Part shown: in pieces, positions 1-64,000 of the stretch
Position numbering within the stretch: the first letter of the stretch is position 1
How the letters are laid out: the number at the start of each line of letters is the position of its first letter
Sequence record: MW057919.1
DNA length: 64,000 nucleotides
Strand: one strand, 5' to 3'
Made by a program: the position numbers and the translations under genes
The notes under the pieces: model-generated
Told to the model about the DNA's origin: nothing
Database searches by the model: none
What the model saw: only the letters and a program-made list of their open reading frames with translations

Positions 1-65
1 AACGCTCAATTAATGTTCCGTGCAAAATAAATTAAATCTTTAACTACTTAATAGGTATTATTCAC

Positions 66-2231
66 ATGAACTATGCACAGTACAATCTACCTGTCGATTT
101 TGAGAGTGTAGATACCAGTACTTTCGATCCTAACCTACCTAATGGGAATTATCTGTTTAGCCTACCGCTACAGTTATCACCACATCAACAACATCCTCAA
201 CTACAACCATATTTCAATGGTGTAATTGGGCTGTTCCGGCTGAATGCTCAAAATGCTGCTACTACCACCCAGCTTCATGCATTTGCGTATAATCTGCTAT
301 CTAGTAATGGTTTTCAGAATAACTATTATCAGCAGTGGGCTCAGAAAGTTATTGACTTTCTAGAGTTTCTATTTATTCATCGTCAAATGGTGAATAACCC
401 ACAGCAGGCAATGCAGCAAGCTGCATCTCTAGTATGGTCTGGTTTTGTTGGTAAATGTGCTCAAACCTTCCCGCAGCTACAAAGTCTAGTTCAACATCTA
501 ATGCCGAATATCCAACAGGCACTTGGTGTAATCGGGCAGATTGAATCAGATATCCAAAAGATGCGTATGGGTGGTAACACCATGATGCAGGGTGGATATC
601 AACAACCTGGTGTACAGCCTGGAAGTTTCCCTGGGATGGGTGCAGCAATGGGTCGTCCTGGCATGAGTTCACAACTACCTCCAATTAACGCAGGTATCCA
701 ACAGACCTATGGTCAACCGGCTACCATGGCTAATCCGCAGCTGAACATTCCAGGGGCATATACACCAACAACTAATCATGACACTGGTCCATCAATTGCA
801 AATGCTGCATATGACGTACCTGGTTCTTCTCCTTTCCTGGAAAACAAACCAGTCATGCAACCTAAAGACTCTTGGGGTGCCACTGTTGAAGTATCTCCAA
901 ATAGTAGTTATGATACAATCCCTGGTGGAGGTGATGTAATGATTCTACCTGAACTACAACAAAATGCAAATACTGTAACTAATGATAATACGGATCTACC
1001 CATCCCTCAAGATGTGAAAGAACTCGTATTCGATCCGAACTATTATGTACCCAATGGATTTGTAATTAATAAAGATCGTCCGATGGATGTTATCTATAAT
1101 CCAGGTGGCATTGAAATCCGACCTGCTCATCTAGTTGCAGATAAACCTGATTGGGTACGTACTGCTAGTTCAGCTAATCCATACAGCATCCTAATGGATC
1201 CGGCAGTATATTGTCGCTTCCTTGCTAAATGGCCTGATAACACTGTACATGAAGTATATCGTAAGTGGGAGAATCACATGGAAATGGATTATCTAAAGCA
1301 TGAGCTTCAAGATGATCTCCGTCGTCAAGCACATCGTGGTGGTGGTGCGCGTACTGCAACCAGTTATAAGCTATCTACCATTATGGGTGATGCCAAACCG
1401 GTTAAAGAAGTAGCCGAAGAGTTTTCACCAAATGATGCTGGGTTAACTGATAATCGTGAACATGATCCAGTTATCCTAGAAGGTTATATTGCTTGTGCAA
1501 ATAATCTTGAAGCAGAAGCTGGTGCACTCAATGCAGTTCGTGAAGCACTTGAGCTAAGCGAAGATGATGTAGTTCCAGCACATGAGTATCGCGCAGCATC
1601 ATCCCATCCATTTGATGCTTCAACTGAAGTCATGTATGAGATCGAGGATATTCGAAAAGAACCCGATCCGCATCTAATTGCAAAGCGCCTTAAGCAACTA
1701 ATGCTAGATGGTAAGCTGGCTCAACGCTACTATCGGTTCCTAGTTGAAAGGCTCACCAGTGCAGTTAATGAGTTCCTGGCTGATTCAATGAGTCAGAAGG
1801 TAACCATTGATGACTTCTGTGAAGATATCGGTGACCTTATCGCATATCTGATCGGTAAGAAGGGTAAGTCAGTAGCTGATAAATTTACCGCTAGTATTCC
1901 GTTTATTGTTGGACGGAGTATGTGTGTTAATATTGATCCAGAAGAAGGTAATTCTATTCTAGATCTATCAGTGCGTTTCCAAACTGGCTGGCGCCTTGAG
2001 GAACTATCCTGCCTAAATATTTATACCGAGAAAGCAGTGCTTATCAGTAAACTTACTGAACCTAAGATTACTCAAGTAATCATGGGAATGGCAAAGCGTC
2101 TAAATAGCTCTAAAGATTCAGATGATGCACGTACCCACAAAATGTACATTATCACTGCTGATGGATCTTATCTACAAGTTATTCGTGGCGCTCTTGTTGA
2201 TAATGCTGTTCTACTTAAGCTTATCAAATAA
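66..2231 (+). CDS. Conserved jumbo-phage protein (gp124-like) with helical N-terminus and Q/M/G/P-rich low-complexity linker
   Basis: 721-aa ORF, phage-like codon use, followed by a TTCG-loop hairpin; position relative to gp129/gp144. Confidence 0.75.
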   Translation: MNYAQYNLPVDFESVDTSTFDPNLPNGNYLFSLPLQLSPHQQHPQLQPYFNGVIGLFRLNAQNAATTTQLHAFAYNLLSSNGFQNNYYQQWAQKVIDFLEFLFIHRQMVNNPQQAMQQAASLVWSGFVGKCAQTFPQLQSLVQHLMPNIQQALGVIGQIESDIQKMRMGGNTMMQGGYQQPGVQPGSFPGMGAAMGRPGMSSQLPPINAGIQQTYGQPATMANPQLNIPGAYTPTTNHDTGPSIANAAYDVPGSSPFLENKPVMQPKDSWGATVEVSPNSSYDTIPGGGDVMILPELQQNANTVTNDNTDLPIPQDVKELVFDPNYYVPNGFVINKDRPMDVIYNPGGIEIRPAHLVADKPDWVRTASSANPYSILMDPAVYCRFLAKWPDNTVHEVYRKWENHMEMDYLKHELQDDLRRQAHRGGGARTATSYKLSTIMGDAKPVKEVAEEFSPNDAGLTDNREHDPVILEGYIACANNLEAEAGALNAVREALELSEDDVVPAHEYRAASSHPFDASTEVMYEIEDIRKEPDPHLIAKRLKQLMLDGKLAQRYYRFLVERLTSAVNEFLADSMSQKVTIDDFCEDIGDLIAYLIGKKGKSVADKFTASIPFIVGRSMCVNIDPEEGNSILDLSVRFQTGWRLEELSCLNIYTEKAVLISKLTEPKITQVIMGMAKRLNSSKDSDDARTHKMYIITADGSYLQVIRGALVDNAVLLKLIK

Positions 2232-2237
2232 GCATGA

Positions 2238-2259
2238 AAGCCCCTCTTCGGAGGGGCTT
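2238..2259 (+). terminator. Intrinsic terminator-like hairpin
   Basis: AAGCCCCTC-TTCG-GAGGGGCTT followed by ATTTAT, just after the stop at 2231. Confidence 0.8.
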
Positions 2260-2311
2260 ATTTATGAGTAATGTATAGTTTAATCAAATATTGTAAAAAA
2301 GGAGTAATACA

Positions 2312-2944
2312 ATGCTAGCTAAAATGAATAAATTCTTTAAAGAATTACTAAACAAAAATACGGTGAATATGGCAGGACTATTCGATGATGTGGTATTGAT
2401 GAATAGTTATAGTAACTATAAACCAGATTTTAATGACACTGTAGAAGTAAATACAAAATGTGATCTACCGGCAAATGGTAAAGTTCTAGTTCTATATGTC
2501 GTTCAAGATACAATGGATATGTATATTTGGGATGGCCAACAATATCTTTCTTATAATCCATATTCCACTGAGCAATTAGCACCAATGATTGATGACCCAT
2601 CAGCATTTATTCCATCAACCAAAGCTAATACTTCTCTAAAAGTAACTTATGGTATCTGGGCGCTTAAGAAAGATCTAGAAACTATCCAGAAGTATTCAAT
2701 TGGAATGCACACTCTTCTTGATAAACATTCACTAGCACGAGTTAATGATAAGAATCCTATTAATAAGGTATTCTTCGAAACATGTCATAAAGCCCTATAT
2801 ACTGCACTTCGTGAATCATACAAAAACAATATGGTTAAACCACAAATCGCAGATGCAGTTACCAAGGAAGGATGTTGGTTTGGGCGAGATCATCGATCTA
2901 ATAAACTGTCATTTAAATGCGGTGAATTTAAGGTTGAATGGTAA
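2312..2944 (+). CDS. Hypothetical protein (gp125-like)
   Basis: 210-aa ORF with AAGGAG RBS upstream of the ATG. Confidence 0.75.
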   Translation: MLAKMNKFFKELLNKNTVNMAGLFDDVVLMNSYSNYKPDFNDTVEVNTKCDLPANGKVLVLYVVQDTMDMYIWDGQQYLSYNPYSTEQLAPMIDDPSAFIPSTKANTSLKVTYGIWALKKDLETIQKYSIGMHTLLDKHSLARVNDKNPINKVFFETCHKALYTALRESYKNNMVKPQIADAVTKEGCWFGRDHRSNKLSFKCGEFKVEW

Positions 2945-2964
2945 TAATTAAGTAATGGCATAAA

Positions 2965-2986
2965 CCCCTCTCCGCATGGAGAGGGG
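2965..2986. terminator. Bidirectional terminator between convergent genes
   Basis: CCCCTCTCC-GCAT-GGAGAGGGG with GCATA/TATGT flanks and a long T tract at 2994-3010. Confidence 0.85.
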
Positions 2987-3008
2987 CTATGTCTTTATTT
3001 TTTTTTAT

Positions 3009-3452
3009 TTAACTGCTTTCAAATTCAAGAGTTACTGGTATTGTTGGTATCCACGACAAGTTATTAAAGTATGGATGTATCGTAACCGTATTCCCAGTAA
3101 TAGGTTGCGGTTGTATCTCATCTATAATAAATGGAATACCGTAAACATCTCTTAATTTTTCAGCTACTTCTAAATTATCAGTATAGTCAGTTGGTTTACC
3201 CGGTACTTTTATACCAAGACAGTACTCTGGTAAAGAGCGTCTATTAAAGTAAATAACTGTCTCACCTTTAAAATAAAGTGAACTGGTCTTCGCTCTCATT
3301 GTTGTTTTGGCATTTGTACCAGTTGCTAAGAATGTATCAGTCCCTATAAATTCAACATCATCAACAGTTAAATCCCTAGGCTTACCATTATTATCTTTAG
3401 GTTTATTAGCCACATTCCAAGCAGCTACTAATTCAGCTCTTGTATCAGCCAT
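3009..3452 (-). CDS. Virion structural protein (gp126-like), [YF]xR[LR][DNS] paralog family
   Basis: 147-aa ORF; motif ETVIYFNRRSL shared with the ORFs at 3461, 21877 and 38652. Confidence 0.65.
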   Translation of the reverse strand: MADTRAELVAAWNVANKPKDNNGKPRDLTVDDVEFIGTDTFLATGTNAKTTMRAKTSSLYFKGETVIYFNRRSLPEYCLGIKVPGKPTDYTDNLEVAEKLRDVYGIPFIIDEIQPQPITGNTVTIHPYFNNLSWIPTIPVTLEFESS

Positions 3453-3460
3453 TACACACC

Positions 3461-4336
<876 letters not shown>

Positions 4337-4343
4337 TCGCTCC

Positions 4344-6524
<2,181 letters not shown>

Positions 6525-6544
6525 TTACTCACTTTAAAATTTAG

Positions 6545-9238
<2,694 letters not shown>

Positions 9239-9255
9239 TTTCTAAACAACATAAT

Positions 9256-9276
9256 GCCCTCCCATTACGGGAGGGC
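9256..9276. terminator. Bidirectional terminator, repeated family
   Basis: GCCCTCCC-ATTAC-GGGAGGGC between convergent genes; identical core at 49987 and 54495. Confidence 0.85.
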
Positions 9277-9284
9277 TTATGACG

Positions 9285-10571
<1,287 letters not shown>

Positions 10572-10665
10572 TTAGTCTCCATGGAATGATTGGACAATCC
10601 TATGTGAATTTCACATCATTACGCTAACAAATTGCGCAATAGCGTTTTATTAAAGGAGGGCAACC

Positions 10666-12981
10666 ATGGCCCACGGTGAAACTGGGTTATATCCATTCGA
10701 CCCCAATGGAACAAATCCCCAGAACTTTATTAAAGGTGAGCGCCAAACTCTCCAGGTACCAGATGGTGATGATTATTATTTCATTATACCATTTGCTGCA
10801 CCTTTCTTTGTAGATTCATTACGACTATTTAACCCACTGACCAATCAGACTTATGTAGAAGGTGTTGATTACCTTATTGGGCATTGGTTTATTGAAGCTA
10901 TGGAATCGATAGGTAGACCTATCGCTGGATCTATACGTATCATGAAGCGTTCGATAAACGCTATGATTGGTATGGATTATCGTACAATAGGTGGGCAATG
11001 GGGATTTAGTAATCAGCAGATCCTGGCTGAGCTTGCACGCAAACAGTATAACCCCTTGATTCGGTCATGGGGTGCAATTGGTCCATTACCTGCTTCTTTC
11101 CCACCTTTAGAACACAATCAACCTATTGATTCATTAGTAGGTAGTAAAGAGATTCTTGAAGGTATCGAAGGGATTATAGAAGCTATCCGTGCTGCGGCTG
11201 CCGGTACAACTGACCAACATATTCATGATTATAATAACCCACACAGGGTAACTAAAGCACAAGTTGGCTTGTCACTAGTTCCAAACTATGCAATGGCAAG
11301 TGATCAACAGCATTTAGATGCTAATCGTAATGATCTATTTACGAACCCACGTGGTACATTAGCATTAGTTAATAAGTTTGCCGTAAATCCGCTTAATGCC
11401 CACATAGCGGCTAGGGGTAACGTACACGGTCTAACAGCAGCTGATATTAATTTAGGTAATGTTCCTAACTACCCAGCTGCAACACCAACTACTGCGGTAG
11501 ACGTAACTAATGATTCGGTATTATTAACACCTTATACTGCATCTATTCTCTATAGTCAGATTGGTGATGCTTCTAGAATTAATGAACTAGAAGAGAAACT
11601 TAATCAACATATTAGTAATGAAAATAACCCACACGTTGTAACTGCCGACCAGGTTAATGCATATACTAAAACACAAGTTGATCAACTACTGGCAGGACTA
11701 GGTGGTGGTGATGCTTCTACCTTTGGTGGATTAACACCTGAGCAATGGAAAGATGAATTCCCATCATTCGGTGATATTGAAAGGATGGCAGCCGGCTATA
11801 ACGCTAACTGGGATGATGTACAATTAAAGATAGATACATTACCAGTTATTGTGGATGATACTAGTGAATATGACCGAATGGAATTAATTCAAGGTGTCAC
11901 GGCAGGTTTCCATGCTTATGCTGGATTTAATAGTTGGTGGGATTGTACAATTGTCAGAGATGACTGTGTAGTTCATCCTAAATCGCCAGCTAACCCTTAT
12001 GCTGTTATACCAGAGCGTTTAGGATATGCTCAGGAATCCTGGGTATCTCACCGATATGGTCAGTATTGGGTAGAGAATGGTGTAGCCAAGTCAGCATGTA
12101 TCGATGAAACTAAAGTCGATGAGATGATACCAATTCCAGTAGAATGGACTGCACCTATAGATGGAAATATTCCTTCAAGTATCTGGGCGAATAAAACATC
12201 TCTGTATATGCTAACAGGTAAGTTCATCTTTAGTTCAACAGGTGAATCAGCAATCTTTGAGCACCAAGATCTTTATCGTTGTGTTAAAGGTGGTACATCT
12301 GAACTATTAGTACCTGCTGCTAATAAACCATGGGCTATATTTACCAATACTGAAGACACCTATCCTGGTGAAATGACAGTTGTTGTAAACATAGGTCCAG
12401 CTAGCAGTGCTGACTATGTATATACAGCTTATGGTATCCCAAGCTTCATTAGTGCTTTTAATGATTTTGTTAACAACACAATTAAACCATTGAATCATGT
12501 TATTGATTCAATGTCAATTGGTTGCACCCACATCATCATGCATTCAATAGATCCATTAGTTGCTCCTGAAGATTATACATCTGAATCTAGTAAAGTACAT
12601 GTCATGGAAATCATCCGCAATGGTAATGATACATCCTTTATGGTTATCTCGCCATTATGGTTTGATGGACGTGGTAACGATGTAACTGCTAATGTAAATA
12701 GTAACCCAATTGGTGGTGTATCAGGATTGTACACACATTACACAGTGATGTATGGTGATGGCCAAATCGCTTTCTTCGGAAATAACGATAATGGACAATG
12801 TGACGTAGATGACCATGCTGGACCATATATTCAATTGGCAGCAGGGCATAATTTCACTGTGACAGTAAATACTTTGAATCAAGTCATGTTCTGGGGAGAT
12901 TCACCTGATAACTCCTTATTATGGAATGGCAGGGGTACACGTGTGAAACATATTGAACCAACTCCACCCACTGGTCCATAA
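10666..12981 (+). CDS. gp131: Tail fibre/baseplate-associated protein gp131-like; N-terminal attachment domain, NPH repeats, C-terminal propeller-like domain
   Basis: 771-aa ORF, AAGGAGG RBS; HxxxxxNPHxVTxxQVGL repeats; RCC1-like C-terminal strings (FFGNNDNGQ, LAAGHNFTV). Confidence 0.8.
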   Translation: MAHGETGLYPFDPNGTNPQNFIKGERQTLQVPDGDDYYFIIPFAAPFFVDSLRLFNPLTNQTYVEGVDYLIGHWFIEAMESIGRPIAGSIRIMKRSINAMIGMDYRTIGGQWGFSNQQILAELARKQYNPLIRSWGAIGPLPASFPPLEHNQPIDSLVGSKEILEGIEGIIEAIRAAAAGTTDQHIHDYNNPHRVTKAQVGLSLVPNYAMASDQQHLDANRNDLFTNPRGTLALVNKFAVNPLNAHIAARGNVHGLTAADINLGNVPNYPAATPTTAVDVTNDSVLLTPYTASILYSQIGDASRINELEEKLNQHISNENNPHVVTADQVNAYTKTQVDQLLAGLGGGDASTFGGLTPEQWKDEFPSFGDIERMAAGYNANWDDVQLKIDTLPVIVDDTSEYDRMELIQGVTAGFHAYAGFNSWWDCTIVRDDCVVHPKSPANPYAVIPERLGYAQESWVSHRYGQYWVENGVAKSACIDETKVDEMIPIPVEWTAPIDGNIPSSIWANKTSLYMLTGKFIFSSTGESAIFEHQDLYRCVKGGTSELLVPAANKPWAIFTNTEDTYPGEMTVVVNIGPASSADYVYTAYGIPSFISAFNDFVNNTIKPLNHVIDSMSIGCTHIIMHSIDPLVAPEDYTSESSKVHVMEIIRNGNDTSFMVISPLWFDGRGNDVTANVNSNPIGGVSGLYTHYTVMYGDGQIAFFGNNDNGQCDVDDHAGPYIQLAAGHNFTVTVNTLNQVMFWGDSPDNSLLWNGRGTRVKHIEPTPPTGP

Positions 12982-12993
12982 GAGGATTTAAAA

Positions 12994-13326
12994 ATGGCAG
13001 AAGTTACACGTCAAGAGATGGATGCTCAAATAAATGCTTCTATTAGTAATCAAGGCTTATTTACTAAGGCAGTCCTTAATAAATTCATAGCCGTTATTAA
13101 TAGGATCAATGGGCATATTGCAGCTAGAGGTAACCCACATAATCTGCAACCATCGGATATTGGTCTTGGTAATGTGGCTAACTATCGTCCAGCTACTAAG
13201 AAGCGTGCACAAGAAGGTTTCAATAACACTACGTACATGACTCCTAAACGGACAGATGATTATAATCGAGTGCACATATACGGTCCACTTGCGAAATTAT
13301 TTAATGACGCAGCAGACCGTCTATAA
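12994..13326 (+). CDS. Short gp131-family fibre paralog (gp132-like)
   Basis: 110 aa containing HIAARGNPHNLQPSDIGLGNVANY. Confidence 0.75.
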   Translation: MAEVTRQEMDAQINASISNQGLFTKAVLNKFIAVINRINGHIAARGNPHNLQPSDIGLGNVANYRPATKKRAQEGFNNTTYMTPKRTDDYNRVHIYGPLAKLFNDAADRL

Positions 13327-13343
13327 ACATCTGACCCGGCATA

Positions 13344-13370
13344 AGAGACACAGCCAAAAGCTGTGTCTCT
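13344..13370 (+). terminator. Intrinsic terminator
   Basis: AGAGACACAGC-CAAAA-GCTGTGTCTCT followed by TTTT. Confidence 0.85.
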
Positions 13371-13400
13371 TTTTGCTGTTTCAGTTAAAAGGTATTTCTT

Positions 13401-14789
13401 ATGTATAATCCTATTTTACAATTACCATTTGATCCATTAGGTACAAATCCAGATTGTTTCATTGGTAGCGAGCCTCATACTCTAGTTCAGTATCAGGGAT
13501 TCGACTATAGAATCATCAAGTTATATCATGGTGGATTCTATACAAAAGGGTTAGAAGTTTATGATGGTAAATATAATCGTTTAGTTAAAGATATTGATTA
13601 TATTGTTACTTATTATCACAAAGATGCTAGTGCGTATGTCGGTCAAGAAATATGTTCAGCAATTGTTTTCTTAAAAACACCTAGTACACCAATAGTGTAT
13701 ACTTCAGCTCACATGGTAGGCGGTGATCTAGCGTTTAGTTTCACAGTTATCGACGATTATATTAACTGGTGGAAAACAAATGGTAAGCCAAAGCCAAAAG
13801 ATCTCGACTACACTGGTAACGAACCATATTGGAAAGACGGTGAGTTAGTTGGCGAACGATGGCATCTTGATACGTATCAGCCTTATAATAACGAGATGGA
13901 GTGGATAACACAGGCACTCATGGCTGGTGATACAAGCGGTGAAGATGAATACCGTAGTAAAGTTAAAGAGATTTATGATGAGTTCTTAAAGAAATTTAAT
14001 GATCGCCTAGAAAAACATATTCAAGATAAAGCTAATCCACACAAGATTACCCCAACTAATGTTGAACTAGGTTTAGTTAATAACTTTCCATTGGCTACTC
14101 CAGCCATTGCTCAACTAGGTCAATCTAATGCACATTATCTAACACCGCAGTTAGCATATGGCGTATTAGATGAAATAGCTATAAAACCACTTAATGCCCA
14201 CATAGCTCGCCGTGATAATCCACATAAAGTCAAAAATACGCATGTACAGTCGTATTTGAAAAGTGATTTTGATTCACGAATTACTGGTAAATATTTAAAG
14301 ACTGATACAGTAGCTAATACTAATATGGTTTATTATAAACCTAAAGGGCAACCAACTGCTACTTTAATGGGTTATAGCGATCTTATTTGGTGGATGCGTA
14401 AGAACTTTGACACAGACGTGAACTTTACAGCTGGCGATGGCCAGAGTAATGTCATCAATATAAATCGGATTGGTTCCGGGGCAATGGGACAATGGAAAGC
14501 ACCACTCCGTGGGAATGGTATTTTTACACACTTTGATCAATTAGCCACAGAGTATTCATATCCGGTTAAGTTAAAGTTTTATGCACTAGGATTACAACCA
14601 TCCGTGCAAGCAGCATTAGATTTCTGTAGAACTAACTTCACTAATCCAGATGCATGGCCTATTGGATCTACTGTATTCTTCACTATTAAAGAACAGAAAA
14701 TCCAGGCAGCTGGTAACGGATTGATTTTCGTTGATTATACTCCTAACTACGTGTGTTTCCGTTCACAAGGTGGCTGGGTAATTCCATAA
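13401..14789 (+). CDS. Tail fibre paralog (gp133-like)
   Basis: 462 aa; N-terminus LPFDPLGTNP resembles gp131; two NPH repeats. Confidence 0.75.
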   Translation: MYNPILQLPFDPLGTNPDCFIGSEPHTLVQYQGFDYRIIKLYHGGFYTKGLEVYDGKYNRLVKDIDYIVTYYHKDASAYVGQEICSAIVFLKTPSTPIVYTSAHMVGGDLAFSFTVIDDYINWWKTNGKPKPKDLDYTGNEPYWKDGELVGERWHLDTYQPYNNEMEWITQALMAGDTSGEDEYRSKVKEIYDEFLKKFNDRLEKHIQDKANPHKITPTNVELGLVNNFPLATPAIAQLGQSNAHYLTPQLAYGVLDEIAIKPLNAHIARRDNPHKVKNTHVQSYLKSDFDSRITGKYLKTDTVANTNMVYYKPKGQPTATLMGYSDLIWWMRKNFDTDVNFTAGDGQSNVININRIGSGAMGQWKAPLRGNGIFTHFDQLATEYSYPVKLKFYALGLQPSVQAALDFCRTNFTNPDAWPIGSTVFFTIKEQKIQAAGNGLIFVDYTPNYVCFRSQGGWVIP

Positions 14790-14800
14790 GGATAGTTTAG

Positions 14801-16174
14801 ATGAATCCATTACTTTTACCTCTTCCATTTGATGAAACTGGAGAGAGTTATAGTAACCGAACAAAGGGTGAATACCATTCACTAGCAAAACAGAAAGGAT
14901 TCCCCTATCGCATCATCGTGATGGATAAGGGTTACTTTTACACTAAAGGAATGGTTATCAGAGATGGTAGGCAGAATGAGTTAAATCCAGAAATGGATTA
15001 TCAGTGTACTGGTATTAATCCAGAAGTAATCGAGAAGACTGGACTTGAAGCGTGTTCAGTAATTGTTATTACAAAACAAGATGTCCACGAGGATATTTAC
15101 ATTGATGCTCAGATGTGCGGTGGTATATACTGTAACCTTGCCCCTTCCATATCTGAGCATGCTAACGCTCTTTTAAATAATACCCGTAAACCACATTGGT
15201 CTAATATTTTAGATATTCCTGACCAATTTAAACCTAATGGACATATGCATGCCTATTGGGAACTTTATGGTTTTACGCCTAGAGTTGTTAAGTTAAAAGA
15301 AATAACTGACTTATTAAAGAAAAGCTCATCAGACTCATATGACTCCATTTTAGATGAGTTTAAATATCAGTTAAGTCTAATAGAAGCTGATCTTAATACA
15401 ATTGAAGCACGACTTACTACACACATCAATGATACCACCACTAACCCACACCAGACACGTAAAGGGCAAGTGGCATTAGGTAATGTTTATAATGCTGGCA
15501 TTGCAACTGAAACACAAGCCAAACAGCCAAATGGCGCTATCATGAATGTCTATGCTACGCCATGGTCAATGAAGTTATCAGTTGATACCAATTATACAGT
15601 TCAATATCTGGCACACGTTAATGATGTCACCACTAACCCACACAGGGTAACGGCTGAACAATTAAATACGTATACTGTTACTCAAGCTAATATTTTACTA
15701 AATCAAAAATTAGATAAAGGTAAAACAGCCAATACGTCTAAACTTTTATTTGGTCAAGATGTTTATAGCATGGGTGAAACAGTACGTGCTAAAATGCCTT
15801 TAAGTGTATTGACGACTGGTCGACTAGCACCTGGTAGGATTGGTAATTCAGCTACCTGGCCAGGCCGTGATTGGACATTGATGCCTAATGGTCAATGGAC
15901 TCATTTCGGTTTTATATTTAATCGCTTCCAAAAAACAGGAACGATGGTCCACTGGAATAACACCAACTTTAAGTCTATTCAAGAAGCAATTGCTTTCCAT
16001 AACACATACTTCTCAGATCCTGAACAATGGTGGCCTGGTTCGTTAGCTATTTGCCATTACGATCAAGAATTCGTTATTGGACATGGCAATGGTACAACAG
16101 CTACTTCCTATAGGAATACTCTATTCCTACGTAAAGTTGGATCAACGTGGACTAATATAGGGGAACCGGCATAA
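14801..16174 (+). CDS. Tail fibre paralog (gp134-like)
   Basis: 457 aa; LPFDETG N-terminus, two NPH repeats. Confidence 0.75.
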   Translation: MNPLLLPLPFDETGESYSNRTKGEYHSLAKQKGFPYRIIVMDKGYFYTKGMVIRDGRQNELNPEMDYQCTGINPEVIEKTGLEACSVIVITKQDVHEDIYIDAQMCGGIYCNLAPSISEHANALLNNTRKPHWSNILDIPDQFKPNGHMHAYWELYGFTPRVVKLKEITDLLKKSSSDSYDSILDEFKYQLSLIEADLNTIEARLTTHINDTTTNPHQTRKGQVALGNVYNAGIATETQAKQPNGAIMNVYATPWSMKLSVDTNYTVQYLAHVNDVTTNPHRVTAEQLNTYTVTQANILLNQKLDKGKTANTSKLLFGQDVYSMGETVRAKMPLSVLTTGRLAPGRIGNSATWPGRDWTLMPNGQWTHFGFIFNRFQKTGTMVHWNNTNFKSIQEAIAFHNTYFSDPEQWWPGSLAICHYDQEFVIGHGNGTTATSYRNTLFLRKVGSTWTNIGEPA

Positions 16175-17565
16175 TGATTACTTTTTTACCATTAGATCTA
16201 AAAGCTAAATTAGCATCTAATTACATTGTAGATGAGGATCACACACTTATTCAAGTCAATAATAAAACACATCGCGTACTTATGTGTACACATGGTGGTT
16301 TTTATACTAAGGACTTTAATCTACGTGATAAGAAGACTGGTTTATCTTTAAACAAAGATCAATATAAAACAACCTATCTTTATTCACAGTTATCTGAAAT
16401 GACTGGCTTAGAAGTAATGGGTATTGTTGTAGTAACTGATCCTAATGTTAGTCCTAATGTCCAAGTTACATATAGAGCAGTTGGTGGTTTCTTTAGTATT
16501 TCAGCATTAGAACTTAAAGCTGTTTTTGATAAACTTGAATTAGATGAATTAAGTTTCACTTGGGATGATATTATTGGTAAACCCGATGCATATCCGCCTG
16601 CACCTCACGGCCATGAATATTGGCAGATTTATGGCACAGATACAATGGTAACTGAATTAAACCGAATAGCACACGCTTATCGGGTCGGTAGAAGTGCCAT
16701 GGATAATGCTGCCGATGATTATTATAAAGTTTATCTCACTGATGCAAAAACCGCTGTGGACGATTATAGAGATCGAGTTACAGCACACTTAACTGATTAT
16801 AATAATCCGCATGCTGATGATCGATTCAAGTTAATTCCACCGCTTGATAAGATATCCAACTGGGGTTTTGCTACTGAAGCTGAATCAGTTAATAGAAACG
16901 TAAATAATAAATACATGCCAATTGGTGGTATTTATCGTATTCTTAATATTGATACGTTGGCTAAACTTGCAGCACATATTAAAAACTTTAATAACCCACA
17001 TGCTGTCACAGCTGACCAAGTTGGATCATATACCAAACCAGTGATGGATTCTAAAATAACTCCATTATTAGGTATTAATGAACAAGCTGCTAATGCGACC
17101 ACTATTGGTGCTACTACTAATAGTCAGGGTTATCCAGTTACTGGAACAGGTAAGGTATATCAGAATTTCTGGAATGATGTTCGAAAAGATATTCCAGCTG
17201 AAGAAGTAACTAGTGGCGTATTTAAATGGAATGCATTAGGTAAAGGTAATGCATCAATATTAAATGACCCTGAGAGATATTATCTAGCGAGCGATGGTAC
17301 TTGGCAAGACTGGGTTGAAGCTTTTAAAGAGTGGAACAAAGATAAGATTAAAGCCATTACCTTAGGTCAGGTAAATAGTGAAGCAGAAGCATTAAACACG
17401 TTAAATACGATGTTTACAGATAATACCAAATATCCTGAAGGCACTTACGCTGTTGTAGGTGTTAGAACTAATACCCCCTTTGAAGCCTATTATTACCAGC
17501 AATATGTAGCAGTTAGAAATAATGGTACATGGCGTTGGATGATTCGAGCTGGAGCACTTGTATAA
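16174..17565 (+). CDS. Tail fibre paralog (gp135-like)
   Basis: 463 aa; TAATG stop/start coupling at both ends; NPH repeats. Confidence 0.75.
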   Translation: MITFLPLDLKAKLASNYIVDEDHTLIQVNNKTHRVLMCTHGGFYTKDFNLRDKKTGLSLNKDQYKTTYLYSQLSEMTGLEVMGIVVVTDPNVSPNVQVTYRAVGGFFSISALELKAVFDKLELDELSFTWDDIIGKPDAYPPAPHGHEYWQIYGTDTMVTELNRIAHAYRVGRSAMDNAADDYYKVYLTDAKTAVDDYRDRVTAHLTDYNNPHADDRFKLIPPLDKISNWGFATEAESVNRNVNNKYMPIGGIYRILNIDTLAKLAAHIKNFNNPHAVTADQVGSYTKPVMDSKITPLLGINEQAANATTIGATTNSQGYPVTGTGKVYQNFWNDVRKDIPAEEVTSGVFKWNALGKGNASILNDPERYYLASDGTWQDWVEAFKEWNKDKIKAITLGQVNSEAEALNTLNTMFTDNTKYPEGTYAVVGVRTNTPFEAYYYQQYVAVRNNGTWRWMIRAGALV

Positions 17566-18167
17566 TGAATAATCCGTTATCACTCCAAGAACTATCTTTA
17601 GCTACTGCGCCTACTGAAGATAAAGTAAAAGTACTATTAATGTTTAACCGTACTTCTGAGGTATTCCTACAAAGCGTAGGCTATCTACCTTTAGATGCAT
17701 TCGATGCTAAGTCACGTGAGCACACCATTTTTGTTGAAGCCGAAATGGGTACTTATGATGTAGTCGTAAGTAATACACCTGGTAAACAACCTACACTTTC
17801 CGATTGGAAGATTGTTCCTAAAGAAGAAGCGCCACAAGTGATTACTGAAGATCACTTAAATAGTAAAGTGGCCTACAAAATTACTGAACGCTATCCAGTG
17901 ACTGAGCAAATTAATATCCTTGCACGTGCAATTAAACAGCTAGCTGAAAAATATGGTCAAGAGTTAGATGAACTAGAAGAAATGCTTGATTATATTGATC
18001 TTGTTAAACGAACTAATCGCGCGCATAAGGAGGCCCTAATTGAGAGCCCAGACGTTATCTATAAATCCAGGGAAGATCTCGACGCTGAGAAAGCACATCG
18101 ATATGCAGGTGGCCTGCATGAGCTTATCGGCCCACGAAAGATCGACCAGGGACGTGTTTTCAGCTGA
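17565..18167 (+). CDS. Fibre-associated hypothetical protein (gp136-like)
   Basis: ATG at 17565 overlaps the gp135 stop (TAATG); 200 aa; the ORF-track start at 17529 lies inside gp135. Confidence 0.65.
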   Translation: MNNPLSLQELSLATAPTEDKVKVLLMFNRTSEVFLQSVGYLPLDAFDAKSREHTIFVEAEMGTYDVVVSNTPGKQPTLSDWKIVPKEEAPQVITEDHLNSKVAYKITERYPVTEQINILARAIKQLAEKYGQELDELEEMLDYIDLVKRTNRAHKEALIESPDVIYKSREDLDAEKAHRYAGGLHELIGPRKIDQGRVFS

Positions 18168-18600
18168 ATTTGCAGCTGACCTTGTATCTTATCTGGATAC
18201 ACTGGGTGATTCCTGGTGGTTTAATCGGAAAAAAATTAATAGTATCCCAACCAAAGGTATCACTGAATGTGATTATTGGTTTTTAGGTCATAACCAAATG
18301 CCAGTGGAATTACGGGAATTACTATTTCATATTGCACCTAAGGTAGAAGGTGCTTGGTTAGGCGAAGTTCTAATCAACCGATATGAAATTGGTACAGGTA
18401 TGCCTGAACACATCGACCAAGCTGTTTATCGTTACAACATGGTTATTGCATTAAATGACAATGGCGATGGTATAACGATCAATGGTGAGTTTTATCAGGA
18501 TGTACCAGGTAGGGCTACTATTTTTCCAATCCGTTCAGAGCCACATGAAGTCCCTCCAGTTAAAAATAAAAGATACGTCCTTATATATCTCTACGAGTAG
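18118..18600 (+). CDS. 2OG-Fe(II) oxygenase superfamily protein (prolyl-hydroxylase-like)
   Basis: HID...PHEV...KRY facial-triad and 2OG-binding pattern in a DSBH-like strand order; AGGTGG RBS before ATG 18118 (ATG 18103 is an alternative). Confidence 0.7.
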   Translation: MSLSAHERSTRDVFSAEFAADLVSYLDTLGDSWWFNRKKINSIPTKGITECDYWFLGHNQMPVELRELLFHIAPKVEGAWLGEVLINRYEIGTGMPEHIDQAVYRYNMVIALNDNGDGITINGEFYQDVPGRATIFPIRSEPHEVPPVKNKRYVLIYLYE

Positions 18601-18608
18601 GGTACAAC

Positions 18609-19097
18609 ATGGCAATTAAACTTAAGACTCTATCTAAGGCAGAACTAAAAACATTAACAAAGCTTAAAGGCGAAGTTTCATTTAGAGACTCATATGGCCA
18701 CCGTATGCGAGTTGGCACTAATGGCCTTAAAGCATGTAGTGTTTATAATACTTCAAAATGGTTTAATTGGACTGCTAAACAGCGTAAAGAAATTAAGCCA
18801 ATTTTAGGCGAAGAACTATTTAACAAAGCACTGCAAGTATGGTTTTTAGATTTCCCCAAAATAGATGGATTTCTAGATGAGATGAATTATTGGGTAGATA
18901 AACCCGAGTCCGGTACTATTCTTGCTTGGAATATTGGACCTGATGCTAAGTTCATTTTAGATGGTGAGGAACTATTAATTGGAAAAGGTGAAGGATTAGT
19001 ATTCCATCTATCCCAATTACATGAAGTAAAACGTTCCCATAATGGACAATCATGGATCTGTGTAATGGTACGTGGTGCTCCTGAAAAATTTGCTTAA
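18609..19097 (+). CDS. Divergent DSBH/2OG-oxygenase-like protein (gp138-like)
   Basis: 162 aa; GEGLVFHLSQLHEV resembles the distal-His strand; canonical HxD missing (LDEM at that position). Confidence 0.45.
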   Translation: MAIKLKTLSKAELKTLTKLKGEVSFRDSYGHRMRVGTNGLKACSVYNTSKWFNWTAKQRKEIKPILGEELFNKALQVWFLDFPKIDGFLDEMNYWVDKPESGTILAWNIGPDAKFILDGEELLIGKGEGLVFHLSQLHEVKRSHNGQSWICVMVRGAPEKFA

Positions 19098-19106
19098 CAG
19101 CATAAA

Positions 19107-19126
19107 TCCCCTCCATGTGGAGGGGA
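19107..19126 (+). terminator. Terminator-like hairpin of the repeated family
   Basis: CAGCATAAA-TCCCCTCC-ATGT-GGAGGGGA. Confidence 0.7.
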
Positions 19127-19162
19127 ACTCTTACAAATTTACTCAATAGTACAGTGTACTAA

Positions 19163-20089
<927 letters not shown>

Positions 20090-20091
20090 AT

Positions 20092-20655
20092 ATGCTTAAG
20101 CTTCCAGCGAGTGATGAGCCATTTCGGGTACTAGCATTAGACCCTGGTTCACAAAACCTCGGCATAGCTATTCTGGAAGATAAGTTGGATGGAAGTAATA
20201 AGGTGGTACGTAATGCATTTACCTGCCACCTTAAAGATACAAATCCGGCATATGCTGCCATCTCCGAGGTTCATGGTAGTAGATTTACTAGAATGCAGCA
20301 AATGAGTGATGTGGTACTAAATATACTACATACTGAAAAACCACATGCAGTTATTGTAGAGTCTAACTATCTTGGTAAGTTTGCCCAAAGCTTCGCTGTA
20401 CTTGTAGAATGTGTGACCTATGTACATAGAGCATTATACGAGTATGATAGATTTATACCTTTATACATGATTGATCCTACTACAGTTAAAATCAATGCGG
20501 GTATGAAAAAAGTAAAGGGTACTACTAAAGATGATGTTAAAGAAGCAATGCGTTCTCGTACTGACATCACATGGAACATCGATATAGATAGTCTAGATGA
20601 CCACTCTATGGATGCTTGTGCGATAGCTTACTACTACCTTACTAGGATTGTTTAA
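20092..20655 (+). CDS. ruvC: RuvC-like Holliday junction resolvase
   Basis: RNase-H-fold acidic residues: VLALDPGSQNLGIA, VIVESN, DDHSMDACAIA. Confidence 0.85.
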   Translation: MLKLPASDEPFRVLALDPGSQNLGIAILEDKLDGSNKVVRNAFTCHLKDTNPAYAAISEVHGSRFTRMQQMSDVVLNILHTEKPHAVIVESNYLGKFAQSFAVLVECVTYVHRALYEYDRFIPLYMIDPTTVKINAGMKKVKGTTKDDVKEAMRSRTDITWNIDIDSLDDHSMDACAIAYYYLTRIV

Positions 20656-20670
20656 CAATTCGAGGTAACA

Positions 20671-21177
20671 ATGTTCCTATTAGCAGGTATACGAAAAATA
20701 ATTGGTAGCGTGCCATTGCATATATGGTTACTATTAGTTATTCTGATAGGTGCCTTAATTGGTATCATATATTACAAAAATAGTTATGAGACGGAACTTG
20801 TTCGCTCTACAGATTTAATTGGAAAAATTAAATCTTATGAAGCGGCAGAAAAGGTTAGGATTGAATCAGATCGTATCTCCGATAAAATTCAAGCTGAACT
20901 AATTACTAAAAAGAAAGAGATACAAAAAGAGCAGGCGCAATCACGCACTGAGGTGATTGATGAGTACATTAGTTTATCAGGTCGTGGATATACTCCACCT
21001 GTATGGCCTGAGGTTAAAGCTAAAACAACTAATGGGGAAAGCACCACTACTGAGATTAAACATGAAACTGACACAAAAAAAGATAACATTAATAAGTCTA
21101 TTAATGCTATTGCTAAACGGATGTACGAGCACTACTGTGCCGCCTCCCGTGAAAATACCAGTTGCAATCCCAAGTAG
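20671..21177 (+). CDS. Inner-membrane spanin (Rz-like) candidate
   Basis: N-terminal TM segment (IWLLLVILIGALIGIIYY), coiled-coil region, C-terminal Cys pair; overlapped by a lipoprotein gene. Confidence 0.7.
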   Translation: MFLLAGIRKIIGSVPLHIWLLLVILIGALIGIIYYKNSYETELVRSTDLIGKIKSYEAAEKVRIESDRISDKIQAELITKKKEIQKEQAQSRTEVIDEYISLSGRGYTPPVWPEVKAKTTNGESTTTEIKHETDTKKDNINKSINAIAKRMYEHYCAASRENTSCNPK

Positions 21178-21424
21178 TTTACTTCTCCCTTGCGATGTGG
21201 AAGCCCCACCTACAGCTAATGAGATCATCAATGCATTAGATAGATATAAAGCTGTTGGGGTTACTGATGAGAATGAAGCACGTTTCTTACTTATGACCGA
21301 ACATTGGCTTTTACAAACTGATGCACTTGGACTATGTAATATCCAAGTAGACAAATTGCGTGAATGGAACGAACGTCAACGTAATTTGGAGAATAGTCAT
21401 GACCCTAGAGGACGTTCTGATTGA
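21062..21424 (+). CDS. Outer-membrane spanin lipoprotein (Rz1-like) candidate
   Basis: ATG 21062 gives MKLTQKKITLISLLMLLLNG-C lipobox, Pro-rich linker (VPPPVKIP..LLLPC) and helical C-terminus; starts inside the i-spanin gene in another frame. Confidence 0.75.
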   Translation: MKLTQKKITLISLLMLLLNGCTSTTVPPPVKIPVAIPSSLLLPCDVEAPPTANEIINALDRYKAVGVTDENEARFLLMTEHWLLQTDALGLCNIQVDKLREWNERQRNLENSHDPRGRSD

Positions 21425-21794
21425 GATCGATGGTAATCCTTTATCTTCTTCTAAAGACTATGGAAAGAAGATACGTACCTATTTGAATAGTGTATTGGAA
21501 AAGGAACAACGTATAAATCTAAGTATAACTGGTGAGGAAGTACTTAGTCTAATTTATGCTATTACCGATTCAGATCTTCAATATAAAATTCTCAGCCGGG
21601 AAATTGCTGAAGTGAAGGCTAAAGATTCTTACCGTAATGCGGTATTGGTATTAGCTGGTGGCGTTACTCTTATTGGGGCATCAGTATCTACTATGGTAGT
21701 TTTATCTGGTGCACCTATGTCAGAAGAAAGTGCCAATGTGTTAAAGACTATTGTGCAAGGTACCTTTGAATTAATAAAGATGCTTATGCAATAA
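21399..21794 (+). CDS. Small membrane protein, holin/antiholin candidate
   Basis: GGAG RBS, ATG 21399, 131 aa; hydrophobic AVLVLAGGVTLIGASVSTMVVLSG plus an amphipathic C-terminal helix; inside the lysis cluster. Confidence 0.5.
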   Translation: MTLEDVLIEIDGNPLSSSKDYGKKIRTYLNSVLEKEQRINLSITGEEVLSLIYAITDSDLQYKILSREIAEVKAKDSYRNAVLVLAGGVTLIGASVSTMVVLSGAPMSEESANVLKTIVQGTFELIKMLMQ

Positions 21795-21804
21795 AAACTA
21801 TAAT

Positions 21805-21829
21805 AGCCTTCCTCTTCAAGAGGAAGGCT
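21805..21829 (+). terminator. Terminator-like hairpin
   Basis: AGCCTTCCTCT-TCA-AGAGGAAGGCT followed by TTAT. Confidence 0.75.
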
Positions 21830-21876
21830 TTATAATGCTATGTGGATTAAACATTTTACCACTATAGAGGTTTGAC

Positions 21877-22410
21877 ATGCAGGATATCTTTCCGTATGAC
21901 ATGGCATCGAGGAATGCGCTAGTAAAACTTGCGCGGGATGATTTAAAAATAAACTTCAAACCAGAAACAGTTACATTTGAAGATATGTTTTTTAGTCCAA
22001 CCACGATTGAGCCTGGACGTACATTTATTGAAATGATCGACATCACTACTGACATTAAGTACATGTTAACTTACCGTCGGTTAGATTTTGCTGATCCACG
22101 TGCTATTGGTGAAGGATCTATCCTTAAGATAGTTGGTACTTTAACACCTAAAGCAATTGCTGAAGAAATTAACCGTTCACGAGGTTGGAAGCTTGGTCCA
22201 GATGATGTTTCATTTGATACAACACCAATCAATGCAACTACGGATGTTGTTCCATACACGATAGTAGCTATGTCGAGTAGCTATGCTTACTATGGTGAAT
22301 GTAATATACTAATCCAACGTATTGATGATACGTCAGATACTATCCGACTATTAGAGAATGGTGCAGCACGTTATCTAGAAAATGGTCAAATCCGTTATCT
22401 AGAAAGTTAA
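21877..22410 (+). CDS. Virion structural protein (gp143-like), [YF]xRL[DN] family
   Basis: 177 aa, GAGG RBS; YMLTYRRLDF motif. Confidence 0.7.
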   Translation: MQDIFPYDMASRNALVKLARDDLKINFKPETVTFEDMFFSPTTIEPGRTFIEMIDITTDIKYMLTYRRLDFADPRAIGEGSILKIVGTLTPKAIAEEINRSRGWKLGPDDVSFDTTPINATTDVVPYTIVAMSSSYAYYGECNILIQRIDDTSDTIRLLENGAARYLENGQIRYLES

Positions 22411-22432
22411 GTAATACCCTCAATGAACCTAA

Positions 22433-23254
<822 letters not shown>

Positions 23255-23337
23255 GATGTAGCAATAGAATGGAGTCTATGGTATCATGTGAAACTTCCCC
23301 TCATGATAAACCACATCTTGTGTCAATGTAACTTTTT

Positions 23338-23357
23338 GAGAGTCCTTCGGGACTCTC
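23338..23357 (+). terminator. Terminator hairpin after the endolysin
   Basis: GAGAGTCC-TTCG-GGACTCTC followed by TTATGTTGTT. Confidence 0.8.
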
Positions 23358-23459
23358 TTATGTTGTTAAAATATTACTCATTAGCAATAGTACATTACTG
23401 TATGAGTCTTCTTCGAAAGACTAACATGTTAGTGTTTCTTATACAGCAAGGAAATAAAA

Positions 23460-25829
23460 ATGGCAAATGCTACAGACAAAGGCAAGATCAGTCAACTGCC
23501 GGATCTAGCTACTCTTAACGATAGCGAGTATATTGAATTAATTCATACCGATGCAGCTGGTCAAGTCGATAACTATAAGTTTCTGCTGTCAAAACTACAG
23601 ACTGGAGCACCCGGTCTTAGTGCGTACGAGATTGCCGTTAAAAATGGTTTCCAGGGAACTGAAACCGAATGGCTTGATTCGCTTAAAGGTAAATCTTCTT
23701 ATCAAATCGCAGTCGATCTAGGTTTCGTTGGTACTGAAGAAGAGTTTATAGCATCCCTTAAAGGTGATGCTGGTAAGAGTGCATATGAAGTAGCTGTGGA
23801 AAACGGTTTCCAAGGTACTGAACAGGAATGGTTAACATCACTGCATGCAACCATGACTGCTGAACTACTCCAGTCGCTCTTAAATCAACAAGGTTACACA
23901 GTTAAAGATGTACTGCGTGTAACTGGCAAGAATGGTGGATTATCATCCAACGCTGCTTTCCATAACTTTGCTTTCCTGTTTGATAAGCGTCTAAATCAAG
24001 ACGACTTAACTGCTGGTGATAAAATACCTCAGCGTATGATGGAACAAGGTCGTATGGAAGCAGAAGGTTATTCTTATCTAAAGAACGCTTCTGCGCCCAC
24101 TACGCAAGGTGCATTACCCGAATTACCTGAGTCTGAAATTCGTATTTATGACAATGGTGAATTCCAGATTGGTAGTTTAACTGATTACATTGCATTCAAG
24201 AATGACGGTAATATCCGTATTGTTGAAGGCGTTGATGAAACGACCGTTGATCTTAAGAACCTTCCTAAAAATGAAGGTATTAGTGGCGGTGTATTCGTCA
24301 AAGATGTACAAGCAACTGATCCCAGTCAGAACGTAGGTAGTATTGTGCGTACCCCTGATGGACACAGCGTACAGTCATGCCTATCGACCACTAGTAATGT
24401 TCGGGTTATCGTTGATGCAATAACTGGACATTCTAGTTATGTACCTAGTGTTAAAATCAATAACGTAGATGCAGTTGTAACTCCTGGCGTTAATCCACCC
24501 ATGTGGATTGCTACCGCCGATATTGATCTTGGTGCACCTACTACTGAAGGTTATGCTGATATTGTTGTAGAACACGCCGATGGGGCTAAATTCACTACTA
24601 AGGTATTAGCCGATACTCCCGCTAATATTACCAGTGCTGTATTTACTGGCGGTTATCCGTTAGGTCAAACAGAACTTAAAGAAGATGACCTTGTTGCAAT
24701 TAAAGTTGTTACTGATGAAAATATAGTAGCATACGAAATTGCTGACTTTGGTGCACTGAAAGAAAGTAGTGGCACTGTTGCACCTACTAAAGAACTAGAG
24801 GTTACTGGTCTTTACGTAGCTGATCGTGGTAATACTACTAAGGCATATGGTTTCCGTGTACGTGTTCAGAAATCAACTGGGTCATGGTCAGAATGGTTTA
24901 CTTCCAGTGATGCTGGTTCCGAAGATAAAATTAACACCATGCAGTTAAACGATCTTCGCCCAGTTGTTAATATTGGTCAAGTAACTTATCCGTCTGGTCA
25001 AAGTGCTATTAAAGTAGGTGAAACTGCTACTGTAGCCAATACAGTATCTAATGCTGATAGTGTGGTTTATTCCTCACCAAATGATCAGCTCACTATAACC
25101 AGTGCAAATGAAGCAGAAATTGCTAAGGTAGTTACTTATAAGTCTGGTACTTATAACGACAGCACTAATAACCTATTAATTACTGCTAAACGTGCAGCTA
25201 ATGGTAGTGTAGCTACGGCTACTGCTGTTGTAGCTATTGCAAATGCGGTACCTACTGCGACGGTTACCTACCCTGCTGCTCGCCTTCGTTCAGGTGGTAA
25301 CTTTGGAACCCAAGTACAAAGTCATGTCATTACTTTAACCTCTACTCAGAAACTAAGTGCAGCTCCGGCCATGAATGCGCCTGGCGGTAAGTGGGCTACT
25401 GAGGATTGGAAATCTGATGCCACTGGTAAGGTATGGACACGTGCATTACTAGTACATGACGATGATCCTAAAGGAACCTACGATTTTAACAGTGTGGTTC
25501 TAAAAGGTTTAGCTGGTGTTGAAGCTAATAGTGTAAATGGTGGTACTTACGTACTAGGTGGATTTGTATTCCGCACTCTAAGTGTGGCTGCTTGGCCGAA
25601 CCGTGAAACTGATATTGGTACTGAAGTAACCAATACTGGTAAACTACGTTGCAGTAACCTATCTAAAGGTTCTACTGGTAGCTTAAACTTCACTTATAAG
25701 GCGGACGATGCAAATCAAGTTGACACCTACACCATCAAGGATGGCAATAAGTGGTATAACTGTGACTCAGCAAATGCGGTATCCAACACCACTGGACTGA
25801 TGAAAATCGAACTTGAGGAAGTAGTATAA
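23460..25829 (+). CDS. Tail-associated structural protein (gp145-like) with SAY(E/Q)xAVxxGF repeats and Ig-like beta domains
   Basis: 789 aa; three tandem GxSAYxxAVxxGFxGTExEW units; beta-rich remainder. Confidence 0.75.
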   Translation: MANATDKGKISQLPDLATLNDSEYIELIHTDAAGQVDNYKFLLSKLQTGAPGLSAYEIAVKNGFQGTETEWLDSLKGKSSYQIAVDLGFVGTEEEFIASLKGDAGKSAYEVAVENGFQGTEQEWLTSLHATMTAELLQSLLNQQGYTVKDVLRVTGKNGGLSSNAAFHNFAFLFDKRLNQDDLTAGDKIPQRMMEQGRMEAEGYSYLKNASAPTTQGALPELPESEIRIYDNGEFQIGSLTDYIAFKNDGNIRIVEGVDETTVDLKNLPKNEGISGGVFVKDVQATDPSQNVGSIVRTPDGHSVQSCLSTTSNVRVIVDAITGHSSYVPSVKINNVDAVVTPGVNPPMWIATADIDLGAPTTEGYADIVVEHADGAKFTTKVLADTPANITSAVFTGGYPLGQTELKEDDLVAIKVVTDENIVAYEIADFGALKESSGTVAPTKELEVTGLYVADRGNTTKAYGFRVRVQKSTGSWSEWFTSSDAGSEDKINTMQLNDLRPVVNIGQVTYPSGQSAIKVGETATVANTVSNADSVVYSSPNDQLTITSANEAEIAKVVTYKSGTYNDSTNNLLITAKRAANGSVATATAVVAIANAVPTATVTYPAARLRSGGNFGTQVQSHVITLTSTQKLSAAPAMNAPGGKWATEDWKSDATGKVWTRALLVHDDDPKGTYDFNSVVLKGLAGVEANSVNGGTYVLGGFVFRTLSVAAWPNRETDIGTEVTNTGKLRCSNLSKGSTGSLNFTYKADDANQVDTYTIKDGNKWYNCDSANAVSNTTGLMKIELEEVV
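23613..23846 (+). repeat. Three tandem 26-aa SAY repeats
   Basis: GLSAYEIAVKNGFQGTETEWLDSLK / GKSSYQIAVDLGFVGTEEEFIASLK / GKSAYEVAVENGFQGTEQEWLTSLH. Confidence 0.9.
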
Positions 25830-28800
25830 TGGCTTCTGCATTTGAAGATTATGTAAACGGGGAACTCCCCAAACGGGTATCATCAATTGATGAACCCACT
25901 TCTGTAGTTAATGGACACATCCCGGTTTCTACCGGGGTGGGTCTTAATACCACTTTCGTTGATCCTGTTACTATACCTGGATTAAAGGGTGAAGATGGTC
26001 AGCCGGGTAAAGATGGCGATCAAGGTCCCCCTGGCCCAGTTGGTCCGGCTATTAACATTATCGCTAATGTTGATCTAGCAACATTCGAACAAGATATTAA
26101 ACCATTAGATACGCATAATGTCGGTGATGCTTGGTTCGTTGAAGATCGGCTATGGGTATGGGAATCACCGCTAGGTAATGAAGATCCCCCTGTAAAAGGT
26201 CGTTGGGTTGAAACAGGTTCACTTCGTGGTCCAGATGGTACTGGTCTGGTTATCCGTGGTCGTTGGCCTAATAACTTAGAATTACCTAAGACTGAAAGTA
26301 ATAAACCTGGAGATGCTTACTCATGGAATAATCAACTCTGGGCGTGGATGCTTATCTCAGGTAATAATCCGCCAGAGAATCCAACTATTGATGACTATGA
26401 TTGGTTCCCAGTTACACCACAGGGTGAACGTGGACCTGAGGGCCCTGAGGGTCCGCAAGGTAAAGATGGTGAAATTGGTCCTGAAGGTCCTCAGGGTGAA
26501 CCAGCAATGCCGTTTACCATTAAGGATTCACTACCATCACCAGCTGATTTACCTGATCCATCTGTAGCTAAAGAATCAGAAGCATACTTAGTTACTATGG
26601 AAGCTGGTAAACCAGAACATCTATTCATCTTTGTAAAAGGGGCATGGTCAGACCTAGGTACTTTCCAAGGCCCTGAGGGCCCACAAGGTAAACCAGGTAA
26701 TACAGGTGATCCGGGTCCCGATGGTAAACAAGGTGAACCTGGTCCACAAGGTCGTAACTTAGAAGTAGTTAAAGCAGTTGAAACTGCTGATGATCTATTA
26801 ACCACCACTGGTGTAGAACAATACCAAGGTGTTTCAGTACGTTCCACCAATACGGTTTATGTACTGACTGGCCAAGATCCGACTGTTGATATCTCATGGA
26901 CAGCCATGGGTTCATTCCGTGGCCCGCAGGGCCCTGAAGGTCCGCAAGGTGAAGATGGCGAACAAGGTCTACCTGGTGAACCAGGGGCACAAGGTAAATC
27001 GGCTTTCCAAGTAGCATTGGACAATGGCTTCACTGGTACTGAGGGTGAATGGTTAATCAGTCTACATGGTAAGAACGTAGTTATTACTGGTGCTGTTGCC
27101 AATGAGGCAGCCCTGCCGGCAGATGCTCCTGATCAGGCAGCGTACTTCACACAAGACACATCTACCTTATTTGTTAAGATAGATGGTAATTGGGTAAATA
27201 GTGGTACACATCGAGGTCCTAAAGGTGAAGATGGCGCACCTGGTAAAGACGGTGATCAGGGACCAGAAGGACCCGAGGGACCAGAAGGCCCACAAGGTCC
27301 CGCTGGTGAACCTATCCAGATCATCGCAGCGATTGACACTCCTGAAGATACCCCACCAGAAGCACTTGCCGATAACCAATGGAAAGCATATACTGTTAAG
27401 TCCACGGGCGAAGTATTTGTTAACATGGACGGTAGTCGCTGGACTAGCATTGGTATTATGGCAGGTCCGCAAGGTAAACCGGGTGAAGGTTTAAACATTA
27501 AAGGTGTTTTAACCGATGCTTCACAACTACCAAAGAAAGACACTGATCCTGACTTAGTAACTGGTGATTCATACTGGGTTGAAACTAACGAAGGTACAAT
27601 GCTCTATACTTACCAAGGTCAGGAAATTGATGGCTATATCGGCCCAATTAATCTAAATGGTGAGCAGGGTATCCAGGGTGTCGAAGGCCCACAAGGTCCT
27701 GAAGGTAAACAAGGTGGTGGTCTATTAATTATCTATGTTGGTGATGATGCTGGTAAACCAGTAGCATCTGCTGATAACGTAGGTAAAGGTATTGCCATTC
27801 GCACCAATACTGAAGGACAAGTAGAAGTATTTGTAAGTATCGATACTGAAGGTACATTTACTTGGGAAAGCCTAGGTGTCTTAGCCATGGGTCCGCAGGG
27901 TCCTGAAGGTCCTGAGGGCAAACAAGGTGTTCCAGGTATCCCTGGTAAAACCGGTCAGAAAGGTGAACGTGGATCCTCTTGGGTAATTCTACCTGAAGGT
28001 CAAACTGCACCCACTTCTATCGATGGTAATCGTGGTGACTGGTGTATCGACAAAACTGGTACCGTTTGGTATAAAGATGCTAACTGGGTTGTATTCTACA
28101 AATTAATGTCAGTTCCAGTTAGTGAAGTCGATCCAGAAGATGTCGATAAGAAAATGGTTCGGTACAAACTCGGTTGGACTGAACTACCTGTTGATGAGGT
28201 GGTAGATGCTGAAGTAGGTGTCTTCTATGGTCGCCGTAAAGCAACCGCTGACGGGGCTGTTGAATGGACTGCTATTGAATTACCAACACCTGCCATTGAT
28301 GCTGTACCTAGTCCAGTTGTTAATGCACAATACGTTCGTAAAGGTATTGCAGGGGGTGAAACTGAATGGGCTACCATTACATTCCCAGAAATTCCTTCAG
28401 ATGTAGTACGCGATACTGCACAAGCTACTAAGCCTCAAGGTCGTGTAGCTGGTAACTGGGTTGATGTAGCACCTCTGCAAACCGATGATACTCTAATGGG
28501 TATGCAAAATGGTGAATGGGTAGCTGTACCAGCCGCAGTTATTGGTGAAGTACCTAGTGAAGGTGCTAATGGCACTAACTATGTACGTGAGAAAACAGCT
28601 AGTGGTTCTAAATGGACACCTGTAACTATTATAGTTGATCAAGCTGATGCTACTAGTGGACAACTATTCCTACGTAATGCTGCGGCTAAATCATGGACTC
28701 TATTCCAAGGGCCGAATAATGATGTAACCGCTGATGGTGATTGGCTACGTAGCCGTACTGGTACTAATATTACTTGGAAGAAGCTAGATAAATCATTCGA

Positions 28801-29110
28801 TGCATATAGCCTAAAATCAAGTACATTCACTGGTACAGCTTTAACTCTAACACCAGCTAACCAACAGTGCTATAGGGTTCAAACTGCTGCTAACCAAACC
28901 ATTACACTAGAGAATGGACCTGTTGATCGTATGATCACAGCTGTTCTTGTATTGCTTGGTAAGGTAGCTATGCCAACACTTTCTAGTGCAGTGTTACAAT
29001 GGAACAATGGTACTCCAGTAATAGTAGATGACCTAGGTGATACTAAAACAGTTCTTACCCTCTTATGGGATGGTACTAACTGGATAGTTTCCAAAGGTGC
29101 TGTTATTTAA
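25829..29110 (+). CDS. Collagen-like fibre protein (gp146-like)
   Basis: 1093 aa; about eight Gly-X-Y blocks separated by globular repeats; coupled to gp145 by a stop/start overlap. Confidence 0.85.
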   Translation: MASAFEDYVNGELPKRVSSIDEPTSVVNGHIPVSTGVGLNTTFVDPVTIPGLKGEDGQPGKDGDQGPPGPVGPAINIIANVDLATFEQDIKPLDTHNVGDAWFVEDRLWVWESPLGNEDPPVKGRWVETGSLRGPDGTGLVIRGRWPNNLELPKTESNKPGDAYSWNNQLWAWMLISGNNPPENPTIDDYDWFPVTPQGERGPEGPEGPQGKDGEIGPEGPQGEPAMPFTIKDSLPSPADLPDPSVAKESEAYLVTMEAGKPEHLFIFVKGAWSDLGTFQGPEGPQGKPGNTGDPGPDGKQGEPGPQGRNLEVVKAVETADDLLTTTGVEQYQGVSVRSTNTVYVLTGQDPTVDISWTAMGSFRGPQGPEGPQGEDGEQGLPGEPGAQGKSAFQVALDNGFTGTEGEWLISLHGKNVVITGAVANEAALPADAPDQAAYFTQDTSTLFVKIDGNWVNSGTHRGPKGEDGAPGKDGDQGPEGPEGPEGPQGPAGEPIQIIAAIDTPEDTPPEALADNQWKAYTVKSTGEVFVNMDGSRWTSIGIMAGPQGKPGEGLNIKGVLTDASQLPKKDTDPDLVTGDSYWVETNEGTMLYTYQGQEIDGYIGPINLNGEQGIQGVEGPQGPEGKQGGGLLIIYVGDDAGKPVASADNVGKGIAIRTNTEGQVEVFVSIDTEGTFTWESLGVLAMGPQGPEGPEGKQGVPGIPGKTGQKGERGSSWVILPEGQTAPTSIDGNRGDWCIDKTGTVWYKDANWVVFYKLMSVPVSEVDPEDVDKKMVRYKLGWTELPVDEVVDAEVGVFYGRRKATADGAVEWTAIELPTPAIDAVPSPVVNAQYVRKGIAGGETEWATITFPEIPSDVVRDTAQATKPQGRVAGNWVDVAPLQTDDTLMGMQNGEWVAVPAAVIGEVPSEGANGTNYVREKTASGSKWTPVTIIVDQADATSGQLFLRNAAAKSWTLFQGPNNDVTADGDWLRSRTGTNITWKKLDKSFDAYSLKSSTFTGTALTLTPANQQCYRVQTAANQTITLENGPVDRMITAVLVLLGKVAMPTLSSAVLQWNNGTPVIVDDLGDTKTVLTLLWDGTNWIVSKGAVI
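25981..27973 (+). repeat. Segmented Gly-X-Y collagen repeats
   Basis: For example GPEGPEGPQGKDGEIGPEGPQGEP and GPKGEDGAPGKDGDQGPEGPEGPEGPQGPAGEP. Confidence 0.95.
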
Positions 29111-29121
29111 AACGACATATT

Positions 29122-29141
29122 GCCCTCCCTTCGGGGAGGGC
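29122..29141 (+). terminator. Intrinsic terminator, repeated family
   Basis: GCCCTCCC-TTCG-GGGAGGGC followed by TTTATTTT. Confidence 0.9.
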
Positions 29142-29209
29142 TTTATTTTGTCTTTTAAGGTTGATTCATTGTTAACCATGCCGTAATACCAGTTATATCT
29201 AAAAAAAGC

Positions 29210-29236
29210 ATAGAAAGCCCTAATAGGGCTTTCTAT
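29210..29236 (-). terminator. Intrinsic terminator for the minus-strand operon
   Basis: ATAGAAAGCCCT-AAT-AGGGCTTTCTAT preceded by AAAAAAA (U tract on the minus strand). Confidence 0.85.
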
Positions 29237-29242
29237 TGGGTA

Positions 29243-29959
29243 TCATGGCTTAAACATGGAAAAGTATTCAGCATCGATGAAATCAAAGTCGATATTAAGT
29301 TTATGCTTTAACTGGAAATCCATGATAATAAACTGTTTATCTTCAACAGCTAATTCACTTACATCTTTCTCAAATAGCTTTGGACCAATAATAGTAAAGT
29401 CAGGCATCAACACTTGTCCTAATTCAAGAACATGGGTTTTACACCATTCTCCAAAATTATACATAATCGCCATTGAATAGATAGAGTTTAATCTAGAACA
29501 AGTAAGGTCTGTTAATGGAGTATTAATCAGGGTGATCTGAATATGATCACCAATGTACTTATGTAAGCAGTATAGTAATTCATCTTGAGCATCTGGTGTC
29601 AATTCATATGGCCAGATATTGACTTCAAGACATGTTTCAAAATTAGCATTAACTATACCATCTAATCTATTCAAATCTGATTGGGCTATTAATTGAATAA
29701 TAAATGGAATGATACCAGTGAATATAGAACTATTGATAGTGTCAGCAGTATTTTCACCACCACGTTTAGAATAAGCTTCGACAAATTGTTCATTAGTTAC
29801 TAAACCATCTGTTAGTTTAGTCCAATCATCCATTTCCCTATGCCAGTAAATTTGACCATTGGTAACAAGCTTATTAGCTGCATCTTTATTTAGTAACCTA
29901 ATGGTTCCTAACCGTGTATCTAATAGTGAGTCAAGATCAATTAAGATTTTACGAAACAT
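29243..29959 (-). CDS. Hypothetical protein (gp147-like) with HAD-like N-terminal motif
   Basis: 238 aa; ILIDLDSLLDT resembles HAD motif I; overlaps the upstream gene. Confidence 0.6.
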   Translation of the reverse strand: MFRKILIDLDSLLDTRLGTIRLLNKDAANKLVTNGQIYWHREMDDWTKLTDGLVTNEQFVEAYSKRGGENTADTINSSIFTGIIPFIIQLIAQSDLNRLDGIVNANFETCLEVNIWPYELTPDAQDELLYCLHKYIGDHIQITLINTPLTDLTCSRLNSIYSMAIMYNFGEWCKTHVLELGQVLMPDFTIIGPKLFEKDVSELAVEDKQFIIMDFQLKHKLNIDFDFIDAEYFSMFKP

Positions 29960-30455
29960 TATTATTTACCGCCTTCTTTTTAGATGGCTTAGCTTGAACT
30001 GGGATAGATTCAACCATATTAGTAATATAACGGATATTTAAACATTGACAAATAATCCAAACTAACCAATCATTTTGGTATAAAATGTCAGTTAATTCTT
30101 TTCGTGGAATTAATCGCGCTAACATCTCTTGGTCAACAATAGTTGAATTAGGTTGATAAGGATAAATAGAATTAGCTAGTAATTCCACCACACCATCCCA
30201 ATCAGTAACAGCTATCTTAAATCGACTAACTAAACTTAAGATGGGTTGAAGACGATTACCTTTGTTACGGAATAAATTCCAGATATCCCTAATAACTGTT
30301 TTATCAGCAATGTGATACCAATGGGTATTAGTACTCCAGTTATTTAGTAAATCCAAAATATCCGCAATGATTTCAGCACTGTATCCATTTACTAACTCAG
30401 TATTAGATACAATTAAAGCTTCACACATATCTTCGTAAATCTGGCGATTATTCAT
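29949..30455 (-). CDS. Conserved hypothetical/virion protein (gp148-like)
   Basis: 168-aa ORF 2 nt after the gp149 stop. Confidence 0.7.
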   Translation of the reverse strand: MNNRQIYEDMCEALIVSNTELVNGYSAEIIADILDLLNNWSTNTHWYHIADKTVIRDIWNLFRNKGNRLQPILSLVSRFKIAVTDWDGVVELLANSIYPYQPNSTIVDQEMLARLIPRKELTDILYQNDWLVWIICQCLNIRYITNMVESIPVQAKPSKKKAVNNNVS

Positions 30456-30457
30456 AG

Positions 30458-31132
30458 TTACACCAAGTTATTTTGTAACATCATGCCTTTTAGATAACAT
30501 GCAAATGTTTTATTAGATTGCACAGTAGTATCATAAGTAGACATGATGGAATCAACAGAAGCACTACCAGTTTCGATAATAGAGCGGTTCATTGCATTAT
30601 ATGCTTTCTGGTCACCACCACGTAGTTTCATGAATTCAATCATGGAATAACGGAGACCTTTTGAAGCGTTAACCTGAATCTCTGGTGCAGACATACGTGA
30701 TCCTTTAGAATCACCAGTTACTTGCCCTGACCTCTGGTCAATCACATGACTAGAACCTGGAATACTTTTCTTTTTCTCAAGCATTTGTACTTGACGACGG
30801 ATTGGTATTAAACCAACTAAATGTTTATTAGCAGTTCGATATACCTGGCCAGTACCTGGGTCAGTTAAAATGATGTGTTGGAATAAATTATGACCAATCG
30901 CTTTAGCAACTTTATAATTTCGCTTAATAGTTAATTTAGGCTTAGCGCATAAGTTAGGAGCATATAATGCCAACATCTCTTCACCAGAATCTAACTTATT
31001 AATCCACTCCTCAAATTCCTCATCATTCATTCGTGCAAACATTTCTTTATAGATATCAACATTACTACTACCAGGTAGAAACATGTCAATAATCCATAGG
31101 CATTCTTTTTCTACCAATTCTCGTTTAGTCAT
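30458..31132 (-). CDS. gp149: Virion RNA polymerase beta-subunit C-terminal fragment
   Basis: 224 aa; GDSKGSRMSAPE aligns with the beta GQRFGEME motif, then MKLRGGD; synteny. Confidence 0.8.
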   Translation of the reverse strand: MTKRELVEKECLWIIDMFLPGSSNVDIYKEMFARMNDEEFEEWINKLDSGEEMLALYAPNLCAKPKLTIKRNYKVAKAIGHNLFQHIILTDPGTGQVYRTANKHLVGLIPIRRQVQMLEKKKSIPGSSHVIDQRSGQVTGDSKGSRMSAPEIQVNASKGLRYSMIEFMKLRGGDQKAYNAMNRSIIETGSASVDSIMSTYDTTVQSNKTFACYLKGMMLQNNLV

Positions 31133-31164
31133 GGTAATTTCCTTTAAGGTTGTTTAACATACCA

Positions 31165-31485
31165 TTAGCTTGAGCGAGATACCCCTTGATAGACAGGTAT
31201 TGAATTCTGGTCAGTACATGGAGGCAACCTATGCCTCTTAAGAATTGGTAATATGTTGGCTAGAAAATTAGCATACCATACTTCAAAGGTGACTGAATCA
31301 TCAATGGTAGTTCTAGCTGTCAACGTCTGACTAGGGTATTGAGCTAATAGTTGTTGAAAGCAAGCTGATAAAGTGGGTACATCTGTACACACTGGTAATC
31401 GACGTAATAGATCTTCTGATAGTTCAACATCAAACATTCGTAGACGTTGACAAAGTGTTAAACGATAATCTTCTGTAGTTTTCAT
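31165..31485 (-). CDS. Hypothetical protein (gp150-like)
   Basis: 106 aa, AAGGA RBS. Confidence 0.7.
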   Translation of the reverse strand: MKTTEDYRLTLCQRLRMFDVELSEDLLRRLPVCTDVPTLSACFQQLLAQYPSQTLTARTTIDDSVTFEVWYANFLANILPILKRHRLPPCTDQNSIPVYQGVSRSS

Positions 31486-31508
31486 TATAGTTCCTTAGGG
31501 TCTTTATT

Positions 31509-31859
31509 TTACTTTGATATCTCACCACAGTAAATGACCTCTGTTTTTGTTTCAAGCCATTCTACTAATAAATGCCGGTGACAGAAATTACCAGCGCGAC
31601 AATAACAACCTAATGCTACTTCCTCTAATTGGAAGAACCATTTAAAGAATTCTGGATTATCAATCAATGATTGCTCTAACATACTGAGATATGCTTCAGT
31701 GTATTCATCATCTGATATAATTCCTTTCTTATGTCCCATAACCATTAACCAAGTAGGTGCGAGTTGATACGCACCTGATTTAACAGTTATGTCTAGAGGT
31801 TTTATTCCTTTCTCTATAACTAACTTATATTTAGCTATCTGATAAGTGTAAACATTCAT
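31509..31859 (-). CDS. DUF488-like protein
   Basis: 116 aa; VALGCYCRAGNFCHRHLL C-terminal motif. Confidence 0.6.
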   Translation of the reverse strand: MNVYTYQIAKYKLVIEKGIKPLDITVKSGAYQLAPTWLMVMGHKKGIISDDEYTEAYLSMLEQSLIDNPEFFKWFFQLEEVALGCYCRAGNFCHRHLLVEWLETKTEVIYCGEISK

Positions 31860-31873
31860 ATACCAAACCTGAC

Positions 31874-31904
31874 ATAACTAGGGATCTTATTGACCCCTAG
31901 TTAT
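31874..31904 (-). terminator. Hairpin after uvsX
   Basis: ATAACTAGGG...CCCTAGTTAT inverted repeat. Confidence 0.6.
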
Positions 31905-31935
31905 TTTGAAACTGGCGATAACATCTATACTAACA

Positions 31936-33375
31936 TTAAGCTTTTGCTTTAGCTAGTTCAAGAGGTACAATTTTAGCTTTTTCTTCGTCAGTCATCCAGT
32001 ATGGTTTATATTCACTTTTACGCATACGTAGTAGGTCATACGTGGATAGGAATTTTTTATCACTAAACTGTTCGTCTTCTTCGAACATCCAATAGCCACG
32101 AGTATTATTAAGAATAATATCCCAATCATAACCCATTACTTTAAGATCAGCATATAGCTCAGCTGGCGTTACTACATAATCTCCAAGATTCCAACGTTGG
32201 AATTGAATTAATTGTAGCATTTCAGATTGGATTTCAACAGCTCGTTGTAGAGCAGGGTTATCCATTAATTTCTTACGAACAGTGGTCCGACTTAGTTTGA
32301 TATCAGGACATAGCTCAACGAAGTAGTTAATGTTATTACCACCAATCCCCCAATCATTTTCACGGCAATAATGGAATTCTGATAGTGATGGAAGAATACC
32401 TTCAGTTTGTGAAACAATGAGATGGAATGGTAGACCAGTAATTCCACCTTTACCACGTAAGTTAATAACTTCTAGAATACGTAGATCTGTATCGCCTTCA
32501 ATAGCAGTTGAATTGTCAATTGGATATAAAGGCATTTTTTCTTTATTGACTAACGGTTTATTAGATTCAATAGAAAACACATTATTCGGTAGAGAGTAGA
32601 AACCACCTGACACCCCTTTAAGAACCGTATCCTTCTTCATATGCGATAGATTACGTTTATCAGTAGGGTACATCTCAATTTGAATGATATCTCCAACGTG
32701 TGCAGTGAGAATCATGTATGTACTGGTTTTAGCACAGATCTGCGGTAGCTGGTTAAATAACTGATTCTTAGCTTTACCATTAGTCATTGCATCAGTGTTT
32801 ACTTTAGAATCACCGATAGCATTTTTAGCATACATTTCAGACACAGCTGAGACAATGAACTTTGAGAAACTATCAATGAACCCGCCAGTTGGGTACAGTG
32901 CTTTCTTATTATTACCATTCACATCAAGAAATGGGGTAGTACGTAGATAATCTTTTTCAGCCTTTTCTTTTTCAGATAATGCATCGCGGAAGATTTTGAA
33001 CCACTCATCCCCAGTATAACGAGATAAGTCAGTAAACATGTATTGCTCATCATTTTCCCAATCGATAGCAGCTAGCTCAGGATAAGCTTGTGCTAAAGAT
33101 GTAAATCGAGCACCTGGGTTTAATGTACCTTCTGTATCGTAAGTCATTGCATGTGCACCGGGGAAAGCACGGCGCATCATTGCCATGAGGTAGATACCTA
33201 ATGCAGTTTTAAAATTGTTAGGTCGTGAAGCAATACCAGTTAGTGATCCCATACCACCATTTAGAATCATTTCACCATGCTTACCTTGTTCATACTTACC
33301 AGTTGAAATGTCCATAAGGCATCCGATGTTAAGAGCCGGTCGGAAAGCTGGACGTTCGAAATGTTTACCAAACAT
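31936..33375 (-). CDS. uvsX: UvsX/RecA-like recombinase (gp152-like)
   Basis: 479 aa; divergent P-loop IASRPNNFKT, YDTEGT, Walker B GFIDSFS. Confidence 0.85.
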   Translation of the reverse strand: MFGKHFERPAFRPALNIGCLMDISTGKYEQGKHGEMILNGGMGSLTGIASRPNNFKTALGIYLMAMMRRAFPGAHAMTYDTEGTLNPGARFTSLAQAYPELAAIDWENDEQYMFTDLSRYTGDEWFKIFRDALSEKEKAEKDYLRTTPFLDVNGNNKKALYPTGGFIDSFSKFIVSAVSEMYAKNAIGDSKVNTDAMTNGKAKNQLFNQLPQICAKTSTYMILTAHVGDIIQIEMYPTDKRNLSHMKKDTVLKGVSGGFYSLPNNVFSIESNKPLVNKEKMPLYPIDNSTAIEGDTDLRILEVINLRGKGGITGLPFHLIVSQTEGILPSLSEFHYCRENDWGIGGNNINYFVELCPDIKLSRTTVRKKLMDNPALQRAVEIQSEMLQLIQFQRWNLGDYVVTPAELYADLKVMGYDWDIILNNTRGYWMFEEDEQFSDKKFLSTYDLLRMRKSEYKPYWMTDEEKAKIVPLELAKAKA

Positions 33376-33472
33376 GTTGACTCCATTTTTTAAGTTAAAC
33401 AGTCAATTAATTGATTTGGAGAGTAATTTTATGTCTACATATTCAACAATCCTTGCGCAAGGAAATTAAGAC

Positions 33473-34387
33473 ATGTTTAACATCCATAAATACGCTAAAA
33501 GTATTTCACTAGAAAATGATTGTCAGGATCTAATTGAATCTGACAATATTGTTAATGATGATATTAGTTTAGTACAAGTTGATCCAAAACAACAGCTTGT
33601 AGATATTACTGAGACTATTTCTCAAGAAGCTAATTTCGCAACAAACGCTATTAACATTATCAATAAACGCGGTGCTAATTTTGCTATCGCTGCTCGTAAT
33701 GCATTTACGTCGATGACTAACTGGAGTAATCAAATTATTCCTGAGTTCCATCCAGCGCAGATGCGCCATTTAGTTTCACACATTGATTATTTAGAAGTAG
33801 CAAATACAATCGTGCCACAACCAGTTGGTTTTAATGGTGAGATTCCAGACTATGTTGATTATCTATTAACAGAAGCTAAGGAAATGGCCACTATTATTCC
33901 AGCGGTATTAGACCCGGTTAAAGCACAACTTGGATATTATCTACAACAGCGTGCTGATCGAATGGATAAGCGTGGCTTTGCTAATTCATTTGCAATGGCA
34001 TCGATCAATGATCTTGCTAAAGATGCTTCTTTCTATGACAGTGACAACCGGTCAAGTACAGCTGAGTTTGGTAAGCTTTACCCATCATTAAATTCATTTG
34101 TTGACGCAACAAAGAAAATGAACGATATTCGTAGCATTTTATCACGGGTTCGTCCAAATGATGTAAAACGTGCTTCAGAAGCGCTTAGTCAATTAATTGA
34201 TAGCTTTATGGAGGATGTTAAGGATAGTAACTCTGACACCTCTCCAGAGCTATTACAGACATTAATTGAAGGGGTTACATGGGCAGCAGACCATGTTGAA
34301 CGTTATTCAACACTCTTTACTAAGATTGTTGAGACTGCGAACACAATGAAAGCCACTGAAGATATTCTTCGTGAAATCATTGGATAA
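33473..34387 (+). CDS. Head protein (gp153-like), likely protease-processed
   Basis: 304 aa; ISLE motif at residues 11-14; synteny. Confidence 0.65.
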   Translation: MFNIHKYAKSISLENDCQDLIESDNIVNDDISLVQVDPKQQLVDITETISQEANFATNAINIINKRGANFAIAARNAFTSMTNWSNQIIPEFHPAQMRHLVSHIDYLEVANTIVPQPVGFNGEIPDYVDYLLTEAKEMATIIPAVLDPVKAQLGYYLQQRADRMDKRGFANSFAMASINDLAKDASFYDSDNRSSTAEFGKLYPSLNSFVDATKKMNDIRSILSRVRPNDVKRASEALSQLIDSFMEDVKDSNSDTSPELLQTLIEGVTWAADHVERYSTLFTKIVETANTMKATEDILREIIG

Positions 34388-34395
34388 CAGCATAA

Positions 34396-34418
34396 GCCCT
34401 CTCCCAAAAGGAGAGGGC
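34396..34418. terminator. Bidirectional terminator, repeated family
   Basis: CAGCATAA-GCCCTCTCC-CAAAA-GGAGAGGGC-ATTATGTC between convergent genes. Confidence 0.85.
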
Positions 34419-34433
34419 ATTATGTCGTACCAA

Positions 34434-34853
34434 TCAATTTGGAATACACTTCTCATGTAAACTTAATTTAAAGAGAGTTTTCAAATCCTTTAAAAAAGTT
34501 GCATCATCAGCATATTTCATCCAACACGGAGTCTTACGAATAAGCCTCATGAAAAATTGATCAGTGGTTAGATCTGCTTTATCAATCTTATCGATTGCTA
34601 TCACGCCTTTCCATACGTACGGCCCATAATGAATTGGGAGTCGTAAGGCAGCTTCATCGCGTACTAGTTTCATGTTAGAATTCAAATGAGAGATCTTTTC
34701 ACACTCATTTGTCTTACACTGTACTATAACGGAGTACAGTGACGCCATGACGCACATCCGCTTTAGTTCGGGATCAGCATAGTCCCAGAGCTTAATCCAA
34801 ATTGCCCTGAAACCATTCTTAACCGACTTTTTGAATCTGCTAATAAGGTTCAT
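34434..34853 (-). CDS. Hypothetical protein (gp154-like)
   Basis: Probable ATG at 34853, downstream of the RNase H stop; 139 aa. Confidence 0.65.
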   Translation of the reverse strand: MNLISRFKKSVKNGFRAIWIKLWDYADPELKRMCVMASLYSVIVQCKTNECEKISHLNSNMKLVRDEAALRLPIHYGPYVWKGVIAIDKIDKADLTTDQFFMRLIRKTPCWMKYADDATFLKDLKTLFKLSLHEKCIPN

Positions 34854-34863
34854 GGAATACCCA

Positions 34864-36312
34864 CTATTTTGGGAGAATAAATTGTGTATAGGGTGATTGA
34901 TAGATAGCTGAACCATCATCCGTCACGAACACAATTGAATATGAATAAGAATATGGGCCTTCAGCTACTACAAGAATTTCCATTTTAACTTTATTAGCTC
35001 CAATACGAGCTAATTGGTTTCTACTTGGAATATCGATATTTAATACAAGCTTTAATTTTATCTTACGATCTTTAAATGTGATCGGAACTTCTACAAAGCC
35101 TGTATTAGATGTAATCGTCTTAAGTAGTTGATAGCCAACTTTCTTACCCTTTGCGACTTCCTCGAAGAAGTGCTCGGTAATATCAATAATACCAACCGAC
35201 TCTCCAAGTTTACCAGCCAAGTAATCTTCAAGACGACTGCGCATAACATTAAATGTAGCTACAGCATCATTTGCCATACGTGGTGGATTAAGAGTCCGAC
35301 TAATGAGTTCATCTGTTGGCGTCGACAAAACATTGATATCTTTCCATACGACTAGAGCAGGTAGCCCCATGGATTCAATTTTCTGTCGAATGGTTGCACG
35401 ATATGCGTTTGCCAAATTGATGATACCCAGTTCTGGATTTTCAGTACCCAGTGCTTCTGTATGCATATTAATTAGTAACTGGAGATACTCATCTGGCTCA
35501 TTTGCCTTATATACACTGAAGGTTGCTTCAGAGATACGACGCCCTAAAATTAAATCAGCTTTAGCTAATTTATCTTTAGCAGTGTCTTTTGGTTTATGAC
35601 CATAGTTATGCATACGACCTAAGTTATAGGTGTAATAGAACCCATCTGGTTCTTCTCCAGAGTTAATGGCGAAGAGTAACCTACTTTCGAGGATAAGTGG
35701 ATTAACAACTTGTTTTTTAAGTTTGTTAATTTCTTCGCCTTTAACCGAAACCATCACTGGCTTATCATTATTCTGTCCCGAACCAAGCTTAGCATTAGCA
35801 TCAGCTTTTTCATTACCAATGTCTCCGTTATGACCGCGGACCCATTGGATGCTTAATGGTTTATTAGTTTCTTCCCATTTAGCTTTTAGTTCGACCATCT
35901 GTTTCCATAGGTCCTGGTTTGCTACCGGTGTACCGTCTGATTTAATCCAATTGGACTTAATCCATTTGGGTAAATATGCGGTCATACCTTTTCTAACGTA
36001 TTCACTATCCATGAGCATCGTTAGTCTAGGTGCATCTGCTTCATGGGCTATTTTGAAAGCCTCAATTGCAGCGGTTAGCTCACCTGTATTATTAGTAGGG
36101 TTATTAGTTACACTACCAAATGCATCAATATAATTTAAAACAGTGCATGTCTCATCTGCACCTACATCTAAGTATCCCTTAGCTGTTGGTTGCTGTTTGG
36201 TGGCTGCTTTAGATTTCATTGCAACATTTTCATAGGTATAACCATGAATGCCCCAACCAGCTTTACCCTGTCGGAATGATCCGTCAGTGTATAAAACCAT
36301 ACCGTCTGACAT
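34864..36312 (-). CDS. rnhA: RNase HI with long C-terminal extension (gp155-like)
   Basis: LYTDGS, NNTGELTAA, MDSEYV, WVRGHNGDIGNEKAD catalytic motifs; about 280 extra residues. Confidence 0.9.
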   Translation of the reverse strand: MSDGMVLYTDGSFRQGKAGWGIHGYTYENVAMKSKAATKQQPTAKGYLDVGADETCTVLNYIDAFGSVTNNPTNNTGELTAAIEAFKIAHEADAPRLTMLMDSEYVRKGMTAYLPKWIKSNWIKSDGTPVANQDLWKQMVELKAKWEETNKPLSIQWVRGHNGDIGNEKADANAKLGSGQNNDKPVMVSVKGEEINKLKKQVVNPLILESRLLFAINSGEEPDGFYYTYNLGRMHNYGHKPKDTAKDKLAKADLILGRRISEATFSVYKANEPDEYLQLLINMHTEALGTENPELGIINLANAYRATIRQKIESMGLPALVVWKDINVLSTPTDELISRTLNPPRMANDAVATFNVMRSRLEDYLAGKLGESVGIIDITEHFFEEVAKGKKVGYQLLKTITSNTGFVEVPITFKDRKIKLKLVLNIDIPSRNQLARIGANKVKMEILVVAEGPYSYSYSIVFVTDDGSAIYQSPYTQFILPK

Positions 36313-36367
36313 TATTGTTTCCTCATGTGATCGATTACTAAACTAGATAATAATTCTAGCAAGTAAA

Positions 36368-36769
36368 TTACTCATCACACTTTGCACGCCATTCTTCATA
36401 TGCTTGCTCAATTTTAGCGCGCTCAGATACAATATGTGACTTTAATTCTTTTATATAGTCAGTCAACAAGATATCGATTTGTTCCGGAGTTTCTATAAAC
36501 TCTGTAATAATCGGTGTTGGCGGTACCGGTTTCTTTCTTGGTAGTTCGAAAACCATACACTTCTTACTAGTATCCTTACTATATTTTTTAGGTGTAGGCA
36601 GAACTTTTTGTATTACCTCTTCTTTAGTTGTAACAACAGATGTATGATCATCTGTAGAAGAGGAGTGTTCATATTGGACCACAGTCGTGTTGTGCGTGTG
36701 GTACTCATGTGGCGTATAAACACAGCCACTTATAAGTGGTAGGAGTATTAGAAAGAACTTTCTTGACAT
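36368..36769 (-). CDS. Lipoprotein (gp156-like); second o-spanin-like candidate
   Basis: ATG 36769 with GGTGGA RBS; MSRKFFLILLPLISG-C lipobox; Pro-rich linker, C-terminal helix ending in Cys. Confidence 0.7.
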   Translation of the reverse strand: MSRKFFLILLPLISGCVYTPHEYHTHNTTVVQYEHSSSTDDHTSVVTTKEEVIQKVLPTPKKYSKDTSKKCMVFELPRKKPVPPTPIITEFIETPEQIDILLTDYIKELKSHIVSERAKIEQAYEEWRAKCDE

Positions 36770-36789
36770 GTGATCCACCAATTTGGTAC

Positions 36790-37080
36790 TTACTTTAGCA
36801 AGTCATTTAAACGACGGCGGCGCTCAAGCATTTCAGCCTTCTCAGGCGTCATTTTCTTGAGTCGATCCATTTCGGCTTTAACGGCCCAGTTGCTTGCTTT
36901 AACTGACTTCAACTCACTAGTCACTATGAATAAGGTACCTAGTAATATTACGACTAGGATCAACATCGCCGTGACGTGTTTGTTTTCCAGCAACACTTCC
37001 TTAATAGTTCTATCACCAAAGATAGCCCTCTTAAGGAATGGCCAAACGAAGAGCAAGGCTTTAATAGTCAAACCGAGCAT
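36790..37080 (-). CDS. Small membrane protein with coiled coil; second i-spanin-like candidate
   Basis: 96 aa, GAGG RBS; TM segment TAMLILVVILLGTLFIV followed by a charged heptad region. Confidence 0.65.
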   Translation of the reverse strand: MLGLTIKALLFVWPFLKRAIFGDRTIKEVLLENKHVTAMLILVVILLGTLFIVTSELKSVKASNWAVKAEMDRLKKMTPEKAEMLERRRRLNDLLK

Positions 37081-37255
37081 GATGACCTCTGTTAGTACTA
37101 TGCCTACCCATAAAAGCCAGTATTGGCATTTCTATCAATAGACTGTTACAAGGGTATTACGTAAAGCTCATAATACCAGACTTTTTATTTTAACACAACT
37201 AGAACAGACTGATTTTATAGATGGAAACCCATCGCGCTCTAATTATGAGGATTAA

Positions 37256-38596
<1,341 letters not shown>

Positions 38597-38606
38597 TGCA
38601 TAAATG

Positions 38607-38628
38607 AGAGAGGGCAAAGGCCCTCTCT
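38607..38628 (+). terminator. Terminator-like hairpin
   Basis: AGAGAGGGC-AAAG-GCCCTCTCT followed by TATATT. Confidence 0.75.
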
Positions 38629-38651
38629 TATATTAATCTAAAGGTGGCGCA

Positions 38652-39602
38652 ATGCGTAGATTCACTCTTAATCTGGCGGATAACCCGCGTGGACAAGATC
38701 CACGAATAGGTTTCTTCAAAGCAGTTACAACAGCATATCCGGATTTAGGTTTATCTGAAGATAAGTCCATTATCGTAATGGTAATGGATAGTGCAACTAT
38801 CGATGAGCCTAATAGGGCATTTGTTCGTATTCAAAAAGATGCAACTAATAGTGCTGTTTATTACGACTTTCTTTATAATCGTTTTAATGTTAATGATTAT
38901 ATTAAAAATCCATATTGGACAGCATCGGAAGTAACGGTTGTTCAAGGATTAAAAAATAGCGAAGCTTTAGTTGCGTATGTTGCTAATAAAGCTAAATTAA
39001 ATTTTACTGCTAGTGACATATGGTTAGAAATATCTAATATAACGTATACCGGTGGTAAGAAACAACCAAACTTTTTATTTAAAGCTATTGATTCATCACT
39101 ATGGTGGAGAGGATGGTTAAATCTATGGTTACATTCAGGTGGTGATGTTGACCCTGATCCGCCGGACCCAGATCCAGATCCTGATCCAGAACCAACAGAT
39201 GGCTATCAGATATTCCCGCAATTGCTTGTACCATTTACAATTACAGTTGATAATGAAACAGGTAAATTTGGTAATTGGATTTGTCCGCCTTATGATCAAG
39301 CTATAGGTAGGCTATTGGTACTAATGCCTAAACCAGATGATGCTCAAATAGCAGAGTCACCTAAAGGTGTTATACTACCTTCTGGCAATAGCGAGAAACT
39401 TAAGGCTGGTGCTGAATATCGAATACTGAATTTAACTAATGAAGATGTTGATATAGCTACTGCTTATCAACAAAGTATCATTAGGCCAATGTATACAAGT
39501 ACTGGTTTCTTACCTAATAATGGCTATACTCGATTTATCTGTTATAATGAAACAACTAAAGCGATGTATACACTTGGTCTGTCATGGTGGATGCAATCAT
39601 GA
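38652..39602 (+). CDS. Two-domain virion protein (gp158-like) with a Pro-Asp linker
   Basis: 316 aa; YDFLYNRFNV family motif; DPDPPDPDPDPDPEP linker. Confidence 0.7.
   Translation: MRRFTLNLADNPRGQDPRIGFFKAVTTAYPDLGLSEDKSIIVMVMDSATIDEPNRAFVRIQKDATNSAVYYDFLYNRFNVNDYIKNPYWTASEVTVVQGLKNSEALVAYVANKAKLNFTASDIWLEISNITYTGGKKQPNFLFKAIDSSLWWRGWLNLWLHSGGDVDPDPPDPDPDPDPEPTDGYQIFPQLLVPFTITVDNETGKFGNWICPPYDQAIGRLLVLMPKPDDAQIAESPKGVILPSGNSEKLKAGAEYRILNLTNEDVDIATAYQQSIIRPMYTSTGFLPNNGYTRFICYNETTKAMYTLGLSWWMQS
39150..39194 (+). repeat. Pro-Asp dipeptide repeat (GATCCA-type microsatellite)
   Basis: GACCCTGATCCGCCGGACCCAGATCCAGATCCTGATCCAGAACCA. Confidence 0.9.
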
Positions 39603-40003
39603 GCGAATTCTGTTATATCTACCCACCTATGAAAGTAATTGACACGTCTAAAGCAACTGGACGTAAGTTTGATATTGACTCAACTTATCTTAATGCGCAC
39701 ATTATCGTTGAAGATCCTAATTATACTGATAATGATAATTCAGATAGTCCATTTATAGTAAATTTACCAGCTACTGCCTATGATACTAAAAAAGGTAAAT
39801 ATGTATTTACTATTGCTAATAAGACAAATGGATTATTGGTGATTCGTGCTTATGGTAATCGTTTAGTTGGTAACCGTGTATTCAAAGTTGACTGTCAATT
39901 AAACAAAGGTGAGGCATGTGAATATAGAACGGTTTATGATTCATTAGAAAATGAATTATACTGGTCTATCGAAGGACGTGTAATGACGGATGTACAGGAG
40001 TAA
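39599..40003 (+). CDS. Hypothetical beta-rich protein (gp159-like)
   Basis: ATGA overlap with the upstream stop, GGTGGA RBS; 134 aa. Confidence 0.7.
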   Translation: MSEFCYIYPPMKVIDTSKATGRKFDIDSTYLNAHIIVEDPNYTDNDNSDSPFIVNLPATAYDTKKGKYVFTIANKTNGLLVIRAYGNRLVGNRVFKVDCQLNKGEACEYRTVYDSLENELYWSIEGRVMTDVQE

Positions 40004-40006
40004 ATC

Positions 40007-40480
40007 ATGGCAGATACATCAAAATGTGATAATTTCATTCCTGGTGCATTTTACACAACAATAAATAAATATCCATTAAAAATGAAACACCCTCTTTATG
40101 GAGATGATGTTATTTATAATCTGTTAGATGTTAAAGATTATTTTGATACTAACATTATCTTTAAAGAAGAAGATGGATATGTATCATCACCAACAACACC
40201 TACATTTATTGGCACTGTTATTAAATATAATACATCATTGCCAAATGGATTTACTTTCGTATTGAGTTTCTATGAAAAAGATCCTATTAATGGCAAAGAG
40301 ACTAGGGACTCATTAAGTTTTTGGGCACAAGACAAAGATGGTAAATTAGTTATACCTAGAGGTTTTCCATTTGAAGATGCTTCTGTGCGCGGTACGGTTG
40401 GACAACGATTTATATTAGTCAGACCTAATGGCCAAACAACTGGTGATTATATTTGGGTTTGTCCTGGTCAAGCATTTTAA
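40007..40480 (+). CDS. Hypothetical protein (gp160-like)
   Basis: 157 aa, AGGAG RBS. Confidence 0.7.
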   Translation: MADTSKCDNFIPGAFYTTINKYPLKMKHPLYGDDVIYNLLDVKDYFDTNIIFKEEDGYVSSPTTPTFIGTVIKYNTSLPNGFTFVLSFYEKDPINGKETRDSLSFWAQDKDGKLVIPRGFPFEDASVRGTVGQRFILVRPNGQTTGDYIWVCPGQAF

Positions 40481-40485
40481 TTTAA

Positions 40486-40513
40486 AGCGGATCTGCTTTA
40501 AAGTGGATCCGCT
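40486..40513 (+). terminator. Terminator-like hairpin
   Basis: AGCGGATCTGCT-TTAA-AGTGGATCCGCT followed by ATTATTT. Confidence 0.7.
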
Positions 40514-40554
40514 ATTATTTCGTCTTAAAGTAACTATAGTGCTCAATTGAATGA

Positions 40555-41214
<660 letters not shown>

Positions 41215-41249
41215 CAACCTTATGAACTTTAATACTCCGGAGTTTTAAA

Positions 41250-42818
41250 ATGGCTAAGAAAAAAACAGTTCCCGCAATGGATTTCTTTGCAAGTCTTGAG
41301 CGCGTTTCTGATGCTGAAGATAAGAATGTCAATCTTGATGTTGGTAAAGAATTACCAGAACAATTAAAAGATGATGAAGATGGTAAAGTAAATCCATGTG
41401 ATGAAGTTACCAATGTCGTTACCAATACCCCAATTGACGTATGCAAAGGTCCAGATGTTGATGGAACTGCTGATAAGATCAATGATAAGAAGATTCATGT
41501 TAGTCAAGGGCTAAAAGAATTCCAAGTAGCTAAAGGTGATCGTGTTGAAAACGAAATCACTGAAACAGCTGATGAAATGATCACTAAAGTAAGTGATACT
41601 AAAGATCTTAATGTTAGTACCAAAAAACCACACCAAATTGCAGATGTCCCATCGAATGAAGACATTTCTATTATGGAAGCCAATGAGACTGAGCAGCTAG
41701 ACCATGGCTATGATGCCACCGCACTACTGGAAACTACTGAAGATATCATCACTGGTGAACTAGATGATCATCTAGAATCATTATCAGTTGAAATGTTTAC
41801 AATTGTAAATGAACTGACTAAAGTAGAATCTGTTCAAACTGCATTAGAAAACTATATTGGTTTAGTTAGTAACCGCCATCATCGCGGGCATGATGTCGAT
41901 CATGATCTAGCTAAAGCTATTAGCATCGCGCTAGAGTCATTTGACTATAAATATTTTAATAACACTGTGCCATCAATGGAATCCTTTATATCACCGCTAA
42001 CTCGGCCTAAAGCTTCTATTGAAGTATTAGATAATCTACAAGCTAAAGCAAAAGAAGTATCTACTGTTGCATTAGATTTCATTAAGAAGCTAATTCGCAT
42101 TGTTGTAGAAACTTATCAACGTATTCGCCAGAATGTCAGTAATCAAATAGAACGCGTTAATAAGATCATGAAACGCGTTAAAGAGAATGAACTACCCGAT
42201 GAAGTTCGTACTATCGCAATTCCACGCGATCTGATTCTAGGTGACACTGGTGAGAGTTGGGTTGGTGTAGACCCTGTTCAGGGGGTTACTGTAATCCGTA
42301 ATCTATTTGACAGCATTGAAAAGAATGGACTGCGTGCTCTTAAAGCAGCCTTAGCTGGAAAAACAACTGATGATAAAGCACTGGCTTTAGCTAAAGGTAT
42401 GTTTGGAACAGCTACCAAAATTAATGCTAATGGTGTCCGATATGCTAGCCCGGTTGTGCCCGGTAATCGTGTTTATACCTTTGGTAAAGACAAAGCTGCG
42501 GTAGACTTCTCCATTCTTGATGCACCGGGTAAACCCAACTATGGAATTACTGTTGAACTATTAGTTGATAAGAATGTTGTTATGGCTCAGCTAAAAGCAG
42601 TTCATAACCTCCTAAATCATCTAAATAATATTCGCGGTATCTCTAAAGAGTCAACTGCTGAAATCATTGCACAGATGACTGATAAAGAAGCAACCAATGT
42701 TGGTAAGGCTTATCTAACTGGCACCACTGAAGCTAGTAATGATCTGTTTAAATGTGTGATGATCTGGATCACCGTACTTGAGAAACTAGTTGATAGTGAA
42801 ATCAAGGAAACTGAATAG
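41250..42818 (+). CDS. gp162: Inner-body/head protein with acidic propeptide (gp162-like)
   Basis: 522 aa; acidic N-terminal third; several SLE/ALE/SME protease-type sites. Confidence 0.7.
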   Translation: MAKKKTVPAMDFFASLERVSDAEDKNVNLDVGKELPEQLKDDEDGKVNPCDEVTNVVTNTPIDVCKGPDVDGTADKINDKKIHVSQGLKEFQVAKGDRVENEITETADEMITKVSDTKDLNVSTKKPHQIADVPSNEDISIMEANETEQLDHGYDATALLETTEDIITGELDDHLESLSVEMFTIVNELTKVESVQTALENYIGLVSNRHHRGHDVDHDLAKAISIALESFDYKYFNNTVPSMESFISPLTRPKASIEVLDNLQAKAKEVSTVALDFIKKLIRIVVETYQRIRQNVSNQIERVNKIMKRVKENELPDEVRTIAIPRDLILGDTGESWVGVDPVQGVTVIRNLFDSIEKNGLRALKAALAGKTTDDKALALAKGMFGTATKINANGVRYASPVVPGNRVYTFGKDKAAVDFSILDAPGKPNYGITVELLVDKNVVMAQLKAVHNLLNHLNNIRGISKESTAEIIAQMTDKEATNVGKAYLTGTTEASNDLFKCVMIWITVLEKLVDSEIKETE

Positions 42819-42827
42819 GTAAACATA

Positions 42828-44015
42828 ATGTCCACATATGCAGAACTATTAATTACCAATAATGAACTCAAAGAGGCTATTGTTTCTGTTGAAGCATATC
42901 GCCATCGATTAGCTCGTTATCAAGATCTGCTAGATGGACGTGACGTAGCATCTGAAGACCTGTCTAAAGCGATGTCATTTGCTTTAGAAAGTATCGATCC
43001 CGCCTTCTCCATAAAAGAAGGCGGTATAATTACACTACGTGCTTTAAAAGATGCATTAGTTCGAGCTGCTAAGGCTGCACGAGATATTGTGCGGATGGTA
43101 ATCGAAACACTCACGGCATTCTACGTCAAGTTTACTGGCAGTATTTCACATGTGCGTAAAACACAGCAAAAATTATCTAGGCGACTTGCAAAACTAGGTA
43201 ATCGTACGACTAATACTCGATTGACTGTTTCTGGTTTACAGCGATTATCTATTAACGGTGAATTCATTGGTGATCGACCAGATAATCTTTTAGATATCAA
43301 AGAAGTCACTAATTATATTTTAATGACTTATCCTAAAATGACTTCTAATATTGCTCGAAATATTAGTAGACAAGCATTGAATATCTTAGATAATCAAGGC
43401 GAAGATACCACTACAGAAATCATTGATGAGTTATTACAATCTTTTGCCGATATAGTGCGTCGTGATTTTAAAGCGCCGCCAGGGGATGAGCCATTAAAGA
43501 AAGGTGAGACTACTTCTACTGGTACCCATAGAAGTTATATTTTACCAGCTAATCGTGCATTTGTTTATACTGATGCTGACCATATAGCTACATCAGTTAC
43601 TAATAAACAATCTGCACTAGAAATGGTTCGCAATACATTTACAATGGAATTTACAGAGTTACAAATCAATGCAATTGATAGCACTGAACGAGATATAGAA
43701 GTACCTTCTGTAACTACGCTAAGTGATATTGTAACTGGTATTGCTAATATTTTAACGATCGCTGAACGTGCTAAACAAGGCGAAGTAGAATATAAAACAG
43801 TTAAGGTAGTTGTAGATGATTCAATTCGACAGCTAGCTGAACGTAGTGAGTTATTGGGAAGGGCAAATGGCGAGGCAATTAATATGCTCGCTGAGATATC
43901 CCGAAAATTAGCAGAACCTGTTGGTAACTACACCCATTGGTTAGCAGTAACTCTTAAAGTCTGGTTAACATTTGTTAGTCACTGCATTACTCATTATGAG
44001 AATGAAGGTATTTAA
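42828..44015 (+). CDS. gp163: Inner-body/head protein paralog (gp163-like)
   Basis: 395 aa; SVE and FALES motifs; N-terminus similar to the gp162 region (SVEAYRHRL vs ALENYIGLV). Confidence 0.7.
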   Translation: MSTYAELLITNNELKEAIVSVEAYRHRLARYQDLLDGRDVASEDLSKAMSFALESIDPAFSIKEGGIITLRALKDALVRAAKAARDIVRMVIETLTAFYVKFTGSISHVRKTQQKLSRRLAKLGNRTTNTRLTVSGLQRLSINGEFIGDRPDNLLDIKEVTNYILMTYPKMTSNIARNISRQALNILDNQGEDTTTEIIDELLQSFADIVRRDFKAPPGDEPLKKGETTSTGTHRSYILPANRAFVYTDADHIATSVTNKQSALEMVRNTFTMEFTELQINAIDSTERDIEVPSVTTLSDIVTGIANILTIAERAKQGEVEYKTVKVVVDDSIRQLAERSELLGRANGEAINMLAEISRKLAEPVGNYTHWLAVTLKVWLTFVSHCITHYENEGI

Positions 44016-44023
44016 CAGCATAA

Positions 44024-44044
44024 GCCCTCCCATAGTGGGAGGGC
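44024..44044. terminator. Bidirectional terminator, repeated family
   Basis: CAGCATAA-GCCCTCCC-ATAGT-GGGAGGGC-ATTAT. Confidence 0.85.
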
Positions 44045-44054
44045 ATTATATTCT

Positions 44055-45227
<1,173 letters not shown>

Positions 45228-45276
45228 TTACTAGGGTTATTAACTCTATAGAGTAAGACATTATTAAGGGTTAATC

Positions 45277-47769
45277 ATGCAGATCAAGCTACTTAAGCTA
45301 ATTGGCTATACTAGGTTGATGGCCAATAATACACATTATTTTGAATGGACTCCAAGCAAACAGATGATGGTTATACTTGGTAGTAATGGTTCTGGCAAAT
45401 CATCTATTATTAGTGAACTGACACCTGTTGTATCTAGCAGTTCAAACTTCAAGCAAGGTGGCGAGAAACATTTCCATTGTCATGCAAATGGTAAAGACTA
45501 TAAATTAATTTCTAAATATAACCGTGGCACTGGACATCATTCCTTTTTATGTAATGATGAAGAATTAAATAGTGGTCATACCTTTAAAGAACAAGAAGAA
45601 CTTGTAATGGCGCATTTCGGGTTAAACCGAGAACTGCATGAAATGTTGACAGGTAAGATGCGTTTTACAAAGTTAAAACCTAATGAACGTAAAGCATGGT
45701 TAACTAGAATGTCTGTAGTTAACCTTGATTATGCATTTAATGTTTATAACAAAGTACGTAAAGAATTATCTAACCAGCAAGGTACTGTTAAAACAATTAA
45801 TAAGCGATTGGTCACAGAACACCATGGGGTATTGAATGATTCAGAAATGACACAGTTGAAAGAAGTGAAACAACGGTTAGTTAGTCGTATTGATTTACTT
45901 TATAAAACACGTGATAAGAAAGGTGTCCTTCATTTTAGAGATGAAACCACTGCACGTAAAGAATTAGATTCTATCTTAGATGAAGCTCGTTCATTGTTAA
46001 TGTCATTTCCAATGTTACCTATTCAAGTTAAAGTAGATGGGTATGAATCTTTCTTAGAACTAAATAATAAGAAGATTGAAGAATATAAATCTATACAAGC
46101 AGTTATTGCACGTTTAGTTGAAGAATTAGAAGAATTAAAAAGCTCTAATCCGAATACAGCTGAACGTATGCCTCCAGAAGAAATACAAGAACTTAAGGAC
46201 AGACATGAACATCATACACGCATTGCTGAAGAAGCTATTAGTAAATATAAGAAGTATACCGGTAGATTTCCTTTGGTTGACATTTCTGTTAACGGTGATC
46301 CATCTGGTAAACTTACTGATCTCTCAGATCGTTGGATCAAACTTCTCACTACATTTCCTAATAATGAGAATGGTTACTTAAGTAAAGAAACTGCTATTAA
46401 AAATGCAGAAAGGCTAAAAGAATTAAAAAGTAAATACTCAACCATGGAAGGCATGTATTTACAAATTAATCAACGCCTAAATTCATTTAAGGAATGCGCA
46501 TCTATTACTTGCCCATCATGCACTCATTCATTTAAACCTGGTGTTAGTGAACAAGATATCACAATAGCAGAAGAGCGTAAAGCTAAGTTAGATGAAGCGA
46601 TGGATAGCTGTTCAAATGAGATCAAGGTTCTTGAACAGTACATGACTGACTTCAATGAATATGTAAGTTATGTACATGGCTACGTTCAATTAACGAAAGA
46701 GTATAACGAATTTGATACATTATGGAACTATGTAGCTGAACATGTCGTAATGTATCGCACACCAGCAAAATATATAAATGATGCATTAGACTGGCGAGAT
46801 GCAATGCAGCAACTCATTGTCTCTAAGCAAGCTCATGCGGAAGCTACTTTATTAGCTCAACGACTACGTGTTATTGCTGAGATGGATCAAGATGCATTAG
46901 GGTTCATTAAGGCACGTACAACTGCACTAGAAACTGAAATTAATAATAAAACACATGTAGCAGCTGACTTACAAAGAAAAGCATCTCATTTCAATAAAGC
47001 TGGTAATGCTATTCGTGAATGGGAAGATAAGTATCATTCTTTTATTGAACGATGGGAGCAGTTTATTAAAAAGATAGTGGATACAGCTGATAACTTTGTA
47101 GATAAGGCATACCAAGCAGAGATTGATGCTGTTAACTTAGAACTATCTAGTGTGCATAGTCGTTTAAGTGAAATGGAACGTCATGAAGAACGTATTAAAG
47201 TTTTAGAATCAGAAGTTAACCATGCGCAACAAATGGCTACTGATTTAGCTATTCTTGAAAAAGCATTATCACCAAAAAGTGGTATTCTTGGTCGCTATTT
47301 ATTAGGTTTCTTACAAGGAGTAGTTAAACTAGTAAATGCATACATCAATGAGATTTGGACTTATAGGTTAGAAGTATTACCTTCTAATGTTGACAAAGAT
47401 GGCATGGATTATAAGTTCCCAATGCATATTGCAGGTGGTGACGTTCAGCCACCGGACATTGAATACGGGTCTGACTCACAATTAGAGATTGTTGATTTTG
47501 CTTTTAGAATGGCTATCTTGAAATTTTTACATCTAGATGACATGCCCCTTTTCTTAGATGAATTTAGCAGGACTTTTGATGAACAACATCGAGCCAATGC
47601 TATTCCATTCATTAACAGGTTAATTGAAAATGGCATTGTTAATCAAGTGTTCTTCATCAGCCACTTTGAATCAACACACGGTGCATTTAACCAAGCTGAA
47701 TTTATTGTACTTGATCCAGCTAATATTAGTACTCCAGAAGTATTTAATAAAAATCTAGTATTAAAATAA
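45277..47769 (+). CDS. sbcC: SbcC/Rad50-like SMC ATPase (gp165-like)
   Basis: Walker A GSNGSGKS, central CPSC zinc hook, coiled coils, signature-like GSDSQ, Walker B LFLDE, H-loop FISH. Confidence 0.9.
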   Translation: MQIKLLKLIGYTRLMANNTHYFEWTPSKQMMVILGSNGSGKSSIISELTPVVSSSSNFKQGGEKHFHCHANGKDYKLISKYNRGTGHHSFLCNDEELNSGHTFKEQEELVMAHFGLNRELHEMLTGKMRFTKLKPNERKAWLTRMSVVNLDYAFNVYNKVRKELSNQQGTVKTINKRLVTEHHGVLNDSEMTQLKEVKQRLVSRIDLLYKTRDKKGVLHFRDETTARKELDSILDEARSLLMSFPMLPIQVKVDGYESFLELNNKKIEEYKSIQAVIARLVEELEELKSSNPNTAERMPPEEIQELKDRHEHHTRIAEEAISKYKKYTGRFPLVDISVNGDPSGKLTDLSDRWIKLLTTFPNNENGYLSKETAIKNAERLKELKSKYSTMEGMYLQINQRLNSFKECASITCPSCTHSFKPGVSEQDITIAEERKAKLDEAMDSCSNEIKVLEQYMTDFNEYVSYVHGYVQLTKEYNEFDTLWNYVAEHVVMYRTPAKYINDALDWRDAMQQLIVSKQAHAEATLLAQRLRVIAEMDQDALGFIKARTTALETEINNKTHVAADLQRKASHFNKAGNAIREWEDKYHSFIERWEQFIKKIVDTADNFVDKAYQAEIDAVNLELSSVHSRLSEMERHEERIKVLESEVNHAQQMATDLAILEKALSPKSGILGRYLLGFLQGVVKLVNAYINEIWTYRLEVLPSNVDKDGMDYKFPMHIAGGDVQPPDIEYGSDSQLEIVDFAFRMAILKFLHLDDMPLFLDEFSRTFDEQHRANAIPFINRLIENGIVNQVFFISHFESTHGAFNQAEFIVLDPANISTPEVFNKNLVLK

Positions 47770-47784
47770 TTATAAGCAACATAA

Positions 47785-47805
47785 GCCCTCCCGCAATGGG
47801 AGGGC
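47785..47805. terminator. Bidirectional terminator, repeated family
   Basis: CATAA-GCCCTCCC-GCAAT-GGGAGGGC-ATTAT. Confidence 0.85.
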
Positions 47806-47811
47806 ATTATA

Positions 47812-47988
47812 TTAGTAACTATCTTTATAAGTGCTATTAAGTGAAACACTTTCAAAACTCTTTTTATTTTTATCAGCCTCAACAAAGTCTTTACCAACTG
47901 ATTGTGGTACACCAACTTTCTTAGCAAACTTCTTATCATTGGCTACAGCAGCCATGAAGTTATGTTGTTTTTTACTTTTACTAGGCAT
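47812..47988 (-). CDS. Small basic 58-aa protein absent from the ORF track
   Basis: GAGGA RBS 7 nt upstream; MPSKSKKQHNFMAAVANDKKFAKKVGVPQSVGKDFVEADKNKKSFESVSLNSTYKDSY; ends at the terminator. Confidence 0.8.
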   Translation of the reverse strand: MPSKSKKQHNFMAAVANDKKFAKKVGVPQSVGKDFVEADKNKKSFESVSLNSTYKDSY

Positions 47989-48014
47989 CGTATATTCCTC
48001 TAAGTTTTCACAAC

Positions 48015-48045
48015 TACACTAAAAAATAATTAAGATATATATTAC
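48015..48045 (+). promoter_or_regulatory. Early (virion-RNAP) promoter
   Basis: TATATTAC core at 48038-48045 within a 31-bp block 27/31 identical to 48531-48561. Confidence 0.8.
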
Positions 48046-48079
48046 TACTATGCATACAATATCTTAAGAGGTTAATGAC

Positions 48080-48475
48080 ATGTTTAATCAACAATATAAT
48101 CCAAATAGTTCAGCTAAGGTAATGGAGACATTACATGCCTGTGCTAAACTTATTAAGGAAATGTTTTATTATAATGATCAATATGTTCAAGTAGAATCGG
48201 CTTATACAGATGATCCAATCCAAGCATCCATTGAAACAGTAAATGATGGGTATTACAGATTAGTTATTCAAGACACCACACCAGATAGTACGTGGCCAGT
48301 GTGGGCAGTTGTTTTTATCAGACAACGTGGTGGAGATATTAAGTGTCTCCATATTATCAATCGTATTACTGGAGTATCTGCAAATATAGATACGCAATTC
48401 AACTGTGATTCTTTTTACTCTGTTATTGATTTACTATTAGATCATTATCGAGTATTAACTTCGATGGAATACTGA
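48080..48475 (+). CDS. Early hypothetical protein
   Basis: 131 aa, GAGG RBS, downstream of an early promoter. Confidence 0.75.
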   Translation: MFNQQYNPNSSAKVMETLHACAKLIKEMFYYNDQYVQVESAYTDDPIQASIETVNDGYYRLVIQDTTPDSTWPVWAVVFIRQRGGDIKCLHIINRITGVSANIDTQFNCDSFYSVIDLLLDHYRVLTSMEY

Positions 48476-48485
48476 TATACATATT

Positions 48486-48507
48486 ACCCTCTCCTTCGGG
48501 AGGGGGT
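48486..48507 (+). terminator. Terminator hairpin
   Basis: ACCCTCTCC-TTCG-GGAGGGGGT followed by TTATAT. Confidence 0.8.
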
Positions 48508-48530
48508 TTATATCGCATTAATTTTTTTAT

Positions 48531-48561
48531 TACACTAAAAAAAGTTTAAGATCTATATTAC
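48531..48561 (+). promoter_or_regulatory. Early (virion-RNAP) promoter
   Basis: TACACTAAAAAAAGTTTAAGATCTATATTAC. Confidence 0.8.
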
Positions 48562-48617
48562 AGACATGTATCTATATTGGATACTTATTAAAACTTAATG
48601 ATTAGGAAAAATAGAAA

Positions 48618-48824
48618 ATGAAAGTACTAAAGATCGCAGCTGCAATTATCTCAACTGGTGCCCTCGCTGTTGCCGCTATTAATCTATATAAGGCCGTTTC
48701 TAAATCAACCGTTATTGATGACACCGTAGCTGATGATGATGCGGTACTAGACAGTGAAGTAGATATTCTAACTGATGAGCTAGATAAAATCGATATTGAT
48801 GATAGTGCTCAACAAGTCGATTAA
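48618..48824 (+). CDS. Early small protein: N-terminal hydrophobic helix plus acidic tail
   Basis: 68 aa, AGGA RBS; 15 of the last 36 residues are D/E. Confidence 0.75.
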   Translation: MKVLKIAAAIISTGALAVAAINLYKAVSKSTVIDDTVADDDAVLDSEVDILTDELDKIDIDDSAQQVD

Positions 48825-48842
48825 ATAATAGGGTTATCGCTA

Positions 48843-49271
48843 ATGGCGGCATTCACTTTAGCAAACTTAATGGGTGAGCTAAAGAAGAGTTCCGTCATTG
48901 ACTTATTCAACGATGGAAAGGTCAAGGCAGAACTCTATCCAGCTCATATGACATATATGGGTAGTGTGGTTGACTTACATCGTGTAGGCGATACATTCAG
49001 CTTCTATGTTGCAGATGGACATGGAGGCGTCACACGCTATCCATGTAGTAATCAGATTCTTGAATCGATAACATTAGAACCAGATGTTTATTATAAGTTA
49101 ACTGGTAAAAAAGTTATTGAGAAAAGAATTGAATTACCAGCTGTTACAGTACCAATTGAAGAACCCGCTAAGCGCATGCCGCTGGAAACAATCACATCAG
49201 TTGCTGTTATTGGCGGGTTTATTTTGTACGTTGGTACACGGTTTTATAAAGCATGTAAAAAATTAAAATAA
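48843..49271 (+). CDS. Early protein with C-terminal membrane anchor
   Basis: 142 aa; ITSVAVIGGFILYVG followed by a basic tail. Confidence 0.75.
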   Translation: MAAFTLANLMGELKKSSVIDLFNDGKVKAELYPAHMTYMGSVVDLHRVGDTFSFYVADGHGGVTRYPCSNQILESITLEPDVYYKLTGKKVIEKRIELPAVTVPIEEPAKRMPLETITSVAVIGGFILYVGTRFYKACKKLK

Positions 49272-49278
49272 TACGGTC

Positions 49279-49977
49279 ATGCAGTATACTTTAGGTACAA
49301 TAACCCTAGAGGAAACTGCAATGGCCGTATTAGACCGTCAATTTAATATTCGTTTAAATGGTGCTGATTTAGATAAACAAAAGCGAATTATTAAAGAAAT
49401 TTATACCAGGATTGCAAATGTGAATAACACAGTAATCAATGGTACTACTGTAAGACTGATTTTATTTGTTAAAGCTAATGGCCAAGTGGCTACTGGAAGC
49501 GATGCTATTAAACTAATCAACGATGCAGAAACTAATCTACAGGCGTGGGTTCTTTCTAATCGCTTTATCTTTAAATGGATGTTTAGCCATGCTAGTGATT
49601 TTGGTGCAATCTCTTCCAATTTTGAAGAAGTTTCACCAGGTGTTTATGATTGGAGTAAACGCCGTAGCTTTAATAAAGAATTTGATGATGAGCTAGCTAA
49701 AGCAAAAGAACGAAAACTAATTCGTCAAAATAAACCTACTCTATTTAAAACTATTAAGAAAGTAGGTAAAGCTGCATATGAAACTATTTCAGATAACTCA
49801 ACTGCAATCGTAAGTTTAACTGCTATTGGACTATTAGCTCTTAAAGTAACATCTGATCATAATCAAGTTATTAACCAAATGAATGTTATTAAGAAATCAA
49901 TTGGTAATATTGAGCTACCACCTGTTGAAGTAATCGTAAATACAGTTGGTGATGTATTAGATATCGATTTGTATTAA
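49279..49977 (+). CDS. Early protein with hydrophobic helix near the C-terminus
   Basis: 232 aa; TAIVSLTAIGLLAL. Confidence 0.75.
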   Translation: MQYTLGTITLEETAMAVLDRQFNIRLNGADLDKQKRIIKEIYTRIANVNNTVINGTTVRLILFVKANGQVATGSDAIKLINDAETNLQAWVLSNRFIFKWMFSHASDFGAISSNFEEVSPGVYDWSKRRSFNKEFDDELAKAKERKLIRQNKPTLFKTIKKVGKAAYETISDNSTAIVSLTAIGLLALKVTSDHNQVINQMNVIKKSIGNIELPPVEVIVNTVGDVLDIDLY

Positions 49978-49986
49978 GTGCATAAC

Positions 49987-50007
49987 GCCCTCCCATTACG
50001 GGAGGGC
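49987..50007. terminator. Bidirectional terminator, repeated family
   Basis: GCCCTCCC-ATTAC-GGGAGGGC, identical to 9256 and 54495. Confidence 0.85.
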
Positions 50008-50022
50008 TATATGTCGTTAATA

Positions 50023-50538
50023 TCAATCGTTTTCTAATTCTTTTTCTCGTGCAGCATCCATCCGCTCCATAAATGCATTGGATTCCTCCATGATGATACC
50101 GATTTCAGTTTCACCTTCTTCAATAGTGTAATTCTCAAATTCCTCATCAGGAATATCTGGAATCTCACGTGGTGTTGCAGGGACATCATTCGGATCACGT
50201 ATTAATGGATTACGGTTCATTTGCATCTTAACGAATTCAGCAAAGCCTTCAGCAAGTTCACGGTTAGAGCGTGCACCCTCAGAATCAACTTGAATACGAC
50301 GGTTAGCAATTGTTGTCTTATCCATTGAATCTGTTAATTTAAGAATCATATCAACTGATTCTTTATCAGTAGGTACTTTACCAGTTGTATTTTCTAATAC
50401 AGCTTTTAGTACTTTCTCTTTAACTGATTGTGTATACCGTATCTGCTGCTCATATTCTAGATCAGCATATACCTTTTCTTCTGTAGTTGATGATTTCTTT
50501 TCTAAAGGCTCATCAGATAAATCTGCACCATGGAACAT
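50023..50538 (-). CDS. Conserved hypothetical protein, helical and acidic
   Basis: 171 aa, GAGGA RBS. Confidence 0.75.
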   Translation of the reverse strand: MFHGADLSDEPLEKKSSTTEEKVYADLEYEQQIRYTQSVKEKVLKAVLENTTGKVPTDKESVDMILKLTDSMDKTTIANRRIQVDSEGARSNRELAEGFAEFVKMQMNRNPLIRDPNDVPATPREIPDIPDEEFENYTIEEGETEIGIIMEESNAFMERMDAAREKELEND

Positions 50539-50574
50539 TTTATTATCCTCTAATTAGTAATAGTAATACCTAAC

Positions 50575-50596
50575 ATACTTACCATATGCTAAGTAT
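50575..50596. promoter_or_regulatory. Candidate bidirectional late promoter
   Basis: ATACTTA-CCATATGC-TAAGTAT: CATATG gives TATG on both strands between divergent genes. Confidence 0.45.
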
Positions 50597-50617
50597 CTGA
50601 AAAATAGGTCCTATATC

Positions 50618-51142
50618 ATGTTTAAGAAACTTATTCAATATTTCCGGGGCTTCCAAAAGGAAGTTGGTAAAGAACAACTTCTAACTGAATTAGAACGGAT
50701 AGATAAAGATATTATTTCAGGTGAAGAACGATTAAAAGCTATTAATAATTTCTGGCAATTAATTAATCTGGATGAATTAAAAACTCTGACCATCAGGAAG
50801 ATGATAGGTGTTCCTGTCTATCTAAGACATTACAGTATTGGTTATTTATTAGATGCTCTAACTAGGTTAAATGATCATATTGCAAATGAAGATGATCTAA
50901 AGATTAGTGAAATGTGTCGTACTGAGTTTATCGACAGGAAATCAATTGACCTTGATGAATATTTTATAAACAGTAATGATAGTTTTATTGATGTATGTAA
51001 ATCTATTGAAACTATGCGTGACTTAATTTGGCAACAAACTGAATATCTTGAACAGATTAACCATCAAGCATATCAGCGCCAGATGGATAGAATGTACTAT
51101 GATATTATTGAACTATCAAGAGCAATTATTAAGTTACTATGA
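50618..51142 (+). CDS. Hypothetical helical protein
   Basis: 174 aa, AGGT RBS. Confidence 0.7.
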   Translation: MFKKLIQYFRGFQKEVGKEQLLTELERIDKDIISGEERLKAINNFWQLINLDELKTLTIRKMIGVPVYLRHYSIGYLLDALTRLNDHIANEDDLKISEMCRTEFIDRKSIDLDEYFINSNDSFIDVCKSIETMRDLIWQQTEYLEQINHQAYQRQMDRMYYDIIELSRAIIKLL

Positions 51143-51212
51143 GGTGCAGACTATACAAGTATAAATTAATATAAAGTGTGTTTATTATCAATTCACCGTA
51201 GGTGTAAAAAAG

Positions 51213-51974
51213 ATGGAATCTGTAAAAGACTTATTAAGCGATCCTCAAAAAGGATTAAGGCAGGCAGAAGGGGTTTTGTGTTATGTTTTCCGGGAAGTAC
51301 TACTGTGGCGTAATATGACACAGTTTGCTTGGGATAAACGTTTGAATGCATACTTTCAAAAACCACATAACAAGAATAACCCAGATAAAGGTAATCTTAA
51401 TAAAGCACTTAAAGCCGATACAATGAGTTGGGATGGCTTTAAGAAAGCTATTGATTTCTTATCACCTGTTAAAGCAACATTAGAGGTACGTCTGATTTGG
51501 GGTACATCAAAACCTGATTCAGTTTATACGATCAATATCGATCCAACTGAAGATGAGGTAACTTGCTCTGCAAATGATTTCCCCTATGAAGAATGTGAAA
51601 TTTTTAAGAATCAAAAACCAGCTACAACTACAATGGCCCATCTGTATAGGCATATTCTCTGGAAAGAAGGAATTAACCAGGAGAAGTGGGATAAGCTATG
51701 GGAAGAGTTTTTAAATAATCCAGTCAACCTTGTAGGATTGGATAAAAAGAAACTTACCTCATTGGCTAATACACAAAGGCGTGGTTTACTATCGCCCAAT
51801 ATGTCTTGGAATACATTAAGACGTGGATTCCTACTACTACGGCCTAAAGAGGAGAGATACACTCTTTCTCTACAATGGACTGATGATCCTAATCTTCGAG
51901 ATAAACTAGAGGACAGTGTGCATATTGTTCCTGTACCTGATCCTCATTGGGTGGAGCCTAATTCAAATGAATAA
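51213..51974 (+). CDS. Conserved protein with an internal tandem domain duplication (gp171-like)
   Basis: 253 aa; two similar units, each containing MSW and ending L.W. Confidence 0.75.
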   Translation: MESVKDLLSDPQKGLRQAEGVLCYVFREVLLWRNMTQFAWDKRLNAYFQKPHNKNNPDKGNLNKALKADTMSWDGFKKAIDFLSPVKATLEVRLIWGTSKPDSVYTINIDPTEDEVTCSANDFPYEECEIFKNQKPATTTMAHLYRHILWKEGINQEKWDKLWEEFLNNPVNLVGLDKKKLTSLANTQRRGLLSPNMSWNTLRRGFLLLRPKEERYTLSLQWTDDPNLRDKLEDSVHIVPVPDPHWVEPNSNE

Positions 51975-52407
51975 TCCAGAAACCCCATGGGTACAAAATA
52001 ATTATCCTGTAGATAGCATCATTGTAGATCAGAGCGGTAATACACCGCTCCCTGATCTATTTCAGTTTAATGGAAAAGAGAAGAAGACCACACTTGATAA
52101 TGAGAATTTCTTTTCATTCAAAGGTCTTCGGATGTATCTCATCACTGGTAAAAAAGAAAAGGCTTTTCTTCAACCAGAGGTTAATTCCCATTATAAATTA
52201 GACTATGGTTTAAAGTATCAATACGTAGATGGACTTACCAATATCCTTCGTGATACCCTATTATTAAATCTTAATAGTCGACCATTCGTTTTATTTAAAG
52301 CAAAAAGTTTTGGTCCATTAGTTTTATCAGGAGCAAACCTAACCATTCAAGAAAAAGAATGGTTTGAAATTGTTTGTGATGTTATTAAATCAATCAAACA
52401 GAGATAA
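51967..52407 (+). CDS. Hypothetical protein
   Basis: ATG 51967 overlaps the upstream stop, GGAG RBS; 146 aa. Confidence 0.65.
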   Translation: MNNPETPWVQNNYPVDSIIVDQSGNTPLPDLFQFNGKEKKTTLDNENFFSFKGLRMYLITGKKEKAFLQPEVNSHYKLDYGLKYQYVDGLTNILRDTLLLNLNSRPFVLFKAKSFGPLVLSGANLTIQEKEWFEIVCDVIKSIKQR

Positions 52408-52411
52408 CTTA

Positions 52412-53338
52412 ATGCATACTGAACATAGCCTTAAAATCAGTAAAAAGATTAACTTCCTTGTGCAAGTAGAAGCACGTATTAATGAACTATATCAGCAAAG
52501 ACAAAATATGTCAATTGATCAATTCTCAAAAGAATTTTTCAATGAATCACCTGATGTAGTTAAACAAGCTATCACTGAGCTATATACAACATATCCATTC
52601 CAAGATGAAACTAATCCAAAACGGCAAAACCTTCGTTTAGCTATATTTATCCACGATAATGATGTTAGTTGGATTAGTTCAATTCTAGGCGTAGATGAAT
52701 TTAATAATGTTTTAAGGCACGCAGATATTTTTTATAATTATGTTAGTAGTTGCGAGACTGTTGTTCAGCGTAATTATTATGCGTCTTTACCAGATTACCG
52801 TGGCTACATGTATGCTATCTATGAAGAGGCATTCAACCGCGTTGCCCCACTAGTCAATAAGTATTTAGATATTGATGCACATGACAGTGTTTCATTTTTA
52901 GAAACACCCCATGTTCTACCAAAAAAGAGTGTATCTATTAAAGATATTATTGATCCATTTGGTCCATATAAACCTAATTACTGTATTAGTGATATTTATA
53001 GTGCACAAGCTACACAAGTAACAGAAAATACATATATCGCAGTTAATACATTTATCCGCACTGAGGTATATGAAAGACTATGTGCTGAAGGCGATACTGT
53101 AGATAAGATTGTTATTTCAGATAAACAAAGTATTATTAATGATGAGGATTATATTAAACTAGTCCAAGATAAGATTAATGCATTCCATAAAGAAATGGTA
53201 GATAATGATTTTATACTTTATGCGCCGTTTAATATGTCCAGGTTAATTTATGTAATGAAGGCTAAATATCCGATTAAAGTTACTATTAGTTGTAAGGGAT
53301 TCAAGCATATTGGAAAATTTATTGCTTATAAAAAATAG
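52412..53338 (+). CDS. Hypothetical protein
   Basis: ATG 52412, 4 nt after the upstream stop; 308 aa. Confidence 0.65.
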   Translation: MHTEHSLKISKKINFLVQVEARINELYQQRQNMSIDQFSKEFFNESPDVVKQAITELYTTYPFQDETNPKRQNLRLAIFIHDNDVSWISSILGVDEFNNVLRHADIFYNYVSSCETVVQRNYYASLPDYRGYMYAIYEEAFNRVAPLVNKYLDIDAHDSVSFLETPHVLPKKSVSIKDIIDPFGPYKPNYCISDIYSAQATQVTENTYIAVNTFIRTEVYERLCAEGDTVDKIVISDKQSIINDEDYIKLVQDKINAFHKEMVDNDFILYAPFNMSRLIYVMKAKYPIKVTISCKGFKHIGKFIAYKK

Positions 53339-53349
53339 TAGTTTTTAAT

Positions 53350-54486
<1,137 letters not shown>

Positions 54487-54494
54487 CAGCATAA

Positions 54495-54515
54495 GCCCTC
54501 CCATTACGGGAGGGC
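54495..54515. terminator. Bidirectional terminator, repeated family
   Basis: CAGCATAA-GCCCTCCC-ATTAC-GGGAGGGC-ATTATGTC plus a poly-T tract. Confidence 0.9.
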
Positions 54516-54536
54516 ATTATGTCTTTTTTTTTATTT

Positions 54537-55349
54537 TTAACGCATGAAGCCAGGGCGCCTATGTTTAACTGGTGAAATATCCCAGCCAAGACTTTTCGCT
54601 AGATCTGTCACATTGGTGATATCAGAACATTCAAAACCCATGTTAATTTGACGTTCACGTTCACGCTGTACCTGATATAGAGTATCAGGCGTGATAACCA
54701 TTAATTGATCTTCATAGTTCTCTAATGCAGGGGAATTCCATTTATTAGCACCGTAAATACCACCTTCCCCAACCATATCCCAAGTTGAAATCTCACGGGT
54801 ATATTTGATACCGCGCATAGGATCATCTTGAGTTATTGACCTTACCGAGCAATAAGTATTCTGAGAAGGATTGGTAATAGATGCTTCGAAGTACTTACCA
54901 AAAGGACCGTATGGTTTGCATTTGCCAAGTACTAGTTTAATAGGAAGACCTTTCTCATCTGTAGAATCAACCAGAATAAGTTCCTTAATATGTGCACACA
55001 CACGATCATCATCGATTTGACGAATTCGCATTAGGTACTCATGTTCATTCATCCGTGTGCCATCTTTACGATAGGGTTCAGGGTGTTTGTATTCCATGAA
55101 TAGAACACCCTTTTTAACACGGCGCATTAAAGGTGAGTCTGGATTAAACATAGATACGCCGGATGCCATTTCATAGAACATACCAGCTGAATTTCGGGTA
55201 CCATAAGCTCCTAGTGGAGTTAGATAGTAACCATCCGCATCAGGTACTAATACACCTTTTTTATTAGTACCGGCTAACATATCACTGCCGATAACTATTT
55301 GGTTATTAGTACGCTGTTGCAAACCAGAAAAATTAGAATATGGTTGCAT
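54537..55349 (-). CDS. gp175: Prohead (maturation) protease
   Basis: 270 aa; YKHP, CSVRS and TWDMV..G His/Ser/Asp motifs of T4 gp21-like proteases; AAGGAG RBS. Confidence 0.88.
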   Translation of the reverse strand: MQPYSNFSGLQQRTNNQIVIGSDMLAGTNKKGVLVPDADGYYLTPLGAYGTRNSAGMFYEMASGVSMFNPDSPLMRRVKKGVLFMEYKHPEPYRKDGTRMNEHEYLMRIRQIDDDRVCAHIKELILVDSTDEKGLPIKLVLGKCKPYGPFGKYFEASITNPSQNTYCSVRSITQDDPMRGIKYTREISTWDMVGEGGIYGANKWNSPALENYEDQLMVITPDTLYQVQRERERQINMGFECSDITNVTDLAKSLGWDISPVKHRRPGFMR

Positions 55350-55360
55350 AACGCAACTCC

Positions 55361-56083
55361 TTAGGTCCTGAGGAGTTCTTCAATAAGCTCTACTGACTCA
55401 GATGGGTTAACAAGTGCTGATGTGATACCTTGATCAAAATAAGCCCCATTGAGTTTTGATGTTGTGTCTGAAGTATTCCAGATAACTGAACGGAATGGTA
55501 CGTCGACTGGTGGATTATCCACGATATCACTGTGTCTAGTTAACACATGTCGATATAGTTGTGATATATCATCCGAGGCACGCTGAGTGGTTGAAATAAT
55601 AAGTTGTAATGTAGGCCATCCACCAAGGTTAACACCAGCGTGTAAATTAGCTGTCTCAAATAATTTGGCTTTGTCATAATAGTTAATATACCAAGGGAAG
55701 TTTCCTTTGTTAATTAACTCATCATAGACATAGTAAGTTAATGTATCATTAACAACTAAGTAAGTATTCTGGAAAATCTTACTACCTTTATCAAAATGAA
55801 ATTCTAGATAAACTTCACCATTGATGTGGACGCGTTCAGTAGAGATTGGATTTATCCGCATCATTGCAATGGTATTATTTACTGCGTAATATTCATCATT
55901 AAAAATAATAGGAAATATACCAATAGTGAATACTTCACTACCAATAACAGCTAGATGTCTTCCTGTAAATCTTTCTGGAATCTGTATTTTACATGGGGCA
56001 TTAGTTACTACTGAATTATCTTCTAAATCAGTTAGATGACTGTGGACCCGTTCTGGATCCCGTCGAAGAGAACGTACGTCCAT
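55361..56083 (-). CDS. gp176-like virion protein, probably a vRNAP beta-prime C-terminal fragment
   Basis: About 240 aa between the protease and the vRNAP genes; C-terminal DQGITSALVNP..SVELIEELL resembles the beta-prime tail; function recalled from the SPN3US counterpart. Confidence 0.55.
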   Translation of the reverse strand: MDVRSLRRDPERVHSHLTDLEDNSVVTNAPCKIQIPERFTGRHLAVIGSEVFTIGIFPIIFNDEYYAVNNTIAMMRINPISTERVHINGEVYLEFHFDKGSKIFQNTYLVVNDTLTYYVYDELINKGNFPWYINYYDKAKLFETANLHAGVNLGGWPTLQLIISTTQRASDDISQLYRHVLTRHSDIVDNPPVDVPFRSVIWNTSDTTSKLNGAYFDQGITSALVNPSESVELIEELLRT

Positions 56084-56162
56084 TATCATGTCCTAATTGT
56101 TCATTTATGTAAAGATTAAAATACTTAATCAAAATCATGCACCTTTAAATATTCGCTGTATT

Positions 56163-56190
56163 ACTCCGGTATCCTTCCAAATACCGGAGT
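56163..56190 (-). terminator. Hairpin after gp177
   Basis: ACTCCGGTAT-CCTTCCAA-ATACCGGAGT. Confidence 0.7.
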
Positions 56191-56236
56191 TTATCATCGA
56201 TTGCATGTTTTAATGATTATTAACCATTAAGATAAT

Positions 56237-57796
56237 TTAATTAGAAACTTCTTCTTCGATTTCAACATTATCTAAAGTTTCAGTGCTATCATCTTCTACA
56301 GTTTCAATAACTTCTTTTACTGGTAGTTTTGCATAAGGATCAACAACACCAGTGAACCGCTCAACTTTAATCTGTTGAGACAGCCATGCTGCCATTAGTG
56401 AAATTAGTGATTGTGTATTGAGTTCACGTAGAGTGGCCTCAGGATACATTTGACTAAATTCATCAACTGCTAGCAGATATTGCCAGTAAACATTTTCTGT
56501 AAAGAATGTTTTACAGATAAGTTTACCAAAGGTGATATAAGGATTCTTAAGATCTTCAGTCGTCATCGTACTCATTGCTTCTTTAATACGATATTCGAGT
56601 TCATTAACATGGCGATCTTTAAGTTCAGTATTAATGACACCATCCATAAATGATTCATGAATGTCATTGCGTAGTTTACGTAAACCTTTATCCATAGCCG
56701 ATTGTTTAATCAGCGGATATACTGATAGCCAACGTTGAATAAACTGTTCTGAGTTATTAAGAATCTGTTCTAGGTAAATGTTATTACTACCTGCTACAGC
56801 TGCACCAAGGATAGCTTGGATGTCACCACCGGCTAATTCAAATTGAGGTGCAACATCACCATTAATGATTACTTTGCAACGAGAATTAGCAACTACATTA
56901 TTAGCTTCTGAGGCTAGGATGAGTAGACCTGCATCACGATCAGCTTGACGACGTTCATAAGCACGCTTGAGATAGAATCCAAACATCTCATGTAGTTTAC
57001 GAATAGTTAGTGACCATGTTTCTAGGTCAACATCACTCTCGCCAATAACTTCAACCGGGTTATCGATGTAGTGACCGCAAATCATGTAAGCCAGAGCTAG
57101 TGAATCAACAGTGAATGGGAAGGACCTACCCACAACATATTCAAGTTCACCTGGAATGAGAAGACGACCATCATTGAAGATAGAATTCCACACACCTTCA
57201 ATAACAGCGGCACTATTAGGAATAGATAGTAGCCATTCTTCAACTTCAGTTTGATCTAGATGCGGATTACCCATTGACACTAACCGAATAATTTCATTAG
57301 CATCAATTGATTCTAGAATAAAGGTACGATACTCAGGTAGCGGCTGTAAATTATTGTATCGTGTACTAACGTGTGCAGTTAAGCGGGGATCACTATGAAC
57401 TGCATTATAGTGGTAGAATGTAGCGCTTACATCTGGTTGACAACTAATGCTTTGACGCTCATTAAAAACACGTACCATATATTCAATTGCAGGGCAAATA
57501 ACATTCTGCGTATTGAATTGGATCTTTTGTAATGATGAGCAGACATGTGCAATCAGAGCTTCTTGCTCTTCTTCTACACTAACAGGTTGCTCTTGGTTAG
57601 CTTCCTCGAAGAACTCTTCTACAGATGCTTCCAGCTCTTCAGAGAGGGCAACTTTATTAGAGTTGCCATCTACACTGAAACCATCTGCAAAGACCGCAAG
57701 GGGATATGTTTCATTAGGGATAACTAGAACAAGGTTATCCTCAGTTAGACTACGTGCTGAGCCAACAATCGCAGCTTGGGTTTCTTTACAGAACAT
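56237..57796 (-). CDS. Head/virion protein (gp177-like)
   Basis: 519 aa, AAGGAG RBS; acidic segments near both termini. Confidence 0.7.
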   Translation of the reverse strand: MFCKETQAAIVGSARSLTEDNLVLVIPNETYPLAVFADGFSVDGNSNKVALSEELEASVEEFFEEANQEQPVSVEEEQEALIAHVCSSLQKIQFNTQNVICPAIEYMVRVFNERQSISCQPDVSATFYHYNAVHSDPRLTAHVSTRYNNLQPLPEYRTFILESIDANEIIRLVSMGNPHLDQTEVEEWLLSIPNSAAVIEGVWNSIFNDGRLLIPGELEYVVGRSFPFTVDSLALAYMICGHYIDNPVEVIGESDVDLETWSLTIRKLHEMFGFYLKRAYERRQADRDAGLLILASEANNVVANSRCKVIINGDVAPQFELAGGDIQAILGAAVAGSNNIYLEQILNNSEQFIQRWLSVYPLIKQSAMDKGLRKLRNDIHESFMDGVINTELKDRHVNELEYRIKEAMSTMTTEDLKNPYITFGKLICKTFFTENVYWQYLLAVDEFSQMYPEATLRELNTQSLISLMAAWLSQQIKVERFTGVVDPYAKLPVKEVIETVEDDSTETLDNVEIEEEVSN

Positions 57797-57807
57797 TTTA
57801 ACACTCC

Positions 57808-58005
57808 TTAGATATTGAGGTTCTTCATTAAGCGAGCGTTTAAAGCTGCTGCAATATCAGCCTCAGTTAAAAACTCCCCATTCAGAGATGGGGAGCTGGT
57901 GGTGCCACCAAGCGATTGTAGAATTGCTTGAGTACCTAGTTTAACAGCAGCATGAAGAACAGCAATGTTCTGACCATGTGCTACATTATTACTTAGCTTT
58001 TGCAT
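57808..58005 (-). CDS. Small 65-aa protein overlapping the end of vRNAP beta
   Basis: GAGGA RBS inside the gp178 3-prime end; 17-nt overlap; followed by the gp177 RBS. Confidence 0.7.
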   Translation of the reverse strand: MQKLSNNVAHGQNIAVLHAAVKLGTQAILQSLGGTTSSPSLNGEFLTEADIAAALNARLMKNLNI

Positions 58006-61000
58006 TAGTGTTTCCTCTATATACAGCTACAAGATGTTTTCCAGCTGCCCACAAGATACCAGTTGTTGTAGCAATGATTTTAGGAGATAGAACCATTCGT
58101 TCTTCTACCGATGTATTACCGAATAGTAGATCAATATTACGGCCATCTTCAGTTTCATTACGTCCAGTCATTACACGGGAGAATACCGTTTTCATCTGGT
58201 TAGCTACTACGCCTTTATCTCCAACACCACATGGGATATCATGATCGATATACACTCGAATAATCATGTGGTCATATTCTAAGGCTCGTCCTTTCACTCG
58301 ATAGTTAGCATCTACTTGTCCAGTGAAAGTAGGTTCTTTCAATGATTTAGCTCGTTCAGCGCGTTGTTTATCTGACGTATTAGCTAATGCTTGTAAACTT
58401 GGTGTCATATCGTCTATTTCACCATGATAGAAGCATTCAATCTTTGATACTGTACCTACGAGCTTAGCACGTGGCGAATATGCTGATAGTTTGCGTAATG
58501 TCTCAATAGATGCCTCGTCATATAGTGAGTGAGCAGCTGTTTCAGGATCTTCAATTATACATAGAATTGAATTTAAGTCGACATGATCCCCAACTTTCAC
58601 CATATCTCGAATAGTCTGATCAAACCTAACATCGATATTCTTGATTGCAGTTGTTTGAGTATTTAACCTTTTAGCTAGGTCTTCAGAAATAACTGAACCG
58701 TCTTCTAAAGTGTCAAGGTTATCATCAAATGCTACAACAGCCATACAACCGGCTTTCCATAATACTTGCCCAGGCGTATACCTATCTTCAGAGAAATAAC
58801 GTTTGTTATATGTGATAGTATCTCCACGTTTAAACTTATCACCTTTCTTTAATGAGGTAACAAGAATGTGTGGATAGTTAACACCAGCTGCTGTGCCATG
58901 AACTGTACCTAATTGATATCCAAATACATTACCATCGGCATATTTAACTTGGATACCATATTCATCAATAGCTACAACCTCACCATCTTGTTCTGCTGCT
59001 ACAGCAAAGATAGAACTAGTCCTTTGGGCTATGATTTGTTCATAGCCTGTACGAACTGGTGTAACTGTATACCCATCAGCATAAATACCTTGCTGCTGCT
59101 GAATTGAGATAAAGTTAATTCGCTTAGGGTCATCATGTTCGGTTGCAACACCAAGCAGTGCACTAGTTGAGAGTAGTCTAGCTGGCCCATCTGTCTTTGG
59201 ATCAAACATACGCGTAACACCACGCATGTTTACAAAGTTAGCATCAGGTACTAAGTAAGCAATAACACCAACGTCACCTGAGTCCACAGTTGATTCACTA
59301 ACCACACCAACATCCGCTTCACCGTAAATACGTGTACGTGCAACCATTGAAGTTGGACCGCGTCCACCATCTCCACGATAAGTCATCGCTTCTTGTTCAC
59401 GGATATTTGCAATGGGGTTAGAATCTTCAATAGTGGCTACTGTCGGATCTTGTACAATCTTGCGCCAGATCACGTGTGGATCTAACTCGACAGTTTGCAC
59501 TGACCCACCATTACGCATATTAAATACACGTACCGCTCTATTGAGTTCATTAAAAATAGCCCCTGCCATGCGCTCATAACCACGATAGCGCATATATGCA
59601 CCATCTACTTCTGCTGGACTCCAGTCGTTCGTTAATAACTCGACAGACCGATAAAGCAATCCTTCAAAAGTAGTTGGTTCACCCATCTCCTTGAGTAGAC
59701 CCTCAGTGATTGGATCGACCCATGCTGAGAAGAGTGTATCAATATCACGTGTAAATCTATTACTTAATCCAGCTTCTTCAAGAACCCTGAAGTAAACATC
59801 TCGTTTATTGAAATCATAAACAGAATAACGCCGCAGTGATTTATGATAACGTTTGAGTCCACTTAATACAAGCATTGCTTTATAATCAGCTCGATCAAAT
59901 ACTAGGATCTCATCAGCGAACGCTAATGTATAATCCGTACTATTGACAACAATCCTGGTACCACGCTGATGACGCTGATAATTAACATTCAACTTCTTAA
60001 GTAGATTGTTTAAGCCATGGTGATATGCTAAAATGAAACCTAATGGTAGCTCTTTACCACCAATTGACATTAGAATAGCTTCTAACGGCGCTTTGGTTAG
60101 ATCTAAGCCAAGTATATCTGTAATGGTACCAATAGGTTCTAGCTCATTACCTGTTTTCATGTAAAAGATGGAATTCTTATCTAACAAGATAGCATCAGTG
60201 CCATTGAACCCCACCATTATCAAATCATCAGTTTCATAATCTTCGATATGTAATCCTTGTTTTGCAAAGAATTCATTACGATCTTTGAAATTAAAATAGA
60301 ACACATTACGGTGATTATGGAAGCCTTTAAAAGCTGTTCCTAAAGTAGTGTACACCCTTGGTAGAACATAGTTGGATTGATCTAATTCAGCATAGGTAAC
60401 TGAATGTACAGACATATCACTTCCATCTAATGCACGGTTGGTAATCGCTCTGATTAACCAATTATCAAAGTTGTTTTCAGCACGTTCAGATCTGGTCACA
60501 AAGGTCTTATTATAATAAGAGGTCAATGCAACTTTACGTGGATTAACTTTACGAATTGGAATATCAGCACGTTGTAAACGTTGGCGATATGTTACCCCAT
60601 TAGACATGAACCTACCGTCATTATCAATGACAGGGATACGGAACATTACTTGTGAACTTCTACCACGAATAGGCTTTAATGTAACTTTGTGGATTTGGTA
60701 ATGGTTACCAGAATCGCGTACAGTTTCAATTTTGTAATTAGTTACTGATACGCCTTGTTTCTGAACAGATAACACACTGTTTAAAATATCTTTCTTTAAT
60801 AAGACCTTGTTGTATTTGCGTTGGATGGCTTTTAACTTACTACCCAACATTGATTTATCAACAATGGTTGGCTTATCTTCAAAAGTGGTGTCTTCTGGAA
60901 TCTTAAGATCATCTGGATGATATTCCATCGCCTCAGCGATCGTCATAGGTTCTACTGATTCATCATTAGGATCGGTAAATGGATCAGGTAGACGACGATA

Positions 61001-62344
61001 CATAATCGAATCTTCTTGAGCTTGCTCGAATGTATTCGCAGAAATCATATTCACGCGATACATGTCGTATGCTTTAGCTCTAATGGCATCGATTAGTTTA
61101 TCTTCTTCATCAACTTCAGTATTGATGAATAACTCATCTTCTGGTACATCTGTTACAATGAGTTCCTTCTCTTCTTTAATTTGGCGAGAAGGTGAAGATT
61201 CCAGTGGATCTTTTTCAATGATAAGCTTTGTTACCTCAAGATCACTTTCTGGTGGTGGGGTATATGTTACCTCAATTGCGCCAATATCAATTAAGTTAGT
61301 TAAGTTGGTTGGGTCAAATTGAACATCATCAATAACATCAACTTCAGTTACTTCTTCTTCAACGTTATTGGACTCAATATCCTCAACCTCTTCTGCTTCA
61401 CCTTCTTCATAACTAACCGGAGTTTCTTCATCAACAATAATATCTTCATTAAAGATAGGCGTATCTTCTTTAATTAATGAAGTATTACCTTGGTTATATT
61501 CAACCATCGCTGATACTAGTGAAATAAGGCGCCTAGCTATTTGCTGGGTATCATAACCTTTATCATCTTTAATTTCTGGATCACGACGCCATTGATCAAG
61601 CATCCCTAAGTTAATAACAAAGAATGAACTTTGTACACGGAATAAAAGATTAATGTTACCGTAATACTTAGCATCGATGACATTCATGAAAGAACTTTCA
61701 CGATCATCAGAAACCCAGCGAACTAAATCAAATATATTTAGAATATCAGGTGTATTGAATTGATTAGCTAGATCTTGAGTCAAACCCCCTCGTAGTTTAT
61801 TAAAAGAAGAAGGAGGTGGAACTAACTCAGGTAAGTGTACATCAATGAACTGGTTCCAACCAGGAAAACGTTCACATGCAGCCGCTACGCCACTCCAGAA
61901 TGTACGCATGTCATTTGACCAACGGAACCATGTAGCTTTATAAGAAGCCATATAATTCCATTGAGGGTTAATTAAATTATAATTCATTACCAGAATGTTC
62001 TGGTTTGATAATTTAAAACCGGTATCACTGCGTAAAGGTTTAAAGAAACGGTTCTGGCGGCGAAACTCTTGAATCATTGTTGCTGGGATATTTGAAGTCC
62101 TACGTGGATTACCTTCAAATGTAAGCATATCAGTAACATGCTCAATATATACTTTACCTTGATGTTTGGAGAATAATGGGTCTGTTTGACTAGGACCCAT
62201 TACTGCATTATTACCATCGAAGAACTGATAAATGGATTCGAAAGGTAGATCAAGTTTATTTAGAGCATGCAACTTAGGTGACTGAAGTTTAGCATATTCG
62301 CGTACACTATAATTTTTCAGAAACTGTGTAATATTTAAGCGCAT
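57989..62344 (-). CDS. rpoB: Virion RNA polymerase beta subunit (gp178-like)
   Basis: 1451 aa; GDKGVV..MKTV and IDLLFG..R beta motifs; VGDHVD and SPRAK flap-like region. Confidence 0.9.
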   Translation of the reverse strand: MRLNITQFLKNYSVREYAKLQSPKLHALNKLDLPFESIYQFFDGNNAVMGPSQTDPLFSKHQGKVYIEHVTDMLTFEGNPRRTSNIPATMIQEFRRQNRFFKPLRSDTGFKLSNQNILVMNYNLINPQWNYMASYKATWFRWSNDMRTFWSGVAAACERFPGWNQFIDVHLPELVPPPSSFNKLRGGLTQDLANQFNTPDILNIFDLVRWVSDDRESSFMNVIDAKYYGNINLLFRVQSSFFVINLGMLDQWRRDPEIKDDKGYDTQQIARRLISLVSAMVEYNQGNTSLIKEDTPIFNEDIIVDEETPVSYEEGEAEEVEDIESNNVEEEVTEVDVIDDVQFDPTNLTNLIDIGAIEVTYTPPPESDLEVTKLIIEKDPLESSPSRQIKEEKELIVTDVPEDELFINTEVDEEDKLIDAIRAKAYDMYRVNMISANTFEQAQEDSIMYRRLPDPFTDPNDESVEPMTIAEAMEYHPDDLKIPEDTTFEDKPTIVDKSMLGSKLKAIQRKYNKVLLKKDILNSVLSVQKQGVSVTNYKIETVRDSGNHYQIHKVTLKPIRGRSSQVMFRIPVIDNDGRFMSNGVTYRQRLQRADIPIRKVNPRKVALTSYYNKTFVTRSERAENNFDNWLIRAITNRALDGSDMSVHSVTYAELDQSNYVLPRVYTTLGTAFKGFHNHRNVFYFNFKDRNEFFAKQGLHIEDYETDDLIMVGFNGTDAILLDKNSIFYMKTGNELEPIGTITDILGLDLTKAPLEAILMSIGGKELPLGFILAYHHGLNNLLKKLNVNYQRHQRGTRIVVNSTDYTLAFADEILVFDRADYKAMLVLSGLKRYHKSLRRYSVYDFNKRDVYFRVLEEAGLSNRFTRDIDTLFSAWVDPITEGLLKEMGEPTTFEGLLYRSVELLTNDWSPAEVDGAYMRYRGYERMAGAIFNELNRAVRVFNMRNGGSVQTVELDPHVIWRKIVQDPTVATIEDSNPIANIREQEAMTYRGDGGRGPTSMVARTRIYGEADVGVVSESTVDSGDVGVIAYLVPDANFVNMRGVTRMFDPKTDGPARLLSTSALLGVATEHDDPKRINFISIQQQQGIYADGYTVTPVRTGYEQIIAQRTSSIFAVAAEQDGEVVAIDEYGIQVKYADGNVFGYQLGTVHGTAAGVNYPHILVTSLKKGDKFKRGDTITYNKRYFSEDRYTPGQVLWKAGCMAVVAFDDNLDTLEDGSVISEDLAKRLNTQTTAIKNIDVRFDQTIRDMVKVGDHVDLNSILCIIEDPETAAHSLYDEASIETLRKLSAYSPRAKLVGTVSKIECFYHGEIDDMTPSLQALANTSDKQRAERAKSLKEPTFTGQVDANYRVKGRALEYDHMIIRVYIDHDIPCGVGDKGVVANQMKTVFSRVMTGRNETEDGRNIDLLFGNTSVEERMVLSPKIIATTTGILWAAGKHLVAVYRGNTNAKAK

Positions 62345-62346
62345 GA

Positions 62347-64000
62347 TTAATCCCTTTGTTTGGGTTCCCCAGTCATGTACCGAAGAGTTAAATTGAGTGT
62401 ATGGACACCAACACTAAATGCCAGTCGACCATCGGCATGTATATATGCAATACGTTTCTTAAAGAAAGCATCTGTTTCAGCGATAGCTTCCTCTGAATAA
62501 ACTGCGTTAAATGATACAGTGTCCCCGTCGAAATCCGCCCCCAATGGCGCGAGAATAGAAGGAGAGATGGATACTGAGTCATGCCACTGGGCTGGTTTAT
62601 TTAATTCAAACACAGGGAATTCTAAGGCTGGTTCCAACGTATCATCACGTTCCCATTGATCATTTAACGGATAACGTAATTCACCCACTACGGTTGTTTT
62701 AACATACATCTTACAGGGGATAGAGCTATTGTAGTTTTCTACAGGATATCGTGTAACAAACGCTGAGTTTGTTCGCCACATACTTAATCCACTAAGGTAA
62801 ACTAATTCGGCATAAGTAATAGGTCTAACAAATTTCTTATTTAGATTAGTAGGTAACTCATCGATGTTGCGGAATATTTTAAAATTCTGTTTATCATCAA
62901 CGTAAATAAGGGCTAGATAATGATCAGCAATTTCAATTGCACGTGAACGTTTTTCAATGACATCTAACTCATTGATGATTTGTTCTTGCCCTTCAGGAGT
63001 TCCCCATAGATCCATATCTTCGTTAGAGATATCAACCCATTCTAAGCGTAGTGTTTTCTTATTGATGAGCTGTACAGTGTTAGTAACTGTATCAAACACT
63101 TCACCAACTACACCTTGCCTTAGTGCAAAGATTGTACGTGGTGCAACAGAACGAGCTGCTTGATGTAAGCCAACTACAGCATCTTTGAATGTTGGTCGAT
63201 TAGGTGAATCAAGATCAGCCGCATTAGTATCTAGCGAACTAATGACGTTACGGGTACCATTGGCAATACGACGGGATGCCCATTTAGATTGGATATAACC
63301 TCGTTTACTACCTGCTAATAACCTTTCATAATGTTCATAAATAGCTAATACTGTATTTTGCATCGCTACTCGTTTGCGATCATAGATACTCAAGTCATCG
63401 TTTGGTCCAAAACTGTCAGGTACACCAAACGACTGATTTAATAGATATCTATAATGTTCATTGACCTCATCCATCTCAACACGATTATTCTCATCAATCT
63501 CTGCATCACGATAAGCAGCAGGTGTTACAATCATGTCTTTAAAAATACAGTTATCTTTATATTTTTCGATTAATTGTAACCTTGATAGCCGAATCCCTGA
63601 CTTAGTGGTCCCAAAGTCAATTCGTTTCCAGTTATCAAAAAAGAATGTATAACCAGTTTTACCAGTTAGTTCATCAGCGCGGATAAAATCTTTAATAGAT
63701 TCATCAAATACTGCAAATGCCTTACCAAGAATAATTTCTTCATAGAAAGCTTTTAATTTAATTAAGTTTCGATATACAACTGGATGGATAAGTTCTAAAC
63801 CTAAATGGATATATCCAAATAAACTCTCACGATCAGTTGATCCAACTCTTCCAAAAATGGAAACAGAGAACAAACCATCTTCATGAAAGTTACCACCTAA
63901 ACCTTCAAATATCTCATGACTCTTTACTTGACCTAAGAACTTTAATTGTTCTTTAGTAGGAATAAGTAAAGAAATATTAAAAGGAACTAATGCCTTCTTC
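62347..64000 (-). CDS. rpoC: Virion RNA polymerase beta-prime N-terminal/catalytic subunit (gp180-like); 5-prime end just outside the window
   Basis: Catalytic GADFDGD; GLFSVSIFG and TRYPV motifs; frame is open to base 64000 (KKALVPFNISLL...), so the ORF-track TTG start at 63873 is not the true start. Confidence 0.92.
   Translation of the reverse strand, partial: KKALVPFNISLLIPTKEQLKFLGQVKSHEIFEGLGGNFHEDGLFSVSIFGRVGSTDRESLFGYIHLGLELIHPVVYRNLIKLKAFYEEIILGKAFAVFDESIKDFIRADELTGKTGYTFFFDNWKRIDFGTTKSGIRLSRLQLIEKYKDNCIFKDMIVTPAAYRDAEIDENNRVEMDEVNEHYRYLLNQSFGVPDSFGPNDDLSIYDRKRVAMQNTVLAIYEHYERLLAGSKRGYIQSKWASRRIANGTRNVISSLDTNAADLDSPNRPTFKDAVVGLHQAARSVAPRTIFALRQGVVGEVFDTVTNTVQLINKKTLRLEWVDISNEDMDLWGTPEGQEQIINELDVIEKRSRAIEIADHYLALIYVDDKQNFKIFRNIDELPTNLNKKFVRPITYAELVYLSGLSMWRTNSAFVTRYPVENYNSSIPCKMYVKTTVVGELRYPLNDQWERDDTLEPALEFPVFELNKPAQWHDSVSISPSILAPLGADFDGDTVSFNAVYSEEAIAETDAFFKKRIAYIHADGRLAFSVGVHTLNLTLRYMTGEPKQRD

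Follow-up and report, generated by a model that had tools for sequence, protein, structure and literature searches.

Analysis of the 64,000-nucleotide stretch of DNA considered here (sequence record MW057919.1, below called the window) indicated that it derives from Pseudomonas phage phiKZ, each window coordinate being the AF399011 coordinate minus 123816, and the region 36000-37500 was 99.3-100% identical to 47 phiKZ-like Pseudomonas phages, phiKZ itself (AF399011) included. The locus carries two genes on the minus strand. The first, PHIKZ156.1 (36790..37080), is annotated in AF399011, matched phrog_14813 at E 1.2e-43 and codes for a protein of 96 aa, the putative inner-membrane partner; the second, PHIKZ156 (36368..36769, from an ATG start to a stop codon; phrog_15897, E 2.2e-64), codes for a predicted lipoprotein of 133 aa. 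The two are separated by a spacer of 20 nt (36770..36789, minus strand) that contains the ribosome-binding site of gene 156, GGTGGA, and the ATG of gene 156.1 has GAGG 5 nt upstream. PHIKZ157, a head protein gene, is divergent and lies upstream of the pair, and downstream of PHIKZ156 two further genes follow on the same strand: PHIKZ155 (34864..36312), coding for the essential RNase H-like protein Nlp2 (Pfam RNase_H, E 1.5e-25; synteny; PMC12571901), and PHIKZ154 (34434..34853), identified by annotation and synteny as the final gene of a conserved block.

GenBank places the start of gp156 at a TTG four codons upstream of this ATG, giving a product of 137 aa; the start is most plausibly the ATG at 36769 (133 aa, MSRKFF...), with GGTGGA upstream and 20 nt past the gp156.1 stop. 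Chance ORFs were considered and rejected, given that both genes are 99-100% conserved in 47 phiKZ-like genomes, that each belongs to a PHROG of its own and that both are conserved across genera. Both also have published RPKM values and are covered by RNA-seq contigs from four libraries of four studies, such contigs being no proof of transcription, starts or levels.

AlphaFold2 was run on both proteins with a 13-sequence alignment, and its model of gp156.1 had a mean pLDDT of 72 and contained three helices, residues 2-21, 34-77 and 81-95. The sole transmembrane (TM) segment, residues 36-55 (36916..36975, minus strand), lies inside the second of these helices and holds the best 19-residue Kyte-Doolittle window (mean 2.81). 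It is followed by a charged helical tail without cysteine, residues 56-96 (36793..36915, minus strand), which is predicted to be periplasmic and ends in a conserved RR..L..LLK. Heptad a/d positions in this tail are hydrophobic in 5/6 and 3/5 of the cases, and the putative periplasmic part of gp156.1, with helices at 56-77 and 81-95, is helical with coiled-coil propensity, as in spanins, and 41 aa long.

Ahead of the TM segment, alignments and AlphaFold2 revealed a hydrophobic, amphipathic N-terminal helix, residues 2-21 (37018..37077, minus strand), predicted to be cytoplasmic and carrying the motif W-P-F-L-K. Conservation in gp156.1 is highest in this helix: residues W13, P14, F15, K17 and R18 are invariant in close relatives, and P14 and F15 hardly vary across genera. 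To our knowledge, known i-spanins have no conserved cytoplasmic N-terminus, and an N-tail of 35 aa would also be atypical for them. Homologues of gp156.1 in related phages showed 41-55% identity, and four parts follow one another in the TM family: the N-terminal helix (mostly W-P-F-[LIV]-K), a linker of basic character, the single TM segment and a helical tail, 35-136 residues long, in which Pro-rich stretches and cysteines are frequent. The charges that flank the TM segment are balanced in phiKZ gp156.1, and the N-flank is clearly more positive in the homologues of RSL2, Goslar, PCH45, SPFM2 and Erwinia phages. Since the positive-inside rule favours N-in across these homologues, the topology of the family is best read as N-in/C-out, similar to that of an i-spanin.

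Three regions were distinguished in gp156. Residues 1-16 (36722..36769, minus strand), delimited by sequence and a lipobox scan, form a signal peptide with a basic n-region and the lipobox L-I-S-G before C16, which is the signal expected of an outer-membrane lipoprotein. Positions +2/+3/+4 are V-Y-T, with no evident inner-membrane retention signal, and under the known Lol rules gp156 would be sorted to the outer membrane. Residues 17-70 (36560..36721, minus strand) form a poorly conserved, Ser/Thr/His-rich tether that AlphaFold2 predicted to be disordered, pLDDT being 39-54 over blocks 11-70 and below 50 at residues 20-28, 30-58 and 60-65; in the model as a whole residues 1-65 are disordered while residues 70-133 reach pLDDT 87-97. 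The third region, residues 71-133 (36371..36559, minus strand), is a predicted folded C-domain recognized by these pLDDT values, by its invariant residues and by hhalign alignment to CR5_184 of Cronobacter phage CR5. It consists of the motif C71-x-x-F-x-L-P, a Pro-rich strand (PVPPTP, residues 82-87) and a single long helix, residues 95-132, that ends at C131, three residues from the C-terminal end.

In close relatives of gp156 residues C71, F74, L76, P77, P83, W127 and C131 are invariant, and across genera the lipid Cys C16, C71, P83 and C131 remain so. The domain of the lipoprotein family can be written C-x-x-[FY]-x-L-P ... H-I-x-x-L ... W/Y-x-x-x-C, the tether being variable. A C71-C131 disulfide would plausibly tie the Pro-rich strand to the helix end. 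With no periplasmic cysteine predicted in gp156.1 and two in gp156 (C71 and C131), the pair has a cysteine distribution found in spanins. When the gp156 model was compared with viral structures by Foldseek, no matches emerged beyond members of its own family, and a word-indexed protein search with gp156 gave almost no matches.

A preliminary description of this locus had reported a 96-aa TM plus coiled-coil protein followed 20 nt later by a lipoprotein with an ISG-C lipobox, a PVPPTP linker and a C-terminal helix ending in Cys, and had compared the two to an i-spanin and an o-spanin. The ORFs on the minus strand, the single TM segment with its helical tail, the lipoprotein directly downstream and its three landmarks, and the 0 + 2 cysteines all bear this out; the coiled coil, however, is confined to about 41 periplasmic residues, because the AlphaFold2 helix 34-77 includes the TM segment 36-55. 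The same description had placed a canonical pair at 20.7-21.4 kb, which corresponds to gp141 and gp141.1 of the lysis cassette. These are the validated i-spanin (20671..21177, plus strand; phrog_7584 'Rz-like spanin', E 8.6e-70) and the validated o-spanin (21062..21424, plus strand; Pfam LysC PF23793, E 3.6e-10), and in 2026 they were shown to complement lambda RzamRz1am (PMC12894885). Like gp156.1/156, they are an inner-membrane protein and an outer-membrane lipoprotein of the same phage, but they differ in that their genes overlap, adjoin the holin and endolysin genes, match LysC and have a validated function. The phiKZ lysis cassette was reported to be necessary and sufficient for lysis in the same paper, in which gene 156 is unmentioned (PMC12894885).

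Judged from sequence, gp156.1 and gp156 are a Chimalliviridae-wide, two-component envelope pair of spanin type, real, ancient and conserved, with what appears to be spanin architecture. The explanation that we favour, tentatively and as a call that could nearly go either way, is that they are a true lysis spanin of a family-wide 'CR5 type', named after phage CR5, that acts beside or redundantly with gp141/141.1. As a spanin, gp156.1 would be an inner-membrane protein whose N-terminus lies in the cytoplasm and whose W-P-F-L-K helix lies on or in the cytoplasmic face, and about 41 helical residues would extend into the periplasm. The partner gp156 would carry its lipid at C16 and be delivered to the outer membrane, where its small folded domain, the Pro-rich strand and long helix probably stapled by the C71-C131 disulfide, would hang on a flexible tether some 55 residues long. 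The helical ends of gp156.1 and gp156 would then meet, so that the pair bridges the periplasm and, after removal of the cell wall by the endolysin, would fuse or disrupt the outer membrane. The lengths appear compatible with this, since about 6 nm of gp156.1 helices, about 5.5 nm of gp156 helix and a 54-residue tether may together span the 20-25 nm of the periplasm.

The layout agrees with that of a spanin in every feature that can be checked by sequence, with the topology charges balanced in phiKZ itself, and no other such pair was found in SPFM2, the relative of SPN3US, which likewise appears to speak for a lytic role. Against it stands that phiKZ already possesses the complementing gp141/141.1 in a cassette reported to be necessary and sufficient for lysis. 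The best-conserved part of gp156.1 is predicted to be cytoplasmic, its periplasmic tail is short (41 aa), the TM protein is kept without an adjacent lipoprotein in Goslar, PCH45 and Agricanvirus, and for neither protein was sequence homology to T4, lambda or LysC-type spanins found, all of which also weighs against a spanin.

A block formed by the genes for the TM protein, the lipoprotein, the RNase H-like protein Nlp2/gp155 and gp154 recurred across chimalliviruses of Pseudomonas, Ralstonia, Burkholderia, Xanthomonas, Salmonella, Cronobacter, Erwinia and Vibrio. Both genes of the pair were detected by tblastn, adjacent to one another, in phiPA3 (gp180/gp179), 201phi2-1 (gp242/gp241), Phabio, Noxifer, Psa21, PA1C/PS119XW, D6, RVTF4 and Viktualia. 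Weak matches at the syntenic position were obtained in Ralstonia phage RSL2 and Burkholderia phage SURPRISE13, and the same block was found upstream of the gp155 homologues of Xanthomonas phage LucasX, Salmonella phage SPFM2, Vibrio phage pVa-21 and Cronobacter phage CR5. Profile comparisons linked the more distant members: the TM proteins of RSL2 and LucasX matched phrog_14813 (E 1.5e-5 and E 3.4e-4, respectively), gp156.1 matched phrog_37076, the RSL2 family (E 0.007), the LucasX lipoprotein matched phrog_15897 (E 1.8e-4), and gp156 matched phrog_8165, which holds the SPN3US and Vibrio lipoproteins (E 1.8e-6).

The lipoprotein profile, compared with 1.84 billion representatives, matched 255 metagenomic 50%-identity clusters at E <= 1e-3. 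Among the best 149 of these 255 clusters a lipobox was present in 126, a Cys within the last eight residues in 125, and exactly two cysteines besides the lipid Cys in 114. All three distant metagenomic representatives that were inspected lie in the same block, on contigs of up to 320 kb, with a W-P-F-[IV]-K membrane protein of 136-159 aa, the lipoprotein, an RNase H protein of 508-540 aa and a gp154-like gene. The 156-type pair behaves like a conserved gene pair of a core block, unlike an accessory gene. Homologues of gp141 were tblastn-detectable in Pseudomonas chimalliviruses only, and the 156-type pair probably predates the spanin of the phiKZ lysis cassette.

Wherever a relative has both genes, across no fewer than eight host genera, the lipoprotein gene was found directly downstream of the TM gene. 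Goslar, PCH45 and Erwinia phage Deimos-Minion (Agricanvirus) keep the TM protein, and no adjacent or embedded lipoprotein was found at their TM genes; an embedded o-spanin was sought inside these three genes and discarded. This retention of the TM protein in Goslar, PCH45 and Agricanvirus argues for a TM role that is independent of a gp156-type partner, and it would suit an arrangement in which gp156.1 and gp156 act independently of each other. In that case gp156.1 would be a membrane protein that serves either the nlp2 operon or the assembly of capsids at the inner membrane, and gp156 would be a periplasmic or outer-membrane lipoprotein, for instance one that masks a surface receptor. The unequal evolutionary rates of the two proteins, with 53% identity to the phiPA3 counterpart for gp156.1 and 29% for gp156, point the same way. 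We nevertheless consider independent action unlikely, given the unbroken gene order, which extends to the metagenomic contigs checked, and the expectation that the helical ends of both proteins share the periplasm.

The reading of the pair as a spanin draws on a previous catalogue. In the census of the Young laboratory, CR5_183 (171 aa) and a lipoprotein of 148 aa are listed as a 'separated' two-component spanin of phage CR5, both as singleton families and as the only spanin listed for that phage, and an overlapped pair of the gp141 type is listed for phiKZ, 201phi2-1, Ea35-70, OBP and EL (Kongari et al. 2018, PMC6139136). The census assignment for CR5 is bioinformatic only. Like gp156.1/156, CR5_183/184 lie in a block with a virion protein gene and an RNase H-like gene, in the order virion protein, TM protein, lipoprotein and RNase H-like protein. 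The C-domain of the CR5_184 lipoprotein is homologous to that of gp156, as shown by hhalign with the gp156 profile (87.5%, E 3.6e-6, 65 columns, from C71 to C131). CR5_183 has the layout of gp156.1, with an N-terminal helix of LLP-L type, one TM segment and a helical, Pro-rich tail, although hhalign of the gp156.1 profile against CR5_183 gave no match because the TM partners are too diverged; the two TM proteins are linked instead by common layout, N-terminal motif and synteny. A further connection was provided by SPFM2_201, which matched CR5 in tblastn at E 6e-6. CR5 differs from phiKZ in the greater length of both proteins (171 and 148 aa), in an endonuclease gene inserted before the RNase H gene and in having this pair as its sole listed spanin, whereas phiKZ also has gp141/141.1.

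Genomes were scanned for a single-pass TM protein with a lipobox ORF inside or just after its gene, a crude heuristic whose criteria were loosened until both phiKZ pairs, the positive controls, were recovered. The scan returned two pairs in the phiKZ window (gp141/141.1 and gp156.1/156), two in RSL2 (the 156-type pair and, at 89.5-90.3 kb, a pair of canonical appearance with a lipoprotein that matches LysC weakly), one in SPFM2, of the 156 type only, and none in Goslar, a result consistent with the census for CR5. Since the census lists a 156-type pair for CR5 and gp141-type pairs for phiKZ and others, both pair types have therefore been called 'the spanin', each in different chimalliviruses, and the presence of both types in phiKZ and its relatives has, as far as we found, not previously been noted in the literature. 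The two types coexist in phiKZ, phiPA3, 201phi2-1 and RSL2, and such prolonged coexistence in several lineages argues against simple redundancy, while the restriction of the SPN3US group to the 156 type argues that such a pair is able to do the job of a spanin. The earlier suggestion of a 'backup spanin' is too narrow for a pair that occurs throughout the family and probably predates the lysis-cassette spanin.

Among nucleus-forming jumbo phages phiKZ serves as the model, and it is also a candidate therapeutic phage. The definition of its lysis system dates only from 2026 and does not include gp156.1/156. If the pair is a spanin, phiKZ would have two systems for disruption of the outer membrane, the family-wide one differing from that of the lysis cassette; the statement 'necessary and sufficient' would then need qualifying, and an explanation would be at hand for relatives such as the SPN3US group that look as if they were without a spanin. 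Otherwise a heavily studied phage would contain an envelope module that is conserved and probably matters for fitness.

Published expression data bear on when the pair may act. Gene 155 is reported to be co-transcribed with 154, 156 and 156.1, its level being high at 20 min (PMC12571901). In the available part of the data of that study the RPKM values at 15 min are 894 for 156.1, 608 for 156, 2975 for 155, 10697 for 154 and 2378 for 141, and after knock-down of ChmA or nvRNAP genes 156 and 156.1 show no fall at 15 min while 154 falls and 165 collapses (PMC12571901). This difference, within that part of the data, hints that additional promoters precede 155/154 and that 156.1/156 are transcribed at a low level, early or constitutively. 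Neither gp156 nor gp156.1 was found in the available part of the proteomics files of PMC10914614. Transposon sequencing of phiKZ recorded 0 insertions after trimming in orf155, orf156, orf156.1 and orf157, and the raw table has 23 reads at 5 sites for orf156 and 4631 reads at 6 sites for orf156.1 (PMC12676376). Such zeros can be polar artefacts, orf157 having zero and yet being deletable (PMC12676376). As a measure of essentiality the zeros of orf156 and orf156.1 are confounded by polarity on the essential orf155, and the same ambiguity attaches to those of orf141 and orf141.1, since the holin gene downstream of them has no mapped promoter of its own.

The indifference of the 15-min RNA level of the pair to knock-down of ChmA or nvRNAP, again in the available part of that study, is among several observations that could be accommodated if the pair bridged the envelope for a task other than disruption of the outer membrane. 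The cytoplasmic helix would then couple the state of the periplasm or outer membrane to a cytoplasmic partner. Such a bridge could time lysis, inhibit it after superinfection, exclude secondary phages or anchor an intracellular phage structure to the envelope. The concentration of conservation in the N-terminal helix and the persistence of the TM protein without the lipoprotein in three lineages would fit such a bridge, as would the coexistence with canonical-type pairs in the four phages named above and the fixed synteny with nlp2/gp155, the pair never lying in a lysis cassette at the loci examined. The Young laboratory, moreover, reports an MOI-dependent delay of phiKZ lysis for which there is no known periplasmic sensor. 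Comparisons with Pfam and PHROG, however, gave no homology to exclusion, antiholin or signalling families, and exclusion genes are usually accessory and variable rather than family-wide. That no other spanin candidate was found in SPN3US-type genomes also weighs towards a lytic pair, and we regard a bridge with a non-lytic task as possible but somewhat doubtful. The specific proposals of superinfection exclusion and receptor masking made in the preliminary description found no support, there being no Pfam or PHROG match to proteins of the T5 Llp or Cor type, and the family-wide distribution and fixed synteny run against the accessory pattern of such genes.

A more elaborate variant, which we think improbable, is a device that spans the envelope and is peculiar to nucleus-forming jumbo phages, in which the invariant W-P-F-L-K helix links cytoplasmic events to the outer membrane. 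Its inputs would be nucleus maturation, by way of the co-encoded Nlp2, or holin triggering, and its output might be a superinfection sensor that sets lysis timing or a spanin gated from the cytoplasm.

For the favoured explanation, a lysis spanin, a parallel in layout is PseT.3/PseT.2 of T4 (PHROGs 739 and 812; Pfam PF26831, Phage_T4_Spanin). The T4 genes, like those of gp156.1/156, are separate and adjacent and lie away from the holin and endolysin genes, so the distance of 156.1/156 from the lysis cassette is no objection to a spanin. PseT.3 is a small i-partner without cysteine, as is gp156.1, and PseT.2 has two cysteines and a C-terminal helix, as has gp156. A distribution of 0 + 2 cysteines is the commonest pattern in the census as well as that of T4, in which both cysteines are essential (PMC6139136). 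The pairs differ in that the T4 cysteines are 11 residues apart and those of gp156 are 60 apart, and PseT.3, unlike gp156.1, is without a conserved cytoplasmic N-terminal helix.

Membership in the T4 or LysC spanin families was rejected, since BLASTP, hhalign, family HMM and Pfam/PHROG comparisons gave no homology. BLASTP against PseT.2/PseT.3 gave E 12, hhalign against the same proteins found similarity limited to the signal peptide or the TM segment, and the HMM built from 149 lipoprotein sequences scored 2.5 bits against PseT.2. In a Pfam scan with a set that lacks PF26831, gp156 had no match at E <= 1 while gp141.1 matched LysC at 3.6e-10; Pfam scans of gp156.1, gp156 and ten homologues gave noise only, and the spanin PHROGs gave only noise-level matches to 12 lipoproteins of the family. 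When five chimallivirus genomes were searched with PF23793 and phrog_214, one weak match was returned, in RSL2, and no other. Likewise no sequence homology of gp156.1/156 was found to the lambda, LysC-type or gp141/141.1 spanins. A language-model search placed gp156 near PF26831 clusters (score 0.90, 191/256 features, 25/30 matches), a proximity that by the tool's own statistics is a lead and not a proof. The syntenic TM protein of the Erwinia phage showed weak matches to the i-spanin PHROGs 739 (E 4e-4) and 214 (E 3e-4).

The RPKM values available from PMC12571901 indicated that at 15 min after infection the transcript levels of genes 155 (RNase H-like) and 154 were 3- to 15-fold above those of genes 156.1 and 156, which code for the TM protein and the lipoprotein, respectively (window 34434-37080). 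Breaks in the RNA-seq contigs were found near window 36611-36651 and 36797-36810. The rise in RPKM toward 155 and 154 together with these breaks suggests the presence of internal promoters within gene 156 or just 5' of it, which matters for the question whether the lack of Tn-seq insertions in orf156 and orf156.1 after trimming (PMC12676376) is a polar artefact.

The start of gene 156 differs between annotations, the TTG used in GenBank and RefSeq lying four codons 5' of an ATG that bears an RBS (window 36770-36781). Gene 156.1 (window 36790-37080) is broken up in the record of KEN49 (locus L002, PP456877) into a 58-aa ORF and an ORF on the opposite strand. The deposited starts of Ralstonia phage RSL2 ORF056 and ORF055 (L011 3010-3507 and 3567-3902) and of Erwinia phage Deimos-Minion gp151 (L016 1980-2387) are too short and remove the conserved N-terminal helix or lipoprotein signal peptide, which was regained in all three with longer reading frames. 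The deposited start of Vibrio phage pVa-21 gene 137 (L018 723-1022) may cause a similar truncation.

Goslar (MK327938 97923-98426) and the SPN3US-like SPFM2 (LR535921 137595-138086) have in common a lipoprotein of 163-167 aa, distinct from the gp156 type, which carries two cysteines and ends in FF-x-CS; no TM partner adjoins its gene. One IMG/VR jumbo-phage contig harbors an 86-aa gp156.1 homologue (L029 2501-2761) with no lipoprotein ORF found within 600 nt 3' of it, and may represent a further instance of partner loss.

RSL2 also carries a putative, canonical-looking second spanin pair (AP014693 89510-90342, loci L032 and L038), in which the gene of a 165-aa single-pass protein shares 4 nt with that of a 112-aa lipoprotein matching the o-spanin family LysC weakly (E 0.012). 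The lipoprotein gene and the RNase H-like gene are separated by an inserted endodeoxyribonuclease gene in the lineages of SPN3US (SPFM2, L014 1770-2489), CR5 (L070 2833-3561) and the Vibrio phages (pVa-21, L018 1735-2481).
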